DNA from: an uncultured Verrucomicrobiae bacterium
Lineage (GTDB): Bacteria > Verrucomicrobiota > Verrucomicrobiia > Limisphaerales > Palsa-1400
DNA length: 64,000 nt
Reading direction: 5' to 3'
Assembly (NCBI GenBank): GCA_963825315.1
Contig: CAWGST010000001.1
Location: forward strand, 24,778 to 88,777
The notes under the pieces were generated by a model, which made no database searches, was not told the origin of the DNA, and worked only from the letters and a program-made list of their open reading frames with translations. Within the stretch, counting starts at the first letter, position 1; each line of letters opens with the position of its first letter. The translations under genes and the position numbers were made by a program. This document shows, piece by piece, positions 1-64,000 of this stretch.

Positions 1-3000
1 GGAACATTCTTCGAAATGGTGGTTGAATAAAATCCAGTGGTGAAACCCACATTCCCGAAGAATTGAGTGTATATGGGAATCGGCATGTAAGCGGGGAAGA
101 CCAACCTGCCGGTAAAAATGCCGGATGGCCCCACCGTAAATGTCAAGAAGCCGGAATTGGTCGGAGCCACCGGGCTGTTGGTGCTGATGAACAGGCCATT
201 GTAAGTCCCCGCCACCGCTGCAAAAGCCAGCACAGAGAAGTTTTCGGAAATAATTGTGCTCATACCCGCCGCATTGGTGGCCACAGCTTCCACGGTATAA
301 TAGCCGCCGGGGAGGTTGGTCACGATTACCGCCCAAGTTGCCGTGCCACTCGCCGCCAGCGGCGGACCAATCGCCAGGCCGTTTGTCTGAAAAACCTGGC
401 AGGTTATTTCGGCGGGCTTGAAGCTGGACGCAATCCTTCCTTTCAACCGAAAAGTGTTGGTGCTTAATCTGGCATTGGCTGCCGGATACGTGAAAGAGAT
501 GCCTTTTGCCGTATTGCTCGGGATAAACGTCGCGGTCAGCGTCAAACCGCTGGCCATTGTGTAGGTTTGCGTCGCGTTGGTGGAACTCTGTGTCCCATTG
601 TTCCATGTGTAGAACACCTGTCCCGAAAGAGGGGTCGCCGTCACCTGGAAATTTGTTCCAAGGGGCAACATCTCACCGTTTGTAACGGGAGCGACGATCC
701 CTTTGCCGACTATAATCAATTGCAAAGCACCGGAATACTGGACCGTGAAATTTTCACTGATCAGCGTGCTGTCCCCTGCCGAATCCACCGCTGTTGCCAC
801 GATTGTATAGGAGCCAGCGCCAAGACCGGACATCCCTATTGACCAATTTGCCGTGCCGATTGCCGTCAGCGGCTGACTGAACAACACCGCAGTTGCATTG
901 GAGAAGATTTGACAGGTTACTTGAGCCGATGGAACGTTGGAAATGGTGCCGGTGATATTGAAGCTGCCAGAGCCTATTATGCTATTCGCCGCCGGATAAG
1001 TAAACGCAATCATGTTGGAAATGTTATTCGTGACAAACGTCGCCGTCAGGGTCAAACCGCTGGCCATTGTGTAGGTTTGCGTCGCGTTGGTGGAAATCTG
1101 TGTCCCATTGTTCCATGTGTAGAATAACTGCCCCGGCTTGGGAATTGCCGTAACTTGAAAAGTTACTCCAACAGGGATAAACTCACCGTTGGCAGCGCCC
1201 GAAACGGCTCCAGGCCCCACTATATTCAACCGCAAGGAGGCCTTCGCCGCAACCGTGAAGTTCTCCGTGATCAGCGTGCTTTCACCCGCGTTATCCACCG
1301 CAATGGCCTGGATCGTATAGGAGCCTGTCGAAAGGCCATTCGTCACGGCCACTGACCAAGTGTTCGCGCCACTGTTCGTTAGCGGTGGGCCGACCGCCAT
1401 GTAGCTCGTCGCGGAGTAGATTTGGCAGGTTACGGTCGCTGTATTCGACGGGAAGTTGGAAATGGTGCCAGTGATGTTAAACGCGTTAGTGCTTATTATG
1501 GCGCTCGCCGTTGGATAGGTAAAGGCGATGCTGTTCGGAATGCCATTCGAGATGAACGTCGCGGTCAACAAACGACCCGCTTGCATGGCAAATTGCACAC
1601 CCGGGTTGATCGTGTTGACCCCTGGGGCAGTCCAATTGACAAATAACTGATTAGTGCCAGCCATTGCTTCGACGGTATATTGAGTGCCAACTTGCAGAGG
1701 ATAACCCACAGGATTGGCGTTGGACGACGCACCCTGCGTAAAGCTGATGGTTCCGTTGCCATTAGTAATAATAGCCGTAATAGTCAGGGGTTGGACGAAT
1801 ACTTCCGTGCTCAGGTTTGTAGCCTCGTCCTGGGCCTGAGCGCCCAACTTATACGTGCCTGGGGCAACGATTCCAAAGCCCAGCCTCCAATTGCTAGATC
1901 CGAGAACATAATTCGTCAAGGAAACACCCCCATTCGGAAGCGTCCCGTCTGCATTGCTCAGCGGAATCAGATCACAGCGCACCCATGCCAGTCCAATGTC
2001 GTTGTTGTCAATTGCTGTTCCCTGGACCGTTAACGGAAGGCTGTTGCTCAGCAGGGCGCCGACTGTGGGAGAGATTATCGAAACCGCGGGCAGGTTGGTA
2101 GCAACCGGCGGATTCGTCAACTGAAATCTACAATATACCAGATTTGAATTGGCTGAAGCGTTGGTTCCAGGGTAATTGACCGGCAGGTTTGTAAACTCGT
2201 TTGTAAACAGCGTGCCATCATCCAAAAAGTCTCCATTTGTAACTATGCCGCTTCCATTGGTCAACGTGTTAAAATATTGCAGCACATTTGTCCCGTCGAG
2301 TATTCGTCCGAAAACCGCGAATCCCCCGTTATTAGTATCAAGATAGGGCGAATTATTGGTCAAATTGAAGAAAAACGCGCTGGAAGCGGAATTTGGCTTA
2401 CCCGAAACGAGTGCCATCGCAATGGTGCCAAAACGATTGTGAATCAGCGGCCCGAACTTGAATTCATTGGTAATCCCAGATGGGAACGGCGGTTCAATGT
2501 TGGTATTCAAGGTAAACTGCTGATCAATTGACCAGCCGGTTATCGGGGGAGTGGACATGGTCTGGTTCGACGCCCCATAGTCCCCACCTTGCAACACAAA
2601 CCCCGGCAGACACCGGTCGAAAAACATGTTCGTATAAGCCCCGGCCGTGATGTAGTGGATAAAATTCTGCACCGTCACCGGCTTGTCGTGGTTGAAGAGC
2701 TGCACATCCACATTGCTGATGCCGCCATCGGGAAAGCCGGAAAAGGTGAATGTGACAATGGTGCCGGGCACAATGGTCAATACCGCGTTCGAGCTTGTCA
2801 CCGAACCATTGACAACTACCGTGTAATCCCCCATTTGATTGGAGTTGACGTCCTCAAGCGTCAACACCGAATTGGTCGCGCCGGTGATATTTGAGCCTTG
2901 AAATTGCCATTGATAATACACGGCGTTGCTGGCCCCGACAGTAAAGGTGGCGGTGGACGCGTTATTGACGGTGACGCTCTGTGGCTGGCTGAGGATCTGC

Positions 3001-4880
3001 GCCGGGGCGTTCGTCGAAATAGTGAAGTTTTCGGTTATCAGCGTGCTTTCCCCTGCCGGATCCACCGCTGTGACCTCGGCCGTATAGGAGCCGAGGGGAA
3101 GGTTGGTCACGGCCACTGACCAACTGTTCGTGCCATTGTTTGTTAGCGGCGAACCGACCGCCCTGGAGGTTGTCGCAGAGTAAATCTGGCAGGTCACTTG
3201 GGCTGATGGAACGTTGGAAATTGTGCCCGTGATATTGAAAGTGCTGTTGCTCAGCACGTCGTCCGCCATTGGATACGTAAACGCGATGCTGTTGGGAATA
3301 TCATTCGAGATAAACCTCGCGGTCCATTGGAAGCCACTAGCCATCGTGAAGCTCAATTCCGGGTTGACAAGATTATAGCCATTGGCAGTCCAATTAACAA
3401 AGATCTGATTAGTGCCAGCCGTTGCTTCGACGGTATATTGAATGCCGTTTTGCAAAGGATAACCCACAGGATTGGCGTTGGACGACGCACCCTGGACAAA
3501 ACTGATGGATCCATAGCCATTTGTAATAATAGCCGTAATAGTCAGGGGTTGGACGAATGCTTCCGTGCTCAGGTTTGTAGCCTCGTCCCGGGCCTGAGCG
3601 CCCAACTCATACGTGCCTGGGGCAACGATTCCAAAGCCCAGCTTCCAATTGGTAGATCCGAGAACATAATTCGTCAAAGAAACACCTCCATTCGCAAGCG
3701 TCCCGTCTGCATTGCTCAGCGGAATCAAATCACAGCGCACCCATGCCAGTCCAATGTCGTTGTTGTCAATTGCTGTTCCCTGGACCGTTAGCGGAAGGCT
3801 GTTGCTCAATAAGGCACCGGCTGTGGGAGAGATTATCGAAACCGCGGGCGGGTTGGTATCACCCGGTGGATTCGTCAACTGAAAACCACAATAGACCAGA
3901 TTTGAATTGGCTGGAGCGTTGGTTCCAGGGTAATCGACCGGCAGGTTTGTAAACTCGTTTGTAAACAGCGTGCCATCATCCAAAAAGTCTCCATTTGTAA
4001 CTATGCCGCTTCCATTGGTCAACGTGTTAAAATATTGCAGCACATTTGTCCCGTCGAGTATTCGTCCGAAAACCGCGAATCCCCCGTTATTAGTATCAAG
4101 ATAGGGCGAATTATTGGTCAAATTGAAGAAAAACGCGCTGGAAGCGGAATTTGGCTTGCCCGAAACGGGTGCCATTGCAATCGTGCCGAAGCGATTGTGA
4201 ATCAGCGGCCCGAACTTGAATTCATTTGTAATTCCAGATGGGAACGGCGGTTCAATGTTAGTATTCATGGTAAACTGCTCATCAATTGACCAGCCGGTTA
4301 TCGGGGGAGTGGACATGGTCTGGTTCGACGCCCCATAGTCTCCACCTTGCAACACAAACCCCGGCAGACACCAGTCAAAAAACATGTTCGTATAAGCCCC
4401 GGCCGTGATGTAGTGGATAAAATTCTGCACCGTCACCGGCTTGTCATGGTTGAAGAGTTGCACCTGCACGTTGCTGCCGGGCGCATTGGACGGCAAGCCG
4501 GAGAAGGTGAACGTGACAATAGTGCCAGGCACGATGGCCAATACCGCCGGGGGGGAACTCGTCACCGAAGTGGTTAAGTTGCTGACAACCACCGTGTAAC
4601 TTCCGGCCTCACTGCTGGTGACATCTTCCAGTATCAGCGCCGAAGTGGCCGAACCGCTGATAACCACGCCGTCGCCCATGGTGCCGTCGCCCAAGTTGTT
4701 GGTGCCGTTGAACCGCCATTGATAGTTTGTCGCGCCGCTGGCCCCCACCGTAAACGTCGCGGTGGAGGCGTTATTGACGGTGATGCTCTGCGGCGGGTTG
4801 GTGATGGTTTGCGCCGGAGCGGTTGCCTGGAAGACGAACGCCAGACAGAAACCGCCAAACATCGGGATAAGCTTCTTCAT
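1..4880 (-). CDS. Large secreted/surface protein (>1620 aa, 3' end beyond window) with Ig-like domains, two cyclophilin-type PPIase domains and InlB B-repeat-like/Ig repeats
   Basis: ATG at 4880 (MKKLIPMFGGFCLAFVFQATAPAQTITNPPQS, signal peptide). Frame is open at both ends and at the sampled internal positions; absent from the ORF track, consistent with no stop inside the window. Cyclophilin motifs QLFNHDKPVTVQNF, PGFVLQGG, GTIAMA, FFFNL, GGFAVFG occur twice. Paralogous to the 4903-8052 gene. Confidence 0.85.
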   Translation of the reverse strand, partial: MKKLIPMFGGFCLAFVFQATAPAQTITNPPQSITVNNASTATFTVGASGATNYQWRFNGTNNLGDGTMGDGVVISGSATSALILEDVTSSEAGSYTVVVSNLTTSVTSSPPAVLAIVPGTIVTFTFSGLPSNAPGSNVQVQLFNHDKPVTVQNFIHYITAGAYTNMFFDWCLPGFVLQGGDYGASNQTMSTPPITGWSIDEQFTMNTNIEPPFPSGITNEFKFGPLIHNRFGTIAMAPVSGKPNSASSAFFFNLTNNSPYLDTNNGGFAVFGRILDGTNVLQYFNTLTNGSGIVTNGDFLDDGTLFTNEFTNLPVDYPGTNAPANSNLVYCGFQLTNPPGDTNPPAVSIISPTAGALLSNSLPLTVQGTAIDNNDIGLAWVRCDLIPLSNADGTLANGGVSLTNYVLGSTNWKLGFGIVAPGTYELGAQARDEATNLSTEAFVQPLTITAIITNGYGSISFVQGASSNANPVGYPLQNGIQYTVEATAGTNQIFVNWTANGYNLVNPELSFTMASGFQWTARFISNDIPNSIAFTYPMADDVLSNSTFNITGTISNVPSAQVTCQIYSATTSRAVGSPLTNNGTNSWSVAVTNLPLGSYTAEVTAVDPAGESTLITENFTISTNAPAQILSQPQSVTVNNASTATFTVGASNAVYYQWQFQGSNITGATNSVLTLEDVNSNQMGDYTVVVNGSVTSSNAVLTIVPGTIVTFTFSGFPDGGISNVDVQLFNHDKPVTVQNFIHYITAGAYTNMFFDRCLPGFVLQGGDYGASNQTMSTPPITGWSIDQQFTLNTNIEPPFPSGITNEFKFGPLIHNRFGTIAMALVSGKPNSASSAFFFNLTNNSPYLDTNNGGFAVFGRILDGTNVLQYFNTLTNGSGIVTNGDFLDDGTLFTNEFTNLPVNYPGTNASANSNLVYCRFQLTNPPVATNLPAVSIISPTVGALLSNSLPLTVQGTAIDNNDIGLAWVRCDLIPLSNADGTLPNGGVSLTNYVLGSSNWRLGFGIVAPGTYKLGAQAQDEATNLSTEVFVQPLTITAIITNGNGTISFTQGASSNANPVGYPLQVGTQYTVEAMAGTNQLFVNWTAPGVNTINPGVQFAMQAGRLLTATFISNGIPNSIAFTYPTASAIISTNAFNITGTISNFPSNTATVTCQIYSATSYMAVGPPLTNSGANTWSVAVTNGLSTGSYTIQAIAVDNAGESTLITENFTVAAKASLRLNIVGPGAVSGAANGEFIPVGVTFQVTAIPKPGQLFYTWNNGTQISTNATQTYTMASGLTLTATFVTNNISNMIAFTYPAANSIIGSGSFNITGTISNVPSAQVTCQIFSNATAVLFSQPLTAIGTANWSIGMSGLGAGSYTIVATAVDSAGDSTLISENFTVQYSGALQLIIVGKGIVAPVTNGEMLPLGTNFQVTATPLSGQVFYTWNNGTQSSTNATQTYTMASGLTLTATFIPSNTAKGISFTYPAANARLSTNTFRLKGRIASSFKPAEITCQVFQTNGLAIGPPLAASGTATWAVIVTNLPGGYYTVEAVATNAAGMSTIISENFSVLAFAAVAGTYNGLFISTNSPVAPTNSGFLTFTVGPSGIFTGRLVFPAYMPIPIYTQFFGNVGFTTGFYSTTISKNV
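1620..4530. repeat. Intragenic duplication with 1758-bp (586-codon) period; high-identity parts at about 1620-2770 and 3375-4530
   Basis: Near-identical blocks offset by 1758 nt (e.g. shadow ORFs at 2277/4035 and 2589/4347). Confidence 0.9.
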
Positions 4881-4902
4881 CCAACATGAGCGCAAAACAA
4901 AA

Positions 4903-7900
4903 TCATTGCGGTTCCTGCGGTTCCAGCAAGTAATAGCCTGTCTGGCCGTCGCCATCGAGAATGAAACCGGAATTGGTTTGTGACTGACCAATGAAAACTC
5001 CCTTGAATTGGAGCGGTTTGCTGTGGTTGTTAGTAACAAAATGTCCGGTTACAACTCCGTTGGCGGAGAGGGCAATTGTTAATTTGTTAGTCGCATCCTC
5101 CGGTTTGAATTGGCCGCCAGTGCGTGTCACTTCCAGCTTGTTGGTCACCGGAACGCTCAATGTCCCTCCTTGAAACACAATGGAGTAGTTGGTCGCTGCG
5201 GGGGCTACATAGTTTGTTCCCGTCGAATTTACGTTCACATCAACCCCGCTCGTGAAATAAGTGCCAATGTGTGGACCTTTCTGCCAATACAGCAGGCCGG
5301 TGGAACCGTCCGCCTGGTTCGTTTCCCAGCCCATGAGCATTCCGTTGGTCTTGTAACCGGCCGGGATCACGTAGAGGGGCCAAACTCCGTCCTTGGAAAC
5401 CCTGGCCGACTGCGAAAACGAGGCGCCGTCCGGCAGCGCGCCGCTCAAACTCAGAACGCCGCCGCCGCCCACGGAAAGGGAGGCATAGCCATTGGTATCA
5501 GGCCAATTGGTTGGATCCAAACTGAGAACATATTTTCCCGTTGCCGCCGCGGTCTGGGCGGAAAGTTTCCTGACCGCACGGTAGCAGACGAGTTGAGAAG
5601 ACCAGCCACTTGAATCCGAATAGACGCTTCCAGTCAATGCATCGGTTCCGTTGGTCAGGTCCAAATACAAAACCACAACGGGGTTCCCCGGAATATGCGT
5701 CAAGGAGAATGCAACAGATCCATTGGCATAGAAGCCGGCGATTATGGGAACCGGCTTGTAAGCTGGAAAAAGCATCCTCCCGCTAAACGCTCCGGAAGCC
5801 CCCACCGTAAATGAAAAGAAGCCAGAGTTGCCCGAAGTGACAGCGCTGTTGGTGCAAATGAACAGGCCGCTATAGGTCCCCGTCACCCCTTTGAAATCCA
5901 AAACAGCGAATTCCTCGGAAACAGCCCAACTCTCGCCTGCCCCGTTCGTGGCCACAGCATTGACCATGTAATCATCAGGGGGAAGGTTGGTCACGGTTAC
6001 TGACCAGGTTTTTGTGCCGTTCGTCGTCAACAGCGGTCCGGCCTCCAAGCCGGTTGTCAGGGAAGAAATCTGACAGGTGATCTGGGCAGACCCGGCGCTG
6101 GCCGCAATCTTTCCCCTCAACGACAATGGAAAACTGTTCGTCGTTAATTTGGCATTGGCAGTTGGATACGTGAAAGAGAGGGCTCTTGGCACATGGCTCG
6201 AAACGAATTCCGCAATTAGCGTCATGTTGCTGGTCATCGTAAAGGTGCTCGTCGAGTTGGTAAAGATCCCGGCGCCATCGCTCCATGCATAGAATTTCTG
6301 CCCGGGGCCGGGGGATGCCGTGACCTGGAAACTTCCTCCAACTGCTGCCACATATTCCCCGTTTGTGGGAGAAACCATTCCATTGCCCAATATAATCAAA
6401 TGCAATGGAACAAGAGGCCGGAAATTCGCGGTCAACAACACACCATCGGTCATGGTGAAGCTAACTTTTTGATTGGTCACTGTCTGGCTCCCTGTCTGGC
6501 TCACGCCGATCCAGTTGACAAAACCCCAATTAGTTCCAGCCGTGGCCGTCAACCAGTAGTTGGAACCTTCCTGGAGAGGATAGCCTATGGGACTATCGTT
6601 TGCAGGCGCGCCCTGCACAAAACTGACAATTCCGTTGCCATTGGTAGTGACCGCCGTAATGGTCAGCAGATTGGTTGACGCCGCACTGAGGTTTCCGGCC
6701 CCGTCCTGGGATTGAACGATCAGGTTATAGGCGCCTGGAAGAACAAATCCATTATTATCCAGATAATTTCCAGATACAGGGTCAGAATCCAAAAAAGTTA
6801 GCGACCAATTAGTGGCGCCGACAGCATTATTGGTCACAGACAGGCCTCCGTTCGGATATATCCCGTTTGTCTCCTGCGGAATCAGCACACAGATCACGTC
6901 CGCCAACCCCACGTCGTCACTGGCTGTCCCTTGTATGACCGGGCCGTTCGTCAGCAGCGCATTGGCAGCGGGAGAGGTTATCGAAACCGTGGGCGGATTC
7001 GTATCCGCCGGCAAAGTGGCCAGGAAGGAAAAATCACAATAGACCAAATTTGCATTGGCGGCATTGCTGGATCCAATGTAATTGACCAGCAGGTTTTGAA
7101 ATGGAGAGACCCCGGGTGCCGGGTAGTACGCCCCATTATCCAAAAACTGTGAATTGGTGACTATGCCCTTGTTGGTGGTCAATGTGTTAAAATATTGCAG
7201 CACATTCGTCCCGCTGATGACGCGCCCAAAAACGGTGAATGGACCGTTATTGGTGGTGTCAAAATTGTACGGAGAACCTGAATTATCAGCCAAGTTGAAA
7301 AAAAAGCCGTTCCGGGCGGAATTCGGAAGGCCTCCACCAAGGAAGGCCGATTGCAACGCCATGGCCAGAGTGCCAAAATCATTCTTGATCTGCGGACCGT
7401 GATAAAATTCACCGGCCACTTGAAGTGGAAAAGGTGTCTGGTTGGTGAATGTGGCCACTAAAGAGGGAACATCCCAACCCGTAATAGGAAGACTTGTATC
7501 CGTGCGATTCGACGCGCCGTAGCTTCCGCCCTGCAGGATAAATCCAGGGACACACCGTTGCATGAACAAGTTCTTATAAGCCCCCGAATTTATATAGTGA
7601 AGAAAATTCTGCACCGTCGCCGGCTTGTCATGGTCGAAAAGCTGCACAGTCATGTTGGTGGTGCCGCCACCGAGGATACCGGAGAAGGTGAATGTGACAA
7701 TGGTGCCATTTGTGATGGTCAATATCGCCGGCTGAGAATTCGACACCGAGCCGTTGACAAGCACCGTGTAACTTCCCGCCTCATTGCTGGTGACGTCTTC
7801 CAGTGTCAGCGCCGACGTGGCCGAACCGGTGATAATTACGCCGTCGCTCTTGGCGCCGTCACTCAAGTTGTTCGTGCCGTTGAAGTACCATTGATAGCTC

Positions 7901-8052
7901 GTCGCGTTGCTGGCCCCGACGCTGAACATGGCAGTGGAGGCGTTGTTGATGGTGATGCTCTGTGGTGGATTGGTAATGGTCTGCGCCGGGGCGTTTGCCT
8001 GAAGCGCCAACACCAAACCAAGCCCGCACAGCATCGGGATAAGTTTCGTCAT
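4903..8052 (-). CDS. Secreted Ig-domain, cyclophilin-type peptidyl-prolyl isomerase surface protein (~1049 aa)
   Basis: Start moved to ATG 8052 (MTKLIPMLCGLGLVLALQANAPAQ signal peptide). Motifs DKPATVQNFLHY, MQRCVPGFILQGG, GTLAMA, FFFNL, FTVFGRV. Thr/Asn/Gly-rich beta-sandwich repeats. Confidence 0.85.
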   Translation of the reverse strand: MTKLIPMLCGLGLVLALQANAPAQTITNPPQSITINNASTAMFSVGASNATSYQWYFNGTNNLSDGAKSDGVIITGSATSALTLEDVTSNEAGSYTVLVNGSVSNSQPAILTITNGTIVTFTFSGILGGGTTNMTVQLFDHDKPATVQNFLHYINSGAYKNLFMQRCVPGFILQGGSYGASNRTDTSLPITGWDVPSLVATFTNQTPFPLQVAGEFYHGPQIKNDFGTLAMALQSAFLGGGLPNSARNGFFFNLADNSGSPYNFDTTNNGPFTVFGRVISGTNVLQYFNTLTTNKGIVTNSQFLDNGAYYPAPGVSPFQNLLVNYIGSSNAANANLVYCDFSFLATLPADTNPPTVSITSPAANALLTNGPVIQGTASDDVGLADVICVLIPQETNGIYPNGGLSVTNNAVGATNWSLTFLDSDPVSGNYLDNNGFVLPGAYNLIVQSQDGAGNLSAASTNLLTITAVTTNGNGIVSFVQGAPANDSPIGYPLQEGSNYWLTATAGTNWGFVNWIGVSQTGSQTVTNQKVSFTMTDGVLLTANFRPLVPLHLIILGNGMVSPTNGEYVAAVGGSFQVTASPGPGQKFYAWSDGAGIFTNSTSTFTMTSNMTLIAEFVSSHVPRALSFTYPTANAKLTTNSFPLSLRGKIAASAGSAQITCQISSLTTGLEAGPLLTTNGTKTWSVTVTNLPPDDYMVNAVATNGAGESWAVSEEFAVLDFKGVTGTYSGLFICTNSAVTSGNSGFFSFTVGASGAFSGRMLFPAYKPVPIIAGFYANGSVAFSLTHIPGNPVVVLYLDLTNGTDALTGSVYSDSSGWSSQLVCYRAVRKLSAQTAAATGKYVLSLDPTNWPDTNGYASLSVGGGGVLSLSGALPDGASFSQSARVSKDGVWPLYVIPAGYKTNGMLMGWETNQADGSTGLLYWQKGPHIGTYFTSGVDVNVNSTGTNYVAPAATNYSIVFQGGTLSVPVTNKLEVTRTGGQFKPEDATNKLTIALSANGVVTGHFVTNNHSKPLQFKGVFIGQSQTNSGFILDGDGQTGYYLLEPQEPQ

Positions 8053-8205
8053 TAGGCACAACTCTACATCAATCCGGGGATCATTTAAAGGAAATAATGG
8101 CGAACATTGGCGCTTCTCGATTGTCAAAATGCGCAGGATGGACCGCCCGCGCAAACATTTCATTGAAATTTGGCGGCAAAGCGGCAATCTTCAGGTGATT
8201 ATTGC

Positions 8206-8868
8206 ATGAATGACCACAGACATTCCAATGCGCGAAGCGGATTGGCCCGGCTCTCAGCCGCGGCCAGCCTGTTTGCCACTGCATTACAGTTTGCAACGTC
8301 TATGAATGCCGCACCTGAATCCACCAATGCGCCGCAAAAACTGGAAGTCGCCACTCTTGGCGGCGGTTGCTTTTGGTGCGCCGAAGCCGTCTTTCAACGC
8401 ATCCCCGGCGTGAAATCGGTTGTCTCCGGGTTTGCCGGGGGCGCGACGCCCAATCCCAGCTACGAAGAGGTCTGCACCGGCGCCACCGGTCATGCCGAGG
8501 TCGTGCAGATCGAATTTGATCCTTCGATCATCACGTATGACAAGCTCCTGGAAGTGTTTTGGGAGGCCCACGACCCGACCACGTTGAACCGTCAGGGCAA
8601 CGATTCCGGCACGCAATATCGCTCCATCATTCTCTACAGCAATAAAGCTCAGAAAAGCGCCGCGGAAAAGTCCAAGGCGGAAGCTGCCCGGCATTTTTCC
8701 TCACCCATCACGACCCAAATCGTTCCGCTGACAAAGTTTTATCCGGCGGAAAAATATCATCAGAACTATTACAACGAGCACCAAGGCCAGGGCTATTGCC
8801 AATTCGTCATCCGCCCGAAATTGCGCAAGCTGATTGATGCCGGGGTTGTTCCGGCGGATAAAAAATAG
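8206..8868 (+). CDS. msrA: Peptide-methionine (S)-S-oxide reductase, possibly exported
   Basis: [44 protein letters not shown]. Start uncertain (8206 or 8302). Confidence 0.95.
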
Positions 8869-8936
8869 CGCCCGGCCGGAGAGCTTCAATCTCCTTGCCC
8901 GGCGCCGGTTCTTTCCGCAATATCCACGCGTCTTCT

Positions 8937-11633
8937 ATGCGGCGACAATATCCGTTTCATTTGATCGAGCCAAAATGGCAGCGTTTTTGGGAGGCGCGGC
9001 AAACTTTTCGCGCCTGGAACCCCGGCGATTCCATTCCGCGGGAACATCCGTTCGCCAGGCGGCACGGCCTGCGGGGGAAGGTCCCGGCGGGACAGCTTCC
9101 GCGCAAGTTTTATATTCTCGACATGTTCCCCTATCCCTCCGGGGCGGGCCTGCATGTGGGCCATCCGGAAGGATACACCGCCACCGATATTTTGGCGCGC
9201 TATCGCCGCGCCCTGGGTTTCAATGTGCTGCATCCGATGGGTTGGGACGCCTTTGGACTGCCGGCCGAGCAATACGCCATCCGCACGGGACAGCATCCGC
9301 GGAAAACGACTGAAGAGAACATCGGCGTCTTCAAGCGCCAGATAAAATCGCTCGGCTTCAGTTATGATTGGAGCCGGGAAATCGATACGACAGACCCGAA
9401 ATATTGCAAATGGACGCAGTGGATTTTTCTTAAACTTTACCATTCGTGGTTCAATCCCGCCACGGCCAAAGCCGAGCCGATCCACACGCTGCCTTTGCCC
9501 GAGGGGTGTGATTCCGAGGAAGCGCAGCGGTCCTGGCGCGACGGCAAACGCCTGGCTTACGTGGCCGAGGCGCCGGTCTGGTGGTGCGAAGAACTCGGCA
9601 CCGTGCTCGCCAATGAAGAAGTGATCGATGGCAAAAGCGAGGTCGGCGGATTCCCCGTCGCGCGCAAACCCATGCGGCAATGGATGCTCCGCATCACAGC
9701 TTATGCGGAACGATTGCTGGCGGGGTTGGCAAAAATCGACTGGAGCGATTCGCTCAAGGAAATGCAGCGCAATTGGATTGGCCGCAGCGAAGGCGCGGAG
9801 GTTCAGTTTCACTTGGAGGATGATTCGGCGGCAATCCCGGTCTTTACGACCCGGCCCGACACTTTGTTCGGGGCCACTTACATGGTGCTTTCGCCCGACC
9901 ACAAACTGGTTGATGCCATCACCGCCCCGGCACAAAGAGCCGCCGTGGCTTCCTACCAGGCTGAAGTCGCCACCAAAAGCGACTTGGAGCGCACGGAAAC
10001 GGCCAGGGAAAAAACCGGTGTTTTCACCGGCGCTTTCGCGATTAATCCGGCCAACCGGGAAAGAATTCCGATCTGGATCGCGGATTACGTCCTCGCCACC
10101 TACGGCACCGGAGCCATCATGGCGGTGCCGGGCCACGATGAGCGCGACCTGGAATTTGCCCGGCAGTTCAAGCTGCCCATTCGCGTCGTGGTGCAAGCCC
10201 CTGAAGAACGGGACTCAATTGGTTTCACCGGCGATGGCACGAGCGTAAATTCGGATTTTATCACGGGCCTGCCCACGCCCGAGGCCAAAGAAAAAATCAC
10301 ACGCTGGCTGGAAGAACGAAAGTTGGGCCGCAAGACTGTCAATTACAAGCTGCGCGACTGGCTCTTCAGCCGGCAGCGCTATTGGGGCGAGCCGTTTCCG
10401 ATTATCTGGAAAGTGGACGCCGCCGGACACCTCCACCATGAGGCGCTGCCCGAATCTGCTCTTCCGGTGCAACCGCCGGACCTGACCGATTTCAAGCCCA
10501 CAGCCTCGGGAGAACCTCCTTTGGCGCGGGCCACGCAATGGGTCAATCTGCCTGACGGTTCCCGGCGCGAAACCAACACCATGCCGCAATGGGCCGGCAG
10601 TTGCTGGTATTACCTCCGCTTCATTGACGCCCGGAATGATAGCGCCCTTTGCGGGCCGGAACCGGAACATTATTGGATGGGGACAGGCAGCCCCGACGCC
10701 ACGCCGGGGGTTGATTTATACGTCGGCGGAATCGAACATGCCGTGCTGCATCTTCTCTATGCCCGATTCTGGCACAATGTCCTTTTCGATTTGGGCTGCG
10801 TCAGCACGCCCGAACCGTTTGCCAAACTGGTCAACCAGGGGCTGATCCTCGGCCAGGACGGGCAAAAAATGTCAAAGTCCCGCGGCAACGTCGTCAATCC
10901 GGACGATATTTTGGGCGAATACGGCGCGGACGCGTTTCGGCTCTACGAGATGTTCATGGGGCCGTTGGAAATGGTCAAGCCGTGGAACACCAAGGGCGTG
11001 GAAGGGGTGTATCGTTTTCTGGGGCGGGTCTGGCGATTGTTCGTGGACGAAAAGAGTGAAACAGAATTCGAGCAAAACCAGGCGGCAAGGGGAACGGAGG
11101 AGACCGGGGCGCTGGACCACATTCGACTGAGCGCGGCGATTCAGGACTGCGCCGCCACGCCCGCCCAGCTCAAAACGCTCCACGCCTGCATCAAGAAAGT
11201 CACCGAAGACCTCGACCACTTTGGCTTCAACACCGCCATTTCGGCCTTGATGATTTTTGTCAATGAAGCGATTGCCTGGGAAACCAAACCAAAGGGGATT
11301 TTGCGCGACTTCCTGATTCTGCTGCACCCGTTCGCTCCGCATCTGGCCGAGGAATTGCACGCCAAACTTTGCGCGCCAGGGGACGCCGCCGCGACGCTGG
11401 CCTATGAACCGTGGCCGAAATTCGACGCGCAACTCCTGGTGGAAGCGACCGTGGAAATACCGGTGCAGGTCAACGGCAAATTGCGGGACCGGATTGTCGT
11501 TCCGGCGGAAGCTTCCCCGGCCCAGATCGAAGCGGCGGCCCTGGCCAGCGACAAGGTCAAGGCGTTCATTGACGGGAAGGCGGTCAAAAAGGTCATTGTC
11601 ATTCCGAAAAGGCTGGTCAACATCGTGGTTTGA
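8937..11633 (+). CDS. leuS: Leucine--tRNA ligase
   Basis: [14 protein letters not shown] (HIGH motif), KMSKS, editing domain TTRPDT, C-terminal VQVNGKLR. Confidence 0.98.
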
Positions 11634-11668
11634 TCTTCCCGGTTTGGCAATTTTAGCCAGGATCACAA

Positions 11669-12195
11669 GATTGATAGATAGTCCGGAAAATCGGCAACAC
11701 GGTAACAAGTGTTGATAGTCAACGACTTAGCCGGTAACACGATCAGCTACAAACCAGTAACATGTTACTGCTTTTCGTTTTTCGCTGCCTCGTGAGCTGT
11801 ATAAAATTAGCCATCTGAAGAAGAAACGGCAAAAACGGGGGTCAAAATCATAAAATTGCCGCGAAGCATGGCCAGAAAGTTCATATTGATAGATAGAGGT
11901 TCGGAAAATCGGCAACACGGCAACAAGCCTTATTTTACAAGGGTTTCGTTGAGCTTTTCGGCTGGCAACACAGCGGCAACGGTTGGCAACATGTTGCTGG
12001 AGGCCACAGATTGGCGCAGATGGGCACAGATTTCCAGGTCTGGGATTAAGATTAGGATTAGGATTACGATTAGGATCGCAAGAAACGGAAGATTGATATG
12101 TGGGTCCGGAAAATCGGCAACACGGCAACAAATGTTGATAGTCAACGACTTAGCTGGCAACAAAATCGGCAACAGACCAGCAACAAGCCCGTTAC
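11669..12195 (+). repeat. Three copies (11669-11770, 11885-11999, 12091-12195) of a ~105-115-bp dispersed element containing GGCAACA iterons
   Basis: Shared head ATTGATA...GGAAAATCGGCAACACGG(C/T)AACAA followed by further GGCAACA/GGTAACA units. A fourth copy lies at 39506-39622. Confidence 0.85.
12044..12076 (+). repeat. (GATTAR)n hexamer microsatellite
   Basis: gattaagattaggattaggattacgattaggat. Same family at 38411-38490, 39272-39304 and 51976-52048. Confidence 0.85.
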
Positions 12196-12404
12196 ATTAA
12201 CGATAAAGCTGGCCTGGATTGGTTGGACGGTTTAATGACCATCGGTGTTTTAAGAATTTGACCACGGATTTCAGGATGGCCTGACAGATCATGGCAAACC
12301 GGGTAAGCCAACCACACCGCATGAAGAAGGCCAACCAGACTTTTTAACCACGAAAGACTCGAAAAACGCGAGCCTTGAAAGTAATGCGGTGGTGAAAATG
12401 GGGC

Positions 12405-12433
12405 TTGGCTGGACGTTTTGTTTCGGCTACAAT
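12405..12433 (+). promoter_or_regulatory. Putative sigma70 promoter of the cas9-cas1-cas2 operon
   Basis: TTGGCT(12405-12410)-N17-TACAAT(12428-12433), 34 nt upstream of the cas9 ATG. An 8-bp inverted repeat CGTTTTGT/ACAAAACG straddles the -10 box. Confidence 0.55.
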
Positions 12434-12467
12434 CTTGCCCGCTACACAAAACGAAGGGAAAAAGAAG

Positions 12468-15400
12468 ATGAATGCGGAAACTTCAAAGGCTGGCAAAACC
12501 GTCTGGGCTTTCGACTTGGGCAAAGGCTCCATCGGCGAAGCGGTGCGTTGCGGCGACAAATTTCTGCACAAAGCCTCGCTGCTCATCCCCGCCGAGTTTG
12601 CGGAAACCAAAACCGCCGCTGGACGACGCCGTATGTGGCGCACGCGGCAGGCACACAAGGCGCGCGAGCAATGGCTAGACGAGGTGATGCGCCAAGCGGG
12701 GATTGAAGTTCTCCATGGGCGCAATTACGACAAAATGGGTAAATGGAAAGTTGGCGAACCGGCGGATGAACGGCTGGAACGCGAGTTTGCCGAACCGGGC
12801 GACCCCACTTGTTATACGTCTTGCTTGCTTCGCATCAAACTTTTGCGCGGTGAAAAGCTTGAACCGTGGCAGATCTACAAGGCGCTTCATTCAGCGATCC
12901 AACGACGCGGTTACGATCCGAACATTCCTTGGAAAAACCGCAGCCAGCGCAAAGCCAAACCAGGAGATGCCAACGATGACGACGCCGGAACAGAAGCGCG
13001 GATGCAACAATTTGAGAAAGAATTGGAAGCAATGTCGCCCGGCAAGGATGAATATAAATTCTCGTGCTATTTTGATGCTTGGAAAATGGGATTGTGGAAT
13101 CCAGATAAACCAAAGGAATTAAAAGATCGCATTGATTGCCGCACGGAAAGCACCCGAAATCAAATTGTTCCTCGCAAATTGGTGGACAAGGAAATCCGGG
13201 CATTGGCCGAAGCTGCCGCGAAGCATTATCCCAAACTCAAAGGCCAACCGGACTATCTGCTCTATGGCCCGGCAAAAACTCCTTATGCCTCGTTCGACGC
13301 CAAGCTTCGAAAGCAGCACCACTTGAAGGAAGGCGGCGCAAATGACTGGCAAGGTGTGCTTGGCCAGAAGATTCCAAAATTCGAGAATCGGATTCTAAAT
13401 GATTGTGCCCTTATCCCTCGCCTTTATGTCTGCCGCAATCCAAGCCGCGAGGATTACAAGGATTTATCAGAGGACAAGCTTCTTCCTGCACAGGTTACGT
13501 TCCTGATGAAGTTGAAGAATATGCGCGTTGAGAAAAAGACGCCGCGTCAGCAATGCGGCCTGGCGGCAACCCAAATCAAAGAGATTTTTGACGAATACAA
13601 TCCAAAGCGAAAATATCATCTAACGCCCACGCAATGGAAGAATTGGTGCCTACACTTCGACGTTCTCCCGATTACAGACGCGGGCGAAAAAGGCAAAGAC
13701 GCGCCTAACGAAATCGATGGTCAAAAGAAGAAACAGGAAAGTGATGTCATCGAAGGGCCGACCGATAGCGGGCGCAGCAGGTTTTCGCGTCCAGCTTTAA
13801 GAATCCTCAGGGCATTGATTTTGAACGGGGAAAAACCATCAGCAATGCACAAAAAGTTGGTGGCGCGTGATTCGGCTCTGCTGGCGCAAATTGGCATGGA
13901 CATTCTGGACAAGCCGCCAATCAAAGAAAAGAAAGACGCGGCTGGGAATGTTGTTCGTAACTACGTTGAGCAACCGCGTCCTTGGCTTCTCGTTTCCGAT
14001 TTGTCGTTTCTTCTCGTCATGCGGAAAACGGGCGCGAAAGACGATTCATGGGAAGATTTGTTCATCCCAAATCAGCGTTTAGACCAAGTCGTTCAGGAAA
14101 TTTCCATTGCCGGTCAAAGCGGTAACGCACAAGCGCAGCGGAAACAGAGAGATAAAGCCATCCAAAAACTTATCGGGTCGCAAAATGATCCTAAAGTCCG
14201 CCATCGGCTCGCAACGTTTTGGGAACGGCTACAACTTCTGGAAGAAGCTCATGGCGTGCCGGACCAAGTTGTTTTGGAATTCATCCGGGAAGACTTCATG
14301 GGTGAGAAAGCAAAGAAGAAGTTGAAGGAGTTCCAAGACAAGCGCGCCACCGACCGAAAGAAAGCACGCGCGTATGGTGGTTTGAAATTTGAACTCTACG
14401 AGGCGCAAGGCGGCCTGTGCCTTTATGGAAAACAAGTAATCAAGGACGGTAAGTGCATCGCTCTTGAGAATGGCTTGCCATTGCCTAATACGGCGGGTTG
14501 GGATGAATTGGTCATTGACCACATTGTACCTCGCGAAGCTCCGTACAACGGGCCGGACTCGATGGTGAACTATGTTCTTACGACTCCAGAAGCCAACAAT
14601 GCAAAGGGTAAACGCACTCCGTTTGATTGGTTTCACCAAGATCGTTTGGAGCAATGGGACAGTTACAAAAACTTTGTCACACCGAAAATTGGGACGCTCG
14701 GCGGCAAGAAAGTTCAGCTTTTGACACGCGCTGATGCCGCAGCACTTGTCACGAAATATACTTCGCTGGCGGAAACCGCCTGGATTTCCAAGTTGGCTCA
14801 AACTTTGATTCGCTTGCACTTTGGCTGGCCTTTGGAACACGAACGCGGCAAGGAACGTTTAACTATTGTTCCCGGAGGATTGACCGGGCGGATCCGCAGG
14901 AAATATCTGTTGAATACGTTGCTGGATGAACGATTCAAGAATTTGCCGACCAATCAAATCCAACCGGAGAATGAGGAGGCGGCGGAAAAAGATCGCACGG
15001 ACAACCGACACCACGCGCTGGACGCGATGCTGATCAGTTTTTTCCCCGACTGGATGCGAAATCCGCACAAAGACGATTTCTTTCGTTTCCCCGTTCCTCT
15101 CGATAAGCCGTTTCCAGCAAAGCGCAACAAGCACGCCGTTCGCGAGTATTTCAGACGGTTGCTCGATGAGGTTTTGCCAGAAAACCTGTTTTTGGAAAAA
15201 GCAAAGCTCGCCGAAACCGCGTACGGACGCTCATTTCAGCCCGAAGAAGTCAGCGCAGATGGCGACTCTGTAAAATATAGAACCAGGAAGATAGCGTTGG
15301 CAGACTTGGCTTATCTGAAAGGCAAAGCAGATGCAGTCGCTTACGATCACAAGCAAGCACGTCGCGTGGCAAGCGGGATCGTAAATCAAGAGATTCGCAA

Positions 15401-16529
15401 GCATGTGTGCGAGTTTCTAAAATCCAATCCGTCGGAAGCTGACTGGCAAGCGTTTTGTAAAAAATTTGAGGACGAAGCTCAAAAGGCGAAACGCACCAAT
15501 GCAATCAAAGTTGAAGTTCGTCTCGTCGTTGAAATCCGCACCCATCGCAAGTCAGTGAAAGAAATGGCATACGAAAAAGGCAATTCGCGGGAATACGATG
15601 TCGAATACGCGCGTGGGAACGTGGATGAAATCGTGGAGGATTTGCCGGAGCAAATATCCATCAAGGCTAAACTCCGCGAATTCTTTGCAGGTAATCCAAC
15701 CGAGAATCAGTGGAAAGCATTTCATGAATCTCTGAAGCCGATTGACCGTTGCAAATTAAAAGCCGAGCCGGACGAAACGGGCAAGAAAACCAAGGCTCGC
15801 ACGGTGAAGTTTATGGTTTTCGCTCATCGCCCAATCCCGATGAAATTCAACCTTGAAAAGGTTCACGGGCAAATTGACAAGATTTGCGACGAGTACATCC
15901 GCCAACGGCTACGCGCCTTCGTAAATCAATCTCCGCCGCCAGATCAAACTGGTTGGAACACGTTCTGCGAATCATTTCGCCAAGAACGAAGAGACGACAC
16001 CGGGAATCTGCTCAAAGACGTTGCGGGAAATGTGCTTTATGGGGTGCGCATCAAGAAAGTCCGGGTGATAGATGGAGGCCCTGACGAGTTTAAGGATTTC
16101 TCCAAAGACGGAACTGGCACGTTCTACAAAAACAAGAAGGAGCACAAAGGACAGTTCGTTTTCCTCGTGGATGACGGCTCATCTAACGGCAAAGTCAATG
16201 CGCGCCCCGTTTATGTCTTCGAATCTGTGCGGAAAGTTCGAAGCGAAGTCGAAGCTATAGACAAGCTAAAACGCGTCGTCGGATATTTTCAATCCGGTTG
16301 CGCCATCGAAATCAGTCAGCCCTTGTTAAAGGAGGGCTACGGCTTTGTCGTCTTGAAAGATGAAAAGAAAAAGCGAGAAAAGGCAGAATCGCCTCTCGCT
16401 CCGGGCAAATTCTTATTGAAGACAATTATCACCAAATCGCGCGCCGTTGAAATGGAAACGACCGCCGGCATTGTCATCAATTCCACTCTCGATTCTCTGA
16501 TTAAGGCGGGATTGAAGCGAGTTTCATGA
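12468..16529 (+). CDS. cas9: Type II (II-C-like) CRISPR endonuclease Cas9, ~1353 aa, catalytic residues intact
   Basis: RuvC-I VWAFDLGKGSIG, Arg-rich bridge helix RRRMWRTRQAHKARE, QRRGY, RuvC-II VVLEFIRE, HNH IDHIVP...DSMVNYVL...ANNAKGKRTPFDW, RuvC-III RHHALDAML. Followed by cas1, cas2 and an array. ATG 12468 has a purine-rich RBS. Confidence 0.96.
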   Translation: MNAETSKAGKTVWAFDLGKGSIGEAVRCGDKFLHKASLLIPAEFAETKTAAGRRRMWRTRQAHKAREQWLDEVMRQAGIEVLHGRNYDKMGKWKVGEPADERLEREFAEPGDPTCYTSCLLRIKLLRGEKLEPWQIYKALHSAIQRRGYDPNIPWKNRSQRKAKPGDANDDDAGTEARMQQFEKELEAMSPGKDEYKFSCYFDAWKMGLWNPDKPKELKDRIDCRTESTRNQIVPRKLVDKEIRALAEAAAKHYPKLKGQPDYLLYGPAKTPYASFDAKLRKQHHLKEGGANDWQGVLGQKIPKFENRILNDCALIPRLYVCRNPSREDYKDLSEDKLLPAQVTFLMKLKNMRVEKKTPRQQCGLAATQIKEIFDEYNPKRKYHLTPTQWKNWCLHFDVLPITDAGEKGKDAPNEIDGQKKKQESDVIEGPTDSGRSRFSRPALRILRALILNGEKPSAMHKKLVARDSALLAQIGMDILDKPPIKEKKDAAGNVVRNYVEQPRPWLLVSDLSFLLVMRKTGAKDDSWEDLFIPNQRLDQVVQEISIAGQSGNAQAQRKQRDKAIQKLIGSQNDPKVRHRLATFWERLQLLEEAHGVPDQVVLEFIREDFMGEKAKKKLKEFQDKRATDRKKARAYGGLKFELYEAQGGLCLYGKQVIKDGKCIALENGLPLPNTAGWDELVIDHIVPREAPYNGPDSMVNYVLTTPEANNAKGKRTPFDWFHQDRLEQWDSYKNFVTPKIGTLGGKKVQLLTRADAAALVTKYTSLAETAWISKLAQTLIRLHFGWPLEHERGKERLTIVPGGLTGRIRRKYLLNTLLDERFKNLPTNQIQPENEEAAEKDRTDNRHHALDAMLISFFPDWMRNPHKDDFFRFPVPLDKPFPAKRNKHAVREYFRRLLDEVLPENLFLEKAKLAETAYGRSFQPEEVSADGDSVKYRTRKIALADLAYLKGKADAVAYDHKQARRVASGIVNQEIRKHVCEFLKSNPSEADWQAFCKKFEDEAQKAKRTNAIKVEVRLVVEIRTHRKSVKEMAYEKGNSREYDVEYARGNVDEIVEDLPEQISIKAKLREFFAGNPTENQWKAFHESLKPIDRCKLKAEPDETGKKTKARTVKFMVFAHRPIPMKFNLEKVHGQIDKICDEYIRQRLRAFVNQSPPPDQTGWNTFCESFRQERRDDTGNLLKDVAGNVLYGVRIKKVRVIDGGPDEFKDFSKDGTGTFYKNKKEHKGQFVFLVDDGSSNGKVNARPVYVFESVRKVRSEVEAIDKLKRVVGYFQSGCAIEISQPLLKEGYGFVVLKDEKKKREKAESPLAPGKFLLKTIITKSRAVEMETTAGIVINSTLDSLIKAGLKRVS

Positions 16530-16551
16530 AGCCGGAAACCATCTTGAAATT

Positions 16552-17436
16552 ATGAGCCACCACATTCTTCATGTTCTCAAACACGGTTGCGTGTTGTCCA
16601 AAGACCGGGGCTTTATCGTTTGTCGCGGCGAGGACAAAAGCGAGAACCGCATTCCGCATGAGGATTTGCGGGCGGTTATCATCGCGGCGCGCGGCGTCAC
16701 GCTGACGTCCAGTTTCATTTCCGCCGTGCTGGAAACGGACGGGATCATTTTGCATTGCAATGAAAGTTACCGGCCTTGCGGTGTCACCGCGCCATTGGGC
16801 CGGGTGATTGATAATAAGGCTTTTTTGCATCAAGCGGAACGTCCGGTGCGGTTGAACAATCGCCTCTGGCAGCATCTCATTCGGGGAAAAACGCTGAACC
16901 AGTTGAAGGTGCTGAAAAAGCGGCAGTTGAAATCGCCGCATCTCGAACTGGCGGTGAAGAAAGATATTTTCGACGAGGGCAATTGCGCCCGGCGTTATTG
17001 GCAGTTGTATTTTCCCTCGATTGGCTGGGTTTCCTCGTCACGCGACCGAAAGCAGGACAACGCGCCCAATCAGATGTTGAATTACGGTTACGCCGTGCTT
17101 GGCGCGCTTTGCCATCGCGGTTTGTTGATTCATGGATTATCGCCGTTGCTCGGCGTGAAACATACGACGCGCTATCACGCCGACCCCCTGGTTTATGACA
17201 TTATGGAGCCGTACCGCCCGGCGGTGGATTTGATGATGGCGGAATTCATGGTGGGCGAGGATATCAGCATGAAGGCGTGGTGCAAAAAGGTCGGCAACGA
17301 ACTGCGCGAGCAGCGGGTCGAGCATGACCGATATTCGCTCAAGCTCATGGATGCCATTGACGCCTCGGCTTCTTCGCTGGCCCGGAGTTATGCGGAAAAA
17401 TCGTCCGAACTGTTTTGGGTGCCAGAGTTGTCGTGA
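16552..17436 (+). CDS. cas1: Type II CRISPR-associated endonuclease Cas1
   Basis: EGNCARRYW, NQMLNYGYAVL, GVKH, LVYDIMEPYRP. Confidence 0.96.
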   Translation: MSHHILHVLKHGCVLSKDRGFIVCRGEDKSENRIPHEDLRAVIIAARGVTLTSSFISAVLETDGIILHCNESYRPCGVTAPLGRVIDNKAFLHQAERPVRLNNRLWQHLIRGKTLNQLKVLKKRQLKSPHLELAVKKDIFDEGNCARRYWQLYFPSIGWVSSSRDRKQDNAPNQMLNYGYAVLGALCHRGLLIHGLSPLLGVKHTTRYHADPLVYDIMEPYRPAVDLMMAEFMVGEDISMKAWCKKVGNELREQRVEHDRYSLKLMDAIDASASSLARSYAEKSSELFWVPELS

Positions 17437-17792
17437 GCCAAACCGAGAAAAAAAGTCCGTTTCGTATGGGGTGGATATTGGCCATGTTTGACCTGCCGGT
17501 GATGACGGACAAAGAGCGGAAGGCCGCCACCCGATTTCGGAATGACCTGCTCGATAATGGTTATTTGATGATCCAGTTTTCAGTGTATGCCCGCCCGTGC
17601 GTCAGTTACGAACAAATGGACACGCACATCGCCCGCATGAAAGGGCTGATTCCGACGGCGGGAAATGTTCGGCTGATGTTTATGACGGATGAACAATGGA
17701 AAAAAAGTTATACGGTGATCGGTGAAAATTACAGAGATGACAAACGCGCCAAAGACCCGACGATTCCCAGCCAAGTGGACTTTTGGGAGTAA
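17433..17792 (+). CDS. cas2: CRISPR-associated endoribonuclease Cas2
   Basis: WILAMFDLPV...FRNDLLDNGYLMIQFSVYAR. GTG start overlaps the cas1 TGA (GTGA); alternative start at 17466. No csn2 or cas4 present. Confidence 0.95.
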   Translation: MSQTEKKSPFRMGWILAMFDLPVMTDKERKAATRFRNDLLDNGYLMIQFSVYARPCVSYEQMDTHIARMKGLIPTAGNVRLMFMTDEQWKKSYTVIGENYRDDKRAKDPTIPSQVDFWE

Positions 17793-17793
17793 C

Positions 17794-17834
17794 GGCGGCG
17801 TTGAAACGTGCTATGCAGTGGTTTCAACGCCGCC
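17794..17834. terminator. 14-bp perfect GC-rich hairpin right after the cas2 stop (tracrRNA nexus/3' stem and/or bidirectional terminator)
   Basis: GGCGGCGTTGAAAC(17794-17807)/GTTTCAACGCCGCC(17821-17834). No clear U-tract. Confidence 0.6.
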
Positions 17835-17871
17835 TAATCAGTTAAGACTTCACCCCCCGGAGAAGTCGCAT
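17794..17871 (-). ncRNA. Putative tracrRNA (3' end undefined)
   Basis: Minus strand reads AUGCGACUUCUCCGGGGGGUGAAGUCUUAAC-UGAUUA-GGCGGCGUUGAAAC...GUUUCAACGCCGCC. There are 23 contiguous nt (17846-17868) complementary to the crRNA repeat, followed by a 14-bp hairpin. Confidence 0.8.
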
Positions 17872-17874
17872 CAA

Positions 17875-17902
17875 ATCATACCGCACCAGGCACTTCCGTC
17901 AA
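17875..17902 (-). promoter_or_regulatory. Putative tracrRNA promoter
   Basis: Minus strand TTGACG-N16-TATGAT, with the predicted start just before the anti-repeat core. Confidence 0.65.
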
Positions 17903-17906
17903 GCCC

Positions 17907-19523
17907 ATTATAGCCGACTTCTCCGGGGGGTGAAGTCAAAACGGTTGTGGTGTCAACAAATGTCACCGTGACATTATAGCCGACTTCTCCGGGGGGTGAA
18001 GTCAAAACTGGGCACGTTCTTTTGGTGCTTTAGCTGCAATTATAGCCGACTTCTCCGGGGGGTGAAGTCAAAACTATGGCGCTACCGGACGTAGTTCGGT
18101 ATCGATTATAGCCGACTTCTCCGGGGGGTGAAGTCAAAACAACTGGGCCATTGTGAAAGTCACCAACGCCATTATAGCCGACTTCTCCGGGGGGTGAAGT
18201 CAAAACACTGGGCAATTGTGAAAGTCACCAACGCCTATTATAGCCGACTTCTCCGGGGGGTGAAGTCAAAACTAGAACCTTTCGTTTACCGAACTAAATT
18301 AATTATAGCCGACTTCTCCGGGGGGTGAAGTCAAAACACCAAAGTTTCGAGGAGCTGCGGATGTGGATTATAGCCGACTTCTCCGGGGGGTGAAGTCAAA
18401 ACCCGCCCGTCGCGTCGTAGGGCATGATCTTGATTATAGCCGACTTCTCCGGGGGGTGAAGTCAAAACCCGTGCCGATGAATTACCTGCTTGTCTGCCAT
18501 TATAGCCGACTTCTCCGGGGGGTGAAGTCAAAACCTGCGCCAGTGTAATGCCCTGCCCCTCGCCATTATAGCCGACTTCTCCGGGGGGTGAAGTCAAAAC
18601 ACGCGATTTGATTTGATCGGCGTTTGGGCCATTATAGCCGACTTCTCCGGGGGGTGAAGTCAAAACTGATGTAGAGTGCTTGTGCTAAGCTTTCGTATTA
18701 TAGCCGACTTCTCCGGGGGGTGAAGTCAAAACAAGAAGTTGTTGCAGCTGGTTGCGTTTCCTATTATAGCCGACTTCTCCGGGGGGTGAAGTCAAAACAC
18801 ATCCTCCTCGTCGTTAAAAAGTTCACCAATTATAGCCGACTTCTCCGGGGGGTGAAGTCAAAACCTTAACCTCTGTCACCTTCGCGGTGTGGAAATTATA
18901 GCCGACTTCTCCGGGGGGTGAAGTCAAAACACAAGATCGCGGCAGACAAGCTCGTTGAGCATTATAGCCGACTTCTCCGGGGGGTGAAGTCAAAACAACG
19001 ACACCCAGCGCCAGATGATCATTGACATTATAGCCGACTTCTCCGGGGGGTGAAGTCAAAACTTTTCAGTCATGCTGCCTCCGCGCGTTCCATTATAGCC
19101 GACTTCTCCGGGGGGTGAAGTCAAAACTGGAGGCGGCGAAGGGCATCCAGGCCGGTCATTATAGCCGACTTCTCCGGGGGGTGAAGTCAAAACAGTCGTC
19201 GGTGTGCAGAACGGACATTCCGGATTATAGCCGACTTCTCCGGGGGGTGAAGTCAAAACCCTGGTCATTTCCTCAATCAATTTATAACCATTATAGCCGA
19301 CTTCTCCGGGGGGTGAAGTCAAAACGCGCTGGGTGTCTTCAAGCACTTTATAATTATTATAGCCGACTTCTCCGGGGGGTGAAGTCAAAACCGAAATCCG
19401 CTCACGCAACAGCATTTGAAGATTATAGCCGACTTCTCCGGGGGGTGAAGTCAAAACCACAGCAGCTCATCCACCTTCAGCCCCTTCATTATAGCCGACT
19501 TCTCCGGGGGGTGAAGTCAAAAC
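17907..19523 (-). CRISPR. CRISPR array with 25 identical 36-nt repeats (crRNA sense GTTTTGACTTCACCCCCCGGAGAAGTCGGCTATAAT) and 24 spacers of 29-30 nt
   Basis: Repeats counted directly from 17907 to 19488. Orientation inferred from the 5' GTTTT end, the 3' TATAAT (-10 box in each repeat, as in II-C arrays) and the anti-repeat strand. Confidence 0.98.
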
Positions 19524-19605
19524 GGGCGGCGGGTGAATCGCTACGCATTACAATCAGGTTGTTTTTGCATTCTCACCAGCGTAGCGATTCACCCGCCGCC
19601 CGTTT
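19520..19605. other. Perfect 27-bp inverted repeat (32-nt loop) abutting the distal CRISPR repeat
   Basis: AAACGGGCGGCGGGTGAATCGCTACGC(19520-19546) / GCGTAGCGATTCACCCGCCGCCCGTTT(19579-19605). Confidence 0.9.
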
Positions 19606-19792
19606 CAAATTTCCCCATCCGAAAACTGAAAACATAAGAAGCCCTCTATAAAAAATAATTTTCGCGTAATTCGGCTGTTTCGCGGTTAAGAATCCTGATT
19701 GGCACTCCTCATGCCGAAGAAAGGCTGAAGCAAAATTCGTGCGCTTTGTCTTTCGTGGTGCCGTGAATCGTCGACCGCCGCTTCCGGGCAAA

Positions 19793-20033
19793 GGTGTGTT
19801 TGGCGAGACGCCAAACACGGCGCGCGGGACGCACGCGCTCCCCGTGCTGGATCGAGTTGGGGTTCGACGGAATGATTCCCTCACCCGGCCTGCGGCCACC
19901 CTCTCCCCGCTTCGCGGGGCGAGGGAATCGGACTCTGCACGGACGGACAAAGAGCGACAAATCCGTCTCCGTTGCGCTTTGGCGCGACAAATGACCAGAT
20001 CGAGTTGGGGTTCGACGGAGTCTCACCCTACCG
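19793..20033. repeat. Cluster of REP-like palindromic elements with a 22-bp direct repeat
   Basis: GTGTTTGGCGAGACGCCAAACAC...GCGCGGGACGCACGCGCTCCCC; CCCTCACCCGGCC...CCCTCTCCCCGCTTCGCGGGGCGAGGG; GATCGAGTTGGGGTTCGACGGA at 19850-19871 and 19998-20019, the second copy running on to CCCTACC. Confidence 0.65.
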
Positions 20034-20042
20034 GTGGTCGGC

Positions 20043-21140
20043 TCATGTCGAGTGATCAATGGCCGGCTGCTGCTGAGTCAGGCAATGCAGCGTGCCAAAG
20101 CCCAGCACTAAATCCACCGCGTGTATCCCCACCACAGGCCGGTCCCGGAACAAATCGCCCAGGATGCCCAGGGCGATACGGTCGTTCGGGTCGTTGAAGG
20201 TGGGCACAATGACCGCCGCATTGCTGATGTAAAAATTGGCGTAGCTGGCCGGCAAACGGTAGCCGTCGTAAAAAATCGGCGCGGGCATGGGCAGCGCCAC
20301 TACTTGGATTTTTGAGCCGTCTTCCAAGCGCAGGCCCTCCAGGCGTTCCCGGTTCCCGGCCAGCGGCTGGTAATTGACGTCCTTGGGATTGCTCTCCTGC
20401 GCCAGCACCACGGTGGCCGGGTTGACAAACCGGCAGATGTCATCCACATGGCCGTGGGTATCGTCGCCCACCACCCCGCCCCCCAGCCAAAGCACATTGG
20501 TGACGCCGAGATAGCGCTGGAGCACCAATTCAATTTCCTTCCGGCCCAGACCGGGATTGCGCGCCTGGGTTTTCTGATCCAGCAGGCACTCCTCGGTCGT
20601 CAGGAGAGTGCCCCGGCCATTGACATCAATGGCGCCGCCTTCGATGACAAAATCCCGGCCCTGGCACTGGGCGTTGAACAGACGTTTGCCCAAGCGCCCG
20701 GCCGCAATTTCAGGCACCTTGCGGTCTTGCTGCCAATCCGGGTATTTGGCCCAGGCATTGAAATGAAAATGAACAAACGCGGTTTCCGGATTCTTTCCGC
20801 CGCGCCGGACACAGATCGGCCCGCTGTCGCGGGTCCAGCCGCGGTTGGTGGGGTGGATGATGAATTGGACGCGGGAGACATCGGCGTGGGCCTGGGTCAG
20901 GATGCGGCGGGCCGCGGTTTCGCCGGTCTTGGAATTGACGAACAGCCGGACAATTTCGCCGGGGGCGATTTTGCGGACCATTTCGCCGTAAACCCAGCGA
21001 ATGGCGCCCAGTTTGCGGGGCCAGTCGGCGGGATTGTGCGGCCAAGCCAGCCAGGTGGCTTCATGCCGCTCCCATTCGGCGGGCATGGCAAATCCAAGGG
21101 AGGCCGGAGTGCGTGAAGTCGTGGATTTTTTTCCAGTCAT
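20043..21140 (-). CDS. aguA: Agmatine deiminase family protein
   Basis: MPAEWERH, WTRDSGP, EGGAIDVNG, DDTHGHVDD, ASYANFYI, GFGTLHCLTQQQP. Start uncertain (21143/21140/21086). Confidence 0.92.
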   Translation of the reverse strand: MTGKKSTTSRTPASLGFAMPAEWERHEATWLAWPHNPADWPRKLGAIRWVYGEMVRKIAPGEIVRLFVNSKTGETAARRILTQAHADVSRVQFIIHPTNRGWTRDSGPICVRRGGKNPETAFVHFHFNAWAKYPDWQQDRKVPEIAAGRLGKRLFNAQCQGRDFVIEGGAIDVNGRGTLLTTEECLLDQKTQARNPGLGRKEIELVLQRYLGVTNVLWLGGGVVGDDTHGHVDDICRFVNPATVVLAQESNPKDVNYQPLAGNRERLEGLRLEDGSKIQVVALPMPAPIFYDGYRLPASYANFYISNAAVIVPTFNDPNDRIALGILGDLFRDRPVVGIHAVDLVLGFGTLHCLTQQQPAIDHST

Positions 21141-21171
21141 CATGGAACAGGATAATTTAGCCTGTCTTCTC

Positions 21172-22305
21172 CTACTCGTTGACATGAACCACCCTGGCGG
21201 GGGCGAAGCCGTTGAACCAAGTGGCGGAGGCGCTGCTGTAGGCCCCAATCGCTTCGCAATAAACCAGGTCGTCCAATTGCAGATCAGGCAAATCCTCGGA
21301 GAGCGAGATGGTGTCCAGGGCGTCGCAGGTCTGGCCGAAGACGGCGCAGATTTCGGGCTGGCCCCGCTTGAAGGCTTTGAGATGGTACTGGCAATGATCG
21401 AAGATGATGCCGGAGAAGGTGTGGTAAACCCCGTCATCAATGTAATAGCAGGTCTTGCCGTCGCGGCGGGCTTTGCCGATGATCTTGGCGATGGAGGCGG
21501 CTGCGGAAGCGACCACGAACCGGCCCGGTTCGGCGATGATCTCGGTGTCCTTGGAAAAGAGGCGGTCGATCTCGGCATTGATTTTGCGGGCGAGGACCTG
21601 AATGGGTTCGACGTCGCGATGATAGGGGGCGGGGAAGCCGCCGCCGATGTCGAGAATCTTGATCTTGTGGCCGCGCGCCCCGGCCTCCTGCATGACGCTG
21701 GCCGAGATGTTCAGGGCCTGGACGAAGTTCTCGAAATTCATGCACTGGCTGCCGACATGGAAGCTCAGTCCCTCCACCACCAATCCAAGGTCGAAGGCGG
21801 CCTGAATCAGTGTCACGGCCTCGCTGGGGTCGGCCCCGAATTTGGACGACAGTTCGACGACCGACCCGGTGTTGGGCACGCGCACGCGCAGCACGACGCC
21901 GGCGTGTGGAGCGAAGCGCTTGATTTTCTTCAACTCGTTGAGGTTGTCGAAAGTGACCAGCGGCTTGTATTGATCGAGGGCCTCAAGGGTTTCGCGCGGC
22001 TTAGTGGGATTGGCGTAAATGATTTTGTCCCAGATGAAATCCTGCTGCTCCCTGGCGGGCAGCCCCTTGATGTTCTCGTAAACCAGCCTGAATTCCGCCA
22101 GCGAGGCCACATCGAAGCTGGCTCCGATCTTGTAGAGGCTGCGGACGATGGCCGGCTCGGGGTTGGCCTTGACGGCGTAGTAGGCCTGGACGCGGGGCAG
22201 GTGTTGATGGAAGGCCTTGTAGTTGGCGCGAACGACGTTGTGATCGATCACCACCACCGGTGTGCCCTCCTTGCGGGCGATCTCCTGTAATTGCTTTCTG
22301 GTCAT
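21172..22305 (-). CDS. Fold-type III PLP-dependent ornithine/lysine/arginine decarboxylase
   Basis: YAVKANP, FHVGSQC, LDIGGGF, EPGRF, GQTCDALD, GAYS. GGAGA RBS before ATG 22305. Confidence 0.92.
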   Translation of the reverse strand: MTRKQLQEIARKEGTPVVVIDHNVVRANYKAFHQHLPRVQAYYAVKANPEPAIVRSLYKIGASFDVASLAEFRLVYENIKGLPAREQQDFIWDKIIYANPTKPRETLEALDQYKPLVTFDNLNELKKIKRFAPHAGVVLRVRVPNTGSVVELSSKFGADPSEAVTLIQAAFDLGLVVEGLSFHVGSQCMNFENFVQALNISASVMQEAGARGHKIKILDIGGGFPAPYHRDVEPIQVLARKINAEIDRLFSKDTEIIAEPGRFVVASAAASIAKIIGKARRDGKTCYYIDDGVYHTFSGIIFDHCQYHLKAFKRGQPEICAVFGQTCDALDTISLSEDLPDLQLDDLVYCEAIGAYSSASATWFNGFAPARVVHVNE

Positions 22306-22309
22306 TCTC

Positions 22310-23512
22310 CTAGATCGCCGGGTCGGACCCGTCAATCATTTTCACCTTGTTGTGGGCGAAATACTCCTTGGTCAAGGCCTTGAGCAACTGGGGCCGCTTG
22401 TCATAGAGGCGCTTGAGAGGGCGTTTGGCGTGACGGGCCAGCGCGTAATGGGTGATGATCGGCAGGGCGATGCTGGTGTCGGTGTAGCAGACCACGGCAT
22501 CGGGCAAACGATCGGGGTCCACCTTGCCCCAACTGACGGCCTCGCTGGGGGTGGCGCCGGAAAGGCCGCCGGTGTCCGGGCGGGCGTCGGTGATCTGGAA
22601 GAAATAATCCTGGCCGTACTCCCTCATGCGCAGGACTTCCTGAATCTGAGGCTCGGTTTGGAGCATGAAGTTCTTGGGACTGCCGCCGCCCAGGAGCATG
22701 ACGCCGCTCTTGCCGCCGGCCCGCTTGGCGCCGAGGACAATGGCGGTGGTTTCATTGACATCAATGGAGGGATTCATCCGCAGCTTGTTGCCGCGCAGTT
22801 CCACGCCGGCCACGTTCATGCCGATGGTCGAATCGCCGGGCGATGAGGTGTAGCAGGGGACGCCGGCGCGATAGGCGGCCGCCATGACGGAGACATCCTT
22901 GAGGCCGGCCTTGCGCTCCCATTCGGCGGCGTAACGGCCAATGAGATGGTGCAATTCAGCGGTGCCCATTTCCTTCTGGAATTCAGGCTGGATAAGGATG
23001 TTGCGGAGGATTTCGTCCGTGGCCATCAAGCAGTCGCTGTAGCCCAGGAGGACGTCATAGACGCGGACGATGTCGTTGGTGCGCAAATCGGTGTCATCAA
23101 AGAGGTGGCTGCCAACATGGACGGGGAGATTCAATGCGAAGTGCAGATCGTGGTAGAGAATGGCCCCGGTGCTCACGATCCAGTCCACGAATCCGGCATT
23201 GATCAACGGGACAATGGAGGAGCAGCCCAGGCCGGCCGGGGTCAACGCGCCCGACAAGCTCATGCCGAGGGTGACATCCGGTTCGAGCATTCGCGCGGTG
23301 TACAAGCGGCACACTTCGCGCAAGCGGGCGGAATTGTAGGCCAGGAAACAATCATCCATCAGGTCGGCGAACTTTTCCCTGCCGGTGATGCCCCTGGGCA
23401 TGATGCGCTTGCCGGCCAGGTACTTTTCCCGGTGCGGGCATTTCTTTTTCAGCAACCAATCCGGCGCCTCGGTCAAATCTTCGCGGTGACGGCTTGTTCT
23501 TTTCGTGCTCAT
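22310..23512 (-). CDS. speY: Deoxyhypusine synthase-like homospermidine biosynthesis protein
   Basis: [45 protein letters not shown]. Lies in an operon with polyamine genes. Confidence 0.85.
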
Positions 23513-23627
23513 AAATTTCAATTCAATCAGTTTCCCAGATTGCGCGGAGAATATACGCGGCCTTTTCCGCTTGCCAACCCTTTAGTTGCATCTCGAAGGA
23601 GAAGAGGATTTTGGCGGGACGCGGAAG

Positions 23628-23680
23628 AAAGGCTAAAGGCTAAAGGCTAAAGGCTAAAGGCTGAAGGCTAAAGGCTGAAG
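23628..23680 (+). repeat. (GGCTRAA)n heptamer tandem repeat
   Basis: About 7 units ending in ggctgaagttatga. Same family at 48433-48460, with inverted arms at 48497-48509 and 48659-48680. Confidence 0.85.
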
Positions 23681-23778
23681 TTATGAAGCTCGGTGGAAAC
23701 CGTTTGGGACGCCGGTTCCACCCGCATTCGTTTGATTTCGCTTGGAAATTCGACGGGCGGCTGTATATTGAGTGGCAG

Positions 23779-23910
23779 ATGAAGAATCTGACAAGGCAGG
23801 AACAGTTTGTGCTGTGTCTGATACTTGTATTGGTGTTGACGGGTTGGGCGGTGAAGGTTTATCGCACGGCGCACGCGCCGGTGACGCCCATCACGCAGCA
23901 AAGATCATAA
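23779..23910 (+). CDS. Small single-TM membrane protein (43 aa)
   Basis: MKNLTRQEQFVLCLILVLVLTGWAVKVYR. Stop is 3 nt before the next ATG. Confidence 0.65.
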   Translation: MKNLTRQEQFVLCLILVLVLTGWAVKVYRTAHAPVTPITQQRS

Positions 23911-23913
23911 ATT

Positions 23914-24348
23914 ATGCAATCGCTTAATTTTGAAGAGGCCATCCGGAAAATCGTGGCGGCGGATGACCGTTATGAGTTTGAGGCTTACCTGTTTGTGCAG
24001 GAGGCGATCTGCTATACCCAGAAATCCCTGGGCCGGCATAAACAGGAGCAAAAACACGTCGGCGGCAAGGAATTGCTGCTGGGCATCCGCGATTACGCCC
24101 TGGACACGTTTGGCCCCATGACCCCAACCGTCCTGTCGGAGTGGGGCATTCATTCCTGCGAAGATTTCGGTGAAATTGTTTTCAACCTGATTCAGCACAA
24201 GCAGGCCACCCAATCGCAGTCCGACAGCCGCGATGATTTTAAGAACGGGTATGATTTTGATGAAGCCTTCCGCAAACCATTTCTGCCGGCAAAACCCCGG
24301 GTTTTGGAACCAAAACCGGCGCAGTCGAAAATGATCGGCAAAGGGTGA
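23914..24348 (+). CDS. Minf_1886-family (Verrucomicrobia/Planctomycetes-restricted) protein
   Basis: RYEFEAYLFV, HVGGKELLLGIRDYALDTFGPM, WGIHSCEDFGEIVFNLI, DSRDDF...YDFDEAF. Confidence 0.75.
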   Translation: MQSLNFEEAIRKIVAADDRYEFEAYLFVQEAICYTQKSLGRHKQEQKHVGGKELLLGIRDYALDTFGPMTPTVLSEWGIHSCEDFGEIVFNLIQHKQATQSQSDSRDDFKNGYDFDEAFRKPFLPAKPRVLEPKPAQSKMIGKG

Positions 24349-24364
24349 CCCTTCCGGGAATTCG

Positions 24365-27025
24365 ATGATCGGCGCCAAACAAAGAACGGCACGCACCGCA
24401 CCGTCGCGAAAACGCGCCGCCGCGCTGGCGCCAAAAAGACACAAGGCTGTCACGGTTGCGCCGGGCGCGCTGGACGGGCAGATTCCGGGCATTCCTCCGG
24501 ATGTTCGGCTGGTAACATTGGAAAACGGCCTGGTGCTCATAATCCGGGAAGACCATAGCGCGCCGGTTGTCTCGGCCCAGGCCTGGTGCAATACTGGCAG
24601 CATCTGCGAAGGCAAATGGCTGGGCGCGGGTTTGTCGCATGTCCTCGAGCACATGCTTTTTAAGGGCACCACGACCCGTCCGGGCAGCCGCATTGACCAG
24701 GAGGTGCAGCAGGCCGGCGGATACATGAACGCCTACACTTCCTTTGATCGCACGGTCTATCACATCAATGTCCCCGACACCGGCGCGACTGTCGCCATTG
24801 ATATTCTGTGCGACATCATGCAAAACGCCAGTCTGCCCGCGGAGGAATTGGACAAGGAACTGGATGTCATCCGGCGCGAAATGGACATGAACCAGGACGA
24901 CCCGGCGCGCCGGGCGGGCCGGCGGCTTTTCGAAGTGGCCTACACCAAAAGCCCGTATCGCTTCACCATCATCGGCTATCCGGAAATTTTCAACACGCTC
25001 AAGCCGGAGGACATTCTGGCTTACTACCGGGAACGGTACGTGCCCAACAACCTGTTTTTCGTCGTGACAGGCGACGTGAAGGCGGATGCGGTCGTCGGCC
25101 AAATCCGCGAGGCTTTCGCCAAAAGCAAGGCCAGGCCGCTCGCGCCGATGGTGCTGCCGCGCGAACCCAGGCAAACCGGGCCGCGTGAGACGATTGAAGA
25201 GGCCTCCATTCAGCTTGGCTTTTTCCACTTTGCCTGGCACATCCCCGATGTCCGGCATCCCGACATGCCAGCCCTTGATATTCTGGCGTCGCTCCTGGGC
25301 AGCGGGCGGAGTTCGCGCTTGTTTCGCGAAGTGCGCGAGAGGCAGGGGTTGGTGACCTCGGCCGACGCCTGGACTTACTGCGCCGCCGACCAGGGCTTGT
25401 TCGGCATGAGCGCGGTGGTGGATGCGGATAAATTCACCGCCTCGCGCGACGCCCTGCTGGCTGAAGTCGGGCGCGTCCAAGATGAACCTGTTCCCGCCGG
25501 CGAACTGGCCAAGGTGGTCAAGCAGTTCGTCGCCGGCATGCTCGCGACGCGCAAGACGATGCAGGGCCAGGCGCAGGACTTGGGTTCGAATTGGATCGCG
25601 GCAAACGATTTGAATTTTTCCGAGCGCTATCTGGCGGCGGCCAGGAAAGTCACCCCGTCCACTCTGCAACGGGTGGCGCGGGAGTATTTGACGGCGGCCA
25701 ATCGCACTCTCTACGCATTGTTGCCGGAAGGGGCCGCGCCCAAAGCCGCCGGGGCGGTCCATGTCTCCGCCGAAAATGCCGTGCAAAAGATCGTTTTTCC
25801 CAACGGCCTCCGGCTTCTGGTCAAGGAGGATCACCGGCTGCCGTTCGTTGAAATGCGCGCCGTCTTTCAAGGCGGCGTGCTGGCCGAATCCGAAAAAGAT
25901 AACGGCCTGACTCAGTTGATGTCCAAAATGCTGCTGCAAGGCACCGGCCGGCGCAGCGCGGAACAGATTTCCACCGAAATAGAGTCGGTGGGCGGCAACA
26001 TTGAAACTTTCGGCGGCAACAACAGTTTTGGCTTGTCCGCAGAAGTGCTGAACGAGGATTTGAAAACCGGTTTCGAGGTCTTTACTGATGTTCTGCTGAA
26101 TCCCTCCTTTCCGGCGGCGGCTTTTGAGCGGGAACGGCGGATTCAGTTGGAATTGATCCGCTCGCAAAAAGACCAATTGCTGCAATGTTGCAGCCAGGCC
26201 ATGCGCCGCGGGCTTTTTGGCGGCGCCGGCTACGGTTTGGATCCCGCTGGCAGCGAAGAAAGCGTCAAAGCACTCCCCTTGTCCGCCTTGTCCGCCTTTT
26301 ATAAAACAATGGTTGTGCCGAACAATTGCGTCATGGCGATTTTCGGCGACGTTCAGACGGCCGAATTGAAGGCCGCGATGGAAAAGTTTTTTGGCCGCTG
26401 GAAAGCAGGCGCTCCCGTCGTCCCCGGGGGACCCCGCCCCCTCGCGCTGACAAGCATAAAACGCATCACCGAGACGCGCGACAAGGAACAAGCGGTGTTG
26501 CTGGCCGGTTTTGCGGGGGTGACCTTGAAGGATGGCGATCGCTACGCTCTTGAACTGGTGCAGGAAGGATGCAGCGATCTGGGTTCCCGCCTCTTTCTGC
26601 GCATCCGGGAAAAACTCGGCCTGGCCTATTACGTCGGAGCGCAAAACTTTCTCGGGGTTGTTCCCGGATTCTTCGCCTTTTACGCCGGGACGGCGCGCGA
26701 TAAATTGCCGCGGGTCGAAGAGGAATTGCTCAAGGAAGTGAAATTATTGGGCGACGAAGGTTTCAGCGAGGAAGAACTGAAACGATCCAAAGCCAAAATC
26801 ATCGGGCAAAAGAAAATCGCCCGCCAGGAGTTGGGCGGTTATGCGATTACCGTGGCGCTGGATGAGTTGTATGGGCTGGGCCACGACCACATTGACCTCG
26901 AAGACGCCCGCTACGAAGCCGTCACCCTGGCCGACATCAAGGCCGTCGCCCGGAAATATCTGACCCCCGACGCCCTGGTGCTGGCGACAATAAAACCGCC
27001 GGACGACCCCAAGGCGGCGCTTTAA
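24365..27025 (+). CDS. M16 (pitrilysin/PqqL-like) zinc protease
   Basis: Inverted zinc motif HVLEHMLFKGT, NAYTSFDRTVY, two-lobed M16 architecture. Confidence 0.92.
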   Translation: MIGAKQRTARTAPSRKRAAALAPKRHKAVTVAPGALDGQIPGIPPDVRLVTLENGLVLIIREDHSAPVVSAQAWCNTGSICEGKWLGAGLSHVLEHMLFKGTTTRPGSRIDQEVQQAGGYMNAYTSFDRTVYHINVPDTGATVAIDILCDIMQNASLPAEELDKELDVIRREMDMNQDDPARRAGRRLFEVAYTKSPYRFTIIGYPEIFNTLKPEDILAYYRERYVPNNLFFVVTGDVKADAVVGQIREAFAKSKARPLAPMVLPREPRQTGPRETIEEASIQLGFFHFAWHIPDVRHPDMPALDILASLLGSGRSSRLFREVRERQGLVTSADAWTYCAADQGLFGMSAVVDADKFTASRDALLAEVGRVQDEPVPAGELAKVVKQFVAGMLATRKTMQGQAQDLGSNWIAANDLNFSERYLAAARKVTPSTLQRVAREYLTAANRTLYALLPEGAAPKAAGAVHVSAENAVQKIVFPNGLRLLVKEDHRLPFVEMRAVFQGGVLAESEKDNGLTQLMSKMLLQGTGRRSAEQISTEIESVGGNIETFGGNNSFGLSAEVLNEDLKTGFEVFTDVLLNPSFPAAAFERERRIQLELIRSQKDQLLQCCSQAMRRGLFGGAGYGLDPAGSEESVKALPLSALSAFYKTMVVPNNCVMAIFGDVQTAELKAAMEKFFGRWKAGAPVVPGGPRPLALTSIKRITETRDKEQAVLLAGFAGVTLKDGDRYALELVQEGCSDLGSRLFLRIREKLGLAYYVGAQNFLGVVPGFFAFYAGTARDKLPRVEEELLKEVKLLGDEGFSEEELKRSKAKIIGQKKIARQELGGYAITVALDELYGLGHDHIDLEDARYEAVTLADIKAVARKYLTPDALVLATIKPPDDPKAAL

Positions 27026-27124
27026 CGCCTTTCATTTACGACCAAGCCGCGGCCCTTTTCCGGCCCATTCAAGAGATCTTTGCCCTGAGAACGTCACCGA
27101 TCGAAGGAGGCGTGCTTATTGCCG

Positions 27125-28600
27125 TCAACGCTTGGATACAACAGGAACGGGAATGGGGTTGTACATGCCCATATATTCGGCAATTTCAGCGGGGCTTAAC
27201 GCGCGCTTCCACACGGCCACGTCGTCAATCGCTCCGACAAAATAACTGCCCGCACTGCCGTCGCGGAAGAGGCCGCCGATGCCAAACACGTCGCATTGCC
27301 AGATGCCCAAGGGCGGTTGAATGGCATCCGGGTCTGAACCGCCCGGCTCGTTGCCCGTATTCTGCAAATAGTTGTTCCCGTTGTCTGCGGGGTTCGGAAG
27401 GGGAATGCCAGGCGGCACATGGGTATTTACGCCATTTGTGTATTTTAATGAACTGCTGATGAACATGCCATCCATGTAAAACGACCAGTTTTGCAGCCGG
27501 ACACCGGGCTGCACCACACGATAGAAGGCCGTCGCGTTCGTGGGGTTGTTAAAGGTGTTCGTTGTGAGGAATCCGCCAGTGGCTTGAGTGGCGACGTTTA
27601 TCCAGCCCAAGGGATCGGCCAGGTTGGTGGACCGTTGGAGAATGTATTGTTGATTCGTATCAACCTGGGTGATGTTGTTGCCGAAGGCGGAATCCAAAGG
27701 CGTGGAACTCCAAATGAAGGTGATGCTTCCGCTGGCCGGTGCGGCCATGGGCTCGATGACCGGTTGCAGCTCGTTTGTAATCGTCTCCGCCACCACCGTG
27801 AGATTGTGCCATTTGCCATCCCACGGGTTGGCGTTGACGGCCCGGTGCGTGCCGTTGTAATAGTTGGCAAACACCGTTCCTTGACCATTGGTAATCGGGC
27901 CGTTCTGTCGGACAAACATGTCCAACTGACTCGTTGTTTCGCCAAAAGCTCCGCCCGATCCGCCGGTTTCCAGGTCCGAGACCGGCCCGGGGCTTTCACC
28001 GCATGCCGAAGCGAAGATGCGATCTCCTCCACCCGAAGGCAGGCTTGCGACAGTCCCGTTGACCCACAGTGAAACGGTCCAGTTCGGGAACTGCATCGGC
28101 GGCAAAGATGCCGCGGGCGTGCCCCAGGCATTGTCAGGAGATTGATAGGCCAGCAAGCCGGATCCTGAAAAGTAAAGGGCATTGCTATGTTCACCGCCGC
28201 TAATAAGGCTGATGCCGGCACCGGCGAAGTTCGTGATACCGGCTGAGGTTCGAGGAACTAGTATTACTCTGTTAAGTTGCGCAAACTGCGAGTGAAGAAT
28301 GAAATGTGTTGAAAGAGCAAAATCCGGTCGCCCAATCGCGGTTTTCGTCAATGTTTATGGGCATTTCATGCTTTTTTTCCGATCTTATACTTAACAAAGT
28401 AATACTAGATCGTAGCCGCTTTGCAGGTCCGGCGTGGATAGGCCGTTGTTGGTGCTGTCCAATGGCCAATACGAGATCAAGCCGTTGGCCAAGCTGGAGC
28501 CGGCGAAAGCGCTCGACAGGCACACGACCCCAGCCGCGAGCATCACTCCGCATTTGAAGGCCAGTATCGTGACCCTTTTATGAAAAGCCACGTGGTTCAT
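27125..28600 (-). pseudogene. Secreted LamG/concanavalin-like protein gene interrupted by a MITE
   Basis: 5' part (signal peptide, GLISYWPLD) and 3' part (WTVSLWVNG, DGKWHNL, GAIDDVAVWKRALS) are in the same frame. Removing 28262-28408 restores SGYDLVPRTSAG. Confidence 0.85.
28262..28404. mobile_element. 143-bp MITE, probably IS701-family derived, with CTAG target duplication
   Basis: TIRs TATTACTCTGTTAAGT / ACTTAACAAAGTAATA (15/16 match). CTAG at 28258-28261 and 28405-28408. Confidence 0.88.
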
Positions 28601-28740
28601 GGGTATTTTGTTTGCGACGTGAACTATATCGAAATCCCCCAACCCCTGTCGAGAACTTAAAGGGGCTGCATCACTTGCGTTAAAACCTCACCTTGATTTC
28701 CTGCTTCCCTGTCTCCCAATTTCCGCCATCATGACTCCCC

Positions 28741-30138
28741 ATGTTTCCAGATATTAAATCTGTCCATTTCGTCGGCATCGGAGGAACGGCCATGGCCGCG
28801 GTCGCGGCGGCGCTGCGCGACCGGGGCTATGCCGTCTCCGGTTCGGACCAGAATGTCTATCCGCCAATGTCCACTTTCCTGGCCGCGAAAAAAATCGAGG
28901 TCATGCCGGCTTATGCCGAATCGAACCTGGCCGCGAAACCAGACCTGGTGGTCATCGGCAACGTGATTTCGCGCGGCAATCCCGAAGCGGAAGCGGTCTT
29001 GGAACACAAGCTGCGTTATTGTTCGCTGCCCGAGTTGCTGAAGGAATTTTTCATTCGCGGCAAGCGTTCGCTCGTCGTCGCGGGGACGCACGGCAAGACA
29101 ACCACGACCTCTCTTCTGGCCTGGGTCTTCGAGCATAACGGGTTGAATCCCAGCTTCCTGATCGGCGGCATTCCGAACAATTTCGGCGCAGGAGCCCGTT
29201 TCACCGACAGCCCCTGGTTCATCATCGAGGGCGACGAATATGACACGGCCTTTTTTGACAAGCGCAGCAAATTCGTCCATTACCTGCCGGAAGTCGCCAT
29301 CCTCAACAACCTGGAATTCGATCACGCGGATATTTTTGAAAACCTGGGCGCCATCCAAACCGCCTTCAAACGCCTGATCAATCTGATCCCCCGCAACGGC
29401 CAGCTCCTGGCCAACGGCGACGACCCAAATCTGGCCCCGCTGCTCGACGTCACGCATTGTCCGGTGAAACGCTTTGGTTTGGGCGAACAGAACAGCATTC
29501 AGGGCTTTAACCTGCGTTACGGTCCGACGGCCACTGAGTTTGAAATTCCCAGTTTCAAGTTCCATTTGAACATGGTCGGGGAATTGAACGCGCGCAACGC
29601 GCTGGCGGTGGTGGCTTGCGCCAAACATTGCGGGTTGTCCAACAAACAAATCCAGGGCGCCTTTGACACCTTCAAAGGCGTCAAGCGCCGCATGGAAGTG
29701 CGGGGCGTGGTCGGCGGGGTGACGGTGGTGGACGATTTCGGGCATCATCCGACGGCGATCCGCGAAACCTTGGGCGCGTTGCGCTTGAAATACGCGCAGC
29801 AACGCATCTGGGCCGTGTTCGAACCCCGCTCCAACACCACCCGCCGCAATGTTTTCCAAAATGAGCTGGCCCGGGCCTTTCACGACGCTGACGCGGTGGT
29901 GGTGTCACAAATCGCGCGGCTGGAAATGCTCCAGCCCGGGGAAAGGCTCGATCCCCAAAAACTGCTGAAAGACATCCAATCGGACGGCAGGACGGCCGTA
30001 TATTTGACAGATGCGGATGCCATTGTGGCGCATCTGAAAAAGGAAGCGGCGGGCGGCGATGTGGTCTGTGTTTTCAGCAACGGAGGTTTCGGTGGAATTC
30101 AGGAGAAACTTCTGGCCGCGCTCGGCGCGCGAAAATGA
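28741..30138 (+). CDS. mpl: UDP-N-acetylmuramate:L-alanyl-gamma-D-glutamyl-meso-diaminopimelate ligase
   Basis: GIGGTAM, VYPPMS, GTHGKTTT, EGDEYDTAFFDKRSKF, DDFGHHPTAI, EPRSNT, SNGGFGGI. Confidence 0.93.
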   Translation: MFPDIKSVHFVGIGGTAMAAVAAALRDRGYAVSGSDQNVYPPMSTFLAAKKIEVMPAYAESNLAAKPDLVVIGNVISRGNPEAEAVLEHKLRYCSLPELLKEFFIRGKRSLVVAGTHGKTTTTSLLAWVFEHNGLNPSFLIGGIPNNFGAGARFTDSPWFIIEGDEYDTAFFDKRSKFVHYLPEVAILNNLEFDHADIFENLGAIQTAFKRLINLIPRNGQLLANGDDPNLAPLLDVTHCPVKRFGLGEQNSIQGFNLRYGPTATEFEIPSFKFHLNMVGELNARNALAVVACAKHCGLSNKQIQGAFDTFKGVKRRMEVRGVVGGVTVVDDFGHHPTAIRETLGALRLKYAQQRIWAVFEPRSNTTRRNVFQNELARAFHDADAVVVSQIARLEMLQPGERLDPQKLLKDIQSDGRTAVYLTDADAIVAHLKKEAAGGDVVCVFSNGGFGGIQEKLLAALGARK

Positions 30139-30146
30139 CGACCCTG

Positions 30147-30988
30147 TCAATCGCGCGTTATGGTGCCTTCGATTTGGCCGTGCGGCTCGTCGGTCGGCAG
30201 GAAAAGCTCGTTGCGGTTCTCGAGGCCGAACGGGGCGAGGTTGATGAGCAGGCAATGTTTGTTGGGCATGGCCAGCGTGATCTTTGAAATCTCCGGCGCG
30301 GCTTTCAACGCGGCTTCGCCCATCTGGAAAAGCGTCGCTTGCACCGAAGGACTGTAGGTGGAAGCGAAGACCTCCAGCATCGCCTCCAGAATCCGCGCGT
30401 TGGTTTGGGCCAACCCGCCGGTTGCCGGGCATATAACCAGGCCGCGCGCAATTGGGTGGCGAAGATTCGGTCCCTGGTTTCGGACAGCGTGGTGAATTTG
30501 TCCCGGACATCATAGCCTTCGAATCCTGACTGGGTGGTTTTGAGGATCAGCAAATCGTTGATGCCGGATTGAATGGTGGTGTCCTTGCGCGAACAGGTCA
30601 CTTCGGCGAAGGGTTTTGCCGGGCTTTTTTCGGTGAAACTATGGGCGTGCGGCCGGCCCTGGACGGCTATGCGCTCCCAGCACCGTTCAGCAAGACGCAC
30701 TTGCACGGTCTCCACCTGGGGATAGGTTTTCAGAAAATGCCGGGCGACGACAAGGCCGAACGCCTCGGTTTCCGAGCCAAGTTCTTCCTTCGCCAGAACG
30801 TTCACCGTGTTCTTCATGGTGTCGGTCGGAACCACCAGACGGTTGTCGGCTTTGGTGTAGGAAGCGTCGAAGCCACCTTGGAGCATGACCGAAATATCGA
30901 GTTCCTTGAGCGAATGGCGCTCGCCGCCGCGCGCGACTTTCATGACGCGAACGCGCGCTTTGCCGTAATGATGATGCAGAAGTTTCAT
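30147..30988 (-). CDS. pucL: Urate oxidase (uricase), split by a 1-nt frameshift near 30410
   Basis: YGKARVR, VVPTDTMKNTV, LKTTQSGF, TYSPSVQATLF, MPNKH, PTDEPHGQIE. GGT TGG [G]CC CAA lacks one G. Confidence 0.88.
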
Positions 30989-31057
30989 ATCGCTTTGCCA
31001 AATAGCGCGGCTATCGTAAAGAAGTCGTCGCGAATGACACGCTAAAAACGCAATCAG

Positions 31058-31576
31058 ATGCAAACGCGCCACCGCATGGCTGAACTGAACGCCCTCAGCG
31101 CCCGGGACTTTGTCCGTGTGACTGGACCGGTGTTCGAACACTCGCCCTGGATCGCCCGCGAAACGTCGGGCCGCAGGCCGTTTGCCGGAAGGGACGAACT
31201 GCTGGGCGCGCTGTGCGACACGGTTCGAAACGCTCCGGACGACAAAAAGCTGGCCTTGATCCGCGCGCACCCCGACCTGGCGGGCCGCGCGGCGACGGCG
31301 GGCGCGCTGACCGCGGAATCATCGGGCGAACAGGCCGCCGCCGGATTAAACAGCCTGACGCCGGAGGAGGCGGCGCTGTTTCAAAAGCAAAACGAGGCGT
31401 ATCGGCGGAAGTTTGATTTCCCGTTTATTATTTGCGCGCGGCTGAATAAAAAGGAGGCCATTCTCGAGGGGTTTGCGCGGCGGCTGCAAAATTCGCGCGA
31501 TCAGGAAATCCGCGCCGCCCTGGAGGAAATTTTTAAAATCGCCGGCCTGCGGCTGCGCGACTTGATTGTGGAGTGA
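31058..31576 (+). CDS. uraD: OHCU decarboxylase
   Basis: FEHSPWIA, LIRAHPDLAG, SSGEQAAAGL, FDFPFIICAR, KIAGLRL. Confidence 0.93.
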   Translation: MQTRHRMAELNALSARDFVRVTGPVFEHSPWIARETSGRRPFAGRDELLGALCDTVRNAPDDKKLALIRAHPDLAGRAATAGALTAESSGEQAAAGLNSLTPEEAALFQKQNEAYRRKFDFPFIICARLNKKEAILEGFARRLQNSRDQEIRAALEEIFKIAGLRLRDLIVE

Positions 31577-31579
31577 ACC

Positions 31580-31936
31580 ATGCCCGCGAAATTGAGCACT
31601 CATGTACTTGACACCGCGCGCGGCCTGCCGGCGCGGGAAATGCAGATCCAATTGTGGTCCTTGAGCGGCCCGCGGCCCCGCCTGCTCAAAACGGTCCGCA
31701 CCAACGCCGACGGCCGCACCGACGCCCCGCTGCTCGAGGCGGAGGAAATGCGCCCGGGCGAATACGAATTGGTGTTTTTTGTCGGGGATTATTTCGCCCC
31801 GCAGCCCGGCGCGGCGTCCGGGCTCCGGTTTCTGGACCGCGTGCCGGTGCGCTTTGGCATCGCGGACGCGACCGCATCGCATCATGTGCCCCTGCTGTGT
31901 TCGCCGTGGTCTTACAGCACGTATCGCGGAAGTTGA
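31580..31936 (+). CDS. uraH: 5-hydroxyisourate hydrolase
   Basis: LSTHVLDTARG, TNADGR, HVPLL, C-terminal YRGS. Confidence 0.96.
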   Translation: MPAKLSTHVLDTARGLPAREMQIQLWSLSGPRPRLLKTVRTNADGRTDAPLLEAEEMRPGEYELVFFVGDYFAPQPGAASGLRFLDRVPVRFGIADATASHHVPLLCSPWSYSTYRGS

Positions 31937-31987
31937 AGACGACATGGATCATGCCGCACAGTTTGTCTTGTCGCCCGCACTCCGGCC

Positions 31988-33340
31988 ATGAACTCATTGG
32001 ACCTGATCATCCGCGACGGGCTGGTTGTCACCGAAACGGCGGTGACGCGCGCGGATGTGGGCGTTGCCGGGGGCAAAATCGCGGCCATTGCGCCGCACAT
32101 CGCCGGCGCGGCCCGGCAGACGATTGACGCCGCCGGATGGCATGTTTTCCCGGGAGTGATTGATGCGCACGTTCATTTCAATGAGCCGGGGCGAAGCGAT
32201 TGGGAAGGGATCGAAACAGGCTCGCGCGCCGTGGCTGCGGGCGGCGGAACGCTGTTCTTCGACATGCCCTTGAACGCTCATCCGCCCACCCTTGACGCCG
32301 AAAGTTTTCGGACGAAGCAGGCGGCGGCGGAGCAGAAGTCGCTCGTTGATTTCGCATTGTGGGGCGGACTGGTCCCGCAAAATCTGGACCAACTCGATGA
32401 ACTGGCCCGGTGCGGGGTGATCGGTTTCAAGGCGTTCATGTGCAACAGCGGCATCGAGGATTTTGCCTGCGTCGGGGACGGCGTCTTGCGCGAAGGCATG
32501 AAACGCGCGGCAGCCCTTCATTTGCCCGTCGCCGTCCACGCCGAAAGCGAAAGCCTGACCTCGCGCCTCACCGCCGAAGCGACAGCCGCGAATCGCACGG
32601 GGATTCGCGATTATTTGGATTCACGTCCCATTCAAGCCGAACTGGACGCCATCCGGCGTGCCATTGATCTGGCCGGCGAAACTGGCTGCGCCTTGCATGT
32701 GGTGCATGTCAGTTGCGCGGCGGGCGCGCGCTTGATCGCGGCCGCGCGGAAGGCCGGCGCTGATGTCACCTGCGAAACCTGTCCGCATTATCTCGCGCTG
32801 GCCGATGAAGACGTTGAGAAACTCGGCCCCGTGGCAAAATGCGCGCCCCCTTTGCGGCCCGCGCGGGAGCGGGAGGAATTATGGGGGGAATTACTGGCCG
32901 AAAATATTTTGACAGTCGGGTCGGATCATTCGCCGTCGCCGCCGGAAATGAAACAGGCGTCGAACTTCTTCAAGGTCTGGGGCGGAATCTCGGGCGCGCA
33001 GCACCTGATGCCCTTGCTGATCACGCTTGGCCATTTCGAACGGCAGGCGGACCTGAGCCTGTTGCTGCAGTTCTGTTCGGCCAACGTGGCGCGCCGCTTC
33101 AAACTGCCCGCCGGCAAAGGCCGCATCGCCGCCGGCAGCGACGCGGACCTGGCGCTGGTCAACCTGGACAAAAGCTTCGACGTTCGAGCGGAAGATTTGC
33201 ACTATCGCCACCGGCAAAGCCCGTATGTGGGCCGGCGCTTGCGCGGCTCGGTACGGCGGACACTGGTGCGCGGTCGGACTGTGTTCCAGGACGGCCAGTT
33301 CGTGGCAAAGCCGCAAGGCCGGCTGGTTTCCCCTATATGA
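31988..33340 (+). CDS. allB: Allantoinase
   Basis: IDAHVHFNEPGR, DMPLN, VHAE, ETCPHYL, KCAPPLR, SDHSPSP, WGGISG. Purine-catabolism context. Confidence 0.93.
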   Translation: MNSLDLIIRDGLVVTETAVTRADVGVAGGKIAAIAPHIAGAARQTIDAAGWHVFPGVIDAHVHFNEPGRSDWEGIETGSRAVAAGGGTLFFDMPLNAHPPTLDAESFRTKQAAAEQKSLVDFALWGGLVPQNLDQLDELARCGVIGFKAFMCNSGIEDFACVGDGVLREGMKRAAALHLPVAVHAESESLTSRLTAEATAANRTGIRDYLDSRPIQAELDAIRRAIDLAGETGCALHVVHVSCAAGARLIAAARKAGADVTCETCPHYLALADEDVEKLGPVAKCAPPLRPAREREELWGELLAENILTVGSDHSPSPPEMKQASNFFKVWGGISGAQHLMPLLITLGHFERQADLSLLLQFCSANVARRFKLPAGKGRIAAGSDADLALVNLDKSFDVRAEDLHYRHRQSPYVGRRLRGSVRRTLVRGRTVFQDGQFVAKPQGRLVSPI

Positions 33341-34851
33341 AACCAATGCTGACGACAATCGTTGTTGCTGTGATCTCAACGAGTGCTGCAAGGTGCAGCA
33401 CGTTTGCTGACCAAGGCCCCTCCGCCGAGCGTCATCCACGCAAAGAAGACACTTACACCATCACTTCCGTCATCCAAGTCCTTCAGCCCGTCAACGCTGC
33501 CGACATGAACGATGATTTTCAGGACGCGCATGTGCTGGCACAGGACAAGGACTCCTGCACGGTCGAGGTGACTTATTATCCGTTCTACCGACCGGCCATT
33601 GGCGAGAACCCCAATTGGCGCAACGACGACGCTGAAATGACCCAGTACCTCAAACCAACATCAACCGAGAACTGGGACGAAACCATGCGGCGCGATCTCA
33701 TTGCGGAACTCCATCGGGCGGGTATTGACCCGGAGAGCTTGACCGACAGGCAACTCGTCGAACAAGTGTCGGCGTGGGCAATGAAACGAACCCATTCGAC
33801 ACAGGCCTTTTCCGTCTGGGACGTCTATTACGCGGATGGCAAGCCAGCAGTCTATCCACCATTGCGGGACGCGTTCGATCGGCAGAAACCTGATCAGACT
33901 TGGACAGATCAGCAAATGTTCGATCAGGAGGCGCTTGGCCGGTCCATGTTCTACAATGAAGTGCATGGCTCCTGCACGTCATCTTCAATCTATCTGGCCA
34001 CCATCTTCCGCTCATTGGGCATTCCAACCCGCATTATCTTCTGCATTCCCCCATTCGACCCGAACGACGATGCTCAAGCCCGGATGTTTTACGACAACAT
34101 TCATCACCATCAGGCGCGAGAGACCGTCCGGGCTGCGCTGGACGGCATGAACGGCTTTGATAATCATTTGTTCAACGAAGTTTATGTTGACCACCACTGG
34201 GTGCGGCTCAATTACAAAACCTTGGGACAGCCGATTCTGGATGCTCATTATTTTGGACTTTTAACCCACATTTACACCAGCTCCGACTTGAGCCAAGTAC
34301 CGCTGGCGCAGACTTGGGGGATGCGTTACTCCAAATATCCGGATGTCCAGCCGAAACTTTCCTCTGTGAACCCGTATCGTCTGATCTCCGTGCATGACCA
34401 TTTTGGCGTCAACGCGCATTTGGACAACCCGCCGGTTCGACTGGCTGAACTGAGGACGGTTACGATCATCGGGTTGTACCATCCGGACTCACCGGAAGTG
34501 CCGAAATGGGCTGCGGACTATTTAAAAAGGGAGAACCATGGCGCCGACTTTCTTATTGCGTGCAAGGAGTGGCTGTCAGGAGTCAACAACCAAATGCGCG
34601 CTTTCCAGAAGCGTGCCGGGCATGAGTTCCTGCTGACCTCGCCGCACCACCCGGATGTCAGGGCGCACCTGATTGATCTGCGCCAAAGCACTGGCGACGG
34701 CACATACCAAGCATACGGGGCGCAGGTCGCAAGGGAAGACAAGGCCAGGCTGGTTCAAGGGGTTGCCTACAGCATTCAACCGGTCAACATCAGCGACACC
34801 TATCAATGGGCGGTAGCGCCGGACTTGACGCCGCTAAAGTTGAAAAACTGA
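33337..34851 (+). CDS. Transglutaminase-like domain protein (~504 aa), probably exported
   Basis: ATGA overlap with allB. GSCTSSSIYLATIFRSLGIPTR (Cys) and NHLFNEVYVDHHWVRL (His). Confidence 0.75.
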   Translation: MKPMLTTIVVAVISTSAARCSTFADQGPSAERHPRKEDTYTITSVIQVLQPVNAADMNDDFQDAHVLAQDKDSCTVEVTYYPFYRPAIGENPNWRNDDAEMTQYLKPTSTENWDETMRRDLIAELHRAGIDPESLTDRQLVEQVSAWAMKRTHSTQAFSVWDVYYADGKPAVYPPLRDAFDRQKPDQTWTDQQMFDQEALGRSMFYNEVHGSCTSSSIYLATIFRSLGIPTRIIFCIPPFDPNDDAQARMFYDNIHHHQARETVRAALDGMNGFDNHLFNEVYVDHHWVRLNYKTLGQPILDAHYFGLLTHIYTSSDLSQVPLAQTWGMRYSKYPDVQPKLSSVNPYRLISVHDHFGVNAHLDNPPVRLAELRTVTIIGLYHPDSPEVPKWAADYLKRENHGADFLIACKEWLSGVNNQMRAFQKRAGHEFLLTSPHHPDVRAHLIDLRQSTGDGTYQAYGAQVAREDKARLVQGVAYSIQPVNISDTYQWAVAPDLTPLKLKN

Positions 34852-34906
34852 CGCTCCATTTTAACCTTTGAACCAGGCCCTTCCGCCCTTATAAACACCC
34901 CGCATT

Positions 34907-37900
34907 ATGAGCCTCTCGCCCCGCGCGGCCAAAAAATTGCTCGTCGCCAATCGCAACGAAATCGCCATCCGCGTCTTTCGCGCGGCCACGGAATTGGGTT
35001 TGCGCACCGTGGCCATTTACGCCCGGGAAGACCGCCTCAGCATTCACCGCTTCAAGGCCGACGAAGCGTATCTCATCGGCGAGGACAAAGGCCCCGTTGG
35101 CGCTTACCTCGATATTCCTGGAATCATCGCGCTGGCCAAAGAGAAGCAGATTGACCTCATCCATCCCGGTTACGGTTTTCTGGCCGAAAATGCCGGGTTT
35201 GCCCGCGCTTGCGCCGCGGCGGGCATCACCTTCGTCGGCCCCCGTCCTGAAATCATCGAGTGGATGGGCAACAAAGTCGCCGCCCGCGCGCTGGCCCGGA
35301 AAGTCGGCGTGCGCACTTTGGCCGGCACGGAAGAACCGGTGACGGACCGCGCCGCGGCCTTGAAGATCGCCCATGAAATCGGTTTCCCGCTGATCGTCAA
35401 AGCGGCCTTTGGCGGCGGCGGGCGCGGCATGAGGGTCGTTCATAGATCGGCCGATCTGGCCCATCTGCTGGACGAGGCGCAAAGCGAAGCCGGACGCGCC
35501 TTTGGCAATCCGGCCGTTTTTTTGGAGAAGTACATCCCGTGCGCCAAGCACATCGAAGTGCAGATTATGGGCGACCGTCACGGCAATGTGCTGCATCTGC
35601 ATGAACGCGATTGCTCCGTGCAACGCCGCCACCAGAAAGTCATTGAAATCGCCCCTTCCAACGCCCTGCCGGATGCCACAAGGGACGAATTGTGCCAGGC
35701 CGCCGTGCGCCTGGCGCGAGCGGTCCACTATGACAACGCGGGCACGGTCGAATTTCTTTATGATCTTGACAGGCGCCAATGGTATTTCATCGAGGTCAAT
35801 CCGCGCATCCAGGTCGAACACACCGTCACCGAAGTCATTACCGGCGTTGATTTGGTGCGCTCGCAAATTCTCGCCGCCCAGGGCTGCGCCCTGCACGGCC
35901 CGGAGATCAATTTGCCGCCGCAGGGGGAAATGCCGCGCATGGGCTGCGCCGTGCAGTGCCGCGTCACGACCGAAGACCCCGAAAATAAATTCACGCCCGA
36001 CTACGGCAGAATTCTGACCTACCGCTCCACCGGCGGGCAGGGGGTGCGCCTGGACGGCGGCATGGGTTACGCCGGCGCGGTCATTACGCCCTTTTACGAT
36101 TCGCTGCTGGTCAAAATCACCGCCTTTGGCCGGAATTTCGAGATGGCCCTGCAGCGCATGGACAGGGCCTTGCGCGAGTTCCGGATTCGCGGCGTCAAGA
36201 CGAACATTCCATTTTTGGAAAATGTCATCGCCAATCCCGTCTTCCGCTCGGGCCAGGCAACCACCACATTGATCGACAACACGCCCGATCTCTTCAAATT
36301 CAAGCCGCGGCGGGACCGGGCCACCAAGCTGCTGGCCTTCCTGGGCGATGTCATTGTCAACGGCAATCCCCAGGCCAAAGGCCATGTGCTCAACGCCGCC
36401 CTGCCGCCGGTGGCCCCTCCGCCCCACGACCGCAAAGAACTTGCGCCGGACGGCACGCGCCAGTTGCTGCTCCAGTTAGGCCCGAAAAAGTTCGCCGAGT
36501 GGACTCTGCGCCAAAAGCGATTGCTCATCACCGACACGACCTTTCGCGACGCGCATCAATCGCTCCTGGCCACACGCGCGCGCTCCTATGACATGCTGGC
36601 CATCGCCCCGGCCGTGGCGCGGCGCGCGCCCCAATTGTTCAGCCTCGAAATGTGGGGCGGCGCCACCTTCGACACGGCGATGCGTTTCCTGCATGAGGAC
36701 CCCTGGAACCGCCTGCGGCTCCTGCGCGGGAAGATTCCGAACATCTGTTTCCAGATGCTCTTTCGCGGCGCCAACGCCGTGGGTTATTCCAACTATCCGG
36801 ACAACGTCGTCGCCGGTTTTGTCAAACAAGCCGCGGCGTCGGGCATTGATATTTTCCGCATTTTCGATTCGCTCAATTACACCCCGAATTTGAAGGCGGC
36901 CATCGCCGCGGTCCACCAAACCCACGCCGTTTGTGAGGCGGCGATATGTTACACCGGGGATATTCTCGATCCGAAGCGGACAAAATACTCGCTCAAATAC
37001 TACGTCAAGCTGGCCCGGGAATTGGAAAAAATGGGGGCGCATTTTCTGGCGGTCAAAGACATGGCCGGCCTGTGCCGGCCCTTTGCTGCTTACGCCCTGG
37101 TCAAGGCGCTCAAAGAGGAAATCGGGCTGCCCGTTCACTTTCACACCCACGACACCAGCGGCGTCAATTCCGCCTCCGTTTTGAAAGCCAGCGAGGCGCG
37201 GGTCGATGTGGTTGACCTCGCCATTGCCTCGATGAGCGGTTCAACCAGCCAGCCCAATCTCAATTCGATCGTGGCCGCGCTCGCCCACACTCCGCGCGAC
37301 CCGGGGCTGGATTTGGCCGCGCTCAACGAGTTTTCCGACTATTGGGAAAGTGTCTCCGCCTATTACGCGCCCTTCAATACCGCGCCGCGCGCCGGGACGG
37401 CGGATGTCTATCACCATGAAATGCCCGGCGGCCAATACACGAACTTGAAGGAACAGGCCGCCAGCATGGGCTTGGGCCAGCGCTGGCCGGAAATCTCCCG
37501 CACTTACACCGAAGTCAACCAGCTTTTCGGCGACATTGTCAAAGTCACTCCCAGCAGCAAGGTGGTGGGCGACATGGCGATGTTTCTCATTTCGCGCGGC
37601 ATCAAGCCGGCCGATGTTTTGAATCTCGAACCGGGCAGCGTCCCCTTCCCTGCTTCCGTCATTGACCTGTTGATGGGCCACCTCGGACAGCCGGCCGGCG
37701 GCTGGCCCAAACAACTGCAAAAAGTCGTCCTGGGAAACCGCAAGCCGATTCGCGGCCGGCCCGGCGCCGGTCTGAAACCGCTCAATCTGGAAAAGATCAG
37801 GGAGGAACTTTCCCACAAGCTCAAACACGAAGCCGCCCAGGACGACTTGTACAGTCACTTGATGTATCCGGAAGTTTTCGCCGAATTCGCCAAATTCTCC

Positions 37901-38368
37901 CGCGATTACAGCGATGTGGCCGTCCTGCCAACGCCGGCCTTTTTCTACGGCTTGAAACCAGGCGAAGAAATCTCCGTCGATATCGAGGAGGGAAAAACTC
38001 TCTTCATCAAATTCATTCACCTCGGCAATGTGGACAAAGACGGGCGGCGCGCTCTCGTCTTCGAACTCAACGGCATGACCCGCGAAGTGACCATCGTGGA
38101 TCGCGCCGTCCAGCCCAAGGCCAGGGCACGCCCGAAAGCCGACCCGGCCGATCCATCGCAGGTCGGCGCTCCCATTCCCGGCTTGATCACGTCGCTGGCC
38201 GTGAGCGTCGGGAGCAGGGTTGGCAAAGGCGACAAATTGTTGACACTCGAAGCCATGAAAATGCAAAGCACCCTTTACGCTTCCGGCGATGGAACGGTGG
38301 CGGCCATTTTTGCCCAGGTGGGCGAGACGGTGGAAAGCAAGGACCTTTTGGTCCAGTTGCGAAAGTGA
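34907..38368 (+). CDS. pyc: Pyruvate carboxylase
   Basis: Biotin carboxylase domain (HPGYGFLAEN, ERDCSVQRRHQKV), CT domain (RDAHQSL, WGGATFD), biotin site EAMKM. Confidence 0.97.
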   Translation: MSLSPRAAKKLLVANRNEIAIRVFRAATELGLRTVAIYAREDRLSIHRFKADEAYLIGEDKGPVGAYLDIPGIIALAKEKQIDLIHPGYGFLAENAGFARACAAAGITFVGPRPEIIEWMGNKVAARALARKVGVRTLAGTEEPVTDRAAALKIAHEIGFPLIVKAAFGGGGRGMRVVHRSADLAHLLDEAQSEAGRAFGNPAVFLEKYIPCAKHIEVQIMGDRHGNVLHLHERDCSVQRRHQKVIEIAPSNALPDATRDELCQAAVRLARAVHYDNAGTVEFLYDLDRRQWYFIEVNPRIQVEHTVTEVITGVDLVRSQILAAQGCALHGPEINLPPQGEMPRMGCAVQCRVTTEDPENKFTPDYGRILTYRSTGGQGVRLDGGMGYAGAVITPFYDSLLVKITAFGRNFEMALQRMDRALREFRIRGVKTNIPFLENVIANPVFRSGQATTTLIDNTPDLFKFKPRRDRATKLLAFLGDVIVNGNPQAKGHVLNAALPPVAPPPHDRKELAPDGTRQLLLQLGPKKFAEWTLRQKRLLITDTTFRDAHQSLLATRARSYDMLAIAPAVARRAPQLFSLEMWGGATFDTAMRFLHEDPWNRLRLLRGKIPNICFQMLFRGANAVGYSNYPDNVVAGFVKQAAASGIDIFRIFDSLNYTPNLKAAIAAVHQTHAVCEAAICYTGDILDPKRTKYSLKYYVKLARELEKMGAHFLAVKDMAGLCRPFAAYALVKALKEEIGLPVHFHTHDTSGVNSASVLKASEARVDVVDLAIASMSGSTSQPNLNSIVAALAHTPRDPGLDLAALNEFSDYWESVSAYYAPFNTAPRAGTADVYHHEMPGGQYTNLKEQAASMGLGQRWPEISRTYTEVNQLFGDIVKVTPSSKVVGDMAMFLISRGIKPADVLNLEPGSVPFPASVIDLLMGHLGQPAGGWPKQLQKVVLGNRKPIRGRPGAGLKPLNLEKIREELSHKLKHEAAQDDLYSHLMYPEVFAEFAKFSRDYSDVAVLPTPAFFYGLKPGEEISVDIEEGKTLFIKFIHLGNVDKDGRRALVFELNGMTREVTIVDRAVQPKARARPKADPADPSQVGAPIPGLITSLAVSVGSRVGKGDKLLTLEAMKMQSTLYASGDGTVAAIFAQVGETVESKDLLVQLRK

Positions 38369-38410
38369 GGAACAGGCGCATGCCACTTTTTTGGGTGGCG
38401 GTTTCCGGCT

Positions 38411-38490
38411 CCTAATCTTAATCTCAATCCGAACTGCGCGAAGGAGATTAAGATTAAGATTAGGATTAGGATAAAGATTAAAATTAAGAT
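38411..38490. repeat. Inverted (TAATCY)n / (GATTAR)n hexamer hairpin directly before the fabI ATG
   Basis: cctaatcttaatctc...gagattaagattaagattaggattagg. Confidence 0.8.
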
Positions 38491-39261
38491 ATGGCGATAC
38501 TTGCTGGAAAGATTGGATTAGTCGTCGGCGTGGCCAACAAACGGTCCATCGCGTGGGCCATCGCCCAGGCCTGGCGCGACGCCGGCGCCACGCTCGCTTT
38601 TACCTACCAGGGCGAACGGCTCAAGGACAATGTCGCGGAACTGGCTGGCGCGTTTGGGGCCGATACGCTGGTTCTCCCCTGCGATGTCACCAAGGATGAT
38701 GAGATCGCCCGCGTCTTCGCCGAAGTCGGCGGCAAATTTGGCCGGCTGCATTTGCTCCTTCACTCCGTGGCCTTCGCGCCGCGCGAAGCGCTGGAAGGCG
38801 ATTTTTTGGGCACCACGCGCGAAGCCTTCCGCGTGGCCCACGATGTCAGCGCCTATTCGCTGGTCGCGCTGGCCCGCGGCGCGGCCCCGCTCATGACCGA
38901 AGGCGGGAGCATCGTGGCCATGACCTATTATGGGTCGAGAAAAGTGGTGCCGCGTTACAACGTGATGGGCGTGGCCAAGGCGTCGCTCGAAGCCAGCGCC
39001 CGCTATCTGGCCTATGATTTGGGTCCGAAGAAAATCCGGGTCAACTGCATCAGCGCCGGCGCCGTCAACACAGTGGCGGCCCGCGGCATCGCCGGTTTTT
39101 CGGAGATGCTCAAACACTACGAAGCCCATGCCCCGCTCAAGCGGAATGTCCTACCCGATGAACTGGGCGCCGCGGGAACCTTTTTGGCCAGCGACGGCGC
39201 GGCGGCGATCACGGGCCAGGTCCTCTACGTTGATTGCGGCTATCAGATCATGGGCATGTAA
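38491..39261 (+). CDS. fabI: Enoyl-ACP reductase
   Basis: GVANKRSIAWAIA, SAYSL, YNVMGVAKASLE, VNCISAG. Confidence 0.96.
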   Translation: MAILAGKIGLVVGVANKRSIAWAIAQAWRDAGATLAFTYQGERLKDNVAELAGAFGADTLVLPCDVTKDDEIARVFAEVGGKFGRLHLLLHSVAFAPREALEGDFLGTTREAFRVAHDVSAYSLVALARGAAPLMTEGGSIVAMTYYGSRKVVPRYNVMGVAKASLEASARYLAYDLGPKKIRVNCISAGAVNTVAARGIAGFSEMLKHYEAHAPLKRNVLPDELGAAGTFLASDGAAAITGQVLYVDCGYQIMGM

Positions 39262-39394
39262 TCTGGTTCCTGATCCTAATCTTAATCTTAATCATAATCT
39301 CAATTTTTGACTTCGCCATTGCCGAAAGTTCAAGTCGGGGATAATTTTATTGCATGAAAACGGTCACGAAACAACAAGCGGTTCAGGGGCTCGA

Positions 39395-39898
39395 GGGCGC
39401 AAATCAGCTTTTGGAGGCAAGTTTAGCCATCGCTCCGTCAAGCTTCTCGTTTTTTCGGTGGACTGATTTTGCCCAAAGAGGAGGGCGCACCCTTCAAAAA
39501 CGCCAGATTGATAGATAGAGGTCGGAAAAATCGGCAACACGGCAACAATGCTGGTTTTATGCGGGTTTTGTGGTTGTTTTGGCCCGGCAACACATCGGCA
39601 ACACCCGGCAACATGTAGCTGCTTTCTATTGCCTCAGCGAGAAAATGGCTAAATTTGACCAGCCGCGCCGGGGCTGATTCAGGTAGGGGAGATTCCAACC
39701 CGAATCATCAGCGAACTGCTCAGGAGTACACTCAAAGGGTGAAAGTGTCGGAAGTGCCAGTTCCGCCGGCGAGGCCGACGGATGCGACCGGGTCCGCCTG
39801 CGCGCTGCTTCACCGCGATAAAACGGTTGCGCTCCTGAAAAGTCGCCAATGATTCGGAGGTTCGCACCTGCGGAGTTCACAAAAGTTGATTAGCGCCC
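39395..39898. mobile_element. Non-autonomous IS-derived element (504 bp) with 19-bp TIRs and a 9-bp target duplication; family unassigned
   Basis: GGGCGCAAATCAGCTTTTG / CAAAAGTTGATTAGCGCCC (17/19). TSD GGGGCTCGA(39386-39394)/GGGGTTCGA(39899-39907). No transposase ORF. Confidence 0.82.
39506..39622 (+). repeat. Fourth copy of the GGCAACA-iteron element, nested inside the IS-derived element
   Basis: gattgatagatagaggtcggaaaaatcggcaacacggcaacaa...ggcaacacatcggcaacacccggcaacatg. Confidence 0.85.
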
Positions 39899-40519
39899 GG
39901 GGTTCGACATGATCGGCGATTTGGCGCATGCCGGGGAGACTGTCATCGTCACCCATGGCGGCAAACCCTGGTTCAAACTCGTGCCCGCTCTCAAGAAGAA
40001 GCCTGGCAAATCCGCGGCCGCCTTTAGAGCCAGGCTCAACCGCATCTCGCCCAAGCCAATTCCCGGTGCATCCGAAGTCGTCTCCCGATTGCGCCGTTGA
40101 AAACCTGCTTTGGGCGGGGGGTGGGGCATTCTCCCGGCATGGCGCGAAAGCATCGCCTGCATTCCCCTATCAATGCTGACAAACAAAATAGTGCCATGCC
40201 AGGAACCCCTTTCTGACCCCTTTCCGCGTAACGGACTCATCCCGCTCCCGCCCATAGGCGCGCCGGTGTGGCCCAATGAAAAATCCGTCAAGAAAAGAGC
40301 TTGCAAAAACCCAGAATTGGCCCAAAATCATCCACAGATTGTGGTACAGACCCAAATGTTCTTTGTTCACGAGACGGGACAAGACGAGATACGCCATGTT
40401 TTGCGCACAAACGAGTTAACTAGCGGGCGGAAGGGCCTTCGCTCTGGATTTCGCGGCTTGTTCCAACAGCAACGTCCCGCTTTCCATCCAGCGAGGCAAT
40501 ACACCAACACAGAAAAACT

Positions 40520-40771
40520 ATGGAAACATGTCCAATTTGTGGAAAACAACTGAAGCGGCTGGCTGTCTACGCAATGCCGGGACATCCTCCGGAAATGATG
40601 TGTGATGACTGCGTAAAGGCAAAAGGACTAAGATACTGGACAACGAGAGGCGCCGACGGCCTAAAAATGACACACTCAGACGGAACAGTCGTTTTTGTCG
40701 ATGCTGCTGGCAAGGAAACCGTCGTCCATCAGCCTAAAGCCGGAAATAAATGGTGGAAGTTTTGGAAGTAG
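40520..40771 (+). CDS. Small zinc-ribbon protein with a C-terminal KWWKFWK motif (83 aa)
   Basis: CPIC...CDDC and an aromatic/basic tail. Confidence 0.7.
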   Translation: METCPICGKQLKRLAVYAMPGHPPEMMCDDCVKAKGLRYWTTRGADGLKMTHSDGTVVFVDAAGKETVVHQPKAGNKWWKFWK

Positions 40772-40834
40772 TGTCATGTTAATTTTATTAACACCAATGA
40801 AGAACCAATTCTCCGATATCACACGAAATCAAGG

Positions 40835-42514
40835 ATGCCACACATGCCAGCAAAAGGTGCGTTTCATCACAGTTCGCTAGGCCGCTATCATCCTGGCGTG
40901 TTCTACTCAGAGGCATTTTCAGGCGTGTGTTGGGAACTTGATTTTCTGTTTCCACACGGCGTCGGCCGCGAGGATCACCCTACTCTTCAGCATTGTGTCG
41001 CAAAAGACATACGTACAACGATGCTGGTCCTACCAGTCGGCTTTCCAAAGGCAGATAGCCGAGGAGGCCCACATAAAACCACTCGACTCGTCGTATTATT
41101 ACACGAAACCTCACATTTCATTCACGATCTTTCACTTGGTGCCTTCCTTGTCTGCGATTCAGTTCTCGACCTGACCAGTTTCATATTGTTTGATTGTGTG
41201 CGAAAGCTTTCATCCGAAGGTGACGTTCGATGTCCATTGCTGTCGCCACGCTTGCGATTCCAATGGGACCGCAACGCGGAGCTCGCCGACGCCTTCAGTA
41301 TCATGATTGATGCAGAATCTTGTCTGGAACGAATCATGAACGTACCTGTTGTTCTGGCTACGGACGTTGTCGTTCCACTGTGCGGCATCCCCGTAGAGAA
41401 CGCTGTTGGTTTGAGTTCTTTTTGTGGACGATCACTGGCCGAGAGTGTAGTTGCCGTAAAGACACTTGTTGCCCTCGCCGCTCGCGTCAAGGATGCCGAG
41501 GATGTCTCATATCTTGAACGGTACAAGAGCCAAATACCCATTTTGCCAGAAGATCTTCCTGAAGACTACAGCGGGCCCCGCGCTGTCTTCCACGTGGTTG
41601 TCCGTCATGTTTTAGGCTTGGACAAACCTTTGAGTGCGCCACACTGGCCTCGTGATTATTCAGACTCACTTATCAGAAAGGCCGATGTTCTATTTGTTCT
41701 TATTGGCGATTTCGCGCTTCACATCCCCCCGTACCAATTCATTCACGCGCGCATCGCCGAGGGGCGCAATTGCAGGGACGACTTTTACCCAGCGAATCGC
41801 TTCTCTCGCGCACTGAATACAATTCTTCGCGACAAGAGAGCCGCTTCGTCTTACTTTTCTGTATCAGTGCCGGATTATCCCGCTATATTCGACTGGATTG
41901 CAGCCAATCAGCAGGCGGCTTTGCCGACAATCCGAGAGACCAACGAAGCCTGGAGAACATATCTCGGGTTTAAGAAGCGCACTCGCCGAGAAGCATCAGA
42001 TGGCTTCAAATTTCGTACACTTGTGGAGCGAGATGAACGGTGGTATGATCTAATTGTGGGTGACTCACTCCTGATGTGCTGGAAACTATGGCTTCCGGTG
42101 TTTCACTTGACTCCGACGGGGTTCAAGACTCTGAGCGCATCTGCGGTTGGTGACCGGCTTTACATACACCCTTATGAAACACCGGACTTGGCCCCACTTG
42201 ATTTCTTCTTTACGAATTATGGTCTGTGGACTGACGCGGGTGGAGCTGGTCCAAGCAAGATGTTCGAGGGGCAAGCTGAGAATGAACTCATACTGCGACA
42301 GGAGGTTGTTTACCGGTCAATTTGCCGGGAGCTGCAGCGGGCAATGTTTTACAACTCTTTCGCCTCGTGCCCGTTTGCGAATGACGGATGTCGAGCAGCA
42401 ACCAAGTATTGTAGCAGAATTACGTCCCTCGGCGCGACACCCACCAACGGATGTGTTGTGCGAGAATACTTGAAGCAGAAGAAGATCGATCCAAGCAGGA
42501 TAGTCTGGACATAA
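40835..42514 (+). CDS. Uncharacterised HExxH zinc-metallopeptidase-like protein with Cys-rich C-terminus (559 aa)
   Basis: VLLHETSHFIHD, downstream SLAESVVA (candidate third ligand), C-terminal CPF..GC....YC......GC. GC is lower than in flanking genes. Confidence 0.7.
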   Translation: MPHMPAKGAFHHSSLGRYHPGVFYSEAFSGVCWELDFLFPHGVGREDHPTLQHCVAKDIRTTMLVLPVGFPKADSRGGPHKTTRLVVLLHETSHFIHDLSLGAFLVCDSVLDLTSFILFDCVRKLSSEGDVRCPLLSPRLRFQWDRNAELADAFSIMIDAESCLERIMNVPVVLATDVVVPLCGIPVENAVGLSSFCGRSLAESVVAVKTLVALAARVKDAEDVSYLERYKSQIPILPEDLPEDYSGPRAVFHVVVRHVLGLDKPLSAPHWPRDYSDSLIRKADVLFVLIGDFALHIPPYQFIHARIAEGRNCRDDFYPANRFSRALNTILRDKRAASSYFSVSVPDYPAIFDWIAANQQAALPTIRETNEAWRTYLGFKKRTRREASDGFKFRTLVERDERWYDLIVGDSLLMCWKLWLPVFHLTPTGFKTLSASAVGDRLYIHPYETPDLAPLDFFFTNYGLWTDAGGAGPSKMFEGQAENELILRQEVVYRSICRELQRAMFYNSFASCPFANDGCRAATKYCSRITSLGATPTNGCVVREYLKQKKIDPSRIVWT

Positions 42515-42536
42515 TGAACAGTGAATACAACAACAA

Positions 42537-42962
42537 ATGAAAAGTGAACGAATAATCGCCGAGGAGGATGTGGCGCTCGTCTGGGACGAAGTACAAAAGG
42601 GCCTATTACGGAAACGAGGATTCCGCACGGCGAGCGCGGGAGAATACAAGCTCGAATGGGCAGCTTTTTCGGTCTTGGTCGGCCAAATTGTTTTACCCAT
42701 AATAGTATCGCTGAGCGGGCGGGCTCTGTACGATATCTTGAAAGGCAAAACACCGGGAGCGTTGACAAAGGAGGAGCTTGAGGAGGTCTTGCGACGTTTG
42801 AAGGGTTCACAATTGGTGCTCGACAAACCACCTTCACAGGATTGCCTCACTGAATTAAACTCGCAACTCTCGCCAATGGGCTTTTCGGAAAGCGAAACCC
42901 ACGAGCTTGTTGAAAGTGTACGGAAACGCCTTGTTGAACGCAACACACAGAGAACAGAGTGA
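42537..42962 (+). CDS. Hypothetical helical protein (141 aa) with one hydrophobic segment
   Basis: WAAFSVLVGQIVLPIIVSLSGRALYDILK. Starts 22 nt after the HExxH gene. Confidence 0.7.
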   Translation: MKSERIIAEEDVALVWDEVQKGLLRKRGFRTASAGEYKLEWAAFSVLVGQIVLPIIVSLSGRALYDILKGKTPGALTKEELEEVLRRLKGSQLVLDKPPSQDCLTELNSQLSPMGFSESETHELVESVRKRLVERNTQRTE

Positions 42963-43002
42963 GAAGGTGGCCTTGCAAGTTCTCACTTTTTAAAGTAGCC
43001 AA

Positions 43003-45693
43003 CTACTGAGGCGGCGCGGCGGCGGCGGGTTCTTCGCCCTCTTCCTTTTCTTCGCTGATGACCGGGGCGATGGCCTTGAGTTTGTCGGGGCCTTCCAAGT
43101 CAATTAATTTGACGCCCTGGGTGTTGCGGCCGGCTTCGCGGATGTCGCTGACGCGCGTCCTGACCATCTGGCCAGTGACGGTGATGAGCATGATTTCATC
43201 AATATCCTTGACAGTCAGCGCGCCGACGACGCCACCCGTCTTCTCGTTGGTCTTCATCGTGATGATGCCCTTGCCGCCGCGGGATTGAGGGCGGTATTCG
43301 GCAAAATCGGTGCGTTTGCCGATGCCGTTTTCACCGGCGACAAGCAATGTCGCATCGGACACCACCACCGCCAGGGCCACGACAGCATCGGATGCTTCGA
43401 GGTTGATGCCGCGGACGCCGGCGGCGCTTCGGCCCATGGACCGGACATCGGCCTCGGAGAATCGAATGCTCATGCCTTCGCGAGTAATAAGCACCACGTC
43501 ATCACCGGGGTTTTTAACTTCGTCGTTTTCAACGATGCTGCCATGAGTGAGCTTGGCATCAATGAGTGCGTCGCCTTGTTCAACGGTGATGGCAATGATG
43601 CCGCCTTTGCGGACGTTGCCAAATTCGTTGAGCGAAGTCTTTTTGACAGTGCCTTGCCGCGTGGCAAAAAAAACTTCGTCTTGCTGCGTCCAGGTGATGT
43701 CCTCCTTGTTCGGGCCGGTTTTCGCAACAACACGAATGAGCGCGGCGATGTTTTCCCCGGCTTTCAATTCGAGCAGGTTGGCGATGCTGCGGCCCTTGGC
43801 GGCGCGGCCCATGTCCGGGATTTCATGGACGCGCTCGACATAGACCCGCCCGGTGTCGGTGAAGAACATCAGGTAATCGTGGGTGCTGGCGGTGAAGAGG
43901 TGCTCGATGAAGTCCTCGGCCTCGCCGGGCGCGGCGGATGTTTCGCGGGTGGTCATGCCGATGACGCCTTTTCCGCCGCGGCGCTGGGCGCGATAGGAAC
44001 TGACATTGGTGCGCTTGATCAACCCGGCATGGGTGATGGTGATAATGACCCCTTCGTTGGCGATCAGGTCTTCAATGGCAATGTCGCCCTCGTCGGGGAT
44101 CAACTCGGTCAAACGCGGCGTGCCGTATTTTTCCTTAATCTCCTTCAATTCCGATTTAATGATGGTGAAGACGCGCGTCTCCCTGGCCAATATATCGAGC
44201 AAATCCTTGATGCGTTCGAGCAACTGCGTGTATTCGGCCCGGACTTTGCCCATCTCCAACCCGGTCAATTGGTAAAGGCGCAATTCGAGGATGGCGTTGG
44301 CCTGGGCGTCGCTGAAGGAATAGCGCCCGCTGGTCAGGCGCGCCTCGCTGCGGATGACCACGCCGATGTGTTCGACCTGCTGGCGGGTGAAATCGAAGGC
44401 GAGCAGCTTGATTTTGGCCTCTTCGCGGTTGTTCGACTGGCGGATGATGCGGATGAATTCATCCAGGTTGGCCAGGGCGATGAGATACCCTTCCAAAGTT
44501 TCGGCGCGCTCCCCGGCCTTGCGCAATTCGAAGCGGGCGCGGCGGATGACGACTTCGCGGCGATGGTCAATGTAGCAATTGATCAGCTCCTTGAGACCGA
44601 GCGTCTTGGGGCGTCCATGATCAATGGCCAGGGCGTTGACCGCGAAGCTGCTCTCCAGGGCGGTGTGCTGGTATAAATTATTGATGACAACTTTGGCGAT
44701 GGCATCGCGCTTGATTTCAATCACCACCCGCGTGTTTTCGTCCGATTCATCGCGCACGGCGGTGATGTCGGTGATGACCTTTTCGTTGACCAGCTCGGCG
44801 ATGCGTTCGACCAGGGTGGCGCGGTTGACGTTGTACGGGATGGCGGTGATGATGATCTGCTCGCGGTTGCCTTTGAATTCTTCGACGCCCACTTTCCCGC
44901 GAATTTTGACGCTGCCCCGGCCGTCTTCGAAATACTTTTTGATTCCTTCCAACCCGAGGATCATGCAGCCGGTGGGAAAATCCGGCCCCTTGATGTGCTG
45001 CATCAATTGCTCGACGGTGATTTCAGGATTATCAATTTGGGCGCAGATGCCGTCAATCACTTCACCGAGATTATGCGGGGCCATGTTGGTGGCCATGCCG
45101 ACGGCGATGCCGGTGCCGCCGTTGACCAGGAGGTTGGGAAAGGCGGCGGGAAAAACGGTCGGCTCCTGGTGTTCCCCATCGTAATTGGGGACGAAATCCA
45201 CCGTGTCCTTGTCCATGTCGGTCATGAGGGCGGCGCCGAGATGGCGCAAGCGGGCTTCCGTGTACCGCATGGACGCCGGCGGATCGCCCTCGACCGAACC
45301 GAAATTCCCCTGCCCTTCGATGAGCATCTCGCGCATGGCCCAGGGCTGCGCCATGTGAACCAGCGTCGGGTAAATGGCCATGTCGCCGTGGGGATGGTAC
45401 TTTCCCATGGTCTCACCGACGATCCTGGCGCATTTCAATGTCTTGCGCGTGGGCAGCACCCCCAACTCATGCATGGCAAAGAGGATGCGCCTCTGCGAAG
45501 GCTTCAACCCATCGCGCACGTCCGGCAGGGCGCGGGAAATAATGACCGACATCGAGTAATCCAGGAAGGAATTCTTGATCTCGTCGGCCACGTTGATCTT
45601 CTCAATTTTTTCGTTGGCCGCGAAGAGCGGAGTGCTCCCGACCGGCAATTGATTCTTCTCGTTGGGATCGTTCTGACCGGGTTCGTCTGGCAT
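43003..45693 (-). CDS. gyrA: DNA gyrase subunit A
   Basis: DGLKPSQRR, GKYHPHGD, ASMRYTEAR, GyrA box QRRGGKG. Confidence 0.98.
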   Translation of the reverse strand: MPDEPGQNDPNEKNQLPVGSTPLFAANEKIEKINVADEIKNSFLDYSMSVIISRALPDVRDGLKPSQRRILFAMHELGVLPTRKTLKCARIVGETMGKYHPHGDMAIYPTLVHMAQPWAMREMLIEGQGNFGSVEGDPPASMRYTEARLRHLGAALMTDMDKDTVDFVPNYDGEHQEPTVFPAAFPNLLVNGGTGIAVGMATNMAPHNLGEVIDGICAQIDNPEITVEQLMQHIKGPDFPTGCMILGLEGIKKYFEDGRGSVKIRGKVGVEEFKGNREQIIITAIPYNVNRATLVERIAELVNEKVITDITAVRDESDENTRVVIEIKRDAIAKVVINNLYQHTALESSFAVNALAIDHGRPKTLGLKELINCYIDHRREVVIRRARFELRKAGERAETLEGYLIALANLDEFIRIIRQSNNREEAKIKLLAFDFTRQQVEHIGVVIRSEARLTSGRYSFSDAQANAILELRLYQLTGLEMGKVRAEYTQLLERIKDLLDILARETRVFTIIKSELKEIKEKYGTPRLTELIPDEGDIAIEDLIANEGVIITITHAGLIKRTNVSSYRAQRRGGKGVIGMTTRETSAAPGEAEDFIEHLFTASTHDYLMFFTDTGRVYVERVHEIPDMGRAAKGRSIANLLELKAGENIAALIRVVAKTGPNKEDITWTQQDEVFFATRQGTVKKTSLNEFGNVRKGGIIAITVEQGDALIDAKLTHGSIVENDEVKNPGDDVVLITREGMSIRFSEADVRSMGRSAAGVRGINLEASDAVVALAVVVSDATLLVAGENGIGKRTDFAEYRPQSRGGKGIITMKTNEKTGGVVGALTVKDIDEIMLITVTGQMVRTRVSDIREAGRNTQGVKLIDLEGPDKLKAIAPVISEEKEEGEEPAAAAPPQ

Positions 45694-45724
45694 GGAAAGT
45701 AAAGTTAGCTGGGCTGCGCGGGTT

Positions 45725-48224
<2,500 letters not shown>

Positions 48225-48363
48225 GCAACAATTTCCCTCATCAAATCTGCTCATTAAAGACACTCTGTGCGCGGTGGATTTTTGATGTCCTCCGCAACCC
48301 GATAAATTTACGAAATTACCGGTAAAGAGACAACCCTTAATTTGAGGTTTTTTTGGCCAGGAA

Positions 48364-48411
48364 CCACCATTACTGGTGGGTTTAATTTGAACGCCCCACC
48401 AACGATTGTGG
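48364..48411. promoter_or_regulatory. Two 16-bp imperfect palindromes 32 bp apart upstream of gyrB (NrdR-box-like)
   Basis: CCACCATTACTGGTGG (48364) and CCACCAACGATTGTGG (48396). Confidence 0.35.
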
Positions 48412-48509
48412 TCGCGGGGAGGGGGGGCGAATGCTAAAGGCTAAAGGCTAAAGGCTGAAGTTATGAGATCAGAGACAAGCACCCCCTCCAACTCTTCCTT
48501 TAGCCTTTA

Positions 48510-48658
48510 GAGCGGTTTAAGAAATGACGTAGCCGTCTCGACTGGTCAAACGACATTGTTTGAGAGAGGAATGGTAGGGTGGCGCTGCTGCGCCGCCGAG
48601 GCCGCGCAGCAGCGCGGCCCTACCTTGCAATGCGGCTACAGTTTTCGTGAAACCGCTC
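48510..48658. mobile_element. 149-bp MITE (TA duplication, IS630-like) carrying a GTAG-type REP, inserted in a heptamer repeat
   Basis: TA|GAGCGGTTTAAGAAATGACGTAGCCG ... CGGCTACAGTTTTCGTGAAACCGCTC|TA. Internal GGTAGGG...CCCTACC palindrome at 48573-48624. The empty site restores (TTTAGCC)n. Confidence 0.78.
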
Positions 48659-48686
48659 TAGCCTTCAGCTTTTAGCCTTTCTCTTG

Positions 48687-49571
48687 CTAGGGCGTAAGCG
48701 GGCGCACGGCCTGGATTCGATAGAATCGGTCTGGCGCGCTGGTGTCGGTGATGCTGCTCGTGGTGCTCGTGCCTTCGGGCGAAATTAACCCCACACTGTT
48801 GGTGGTCCAGTTCGCCGGGCTGAGGCTCGAGGTCTCCTCGACGTAGTAATAGCGCGTGGGCACGCTGTTCCAGGTGAGCATGGCGCTGGTGCCGCCGGAC
48901 GAAAAGCTCTCGGCGGTGATTTGCAAAATACTGTTGGCGTTGTTCGGATCCGTGCCCGCAAGGTAGTCCTGCCCGATGGTCATGCCTTTGCCCGTTGGGT
49001 CGGCGTTGGCATCGACATTGGTCGTGTCAAAGTAAGTCAGCAGCCAGGCGATGGGCAGGCCATCGGGCGCCAGCGCACCGGGCGAGATGGTGTCTGTTTG
49101 CACATAACCGTAGGCGTTGGCCAGGCTGATCCAGCCGCAATTGGCGCTCCAAACACAGCCGCTCATCTGGCCGGTAATCATATCTACGGCTGGCGCGCCG
49201 GTGCTTTCGAAATTGAGCCAGCCGATGTTCGCACCGTAAGCGTAACCGCGCAAGTTGCCCAAGCCATCCTGATTGACCCCGTAGTCACTGGCCGAGTTGT
49301 TTTGATACTGAATGCCGTTGGCGGGCGAACCGCTCCCGAGATTGATCCAGCCGACGTTGGCCGAATAAATATAGCCGGAGCAGACGTAAGCGCCGATGAC
49401 CGCGCCGTTGGCGGTTTCACCGGTCCCGCCTGACCAATCCATCCACCCGATATTCGCGCCGTAGGCGTATTTATGGATGGGATCGATGGTAGTTTGAGCA
49501 AACGCAGCAGGAAGAATTAAGAAGCAAGAAACCAGAGCAAGCGTGGCAAGGAATGAGCGTTGGGTTTTCAT
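48687..49571 (-). CDS. Secreted protein with GYAYGANIGW repeats and a C-terminal FYRI-type domain
   Basis: Signal peptide MKTQRSFLATLALVSCFLILPAAFA. Four YAYGANIGW/YSANVGW-type repeats, DYLAGTDP, RFYRIQAV. Confidence 0.8.
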   Translation of the reverse strand: MKTQRSFLATLALVSCFLILPAAFAQTTIDPIHKYAYGANIGWMDWSGGTGETANGAVIGAYVCSGYIYSANVGWINLGSGSPANGIQYQNNSASDYGVNQDGLGNLRGYAYGANIGWLNFESTGAPAVDMITGQMSGCVWSANCGWISLANAYGYVQTDTISPGALAPDGLPIAWLLTYFDTTNVDANADPTGKGMTIGQDYLAGTDPNNANSILQITAESFSSGGTSAMLTWNSVPTRYYYVEETSSLSPANWTTNSVGLISPEGTSTTSSITDTSAPDRFYRIQAVRPLTP

Positions 49572-49588
49572 GGGAAAACAGTTACCGG

Positions 49589-50938
49589 TTAATTGGAGAT
49601 ATTCGCCCAAGGACTGGTGGAGGTCGCAGCGGTCCCGACAGGGCCAAGGTCATTGCCGATGGGGACAACGTAGTTGTTGGCGCCGGCACCGGCAACGCTG
49701 TTCTTGGTGATGACGTTGGCGGTGTAGGCGCCCCCCACTTCGATTCCCGCGGTATAGACGCCCAAGACCTGGTTGCCATCGACGTAATTGGTCGAACCGG
49801 CAATGTAAATGGCCGCCGTGGGAGGATTCATCGGCGGCGGAGTACCCTTGAGAAGGGTGTACGGATAAGAGACGCAGTTGTTGCCAACAATCGAGTTGCC
49901 TCCACCCTTAGCGTAAATCCCGTAGTCAGGGGTCTGTTGGGGGATGGTTACAATGCAACCAGACACAGTGCTCTGCTCGGCGTATACGCCCTGGACGTTG
50001 CCCGTCACGCAGCAGCCGGAGATGGCGCTCTGGTAGGCTGATATGCCTGTGGCGCTGCCCGATGCCGTGCAGCCGGAGACTGTGGATTGAGTGCATTCAA
50101 TGCCCCAAACAGCATTGAAACTCGCCGAGCAAGCGGACACAACGCACCCACCGGCATAAATGCCACTGCCGCCGTTGAGCCAGGCACCGCACTGGGACAC
50201 ATTGCCATTGGCGCAATCAATGCCGTCGAACCCATTATAGTCAGCCGTGCAACCGGTGATGGTCTGGGAATCGCTGGCACCCAGGGGATCTGTTGCATCA
50301 CTGTTAACACCGAAAAACTCGAACGCACCGTTAATGCCGTACCCCCCATTGGTGACAGCCGTGCAGTCGGAAACAACGCCACCATTAAAATCAATGCCGT
50401 CCCCTCCGTTGGCTTGGGAAGTACAATGAAGAACTTCACCGGGCGCATTCAGCACGATGCCTTCCCCCAGATTGGAAGCGACATTCAGATGCTCGAACAC
50501 GATATTCTGCGATAAATAAGACCAGCTCACCAAACCTTGCCCCCAGCCGCTGACGGAGCCGTTGCGCACGGCAATGTTCTCAACCGCGTTGGGAAGATAA
50601 ATGGCAATATCGGCGCCCGGCCCGCCCTGCAAGGCAAAGCCATTCAGGTCAAGCGTGACATTGTTCGTGGTGATCTCAATCCCGTTTTGGCCGCTGAGGC
50701 CGGCGATGTTATTCGTCAGATAATACGAGCCTGGCTGGCCGATGATGTATGAATTACCCGAGTCCCCTGGCGTGTGGTAGTGGTTGACAATGGTCCGCGG
50801 CTCGACCTCCGCGAGCGTCTTCATGGTCCGCCCGGGCGGTCCCGGCGGTTCGAGGGGGCCTCCGGCAAAGCCGGATTGAACAGTGAGGAACAGGCCGCAG
50901 ACAGAAGCCGCGGTGACAAGCGCATTTCTTATTTTCAT
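49589..50938 (-). CDS. Secreted right-handed parallel beta-helix repeat protein
   Basis: GPLEPPGPPGRTMKTLAEVEPRT, PGSYYLT, VTLDLNGF, repeated C-T-A-x-x-N-G-x-x-G-I units. Confidence 0.85.
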   Translation of the reverse strand: MKIRNALVTAASVCGLFLTVQSGFAGGPLEPPGPPGRTMKTLAEVEPRTIVNHYHTPGDSGNSYIIGQPGSYYLTNNIAGLSGQNGIEITTNNVTLDLNGFALQGGPGADIAIYLPNAVENIAVRNGSVSGWGQGLVSWSYLSQNIVFEHLNVASNLGEGIVLNAPGEVLHCTSQANGGDGIDFNGGVVSDCTAVTNGGYGINGAFEFFGVNSDATDPLGASDSQTITGCTADYNGFDGIDCANGNVSQCGAWLNGGSGIYAGGCVVSACSASFNAVWGIECTQSTVSGCTASGSATGISAYQSAISGCCVTGNVQGVYAEQSTVSGCIVTIPQQTPDYGIYAKGGGNSIVGNNCVSYPYTLLKGTPPPMNPPTAAIYIAGSTNYVDGNQVLGVYTAGIEVGGAYTANVITKNSVAGAGANNYVVPIGNDLGPVGTAATSTSPWANISN

Positions 50939-51205
50939 AACAAGCTTTTTTGGTTCGGTTTGAAACGACTATTCGTATTCAGGAGTTTTTAATGCGCCGC
51001 AGGAACAAAATGCAAGCTTTATTTGCATTTCTTATGCAAGTATCATTGTGTCTAATATAAATGACATGTTCCATGAGAGCGGCTGATGGCTTCTTAATTT
51101 CCCGGATTCTGCCTTCCTTCTGTCCTTCCCCTGGCCCCGCTCAAATAAAGACGATAAATGTCGCGAACGATGCCGAATTCGTTTTGCCCGGCAAGTCCAA
51201 GTTGA

Positions 51206-51955
51206 TTATTTCAGGCCGATGCGGGGATCGGGAATGCCGAGGGCGCGCTTGATCTTGAGCAGGTCCTGCAATTGGGCGTTGGAAAAAGTTTTCAACGGAG
51301 GTCCCAGTTGAGCCGCGATCACGATGGTGTGGCAATAGGCCTCGATGATTTCCATTTTGAAGTAGGCATCCTCGAGGCTGACATGGCTCCAGGAGACAAC
51401 GCCATGATTGGCCATGAGAATGGTGTTGTGATGATCGGTCAGATCGGCGACGAGTTTGCCCATTTCCGGGGTGCCGGGCGTGCGGTAGGGCGCAATCGGA
51501 ACCTTGCCGATGCAAACTTCCATTTCCTGGATCAGGCAGGCCGGCGGCACCACGCCCGCCACGGCAAAGGCAGTGGCATGGGGCGGATGACAATGGACCG
51601 TGGCCGCCGCGCGGGCCTGGCGTTTCATGATCTGCAAGTGCATCAAGATTTCGCTGGTGCGCTTCTTCATGCCGGCAAGCTGGTTGCCATCGAAGTCCAC
51701 CAGGCACATGTCTTCCGGCTTCATGAAGCCTTTGGAAACGAGGGTCGGCGTGCACAGGGCCAGATTTTCGCCGACTCGAATGGCCATGTTCCCGCCATTG
51801 CCATCAACGTAGGCGCGGGACCAGAGGCGCCGGCCCATATCGCAGAGCTGCAGCTTGAGCGCGTGGACTTCGGGCGAATTGAAAAAGGTCCTGATCCCGG
51901 ACGGCGCGCTGGACGGAGTCACTGTTTTGGCATCTCCTTTCTTGACAGATTTCAT
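51206..51955 (-). CDS. Class II aldolase/adducin family protein
   Basis: GNGGNM, TSEILMH, VHCHPPHATAFA, LMANHGVV. Confidence 0.9.
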   Translation of the reverse strand: MKSVKKGDAKTVTPSSAPSGIRTFFNSPEVHALKLQLCDMGRRLWSRAYVDGNGGNMAIRVGENLALCTPTLVSKGFMKPEDMCLVDFDGNQLAGMKKRTSEILMHLQIMKRQARAAATVHCHPPHATAFAVAGVVPPACLIQEMEVCIGKVPIAPYRTPGTPEMGKLVADLTDHHNTILMANHGVVSWSHVSLEDAYFKMEIIEAYCHTIVIAAQLGPPLKTFSNAQLQDLLKIKRALGIPDPRIGLK

Positions 51956-51975
51956 GGCGATAATCTCACTTCAAA

Positions 51976-52048
51976 AATCCTAATCTTAATCCTAATCCTA
52001 ATCTCCCTCATTCGGATTAAGATTAGGATTAAGATTAAGATTAAGATC
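51976..52048. repeat. Inverted hexamer microsatellite hairpin overlapping the GT9 3' end
   Basis: aatcctaatcttaatcctaatcctaatct...ggattaagattaggattaagattaagattaagatc. Translated as DLNLNLNPNLNPN. Confidence 0.8.
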
Positions 52049-52987
52049 AGGAGCCGGAAAGCGCCATCCAAAAGAGTGAAAAGCATCCCAAACCGCGGCG
52101 ACGGGCAACGCTTCAAGGCCGGCCGGATCACGCAGGATTTTCAGGCGCGCGGATTGCGGACGCCAGGTTGTCAAGACTGTTTCCCCCCAGAGAACCAATC
52201 CCGGCAAATCCAGCGCCGCCGCCAAATGGGTGATGCCGGAGTCGTGTCCGATGAACGCGGAGCAGGCTTGCATCAGCCGGGCCAGTTCGATCAACGGCAG
52301 ATTCCGGGCAAGGTGCGCGCGGGCCGCCGGCAAAGCGGACGCAAGGCGGGCGCAACGGTCCCCTTCCGCTTCACCGCCGATGAGCAGGAAGTGGCAGGCG
52401 GATTGGGCGGCCAAAAGCTTGAGCAGTTCCACCCATTTGGCTTCGGGCCAGTTTTTCCGTTCACTGCCGCTGCCGGGATGGAGCGCGAGGCGCGGAGGCG
52501 CGGACAGCGTGGCGGGCAAAGGCAGGCGGGGACGCGGATCAGCCCCGCGAATGCCGAGTGCTTGCAAGGGCCGGAGCAACAATTCGGCGGCGTGAACCGC
52601 CAGCGTTTCATCGGGCCGATGCGGTCCGGCGATGAACGGCGCGGAAGAACATCGGGCCACGTTGGAACGGAATATGTCCCCCGGGTCGTAGAGATAAGAA
52701 ATGATCCAGTCGAACCCTGAGAACCAGGCGGCAACCCCGGCGGAGCAGGAACCGTTTGGGACAAAGAAGCCGGTGAAGCGGGGAGATTCAAGGGCGGAAA
52801 CGTCATCGGCCAAACCGGCGGCCACAGCCAATGAGGCCATGGACGGATAGCCGAGGATTTCCAGCCGATGTTGCGGAAAACGAAGGCGAAGGGCGGCCAA
52901 AACCGGAAGCGTCAAGATGAAATCTCCCAAAGCGCCCCCACGAATCACCAAAATCTTCCGGGCTGTCGCGTTATCCAGGGTGGTCAT
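51998..52987 (-). CDS. Glycosyltransferase family 9 (heptosyltransferase-like)
   Basis: ILVIRGGALGDFILTLP, HPGSGSERKNWP, FIGHDSGITHLAAA. Confidence 0.9.
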   Translation of the reverse strand: MTTLDNATARKILVIRGGALGDFILTLPVLAALRLRFPQHRLEILGYPSMASLAVAAGLADDVSALESPRFTGFFVPNGSCSAGVAAWFSGFDWIISYLYDPGDIFRSNVARCSSAPFIAGPHRPDETLAVHAAELLLRPLQALGIRGADPRPRLPLPATLSAPPRLALHPGSGSERKNWPEAKWVELLKLLAAQSACHFLLIGGEAEGDRCARLASALPAARAHLARNLPLIELARLMQACSAFIGHDSGITHLAAALDLPGLVLWGETVLTTWRPQSARLKILRDPAGLEALPVAAVWDAFHSFGWRFPAPDLNLNLNPNLNPNEGD

Positions 52988-54321
52988 TGGCGCTCCTGGC
53001 GGGCGGCCCTGGCCTGGCGCATTTTGGCTTCAATCTCCATCAAGTTCAGCCGTCGTTGCGCGGCGACGGCTTGCGGGCTTTGCGGATAAAGTCGGACCAA
53101 TCGCTCCAAATCCTGCCGCGCGGCGGGCTGGTTTGGCGGGAACTTGAGATGCCACGACGCCATCAGAGCCAGCCACCCGGCGGCTTTGGCCGGCGCGGTG
53201 CCGGGCATCGCCAGCAGCAATTCCAATTGTTCCACCCCCATTTCGACTTGACCCAACTCCACGGCCCAGAGCCGCGCCAACTCTTCGCGCGCGGGGACAT
53301 CGTCCGGATTGCTTTGCAACCGCTCGACGCATTGCCGACTGCGGACGGCGGCTTCCTGGCGCGACATGCTCCCGGGCGGCGCCGCGCGCAGGACAAGCAA
53401 ACGAATCTTCTTGACGCCTTGCCGCGCGATCCATTCCTCGCGGGTGGCCGGAAGTTGATTGATCCGCATCCGCGCCATGCGGTCGAGGTGCGAGCCGGGG
53501 TGGCGGCGGCAGATCTCCTCCAGCGAAGCGCGCGCGGCGTCCGGGTCCCGCCCCAGCTTGAGTTGCCAGTCGGCCAGGCGATGGCAGGCGACGGCGAATT
53601 GCGAAGGCGTGGTGCCGGGATGGCCGCAAGTTTCCCTGAGAAGTTCCCGGGCGCCGGGCAGGTCGTTGAAATGGTTGGCGTAAAGTTCCGCCAGCAGCAT
53701 CCAGCCCTCAAAATCGTCCTCGCAGGATTCCAACTCCTCGATCACCGCCTTCTCCGCCTCCTCGTACTTGTCGAAGTGGATGGCGGCGATGGCGCGGGAG
53801 TAAATGGGCGCCGCGTTCTGCACGGGCTGCAACGCCAAAACTTGCTGGAGGATGGGCAGGAGCCAAAGGGTCGCGCCCAGACCGGCGAAGCGCCAACCGA
53901 ATGACCATGTGATGAGCGCTGCCGCCGGCCCCAAAATAGCCGACCAGGTGAACACACAACCGCGAAACTGGCGCGGGTCCGCGGCTTGTCGAGACAAGAC
54001 CACCAGCAACCAAGCCACGGTTACCGCCGCCCAGTAGGTGCCGATCACAAACAAGCCGAGCGTCGCGACATACTGCATCATTTCCAGCCATGCCCCATTT
54101 TTTTTGGCGGATTCCACCCCTGGCATCAGAGGCGGAAGCCAATCCCAAACGGCAGAGTTGAAGATAATCCAGAGCAGGAAGGGCGTGAGAAGACCCTTGA
54201 CCGCCCAGTTTCTGAACCAGCGGCGCAATTTGGGGGTTTGCCCGGAAGGAAGCCGTTGGCAGAAATCCCACATCGCCAAACAAAAACCGGCCAGGCCCAG
54301 GAGTATGATGAACAAGCTCAT
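52984..54321 (-). CDS. Membrane protein with C-terminal TPR-like repeats
   Basis: About 5 N-terminal hydrophobic segments followed by helical repeats; LVRLYPQSPQA. Confidence 0.75.
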   Translation of the reverse strand: MSLFIILLGLAGFCLAMWDFCQRLPSGQTPKLRRWFRNWAVKGLLTPFLLWIIFNSAVWDWLPPLMPGVESAKKNGAWLEMMQYVATLGLFVIGTYWAAVTVAWLLVVLSRQAADPRQFRGCVFTWSAILGPAAALITWSFGWRFAGLGATLWLLPILQQVLALQPVQNAAPIYSRAIAAIHFDKYEEAEKAVIEELESCEDDFEGWMLLAELYANHFNDLPGARELLRETCGHPGTTPSQFAVACHRLADWQLKLGRDPDAARASLEEICRRHPGSHLDRMARMRINQLPATREEWIARQGVKKIRLLVLRAAPPGSMSRQEAAVRSRQCVERLQSNPDDVPAREELARLWAVELGQVEMGVEQLELLLAMPGTAPAKAAGWLALMASWHLKFPPNQPAARQDLERLVRLYPQSPQAVAAQRRLNLMEIEAKMRQARAARQERQ

Positions 54322-54597
54322 GGCGGCTTAAGGTTTCCTTTTCGGCGGCATGAAAGGATTACCCCGGGAAAGCGGCATTCATTCATTTTGTTTACCTCAT
54401 GCATTCACCATAAAGCTTTTTCCATGAAAAGGCTTAAGTTTTATTCGCTCCTGCCGATATGGAAGCGGAACTTGCAATGTCGCATAGAAATCCAATCTGC
54501 TGTCCTGTCTGGCGGAGCATGAGCTTTTGGCCCAAGGCTTTCAACACATCCCCCTCGATTTGGGCGCTCATCAAAAGGAATTGATGCTTGGACTGTT

Positions 54598-55449
54598 ATG
54601 ACAGCCGATGAAATAATAGCCCGGGCAAAAGAACTGCCCGTCGTGTCGGAAACGGCCCGCAAGCTGGCCGTTCAACTCAATCAGCCGGACTTGCATCGGG
54701 ATGAACTGGTTAAAACGCTGCGCTGCGACAATGTCCTCACCGCCAAATTGTTGCGGGTCTGCAACTCGGCCGATTACGCCATGCGCGAGCCGGTCGTTTC
54801 CATCGATCAAGCCCTGTTGCTCCTCGGTGACAACGTGATTTTCCGCATGGTCTGCGCCGTCGGTTTTGGCGGCTCCTTGGGAATGGCGGCGCCCGGTTAC
54901 GCCACCGAAGCCAACGGTCTTTGGATCCACTCCCTGAGCACGGGTGTCGGTGCTGAATACCTGGCCGAGGTTGAATCCTACGGTAATTTCCTCCCGTCCA
55001 CCGCCTTCACCGCCGGCTTGCTGCATGACATCGGCAAATCGGTCATAAGCAACATATTGACTCCAAAAGACCGGGCCGACATTCGGAGTAAAATCGCCGG
55101 GCAGTCCCTCTCGCGGGTCGAGGCGGAGAAGGCCGTGTTGGGAGCCGATCACTGCGAAGTTGGGGCATGTTTGCTGAAACGATGGTCATTGCCGGAACCA
55201 ATTGTCGAAGCCGTGGCCAATCATCATTTTCCTGTCATCAAGCCTTCCATTCAGTTATCAGCCGTGGTTTATCTCGCCAATTGCGCCGCCCACCTTTGCG
55301 GCGTCGCTCCCGGATGGCAAGCCCAGGCCATTCAGGCCAAAAACACGGCTGCTGAAGTGCTGGGCATGGACATGGAAAAAGTGGAACAAATCGTCTCGGG
55401 GATTCATGGCGCGATGCATGCGCTCCCTCAACTCATGATTGCAGCTTGA
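54598..55449 (+). CDS. HDOD domain protein
   Basis: DNVLTAKLLRVCNSA, AGLLHDIGK, DHCEVGACLLKRWSLP, NHH. Confidence 0.92.
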   Translation: MTADEIIARAKELPVVSETARKLAVQLNQPDLHRDELVKTLRCDNVLTAKLLRVCNSADYAMREPVVSIDQALLLLGDNVIFRMVCAVGFGGSLGMAAPGYATEANGLWIHSLSTGVGAEYLAEVESYGNFLPSTAFTAGLLHDIGKSVISNILTPKDRADIRSKIAGQSLSRVEAEKAVLGADHCEVGACLLKRWSLPEPIVEAVANHHFPVIKPSIQLSAVVYLANCAAHLCGVAPGWQAQAIQAKNTAAEVLGMDMEKVEQIVSGIHGAMHALPQLMIAA

Positions 55450-55468
55450 GCCTCCTTCTTTGTCGGGA

Positions 55469-58400
55469 TCAGACGGCCATCGCCGCTTCGGCTTGTTTCA
55501 TGGCAACGCCCAACACCCCCACAGCGGCGGGCAGGATGGCCTGAAGATCATCCAGTTTTTCGTTGACCTGATTGACGAGGGAGTGGGCCTTGCATTTTAT
55601 CAAATGCCGGTACCATTTTAGAAATTCCTGGCTGACTAATTCTTCGGTGGCTGGCGCGAAATGCCGCCGGCATTCGCCCGCGAGCACTTCGCAAAGGGTG
55701 AGGGCCGCCAGGTGTCGCGCGGAGTTGGGAAAATGGGCCCGGGTCCATAGAGGGAGGGCCAATGCGGCCTGCTGATTCAGCGTAAGCGCTTCGGCGCGTT
55801 GCAAGAGGATGGCGGAATCTTCGGGAAAATGTTTAACGGCTTCGCCAGTCCAGTCTTGGGCGAACTCCAGAAATTCCGGCTGGCTGAGGGCGATCTGGCC
55901 GCCCAACCGCCAGACCTGAATATCCTGGCAGTTTTCGGCAACCAGTTCGTTCGCCAGCTTCAGAGCCTCCAGCGGCCGGCCGTGTTGGAACTGGAATTTT
56001 GCGAAGTCGAGTCGCACGGGGCGCGATTTGGCGTCTTCGCCCAGCGCATCGCGGAAGGCTTGTTCCGCCTCGGCCTGCTGTCCGAGCGCAGCCAGGGAAA
56101 GAGCCAGACAATGACGGGGGCCGGCCGTGAGGATATCCTTGTTAATGGGCGAAAGCGCGGGCTTCCGGCGTTTTGCCAGGCATTGGCGCATTTGCTCCGC
56201 GGCGGCGGCGGGCTGTTTGAGTTCGATCCAGGCCAGCCCGAGCATGAAATGTTGCGAGGCGGTCAGCCCGGAGGATTGAGGGAAGGGCTGCCGCCAAAGT
56301 TCCACGATTTCGCTGAAGCGCCCGGCGCCGAGCAGGCGGGTGGTCAGTTGCGTGAGCAGGGTTTCGCGCAATTCGGGCACAACCTGCCCGGAGGGCAAAA
56401 CGGACATGAGACGCAATGCTTCGCGATATTGTTCCAGGCCGGCTTGCAATTGGCCGGAGCGGATCAATTCCAATCCGAGGTTCATCACGAGATTGGGTTC
56501 GCCGGGCAATTCTTCGATGGCGAGTTGCAGCAGGCGCAGGTTGCGCGCAGCCTTGCCGCGGCTGTCAACCACTTCCTTCCTGTAGCCGTGATGCAACAAG
56601 GCGGCGCGGCCGAGGCGGTTTTCCAAACCCCACTCTTTGGCGCGCACTTCAAGACTGCTGAAAATTTGCTCGTGAACGCGCCCAACAAAGAAAAGGCCCG
56701 GGGCGTTGCGGAAAAGCCGCGCCACATAGCTGCAGCCTTCTTCTTCCACCCCCTGTTCAATGATGGGCAGGCGATATCCCATCACGCCGGCCGATTGCAT
56801 TTCCGCCAGGATCGTTCGCCGATGTTCGGGCAATAACTCTTCGTCGGCGTCCAGACTTAACACCCAATCCCCCGTGGCATGTTTCAAAGCCTCGTTGCGG
56901 GCGGCGCTGAAGTCATCGTTCCAGGCAAAGAAATGCACCTCGGCATTGAATTTTTTGGCGATTTCCACCGTGCGGTCAGTGGAGCCGGTGTCCACTACGA
57001 CAATCTGCCAGGCGATGTCGCGGACCGATTGCAAACATTGCTCAAGAAATTGCTCCTCGTTTTTGGCGATCAGACAGACGGACAGTCGTGGAGCGCGGTC
57101 AGCCTTCCCCGTTATTGCCGGCGGAAGAGTCAGCCGCCCGGGCTTGCCGTTTCCACGCGGATTGGCTTTGACAAATTGTTTTGCGGGTTTCCAATGCGGC
57201 GCAAGCCTGGCCGCGTACTGTCCGCAACGGCGCGCGGAATCGGAATCCCCCGCGGCTTGCGCCGCTTTGCCGAGGAACAGGCAGGCCTCGGGATGAAACG
57301 GACGCGTTTGCATGGCCGCGCACGCGGATTCCCACGCGGCCGGGAGGTTCTTCTTCTTCAACCAATCACGCGCTTCGCCCAAATGGCCGGCGAGGGCGCA
57401 CGGTGGCAGTTGGATCGGCGACGCGGACTTTACAGGTTTCGCGGCGACAGCAGCGGCGGCGGCGGGTTTCGCGGCTTCGTTGATGAACCGAAAGAGGATG
57501 CTTTCCCATTCGTTCCATTCGCGTTCGCGCGGGTATTCGCGGGCCGTGGCGAGGCCGCCCTGGACCAGTTTCTCACGCAAGGCATGGTCGCGGATAAGGC
57601 GTTCGACGGCGTCGGCGATTGCTTGGGGCGATTGGACCGGCACCAGCAGCGCGTTTTCGCCATCGCGGCAATACTCCATCGCGCCGCTCGTCGCGGTGCA
57701 GACGACCGCGCAACCGGCGGCCATCGCTTCTTGCGGCGGACGCGGGCACGAATCGTAGTGTGACGCGTAAATGTGAATATGGGACGTGCCGAACAACACG
57801 GTCTTCATCTCATCGCCCGGCACGATGTAAAATTCGCACGGGAAGCGCGCGAAAATATCCGGCCCCCCGCCGGACATGCGCACAGCGGTGAAATGCGGAT
57901 CTTTGCGCGCGAGAATTTGCAGCGCGTCGTGAATGTCCTGAATGCCCTTGAACAAAAGCGGTTCGGCTTCCGTGCCGCGTGTGTCCGGGCCGACGATCAA
58001 CAGGCGGAATTTCGAGCCGGGCAGCGACCGCTGCAAGGGGCGGAAAATCGTCTGGTCAGTGCAGACCGGCAGGATGGCGTCCTGACGGCGGCCGCAAAGT
58101 TTTTGCACGGTGTCGGCGAGGTTGCGCGAGTTGGGCACGAAGCGGATGCCGGGCAGCCGATACGAGGCGCGGGAAAGTTCGCGCCATTGGCGGTTTTGCG
58201 GCGTATCGGCCATCGCGGCATCGGCGAAAACGAACTGATCTCCCTGCGCGTAATATATTTTGACGGGCGCCTTGATGGCGATCAGCTCGGGCGCGTTCAT
58301 GAAATAAGTGGCCACGACGACGTCGCTCGGCGGCACGGACGAGGAGAGTGGCCGGCCGGCGGGCGCTTGAATGACGCGGGTTTGAAACCGGAACCAATCC

Positions 58401-61400
58401 GGCCGGGCCGTGTAAGTAACGATGGTCACGTCATGGCCGCGCCGGCGCATTTCCTCTGCCTGACGCAGCAAGGTCTGGTTGCCGCCCGTCACGCCGAGAA
58501 TGCTGCTGATCAAATAGGTGATCCGGAGGCGCGGCTGACCGGGCTGGACACTGAGAGAAACGGCGGCGTCGGTGGAAGGCGCGGCGGCCTGCACAACTTC
58601 AGCGGCCTTCGCCGCGGCATGGCTGGCGAGCAAGTCCTTCGCCGATTGGCGCGTGGCTTCGCTGTAAAGCTTGGGATGATTTTGGACAATTTGTGCGGTG
58701 ATCCGTTCCCGCTTTTCCTTTGCGCTGCTTAGCATCGACCGCCCGCACTTGCGGTACATGAACAGCGGTTCATGCAGGCAATAACCCTCCCAGTCTTGCT
58801 CGACGCAGCCAATCCAGAAATCCCAATCCTCGTACCCTTCGCGCATCGCCTCGTTGTAGCCGCCGGCCTGTTCCCAGGCGGACCGGCGGAACAGCGCGCT
58901 GGCATGGACGATGTTTTCTTTGGCGACAAGCCTGGCGCGGTCGAAATCGGGCATCGACCATTCCGTGTCGAAATCGCCGAAATGATGGATGTCCGTGTAA
59001 GCGAAACCGACCTTCGGCCGGTTGTCCAGAATGGGCACGAGCTTCGCCAGAAGCGTCGGCTTGATTTTGTCGTCGGCGTCGAGCGGGAGCAAATACTTGC
59101 CGCGGGCGGCGCGGATGCCGGCGTTGCGCGCGCCCGGCAAGCCGCCGTTGGATTTTTCCACCAGACGGATTTGTTTGCCGGGATGTTTGGCGATCAATTG
59201 CTTCGCCACTTCGCTGGTGTTGTCCGGACTGCCGTCGTTGACGATGAGAATTTCCCAATCGGAAAAAGTCTGCGCGACCACGCTCTCGACGGCCTCGGGC
59301 AAAAAGTGCGCTTGTTTGTAACACGGAATGACGACGGATACGAGCGGGGCCCGCTGGTCGGGCTTGGCGGAAGGCGCGCCGTTCAAACTGTCGAGCGCCT
59401 GTGAAATTTGTGTCCGCGCGGCCCGGTCTCCAGCGCGATCCGCCAGCTCGAGAATGCTCCGGGCGGATTTCTGGCAGGATGCGTCGTAAAGTTTTGGATG
59501 GTTGCACACAATTTGGGCCATCAACCGTTCGCGCTTTTGGTTCGCGTTGTTCAGCATCGTCCGTCCGCTCTTGCGATACAGGAACAGCGGTTCATGCAGG
59601 CAATAACCCTCCCAGTCTTGCTCGACGCAGCCAATCCAGAAATCCCAATCCTCGTACCCTTCGCGCATCGCCTCGTTGTAGCCGCCGGCCTGTTCCCAGG
59701 CGGACCGGCGGAACAGCGCGCAAACGCAGGCGATGTTATCTTTGGCGATAAGCGTGGCGCGGTCGAAATCGGGCAGCGGAAATTCCGTGTCGATCTCTCC
59801 GAAATGCTGGATGTGCGTGTAGGCGAAACCGACCTTCGGCCGGTTGTCCAGAATGGGCACGAGCTTCGCCAGAAGCGTCGGCTTGATTTTGTCGTCGGCG
59901 TCGAGCGGGAGCAAATACTTGCCGCGGGCGGCGCGGATGCCGGCGTTGCGCGCGCCCGGCAAGCCGCCGTTGGATTTTTCCACCAGACGGATTTGTTTGC
60001 CGGGATGTTTGGCGATCAATTGCTTCGCCACTTCGCTGGTGTTGTCCGGACTGCCGTCGTTGACGATGAGAATTTCCCAATCGGAAAAAGTCTGCGCGAC
60101 CACGCTCTCGACGGCCTCGGGCAAAAAGTGCGCTTGTTTGTAACACGGAATGACGACGGATACGAGCGGGGCCCGCTGGTCGGGCTTGGCGGAAGGCGCG
60201 CCGTTCAAACTGTCGAGCGCCTGTGAAATTTGTGTCCGCGCGGCCCGGTCTCCAGCGCGATCCGCCAACTCCAGCGCGCCGTTGAGCACCGGGCGGGCGC
60301 ATTGAGAATCGATCGGAATGAGGGCCTTGCCAATTTCGAGGCGGGCGCTGAGTTCAACGGCGGCAATGCGGCTGGCGATGGCGAAGCGCAAACCTTCTTC
60401 AAATTGTGCCAGCGCAAGCTTGGTCTGCGCGGATTCGGCCAGCGCACGGCCGGCGCGGAGACACCCCTGCCACAGGATCGTGTGTTTCGTGAACGGAATC
60501 AGATCCTCGCATTCGTGGTGCAATTGATCGATGTAATTGGTGGCGCACGTTTGTTCCACGACCAAGGCGGCATGGAGCGCGGCCAGGTTCAGGGGCAAAA
60601 CATTTTCGCCGCTCTTTTCCAGCGCGACAGTCTTGGCCTCGCGCAGAATTGCGTCCATGCGGCGGCCCATTTCCACGATGGAAAATTTTTCAACCACGCG
60701 GCGGCGGCCGGCTTGGGCCATGCGGCTGCGTTCGGCGCGCGCGGCGAGCAATCTCAGGAGCGCCCGCGTATAATCGCCCGCTTCGTTCGGACCGCGGCAA
60801 ACCAGCACGCCGCAATCGGGCGTGACCAGTTCGGGCTGTCCGCCAACGGCCGCTCCGACGGGCACGACTGACATGGCCATTGCTTCATAGATGCCGAGCG
60901 CGATCCCTTCCCATTGCGAGGGCAGAAAGAAAATGTCGGTGAGGGCGAGCAATTCGGCGATGGCGTCGTTGGAGAGCGCGCCGAGAAAACGAACCTGCTT
61001 AAGGCGTTCGCGTTCAACGAATTCCCTGAGCCACGGCAGATCGGGGCCGTCGCCCGCGACCAGCGCGGTGAACGCCGGATTTTTCTTCGCCACCTGGCGC
61101 ATGACCTCGGCGAACACCCGCGGCTGTTTCTGGTCACAAATGCGGCCCGCGTAGAGGATCACCGGCTTGGCGCGGTCTATTTTCCATTTTGCCGCCAGCG
61201 CGGCGGAATCAAAACGGTCGCGGCGCCACGTTTCGACGTCAATATTCGCGGTGCAAACTTCAATGGCGCCCGTCTCGCCGCCGCGCGTGGTCAGCCAATT
61301 CTTGAGATGCTGCGAAGTGACGCCGGTGCGTGCCAGTTGGGTGCGTTGATTCAGTGAATGGCGCGGGTAAGCGCCCCCCACATCGTCCTCCTCCATATGG

Positions 61401-62620
61401 AGGTAGTCAATGAAGGGCAGTTGCGGAAAATGCGCGCGCAGATAGGGCAGCAGTTGGTAACCGAGCAGACTGTTGCTCAGGCAAACGGCGTCGGGTTGCC
61501 GGCTCGTGATAAGATAGCGGAGAAACAGCGGAAAATCGCCGAGGCACAGGAACTGGCCCAACGCAAACACGTCCGGCGTGAGACCCTCGAATTCGTGCTG
61601 CCACGGGTTCTTCGAGATTCGTGTGGCGGCCACCGTGACTTCGTAGCCGCGCTCTCGTTGAAGCTGACGGATGAGATCGAGGTTGAACTTATCCGCGCCA
61701 CCCAACTCGAAGTGCGGCACGATTAAGAGCAGCCGCGGGTTTTGTTTCAGCAGGCGGTTGGCAAAGGGGATTTCCGCCGCAACGGACGAGGCGAACGGCT
61801 GGCGCATGATGGCGGGTTGCGGGAATTTGTTCTTCCACAGCCCGGGATAACGTTGTTTGAGCCGGGCGTGGAATTGGGCGGCTTTGTCCGCTTGCACGAT
61901 ATCCACCCAATGCTCGCGGCCGGTGTCGCGGCAGCGGTACCAGTCGAGGAATTCGCGGATCGTGCTGCCCCAATGGCCGTGCGCGGCGCATTTAAGCCAG
62001 AACTCCCAATCCTGGCAGCCACCGCGATTTTCCGATTCATAGCCGCCGACGGCCTGATGAACAGACTTTCGGACGAGACAAATGGGATTGACCATGTTCT
62101 CCTCGAGAAAGCGCCTTCCGTTGTGGAAACCATTTTGCCAAAGATATTCCTTGGAGCCAAAACCGACGGTGTAGCCAGTGGTGAAGGCATATTCGGGAAA
62201 CGTGTGGAGATGCCAGGCCATTTTCTCGAGCGCGGTTGGCTCGATGAGGTCATCGGCGTCAAGTTGCAAAACGAATTGAGCCCGGGCTTCGCGGAAGCCG
62301 GTGTTGAGCGCGGCGCTCAGACCCTGGTTTTGCGGGTGGTCCACCACGCGGATGCGAGGGTCCTTGCGCCGGAACTCGTCGAGGATTTTCAGCGAGTCGG
62401 CGTTGGTTGAGCCGTCATTGACGATGATCCATTCCCATTGCTGTAGTGATTGGCGGAAAACGGATTCGGCCGTCTCATGGAAAACGGCCCCGGCGTTGAA
62501 GGAAGGCGTGACGATGCTCACGACCGGCACAGCGGCCAGGTCCGCGGCCCGATAGGCGAACTGCGGGCGCAAAGGTGAAGCTGGAGTATTGGAGTAATCG
62601 GGTTTGGCGGGATTGATCAT
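55469..62620 (-). CDS. Giant multidomain glycosyltransferase (2383 aa): GT2-GT4-TPR-GT2-GT2-GT4-TPR-GT2-TPR
   Basis: Four GT2 domains (VSIVTP/VSVVIP/LSVCLI, DGS, LDAD), two GT4 domains (EAMA motifs), TPR-like linkers. Confidence 0.9.
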   Translation of the reverse strand: MINPAKPDYSNTPASPLRPQFAYRAADLAAVPVVSIVTPSFNAGAVFHETAESVFRQSLQQWEWIIVNDGSTNADSLKILDEFRRKDPRIRVVDHPQNQGLSAALNTGFREARAQFVLQLDADDLIEPTALEKMAWHLHTFPEYAFTTGYTVGFGSKEYLWQNGFHNGRRFLEENMVNPICLVRKSVHQAVGGYESENRGGCQDWEFWLKCAAHGHWGSTIREFLDWYRCRDTGREHWVDIVQADKAAQFHARLKQRYPGLWKNKFPQPAIMRQPFASSVAAEIPFANRLLKQNPRLLLIVPHFELGGADKFNLDLIRQLQRERGYEVTVAATRISKNPWQHEFEGLTPDVFALGQFLCLGDFPLFLRYLITSRQPDAVCLSNSLLGYQLLPYLRAHFPQLPFIDYLHMEEDDVGGAYPRHSLNQRTQLARTGVTSQHLKNWLTTRGGETGAIEVCTANIDVETWRRDRFDSAALAAKWKIDRAKPVILYAGRICDQKQPRVFAEVMRQVAKKNPAFTALVAGDGPDLPWLREFVERERLKQVRFLGALSNDAIAELLALTDIFFLPSQWEGIALGIYEAMAMSVVPVGAAVGGQPELVTPDCGVLVCRGPNEAGDYTRALLRLLAARAERSRMAQAGRRRVVEKFSIVEMGRRMDAILREAKTVALEKSGENVLPLNLAALHAALVVEQTCATNYIDQLHHECEDLIPFTKHTILWQGCLRAGRALAESAQTKLALAQFEEGLRFAIASRIAAVELSARLEIGKALIPIDSQCARPVLNGALELADRAGDRAARTQISQALDSLNGAPSAKPDQRAPLVSVVIPCYKQAHFLPEAVESVVAQTFSDWEILIVNDGSPDNTSEVAKQLIAKHPGKQIRLVEKSNGGLPGARNAGIRAARGKYLLPLDADDKIKPTLLAKLVPILDNRPKVGFAYTHIQHFGEIDTEFPLPDFDRATLIAKDNIACVCALFRRSAWEQAGGYNEAMREGYEDWDFWIGCVEQDWEGYCLHEPLFLYRKSGRTMLNNANQKRERLMAQIVCNHPKLYDASCQKSARSILELADRAGDRAARTQISQALDSLNGAPSAKPDQRAPLVSVVIPCYKQAHFLPEAVESVVAQTFSDWEILIVNDGSPDNTSEVAKQLIAKHPGKQIRLVEKSNGGLPGARNAGIRAARGKYLLPLDADDKIKPTLLAKLVPILDNRPKVGFAYTDIHHFGDFDTEWSMPDFDRARLVAKENIVHASALFRRSAWEQAGGYNEAMREGYEDWDFWIGCVEQDWEGYCLHEPLFMYRKCGRSMLSSAKEKRERITAQIVQNHPKLYSEATRQSAKDLLASHAAAKAAEVVQAAAPSTDAAVSLSVQPGQPRLRITYLISSILGVTGGNQTLLRQAEEMRRRGHDVTIVTYTARPDWFRFQTRVIQAPAGRPLSSSVPPSDVVVATYFMNAPELIAIKAPVKIYYAQGDQFVFADAAMADTPQNRQWRELSRASYRLPGIRFVPNSRNLADTVQKLCGRRQDAILPVCTDQTIFRPLQRSLPGSKFRLLIVGPDTRGTEAEPLLFKGIQDIHDALQILARKDPHFTAVRMSGGGPDIFARFPCEFYIVPGDEMKTVLFGTSHIHIYASHYDSCPRPPQEAMAAGCAVVCTATSGAMEYCRDGENALLVPVQSPQAIADAVERLIRDHALREKLVQGGLATAREYPREREWNEWESILFRFINEAAKPAAAAAVAAKPVKSASPIQLPPCALAGHLGEARDWLKKKNLPAAWESACAAMQTRPFHPEACLFLGKAAQAAGDSDSARRCGQYAARLAPHWKPAKQFVKANPRGNGKPGRLTLPPAITGKADRAPRLSVCLIAKNEEQFLEQCLQSVRDIAWQIVVVDTGSTDRTVEIAKKFNAEVHFFAWNDDFSAARNEALKHATGDWVLSLDADEELLPEHRRTILAEMQSAGVMGYRLPIIEQGVEEEGCSYVARLFRNAPGLFFVGRVHEQIFSSLEVRAKEWGLENRLGRAALLHHGYRKEVVDSRGKAARNLRLLQLAIEELPGEPNLVMNLGLELIRSGQLQAGLEQYREALRLMSVLPSGQVVPELRETLLTQLTTRLLGAGRFSEIVELWRQPFPQSSGLTASQHFMLGLAWIELKQPAAAAEQMRQCLAKRRKPALSPINKDILTAGPRHCLALSLAALGQQAEAEQAFRDALGEDAKSRPVRLDFAKFQFQHGRPLEALKLANELVAENCQDIQVWRLGGQIALSQPEFLEFAQDWTGEAVKHFPEDSAILLQRAEALTLNQQAALALPLWTRAHFPNSARHLAALTLCEVLAGECRRHFAPATEELVSQEFLKWYRHLIKCKAHSLVNQVNEKLDDLQAILPAAVGVLGVAMKQAEAAMAV
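58760..60267. repeat. 822-bp-period intragenic duplication of a GT2 module (58760-59445 and 59582-60267)
   Basis: Apparently identical over about 440 bp (59003-59445 vs 59825-60267) and again downstream, with one diverged patch of about 100 bp. Confidence 0.92.
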
Positions 62621-63999
62621 GTGAGTTTGGCGGTTGGCGATTGTTGGGGACGGAAGACCGGATCACACCACACCGCCCATCGGAAATCGGGAGGGGAACC
62701 AACCGCCTTGGTGCGAAAGATAAATTCGTGAGACGGCCCGGGCGCGGGGGGAATTTCAATTTCAACTTGATGCCAGCGGCGGTCGGTGGGAAGCCGCCTG
62801 GGATTGATCTCCGTGTGAAAAAACTCGAGACCGTCCAAGTGAATGAAAAATTCGCAGCCGTCGGCGGTTGGCTTGTTCCACGCCTCCGGCAGGATGGCGA
62901 TCTCGCAGGTGAAACGACCGGGTTCCGGGAAGGGGACGGCAAAGCGCAACTTTGCGGCTGGATGCAGATAGATGCACGGGGCGGCGCGGTGATCAATGGT
63001 GGCGGTGTGGGTCTCCAATTGCGCCGGGGAGCCATCGAGCAATTCCGCTTCGTGAACATGATGCAGGAACGAAAACGCTTTGGCCTGGCTGCCATTCTGC
63101 GCAACTTCGGAAAAACAACTTGCCTGGCTGTAACTGGGAATGGTGACCGAAACCACGGGTGCCGCGACGGCTTCCATTTGGACGGCGCGGCTGATTTGAG
63201 CATCGGCTTCCTGCGCGCGACCCAATTGATGCAACGCCCGCGCCAACAGGCGGCGGGCGGGCGCGTAATTCGCCTCTAACGCAACAAGCCAAACGAGGAG
63301 TTGCCGGGCGGCTTCAGGCTCGCCGAGTTCGAGCAAGGCCGAAGCGCGCGCGGTCAATAAGACAGGATCGTCGGGCAGCAGTTGCAAAGCGCGGTCCAAG
63401 GCGTCGTGACACGCGCGGTGAAATTGGGCCCGGACTGCTTCCGGCCTGACGATGGGCGAGACGGCGACAGCAACCTGCGATTCGGGAAGTTGAAAGGCCC
63501 AGACCTGGTAAATCGCCAGCAAGCCGTTGGCTGTTTTCGCTTCTTCGCTGGAAACAAACTGGCGTTTGGCCGTATCGAAAAGTACCCGCTCATGGCCCGC
63601 CACGTCAAAGTTTTCCTGCACGAACAACTGGCGCAGCATCGGTTCAACCAACCAGTCTTCCACGGGCTGCCCGGGATGGCCCCACAAGCGCGCCCACTCC
63701 TGCAACGATTCTCCGCGCGGCGTCGTAAGGATCACATGACCGCCGGGCTTCAAAAGGCGGCGCAGCTTGCGGACAAATTCGGACTGCTGCTCCCGTGGCA
63801 CATGTTCAATCACCTCGGATGCCAGCACAAGGTCGTAAGACTGAAAATCAGGCGCGTCCAACACGGTGTCTGTGTTGCCCGCAATGAAACGCAGATGGGG
63901 AAAAAGTTTTCGGGCCTGCGCCGCGACGGCGGCCACAGGCTCGACGCCTTCACTCTCACCGAATTTTGAAGCAAGGTTGGTAAGCCAGCCGCGACCGCA
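62617..63999 (-). CDS. Class I SAM-dependent methyltransferase + TPR + carbohydrate-binding-like domain protein (5' end beyond window)
   Basis: GRGWLTNL, YDLVLASEVIEHV, LLKPGGHVILTTP. TGA overlaps the GT ATG. Confidence 0.8.
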   Translation of the reverse strand, partial: CGRGWLTNLASKFGESEGVEPVAAVAAQARKLFPHLRFIAGNTDTVLDAPDFQSYDLVLASEVIEHVPREQQSEFVRKLRRLLKPGGHVILTTPRGESLQEWARLWGHPGQPVEDWLVEPMLRQLFVQENFDVAGHERVLFDTAKRQFVSSEEAKTANGLLAIYQVWAFQLPESQVAVAVSPIVRPEAVRAQFHRACHDALDRALQLLPDDPVLLTARASALLELGEPEAARQLLVWLVALEANYAPARRLLARALHQLGRAQEADAQISRAVQMEAVAAPVVSVTIPSYSQASCFSEVAQNGSQAKAFSFLHHVHEAELLDGSPAQLETHTATIDHRAAPCIYLHPAAKLRFAVPFPEPGRFTCEIAILPEAWNKPTADGCEFFIHLDGLEFFHTEINPRRLPTDRRWHQVEIEIPPAPGPSHEFIFRTKAVGSPPDFRWAVWCDPVFRPQQSPTAKLT

Positions 64000-64000
64000 C

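Follow-up and report, generated by a model that had tools for sequence, protein, structure and literature searches.

In the type II-C Cas9 proteins of solved structure, RuvC-III is followed by a phosphate-lock loop, a single WED domain of 84-100 amino acids and the PAM-interacting (PI) domain (PMC11222456, PMC6488586, PMC11658890). The WED domain occupies residues 821-920 of BlCas9 (PMC11222456) and 821-904 of CdCas9 (PMC6488586), in both cases right behind the phosphate-lock loop and ahead of PI, and it recognises the repeat:anti-repeat duplex and stem loop 1 of the guide RNA (PMC11222456, PMC6488586). That of GeoCas9, about 100 amino acids with four helices and two sheets, binds the repeat:anti-repeat duplex and the double-stranded DNA on the PAM side (PMC11658890). 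WED domains are said to diverge in structure between orthologues (PMC11222456), and the domain is reported to govern the DNA-unwinding speed and editing efficiency of type II-C Cas9; in the laboratory-evolved iGeoCas9, added contacts between WED and the DNA backbone accelerate unwinding and relax the PAM (PMC11658890). Broad-spectrum anti-CRISPRs also target the WED domain (PMC12855784). A search of the titles and abstracts of freely accessible papers found no description of a duplicated or multiple WED domain in Cas9. Here we describe a Cas9 with three tandem copies of the module at this position.

Results

A type II-C locus with an enlarged Cas9

The window, the whole stretch of 64,000 nucleotides that was analysed, comes from an uncultured Verrucomicrobiae bacterium and carries the following locus:

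12468-16529, plus strand: cas9, from its open reading frame and translation; 1353 amino acids from the likely ATG start at 12468
16552-17436, plus strand: cas1 (Pfam Cas_Cas1, E 9e-30)
17415-17792, plus strand: cas2 (Pfam CRISPR_Cas2, E 1.4e-15)
17780-17877, minus strand: tracrRNA candidate, with an anti-repeat at about 17841-17877 and then a GC-rich hairpin of 14 bp at 17794-17834
17907-19523, minus strand: CRISPR array of 25 repeats of 36 nt with spacers of 29-30 nt

The open reading frame at 12468-16529 encodes a type II-C Cas9, an assignment based on its catalytic motifs, on the cas9-cas1-cas2 operon with array and anti-repeat, and on fold similarity. Subtype II-C is defined by an operon of cas9, cas1 and cas2 only, without csn2 or cas4, and no additional open reading frame is present between cas2 and the array. 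The cas9 frame is also open from an upstream TTG at 12405, from which residue numbers are counted, and a database protein of 1353 amino acids (P0002) is identical to the window Cas9. Pfam placed HNH_4 at residues 702-740 (E 9e-5) and RuvC_III at 787-880 (E 3e-9), and the HNH region matched solved Cas9 HNH constructs (E 1e-5). The catalytic motifs of RuvC-I, -II and -III and of HNH were all located (AFDLGKGSIG at 35, VVLEFIRED at 622, IDHIVP at 704 and RHHALDA at 868), in agreement with a preliminary description of this DNA that had called the nuclease residues intact. Further landmarks are ETAYG at 937 and RIKKVRV at 1215.

The tracrRNA candidate has a fold energy of -43.8 kcal/mol (z -4.7) and looks short, with one hairpin beyond the anti-repeat; the inverted copy of the repeat core occurs once, at 17846-17867, and the array is placed on the minus strand from this anti-repeat. 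An Rfam search of positions 11500-20500 returned microRNA families only, under gathering scores and over the repeat/anti-repeat and leader-side hairpins, and these matches were judged spurious.

Three homologous units follow RuvC-III

The preliminary description had proposed that three homologous units, in frame, old and diverged, follow RuvC-III, and its peptides were found where it had placed them: RKIALADLAYLKG from residue 961 (nt 15285), RKSVKEMAYEKG from residue 1048, RTVKFMVF at residue 1132 and the CESF end at nt 15977. The unit length of 60-65 amino acids given there had to be corrected, the period of the repeat being 86-92 amino acids. Every unit is also opened by a strand, which in U3 is degenerate, and closed by another (AIKVEVRLV, RTVKFMVFA and IKKVRV). 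The IKKVRV strand, named earlier as the usual one that follows the units, therefore closes U3. With these boundaries the C-terminal part of the protein divides as follows:

15213-15269, plus strand: linker from ETAYG, at the position of the phosphate-lock loop, defined from alignments and placed by position from the BlCas9 and CdCas9 domain maps
15270-15527, plus strand: U1, first WED-like module, residues 956-1041 (hmmsearch E 2e-34)
15528-15797, plus strand: U2, second WED-like module, residues 1042-1131 (hmmsearch E 9e-32)
15798-16067, plus strand: U3, third module, residues 1132-1221, ending in the IKKVRV strand (hhalign 99.1%)
16068-16526, plus strand: C-terminal beta-rich part, presumed PI domain, mostly strands in the AlphaFold2 (AF2) model and collinear with the C-termini of relatives

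Shuffling and profile comparison both bore out the homology. Smith-Waterman scores were 75 for U1-U2 (z 12.1), 57 for U1-U3 (z 8.9) and 63 for U2-U3 (z 10.0), and none of 2000 shuffles equalled the observed score for any pair. The internal-repeat check with hhalign, on alignments of seven sequences per unit, gave 96.1% for U1-U2 (E 3e-9), 95.3% for U1-U3 (2e-8) and 88.2% for U2-U3 (3e-6); compared with a profile built from 57 single units of relatives, U1, U2 and U3 scored 98.9%, 98.2% and 99.1%. Self-BLAST of the whole window Cas9 listed the diagonal alone, presumably because the program discards alignments that lie within the self-hit, and we do not count this as evidence against a repeat. 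That diagonal is the one point in favour of chance resemblance or an assembly artefact, a reading that is hardly conceivable and is already refuted by the shuffles, profile probabilities of 88-99%, copies only 16-32% identical to each other, and the recurrence of the architecture in a genome locus (L001) and in several database proteins that were assembled independently.

The three units differ in character. U1 is basic (net charge +3 to +9 across seven homologues) and is the least conserved, fastest-evolving part, with a mean pairwise identity of 56% against 73-76% for U2 and U3, while U2 is nearly neutral (net +1 to +4) yet strongly conserved. U3 has the highest identity to the single units of relatives (mean 28.5%, maximum 44%) and groups with them in the unit tree (SH-aLRT 87). 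On these comparisons, U3 appears to be the counterpart of the canonical single unit, and U1 and U2 the added paralogues.

The units occupy the position of the WED domain

The order of the solved II-C proteins, RuvC-III, phosphate-lock loop, one WED and PI, corresponds to that in the window Cas9, in line with the earlier assignment of the units to the WED position. The three-unit block as a whole lies between the phosphate-lock position and PI, and single units do so only in part. The linker adjoins U1 and PI adjoins U3, which leaves more than one unit as a candidate for the canonical site and counts against our preferred explanation. The units, of 86, 91 and 92 amino acids and with strands and three to four helices in the AF2 model, fit the size and alpha/beta make-up of WED. 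In an AF2 model of the C-terminal 595 amino acids (pTM 0.39) the block had pLDDT values mostly of 80-96, and U3 modelled alone reached a pLDDT of 88.9 and a pTM of 0.73. A Foldseek search of the PDB with the C-terminal model returned only Cas9 chains at the top, BlCas9 (8x5v, E 6e-5) followed by Nme2Cas9, GeoCas9 and Nme1Cas9 (probabilities 0.99-1.0), with low global TM scores of 0.16-0.19, as expected for a multi-domain model of this pTM.

The U3-only model had no Foldseek match in the PDB at E <= 0.001. Its sole superpositions over 91-92 columns with rmsd below 5 A were Nme1Cas9 chains, given without residue ranges (TMq 0.40-0.44, E 0.7-3); the top-ranked Rap1 DNA-binding domain, heparinase and vault protein all had E above 0.1 and were dismissed as noise. 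Unit profiles of 3 rows (A2) and 60 rows (A4) matched no Cas9 among the sequences of solved structures, and a 41-row C-terminal profile reached 15 Cas9 sequences in their RuvC-III part only, apart from a stretch of CbCas9 (1150-1217) below threshold. Pfam, at E up to 10, found no WED or PI family in the window Cas9 and 41 relatives and gave no match in the unit region. Because neither profiles, nor Pfam, nor a significant U3-only structure match identifies the domain, the WED identity rests on position, and we infer from position, size and secondary structure that the units are WED domains. The name PI for the C-terminal part likewise follows from the domain order in solved Cas9s.

The expansion is old and under purifying selection

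A unit HMM (A4) found one unit in 248 of 305 related sequences, none in 36 (mostly fragments), two in 12 and three in nine, the last being the close clade of the window, with a protein and its locus both counted where both were included. Among 61 complete C-termini from species-representative genomes, 59 had one unit, one had three (L001) and one had two (L042), so that a single unit is indeed the norm among relatives, as the preliminary description had assumed for II-C enzymes. Three units were kept in all seven close homologues (67-100% identity) whose C-terminus is complete, and no frame disruption was found in them. The nearest genome record is a Limisphaerales MAG. We take the three-unit architecture to be fixed in a so far uncharacterised Verrucomicrobiota-type Cas9 clade.

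One-unit Verrucomicrobiota Cas9s (e.g. L008, L003 and L017; about 1000-1100 amino acids) are 30-50% identical to the window Cas9 outside the units, and all three units of the latter are homologous to the single one of these relatives. They have about 280 amino acids past RHHALDA against 507 in the window Cas9, in which the ETAYG linker is also about 12 amino acids longer. Two deeper groups, group B (P0168, 1596 amino acids; P0177, 1569 amino acids; L042) and group C (L002; P0187, 1488 amino acids), are collinear with the window Cas9 over the expanded region, with U1 and U3 clearly recognisable (96-99%); they carry further insertions and are only 25-29% identical to it. Single collinear HSPs at 25-29% identity spanned the whole region in L002, P0187, L042, P0172 and P0113. 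Since both groups align collinearly over the same region, the expansion is old.

A single origin is likely. A Cas9 tree from which the unit region was left out places group B next to the window clade as its sister (support 97), and in the unit tree the U1 copies of the window clade and group B fall together (86) and all U3 copies fall with the single units (87). The origin is called only likely because the middle segment of group B (137-166 amino acids) is not recognisable as a unit (hhalign 25.6% and 5.7%) and because P0187 falls outside the clade in the Cas9 tree.

The proposal that the copies are retained by selection agreed with the substitution rates: dN/dS was 0.287 for U1, 0.069 for U2, 0.070 for U3 and 0.089 for the whole gene, in one sequence pair with dS near saturation (0.7-1.6), which indicates purifying selection on all three units.

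Guide RNA does not vary with unit number

One-unit and three-unit relatives have the same CRISPR repeat and tracrRNA layout. In L008, L003 and L017 repeat and layout are nearly those of the window, and the repeat of L017 differs from the window repeat by 3 nt. A T-run starts 50-56 nt past the anti-repeat in 3/4 three-unit loci and 19/32 one-unit loci, and no covariation of the guide RNA with unit number was found across one- and three-unit loci. Because repeats and tracrRNA layout are the same at both kinds of locus, a role of the extra units on the DNA side instead of the guide-RNA side is suggested.

Discussion

The window locus shares with the single-WED II-C systems (BlCas9, Nme1Cas9 and Nme2Cas9, GeoCas9 and CdCas9) the cas9-cas1-cas2-tracr-array layout and the order RuvC-III, linker, WED-position module and beta-rich C-terminus. 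It differs from the solved proteins in having three tandem copies of 86-92 amino acids where they have one WED of 84-100, and its sequence similarity to them is detectable in HNH and RuvC-III only.

We consider it probable that the WED-position module underwent an old tandem triplication and that, through U1 and U2, the protein has a larger surface for binding nucleic acid on the PAM side. The ancestral single module would have comprised three to four helices framed by an opening and a closing strand, 84-100 amino acids between the phosphate-lock loop and PI, and would have been copied head to tail to give U1-U2-U3. U3, adjoining PI, most likely keeps the canonical WED job of forming the PAM-duplex cleft with PI and contacting the repeat:anti-repeat duplex. 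U1 and U2 would provide a larger surface at the PAM side of the target DNA, with U1 as a basic, fast-evolving backbone binder and U2 as a conserved connector that positions it; such a surface may stabilise DNA binding or bending and make unwinding faster. Added DNA-side contacts are, we infer, the most likely contribution of the extra copies. iGeoCas9 offers a functional analogy, as changes in the same domain have an effect like that proposed for U1 and U2, although those changes are point mutations in one WED and the window Cas9 has added domain copies. A change in PAM read-out by the extra units and an anti-CRISPR decoy role, both also raised earlier, are speculation; for the decoy, the faster evolution of U1 is the one observation of relevance.

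The same copies could instead bind guide RNA, such as the 36-bp repeat:anti-repeat duplex in unprocessed form or the tracrRNA hairpin, and so compensate for a short tracrRNA. The RNA contacts of solved II-C WED domains (PMC11222456, PMC6488586), the lone hairpin of the window candidate and the basic U1 would fit such a role, but we think it unlikely: one-unit relatives share the repeat and tracrRNA layout and the T-run spacing is alike, so the RNA does not co-vary with unit number. The earlier suggestion that extra units offset a minimal tracrRNA is weakened accordingly, the RNA being equally short in one-unit relatives.

A protein-interaction surface, be it a decoy or shield against anti-CRISPRs aimed at the WED/PI cleft, a face for dimerisation, or a platform on which Cas1-Cas2 or some other partner docks, seems quite unlikely. 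The region is known to be attacked, by AcrIIA19, which binds WED, and by AcrIIC5, which lies between WED and PI; the rate of evolution of U1 is roughly four times that of U2 and U3 (dN/dS 0.29 against 0.07), and U2 is highly conserved though nearly neutral in charge. No anti-CRISPR or partner gene was identified at the locus, however, and U1 is still under purifying selection, with relaxed constraint fitting its rate equally well. We regard it as very improbable that the duplicated modules are tolerated structural ballast without a function of their own, even if no part of the protein is less conserved than U1 and the middle segment of group B has degenerated past recognition: dN/dS is far below 1 in all units, U2 is constrained like the nuclease core, the expansion persists across lineages just 25-29% identical, and all seven complete homologues have an undisrupted frame.

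An enlarged PAM-side binding surface remains our preferred reading of the triplication. In a bolder version, which we rate as unlikely, the multiplied wedge would be an extended DNA-gripping arm that speeds PAM-side capture and unwinding, a natural counterpart, if true, to what was engineered in iGeoCas9. U1, as the outermost and fast-evolving copy, might also serve as a sacrificial or variable surface towards anti-CRISPRs that target WED. Cas9 evolution is usually told as insertions and divergence of REC and WED, and the window clade offers a clear case of internal domain duplication. With a three-copy lineage beside one-copy relatives that use the same guide RNA, it provides a ready-made comparison that can show how PAM-side binding, R-loop kinetics and sensitivity to inhibitors respond to additional WED surface.

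The cas9 gene and its CRISPR locus

The protein encoded at 12405-16529 is a Cas9, identical to a 1353-aa entry (P0002) of the protein collection. Pfam placed RuvC_III at residues 787-880 (E 3e-9, numbered from the TTG at 12405) and HNH_4 at 702-740 (E 9e-5); the RuvC-I, RuvC-II, HNH and RuvC-III motifs were all found, in agreement with the preliminary description of an intact nuclease. A phmmer search of solved structures matched HNH constructs only (11 distinct sequences, best E 1.2e-5) and the window Cas9 is therefore distant from every solved Cas9. The surrounding CRISPR locus looks complete from its sequence features, and its cas9-cas1-cas2-anti-repeat-array layout is that of type II-C.

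Features of the locus
8895-11633, leuS, upstream of cas9
12405-16529, plus strand, cas9 ORF (likely ATG start 12468; 1353 aa)
16552-17436, cas1, downstream of cas9
17415-17792, cas2, downstream of cas9
17846-17867, repeat core, one copy, inverted, after cas1/cas2
17907-19523, CRISPR array of 25 direct repeats, 36 nt each
past the array, minus strand, PAD_porph-family gene

Spacers of 29 nt (18246-18376 and 19036-19101) make three repeat-to-repeat spacings 65 nt, not 66. At the end of the array far from cas2, the outermost repeat is directly flanked by a perfect inverted repeat of 23 bp around a 32-nt loop (19524-19606); this inverted repeat gave sub-threshold microRNA-family matches in Rfam, and candidate roles are a leader element or a terminator.

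Three tandem units in the window Cas9

The peptides quoted in the preliminary description were found in the Cas9 translation where it had placed them, and its three homologous units, here U1 (15270-15527), U2 (15528-15797) and U3 (15798-16067), were significant by both shuffle test and profile comparison. Local alignment scores among the three stretches were 75, 57 and 63 (z 12.1, 8.9 and 10.0), reached by 0 of 2000 shuffles. With unit boundaries taken from an alignment of seven close homologues with a complete C-terminus, hhalign gave 96.1% for U1-U2 (E 3e-9), 95.3% for U1-U3 (E 2e-8) and 88.2% for U2-U3 (E 3e-6), and against a profile built from 57 single units of relatives the values were 98.9% for U1, 98.2% for U2 and 99.1% for U3. 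The window Cas9 thus carries three in-frame tandem copies, each homologous to the canonical unit.

The measured period is 86-92 aa rather than the ~60-65 aa first proposed. Each unit runs from an opening strand (VKYRTRKIALADLAY in U1, VEIRTHRKSVKEMAY in U2, degenerate in U3) through helices to a closing strand (AIKVEVRLV, RTVKFMVFA and IKKVRV, respectively); the single-unit consensus of the relatives is IVQR.xL..LA.KP....K..FDL.Y..KQ...IRD..I...L..F....P.E..W..FC..F.L..KDG..G.RV..V.V.VG. Because every unit closes with a strand, the "usual" strand that had been set after the third unit is present as the end of U3 and not as a separate element. A REC-lobe motif, LTPTQWKNWCLHF (window ~13580-13640, residues ~395-415), found at the same place in homologues, weakly resembles the unit's last helix (NP.E..W..FC..F; HMM E 0.07-1, not significant), a likeness possibly due to chance.

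Position and predicted fold of the unit

Unit and C-terminal profiles and Pfam gave no tie from the unit to a solved or curated domain. By position the unit is probably a WED domain, as had been claimed: BlCas9 is ordered RuvC-III 670-806, phosphate-lock loop 807-820, WED 821-920 and PAM-interacting (PI) part 921-1092 (PMC11222456), and CdCas9 phosphate-lock loop 808-820, WED 821-904 and PI 905-1084 (PMC6488586). The GeoCas9 WED is described as ~100 aa with four helices and two sheets, and recognises both the repeat:anti-repeat and dsDNA next to the target (PMC11658890). In an AF2 model of residues 780-1374 (pLDDT 77.9, pTM 0.39) each unit was predicted, at high local confidence, to consist of strands plus three to four helices, and the best PDB matches of this model were Cas9 chains (BlCas9 at E 6e-5, followed by Nme2, Geo and Nme1). 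U3 modelled alone (pLDDT 88.9, pTM 0.73) had 0 PDB matches at E <= 0.001; among weaker matches, the only full-length superpositions with rmsd <5 A were Nme1Cas9 chains (TMq 0.40-0.44, E 0.7-3). The WED-preceding loop adjoins U1 and the PI adjoins U3, so the polypeptide has to run out from the PAM-proximal site and back to it.

Distribution of unit number

A word-indexed search with residues 850-1374 (E <= 0.001) passed 112 proteins out of 7998 scored candidates; seven (P0002-P0008, 67-100% identity) covered the whole query and the others 30-58%. A first unit HMM found three units in 8 of 113 proteins (P0001, the window Cas9, to P0008), two in 2, one in 101 and none in 2. Exhaustive search of 1.84 billion representatives gave 140 matches at E <= 0.001, most consisting of two separate stretches that skip the query middle. 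With a broader HMM (60 units), the 305 gathered sequences comprised 248 with one unit, 36 with none (mostly fragments), 12 with two and nine with three, these nine being the window clade, double-counted where protein and locus were both in the set. In a species-level survey (one genome per species), 61 of the best 80 of 264 relatives had a complete, stop-free C-terminus; 59 of the 61 carried one unit, while three were present in L001, a Limisphaerales MAG at 82% identity, and two were detectable in L042. A single unit is thus the norm among relatives, as anticipated.

Two tandem units occur in P0048 (831-982) and P0137 (809-965). These lie elsewhere in the Cas9 tree, and their smaller expansions are therefore separate in origin; the module seems prone to duplication.

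Age of the expansion and selection on the units

Five larger relatives (L002, P0187, L042, P0172 and P0113) each align to the C-terminal 595 aa of the window Cas9 as one collinear HSP, with 25-29% identity, and in a multiple alignment their segments fall under U1, U2 and U3, bearing out the proposed age of the copies. For group C (L002, P0187) profile tests favoured three units (96.0, 85.5 and 98.7%). For group B (L042, P0172, P0113, P0168, P0177, P0195) they favoured U1 (98.3%) and U3 (98.2%), with no recognisable unit in the 137-166-aa middle segment (25.6% against single units, 5.7% against window U2). Group-B proteins reach 1596 aa, with an extra charged insertion of ~60 aa between RHHALDA and the first unit and a further 40-60 aa within U3 ahead of the closing strand.

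In a weakly resolved unit tree (52 units, 88 columns) all 11 U3 joined the 19 single units (SH-aLRT 87), the window-clade U1 grouped with four of six group-B U1 (86), and position labels required 5 changes against a shuffled mean of 28. A FastTree of 66 Cas9s, using only the part up to RuvC-III, placed group B as sister of the window clade (support 97). P0204, in this part of the tree, ends inside the expansion, and P0202, in the same group, aligns collinearly with weak unit matches; P0187 falls outside both, with no settled placement. On these trees and profile tests, the window clade and group B probably share one old origin, which group C may or may not share.

Nei-Gojobori dN/dS, window against L001 (1346 codons; one pair with dS 0.7-1.6, near saturation, so values are rough)
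N-terminal 750 codons, 0.093
RuvC-III, 0.042
U1, 0.287
U2, 0.069
U3, 0.070
C-terminal part, 0.070

The triplication is old and under purifying selection in all three units, as the preliminary description had supposed. Pairwise identity in six full-length close homologues averaged 56% in U1, 73% in U2, 76% in U3 and 75% in the N-terminal part. Net charge was +3 to +9 in U1, +1 to +4 in U2 and +2 to +5 in U3; the 57 single units averaged +4.6 (sd 2.3).

Guide RNA and proposed function of the extra units

The minus strand reads terminal repeat, ~31 nt, anti-repeat (~17877 down to 17841), short linker and a candidate tracrRNA hairpin (14 bp, GC-rich, 17834 down to 17794) abutting the cas2 stop codon. 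With terminal repeat, 31-nt spacer-like stretch and anti-repeat in tandem (17780-17942, minus strand), array read-through would yield a single-guide-like hairpin. Unlike in most relatives, no T-run stands behind the window hairpin. Across this Cas9 family (loci L003-L079 and window 17794-17834) the tracrRNA hairpin has a variable stem and, in many loci, a conserved CCACTGCCTAGCACG-like loop, which suggests a sequence-specific contact. Of 81 sources, 49 yielded CRISPR arrays, with closely similar repeats in one-unit and three-unit loci. A TTAAC-like element directly follows the anti-repeat in 32 of 36 analysable loci, and a T-run begins 50-56 nt past it in 22 of 36 (three-unit loci 3/4, one-unit loci 19/32).

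These comparisons bear on whether the extra units bind guide RNA, perhaps offsetting a minimal tracrRNA. The tracrRNA does look minimal, but it is no less so in one-unit relatives, which argues against compensation and makes a role on the DNA side or the protein side more likely. On the DNA side, U3 would keep the canonical WED role beside the PI, while U1 (basic, faster evolving) and U2 (neutral, tightly conserved) would give the protein more surface along the PAM-side DNA. WED-DNA contacts speed unwinding in iGeoCas9 (PMC11658890), and by analogy U1 and U2 would stabilise DNA binding and unwinding. A protein-interaction or anti-anti-CRISPR surface is the protein-side alternative, and anti-CRISPRs do target the region, AcrIIA19 on the WED and AcrIIC5 between WED and PI; the extra units could also be ballast.

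In full-text searches of openly accessible papers, no title or abstract described a duplicated or multiple WED within one Cas9, and none dealt with Limisphaerales Cas9. The window Cas9 is a clear case of a domain multiplied in nature, and that domain now attracts both mechanistic and engineering work; the role of the extra copies is so far putative.

Follow-up and report, generated by a model that had tools for sequence, protein, structure and literature searches.

A predicted tracrRNA gene of Campylobacter-type layout between cas2 and the CRISPR array of a Verrucomicrobiota-like type II-C locus

Results and Discussion

The element between cas2 and the CRISPR array in the window, by which we mean the whole 64,000-nt stretch of DNA analysed, is very probably an ordinary tracrRNA gene, placed on the minus strand in the type II-C layout of Campylobacter. 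It combines an anti-repeat that co-varies with the repeat and a conserved, structured 3' part that ends in a predicted terminator in most relatives, and the same layout stands 3' of cas2 in all 24 distinct related loci, a count that includes the window and covers loci with sequence 3' of cas2. Made from its own promoter, the predicted tracrRNA would span 17790..17868 on the minus strand, about 80 nt, its start near 17868 being placed by the position of the -10 box and its end, near the foot of the hairpin, by the hairpin itself. This provides a well-supported predicted tracrRNA for a Cas9 clade that has neither a solved structure nor a close characterised relative, and the annotation covers the strand, anti-repeat, bulge, stem-loop and probable promoters, which are what guide RNA design needs for these enzymes.

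Locus composition and type

The cas9 gene (12468..16529, plus strand; 1353 aa counted from the ATG at 12468) was recognised with NCBIfam and Pfam: its product scores 181 bits against TIGR01865 (cut-off 100) and has RuvC_III and HNH_4 domains, so that both nuclease domains of a Cas9 effector are present. Also on the plus strand are cas1 (16552..17436; TIGR03639 cas1_NMENI, 147 bits, cut-off 120; Pfam Cas_Cas1) and cas2 (17415..17792; TIGR01573, 57.5 bits; Pfam CRISPR_Cas2), and these three genes are the whole cas content. Neither csn2 nor cas4 was found among ORFs of at least 60 aa within about 3.5 kb on either side of the locus. The flanking genes are those for a leucyl-tRNA synthetase, an agmatine deiminase-like protein and a deoxyhypusine synthase-like protein, and the ORFs without a family match overlap these genes or sit on the opposite strand. 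With a Cas9 that has RuvC and HNH domains, and with cas1 and cas2 but no csn2 or cas4 nearby, the locus is type II-C by gene content.

The protein also matches the NCBIfam Cas9d model NF049971 (974 bits, cut-off 375, split over three stretches). Type II-D was nevertheless rejected, despite the name of that model, because no cas4 adjoins the locus and the protein is large rather than compact; the type II-D adaptation module includes cas4 according to excerpts of the 2025 classification (PMC12669027). When a profile built from 13 relatives was compared with PDB, the top matches were chains of 1082-1092 residues (E 2e-27), all bearing the name "CRISPR-associated endonuclease Cas9" and nothing finer. 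We take these chains to be the Cas9 of Neisseria meningitidis. As a single query against PDB, the window Cas9 matched HNH domains alone.

Anti-repeat and stem-loop

The anti-repeat (17841..17876, minus strand) corresponds to the 36-nt repeat in inverted orientation, with identity at 30 of 36 positions over its full length, which confirms the position and identity given in an earlier sequence-only reading of this DNA. The match is uneven: the well-paired core (17841-17868) agrees at 26 of 28 positions and the outer 8 nt (17869-17876) at 4 of 8, the latter counted by eye. The duplex of repeat and anti-repeat core has 26 of 28 positions paired (-53.5 kcal/mol), and no other forward-oriented sequence of the 5.46-Mb genome matches the repeat core, which puts the copy beyond chance. 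Across 21 loci the anti-repeat co-varies with the repeat, and 20 of them, namely those in which the anti-repeat copy begins GTTAAG, share a U-U/U-U internal loop at positions 4-5 of the repeat; the exception is L021, where an anti-repeat GTTGAG faces a GTTCTG repeat. The duplexes of these loci contain 31 wobble pairs when read as minus-strand RNA, against 13 when read as plus.

The 3' stem-loop of the predicted tracrRNA (17794..17834, minus strand) is the 14-bp hairpin that had been noticed beyond the anti-repeat. It consists of two 14-nt arms (17794-17807 and 17821-17834), a 3-bp inner stem and a conserved loop, and it abuts the cas2 stop codon, beginning 2 nt past it. Among 19 loci, compensatory changes were found in 12 of 15 hairpin pairs, the loop positions are invariant, and the pairs include 13 G:U or U:G cells and no A:C cells on the minus strand. 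Repeat co-variation and the conserved hairpin bear out the earlier proposal that the element is an anti-repeat within a tracrRNA. A T-run follows the hairpin on the minus strand in most of the 19 loci and is absent in the window, so that termination here may be weak, with RNA running antisense into cas2. In L008 and L009 a T-rich run stands behind the hairpin on the plus strand too.

CRISPR array and repeat promoters

The CRISPR array (17907..19523, minus strand) contains 25 identical 36-nt repeats with a palindromic core and 24 spacers, with a period of 66 nt 21 times and 65 nt three times. Every one of the 25 repeats carries a minus-strand promoter-like site, TTCACC-16-TATAAT, recognised by consensus match alone. 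In repeat 1, the cas-proximal one (17907..17942, minus strand), this site spans 17934..17907 and points into the linker and tracrRNA; in repeat 2 (17973..18008, minus strand) it spans 18000..17973, with the -10 TATAAT at 17978-17973, and a transcript of spacer 1 (17943..17972, minus strand) made from it would start near 17966. Promoter-like sites number 26 in all, every one on the minus strand, compared with a mean of 1.9 in shuffles, and the consensus scan found none on the plus strand in 17300-19900; the scan assumes that consensus rules hold in Verrucomicrobiota, and these may not be the rules of the host. Promoter-like sites, the G:U pattern of the hairpin and the wobble counts all point to a minus-strand reading of array and tracrRNA, as had been supposed, and the minus-strand order of repeat 2, spacer 1, repeat 1, linker, anti-repeat and hairpin was likewise found to be correct.

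Degenerate terminal repeats occur at the cas-distal end in five related loci (L006, L008, L012, L014 and L032), and L002, compared with L019, has one more spacer at the cas-proximal end. These observations suggest that new spacers probably enter at the cas-proximal end, beside the linker, as the earlier reading held; on that polarity spacer 1 is probably the newest. Spacer 1 varies among related loci, and no spacer of the window is common to any relative. An unstranded palindromic element (19519..19640; arms 19524-19546 and 19579-19601) touches the last repeat at the far end of the array; it does not belong to the tracrRNA unit, and it was considered as a second anti-repeat and rejected, as it is a genomic element present in three copies.

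The linker and a model of transcription

Repeat 1 and the anti-repeat are separated by a 30-nt linker (17877..17906, minus strand), which is probably both the leader-repeat junction and the tracrRNA promoter, and would form the loop of the proposed cis fold. It holds the promoter-like site TTGACG-16-TATGAT on the minus strand (17902..17875; 10 of 12 consensus matches), with the -35 at 17902-17897 and the -10 at 17880-17875 overlapping the first 2 nt of the anti-repeat copy, and a scan found no terminator-like site in 17877-17906; a promoter and no terminator had been claimed for this gap, and the scan agrees on both points. Most relatives have a -35-like TTGnCn at a distance of 4-5 nt from repeat 1, and most of 22 loci show a conserved motif of the form AGGnTTGnCnGAA beside that repeat; conservation of the -10 hexamer is poor in some of the relatives, such as L007. 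Because the linker is homologous among loci with 32-81% Cas9 identity, it is, on this comparison, an old leader and not a recently trapped spacer.

We propose that transcription of tracrRNA and crRNAs would run in one direction along the minus strand and converge with that of the cas genes. The promoter-like site of each repeat would start a transcript inside a spacer and send it towards cas2; the array is predicted to be read towards the tracrRNA because all 25 repeats have such a minus-strand site and no terminator stands between. The tracrRNA would be served by its own promoter-like site in the linker, and would also lie downstream of the promoter of repeat 1 and of every other repeat. Its predicted parts are an anti-repeat well paired over 28 nt, a joint of 6 nt and a single long stem-loop whose loop is conserved, and in most relatives the stem-loop would double as an intrinsic terminator. 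From the promoter of repeat 1 a longer form would start near 17900, and crRNAs would start about 6-7 nt into each spacer. The linker would be an old homologous leader that unites integration site and tracrRNA promoter, and a promoter reaching from the -35 to the start, which needs about 35 nt, would put a lower bound on the spacing. Read-through would generate crRNA-tracrRNA co-transcripts in which repeat 1 pairs with the anti-repeat in cis, most likely as precursors or as one route among several that lead to the usual dual guide.

Could the terminal spacer be made as a single guide?

A cis-folded crRNA-tracrRNA precursor is likely here, since the same layout, and tracrRNA made from upstream repeat promoters, have already been reported for C. 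jejuni. The sequence-only reading had proposed that transcripts from repeat 2 can run on unhindered into the tracrRNA and that the fusion transcript folds on itself, and the predictions agree: the scan found no terminator-like site on this path, and for the fusion RNA the repeat 1:anti-repeat duplex and the hairpin are predicted (MFE -93.7 kcal/mol, z -9.3), a fold that follows by construction because the anti-repeat is an inverted repeat.

A bolder version is that the transcript from repeat 2, comprising spacer 1 over about 24 nt, repeat 1, the linker of 30 nt, anti-repeat and hairpin (about 175-185 nt in total), acts as a single guide that needs no processing, loads Cas9 in cis and so gives the newest spacer priority over older ones. 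We consider this unlikely, even though several features are consistent with it, among them the lack of a terminator-like site from repeat 1 to the anti-repeat by scan, the predicted fold, the probable identity of the tracrRNA-side end of the array with the acquisition end, and the retention of the layout in 24 of 24 loci. Priority of the newest spacer through a different RNA route is also reported for type II-A (Liao 2022, cited in PMC12477760). Against the single guide, the tracrRNA's own promoter-like site, which keeps its position in relatives, argues for supply in trans as the main route, and the exact repeat-to-anti-repeat register is unconserved, so that no geometric constraint on the loop is visible. 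Co-transcripts do exist in C. jejuni, but there the long forms build up only with RNase III deleted, which marks them as precursors in that organism, as excerpts of PMC3656092 describe. The RNase III gene of the present assembly, on contig 6 at about 137.5-138.2 kb, reads in two frames and looks frameshifted, which would favour a single guide, although the split may be an assembly error. If it is real, a cis fusion would stay uncut and matter more than the tracrRNA-gene explanation assumes, and, on the single-guide view, that form would be the rule for spacer 1.

Also unlikely is the general claim that the tracrRNA is welded to the acquisition end and that each new spacer is made as a ready single guide without RNase III. 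Were that so, the promoter of the next repeat would fix the 5' end of the guide and the tracrRNA terminator the 3' end, the newest memory would be the first to reach Cas9, and the arrangement would echo the contiguous guide and scaffold of IscB omega-RNAs. An array-terminal crRNA-tracrRNA fusion acting as a guide was not found in main texts of the literature, which yielded nothing beyond the co-transcripts of C. jejuni, tracr-L and viral sgRNAs. The comparison of 24 loci indicates that a short homologous linker joins the probable spacer-entry end, the tracrRNA promoter and the read-through path, and because these three roles meet in it, cis use of the tracrRNA by the terminal crRNA is open to experiment, both in this clade and in Campylobacter.

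Spacing and origin of the anti-repeat

With repeat 1 starting at 17907, the start-to-start distance to the anti-repeat copy is 66 nt and the gap (17877-17906) is 30 nt; in the window the copy thus does stand one period before repeat 1, as had been pointed out. As meaningful geometry, however, this register fails. Over the 24 loci the distance ranges from 51 to 105 nt, variable spacing that the earlier reading had itself named as evidence against its view, and it is exactly 66 nt in two, the window and L007, whose linkers are homologous. The distance falls within 63-76 nt in 19 of the 24, and two exact values of 66 are about the expectation from an even spread over that range; the five measurable loci at 70-81% Cas9 identity have 69, 70, 71, 73 and 76 nt. 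The exact 66-nt register is not conserved in related loci, and in the window it is, judged from these counts, a chance-level coincidence of linker length, a tempting regularity that we set aside.

The same regularity could be seen as a relic of the in-place inversion of one repeat in this lineage, with one spacer trapped as the linker, and an origin of the tracrRNA by such inversion had been suggested. This is very improbable. It would account for a distance of exactly one period and a gap of exactly one spacer length in the window and L007, and for the way in which the distances of relatives gather just above one period, but linker, anti-repeat and hairpin are homologous at 32-81% Cas9 identity, so that any inversion must be older than the whole clade, and a recent one finds no support. 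The measurable loci at 70-81% identity, moreover, have 69-76 nt instead of 66, only 4 of the outer 8 nt agree between copy and repeat, and the hairpin has no counterpart in the repeat unit. Recruitment of a repeat as anti-repeat is an established scenario, to go by excerpts of PMC6546382. Since the spacing clusters near one period, the anti-repeat may have an ancient origin from an inverted repeat unit.

It is scarcely credible that the hairpin is a mere terminator of the cas operon and the copy non-functional debris of the array end, or that the plus strand is the sense strand of array and tracrRNA. The start of the hairpin 2 nt after the cas2 stop codon and the plus-strand T-rich runs of L008 and L009 would suit these ideas, but the loop is invariant, the G:U pairs of the hairpin are legal on the minus strand only, anti-repeat and repeat co-vary, the scan of 17300-19900 gave no promoter-like site on the plus strand, and plus-strand reading would place the anti-repeat 3' of the hairpin, for which we know of no example among Cas9 tracrRNAs.

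Comparison with known systems

Neither the layout of the tracrRNA gene nor transcription of tracrRNA from upstream repeat promoters is new, both being reported for C. jejuni in excerpts of two papers (PMC3656092, PMC4607530). C. jejuni has -10 boxes in its repeats, and promoters in upstream repeats supply most of its tracrRNA (PMC3656092). The tracrRNA of Campylobacter and Helicobacter is situated downstream of the repeats and has a -10 of its own (PMC4607530), in agreement with the downstream tracrRNA that the sequence-only reading cited for C. jejuni. Shared with the window are the minimal cas9-cas1-cas2 set, 36-nt repeats ending in a -10 box, crRNA starts within spacers (predicted here), and a tracrRNA that follows the array in the sense of the crRNAs, with its own -10 and with upstream repeat promoters as a further source, which is predicted here (PMC3656092, PMC4607530). 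Unlike that of C. jejuni, the window Cas9 has 1353 aa and is very distant, the repeat core is palindromic, the predicted tracrRNA has a single long stem-loop, and the host is Verrucomicrobiota-like.

The Neisseria tracrRNA is, to our knowledge, not located behind the array, in which case it cannot become joined to a crRNA by read-through. In other respects N. meningitidis resembles the window, with promoters embedded in the repeats (promoter-like sites here), crRNAs that start within spacers (predicted here) and spacers newly gained at the leader end (probable here); its leader-adjacent repeat yields no crRNA of its own (excerpts of PMC12477760). Co-transcripts of the tracr-L (Streptococcus pyogenes) and scaRNA-tracrRNA kind, as excerpted, also place a repeat-like segment and an anti-repeat on one transcript with a single-guide fold, which is predicted here (10.1101/2020.05.21.102756, 10.64898/2026.06.01.729453). 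In those excerpts the short guide of tracr-L is fixed and directed at the cas9 promoter, and the RNA works as a repressor, whereas in the window the guide would be the latest acquired spacer. IscB omega-RNA, or HEARO, likewise has guide and scaffold contiguous on one RNA, as is proposed here (excerpts of PMC9755519); the window differs in having an array and an adaptation module, together with a separate predicted tracrRNA promoter. An Rfam search of 11000-21000 at E up to 1 matched no tracrRNA or omega-RNA/HEARO family. Its only hits, microRNA models that fell on the two long inverted repeats, were far under their gathering scores and were read as spurious.

Protospacers and wider occurrence

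Protospacers were sought for the side of the PAM, and through it the strand. The 21-nt stretch common to spacers 4 and 5 had 0 matches in viral contigs, and the whole array had none in phage records at E up to 1. When 247 unique spacers from all arrays were compared with the genome of the window and with L001-L038, one near-full match emerged, that of window spacer 10 (29/30) within its own genome; the remaining 13 off-array matches were 17-22 nt long. One protospacer is too few to define a PAM. Across 150 additional genomes of the phylum, a wider survey with model R1 added just 2 loci. Relatives are mostly in Verrucomicrobiota-like metagenome bins.

Organization of the CRISPR-Cas locus

Flanked by a leucyl-tRNA synthetase gene and an agmatine deiminase-like gene, the locus encodes cas9 (12468-16529), cas1 (16552-17436) and cas2 (17415-17792) on the plus strand. 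A hairpin lies 3' of cas2 (17794-17834), and six bases separate it from an inverted copy of the CRISPR repeat (17841-17876), followed after a 30-nt gap by an array (17907-19523) of 25 identical 36-nt repeats with a period of 66 nt (21 times) or 65 nt (3 times). Neither csn2 nor cas4 was found at this cas9-cas1-cas2 locus, which makes the gene content that of type II-C. The NCBIfam label for the Cas9 is Cas9d, and type II-D is described in the 2025 classification as having cas4 and small proteins (PMC12669027); despite the label, type II-D was not adopted because the locus has neither cas4 nor a small protein. The best matches of a profile built from 13 relatives were Cas9 chains of 1082-1092 residues. 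On gene content we class the locus as type II-C; its Cas9 is divergent. This Cas9 and those of relatives 70-81% identical to it are about 280 aa longer than those of 45-50% relatives (match lengths 4.06 kb versus about 3.1-3.2 kb), and the extra part, at about 15100-15900 (residues about 880-1150), appears by eye to contain three similar segments of about 90 aa each.

Cas9 searches returned 38 loci, 14 genomic and 24 metagenomic, and an RNA covariance model found two more (L064, L065) among 150 other genomes of the phylum. Six of the 38 Cas9-derived loci were duplicates (L019, L022, L023, L024, L026, L033), and 11 (L005, L011, L013, L020, L025, L027, L029, L034, L036, L037, L038) yielded no repeat-to-anti-repeat distance because their sequence stops at the anti-repeat itself or no more than 1.4 kb beyond cas9. 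The 21 distinct loci with DNA after cas2, together with the window, L064 and L065, gave 24 for measurement, several of them close kin and thus non-independent. All 24 have the order cas2, hairpin, a copy starting GTTAAG or GTTGAG, short linker and array.

A tracrRNA gene on the minus strand

The minus strand was aligned across 19 loci for analysis of the hairpin, whose stem is free to vary in sequence with pairing kept, both-sided changes occurring in 12 of 15 predicted pairs. Minus-strand cells of the hairpin include 13 G:U or U:G and zero A:C, the other nine unpaired cells being non-transitions; because G:U on this strand becomes an A:C mismatch on the opposite one, the RNA is read from the minus strand. 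The hairpin loop bases are invariant across loci with Cas9 32-81% identical, which a mere terminator would not need, and that reading is very unlikely. On the minus strand most relatives have a T run after the hairpin; in the window the stem abuts the cas2 stop codon, so that this run is missing. The anti-repeat co-changes with the repeat in 21 loci, and a two-base U-U/U-U internal loop opposite repeat positions 4-5 is present in 20 of 21 (L021 differs). Read in the minus sense, the duplex has more wobble pairs than in the plus sense (31 versus 13, an ungapped count over loci that are kin). Judged by sequence, the element is a tracrRNA with a 5' anti-repeat and one long conserved 3' stem-loop; a start near 17868 would make it about 80 nt long.

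A tracrRNA on the minus strand implies minus-strand crRNAs too, in agreement with promoter-like sites inside the repeats: a consensus scan found TTCACC-16-TATAAT on the minus strand in all 25 repeats, and TTGACG-16-TATGAT on the same strand at 17902..17875. These 26 sites all lie on the minus strand, whereas shuffled sequences average 1.9; terminator-like sites number four, the shuffle level, and none falls in the 30-nt gap. Across the 5.46-Mb genome the repeat core has no forward-oriented match other than the inverted copy, and no second full-length copy of the hairpin/anti-repeat/linker stretch was found. With sites above shuffle level and a copy unique in the genome, these features are real. 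The sequence-only reading had rightly pointed to minus-strand RNA from array and anti-repeat (pairing counts, wobble bias and repeat-internal sites all favor it), to a promoter-like site in the gap with no terminator, and to a full-length inverted repeat copy, 30/36 identical; the match is uneven: 26/28 over the hairpin-side 28 nt and, by eye, 4/8 over the outer 8 nt.

The repeat core is palindromic (GACTTC, ten bases, GAAGTC; for example 17915-17936, with its anti-repeat counterpart at 17846-17867), which is unusual among type II repeats, and on modeling both the crRNA repeat and a free anti-repeat could self-fold as a result. Elsewhere, L008 (13391-13460; same in L033) carries a second copy of the tracrRNA hairpin and the anti-repeat start just after its distal, degenerate array end, and this second copy is closer to the L009 version than to L008's own first copy.

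Spacing and origin of the anti-repeat

The window distance from anti-repeat start to repeat 1 start is 66 nt, with a 30-nt gap, as first reported; the proposal that this exact one-period register is meaningful fails, since spacing varies across the 24 loci, an outcome that the sequence-only reading had itself named as refuting it, and is exact in two (window and L007). Distances (L008, L010, L016 and L032 counted by eye) are otherwise 51 nt (L032), 63 (L030), 64 (L064), 65 (L008, L065), 67 (L031), 68 (L009), 69 (L018), 70 (L002, L028), 71 (L010, L012, L016, L017, L035), 73 (L004, L015), 75 (L021), 76 (L001), 84 (L003), 94 (L006) and 105 nt (L014). Measurable loci with 70-81% Cas9 identity have 76 (L001), 73 (L015), 71 (L017), 70 (L002) and 69 nt (L018). 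What is conserved instead is compact spacing and a motif directly beside repeat 1 with a -35-like TTGnCn; a promoter needs about 35 nt from -35 to start, which sets a lower bound near one spacer length. The exact register in the window is chance.

The linkers of the window and L007 are homologous (18/30 identical by eye). In L007 (11644-12061) the repeat, anti-repeat and linker start are nearly identical to those of the window, with 66-nt spacing in both, despite Cas9 identity of 47-51%, a contrast suggesting that Cas9 lineages may have exchanged the adaptation/RNA module.

The standard scenario has a repeat recruited as anti-repeat (described in PMC6546382; PMC3737331). The linker motif, bulged anti-repeat and hairpin loop are common to the clade as a unit, making the recruitment old and arguing against a recent in-place inversion of a repeat. 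The register in one genome is uninformative on how the anti-repeat arose.

Read-through transcripts and array growth

In the predicted fold of a transcript starting at the repeat 2 promoter (17966 down to 17780), repeat 1 and the anti-repeat form a duplex with the linker between them, and the 3' hairpin is kept (MFE -93.7 kcal/mol, z -9.3). Such a fold is to be expected of an inverted repeat and adds no independent support. The tracrRNA gene sits in an already known layout, the same as that described for C. jejuni (PMC3656092; PMC4607530). There, primer extension is reported to trace most tracrRNA species to upstream repeat promoters, and longer transcripts accumulate without RNase III (PMC3656092), making co-transcripts a known feature of this architecture that behave there as precursors. 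By analogy, array read-through into the tracrRNA is likely. Published natural single guides, as described, are tracr-L and viral sgRNAs, both with fixed guides, and our literature search found no test in any system of an uncut fusion guiding Cas9 or favoring the newest spacer. The idea of a cis-folded guide is coherent, testable and partly anticipated, but unproven.

In this assembly the gene for RNase III (contig 6, about 137525-138185; minus strand of region L066, 1138-1923) gives two family-model matches in different frames, to the catalytic and the double-strand-binding parts, with the frame switch in a GC-rich run. This may be a real frameshift or an assembly error; if real, the repeat:anti-repeat duplex would stay uncut.

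In L006, L008, L012, L014 and L032 the degenerate terminal repeats are those at the cas-distal end, and L002 and L019 have a distal spacer and flank in common, L002 having one extra spacer beside the linker. Both patterns point to the tracr-adjacent, cas-proximal end as the probable site of acquisition, as had been supposed, and acquisition at the leader end is reported in Neisseria (PMC12477760); a deletion in L019 would, however, look identical to the gain in L002.

Neighboring repeats and spacers

The last repeat is touched by a palindrome about 120 nt long (19519-19640), with 23-bp arms and a 32-nt loop. The genome has three copies (100, 93 and 84% identity), the other two lying near 1153587-1153744 on contig 1 and near 611994-612108 on contig 5. 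The contig 1 copy is bordered on the left by the final 25 nt of the CRISPR repeat, and about 330-650 nt upstream are homologues of the cas9-upstream region (window 11681-11818 at 81%, 11907-11991 at 99%), so that this site resembles a CRISPR locus that has collapsed or is empty. In L002/L019 and L012 the distal repeat also has a palindrome beside it, unrelated to this one. A dispersed repeat about 106 nt long occurs three times between the leucyl-tRNA synthetase gene and cas9 (11672-12195) and has at least 40 copies in the genome (76-100% identity), suggesting a miniature mobile element or REP-like family.

Spacers 4 (18141-18170) and 5 (18207-18236) are near-duplicates with a one-base offset and one difference, as if one site in related invaders had been sampled on two occasions. 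Spacer 10 (18535-18564) matches contig 1 of its own genome (1968424-1968453) at 29/30 bases; the matched site falls within an ORF of 816 aa that lacks Pfam hits, and may be a self-target or belong to an integrated element.
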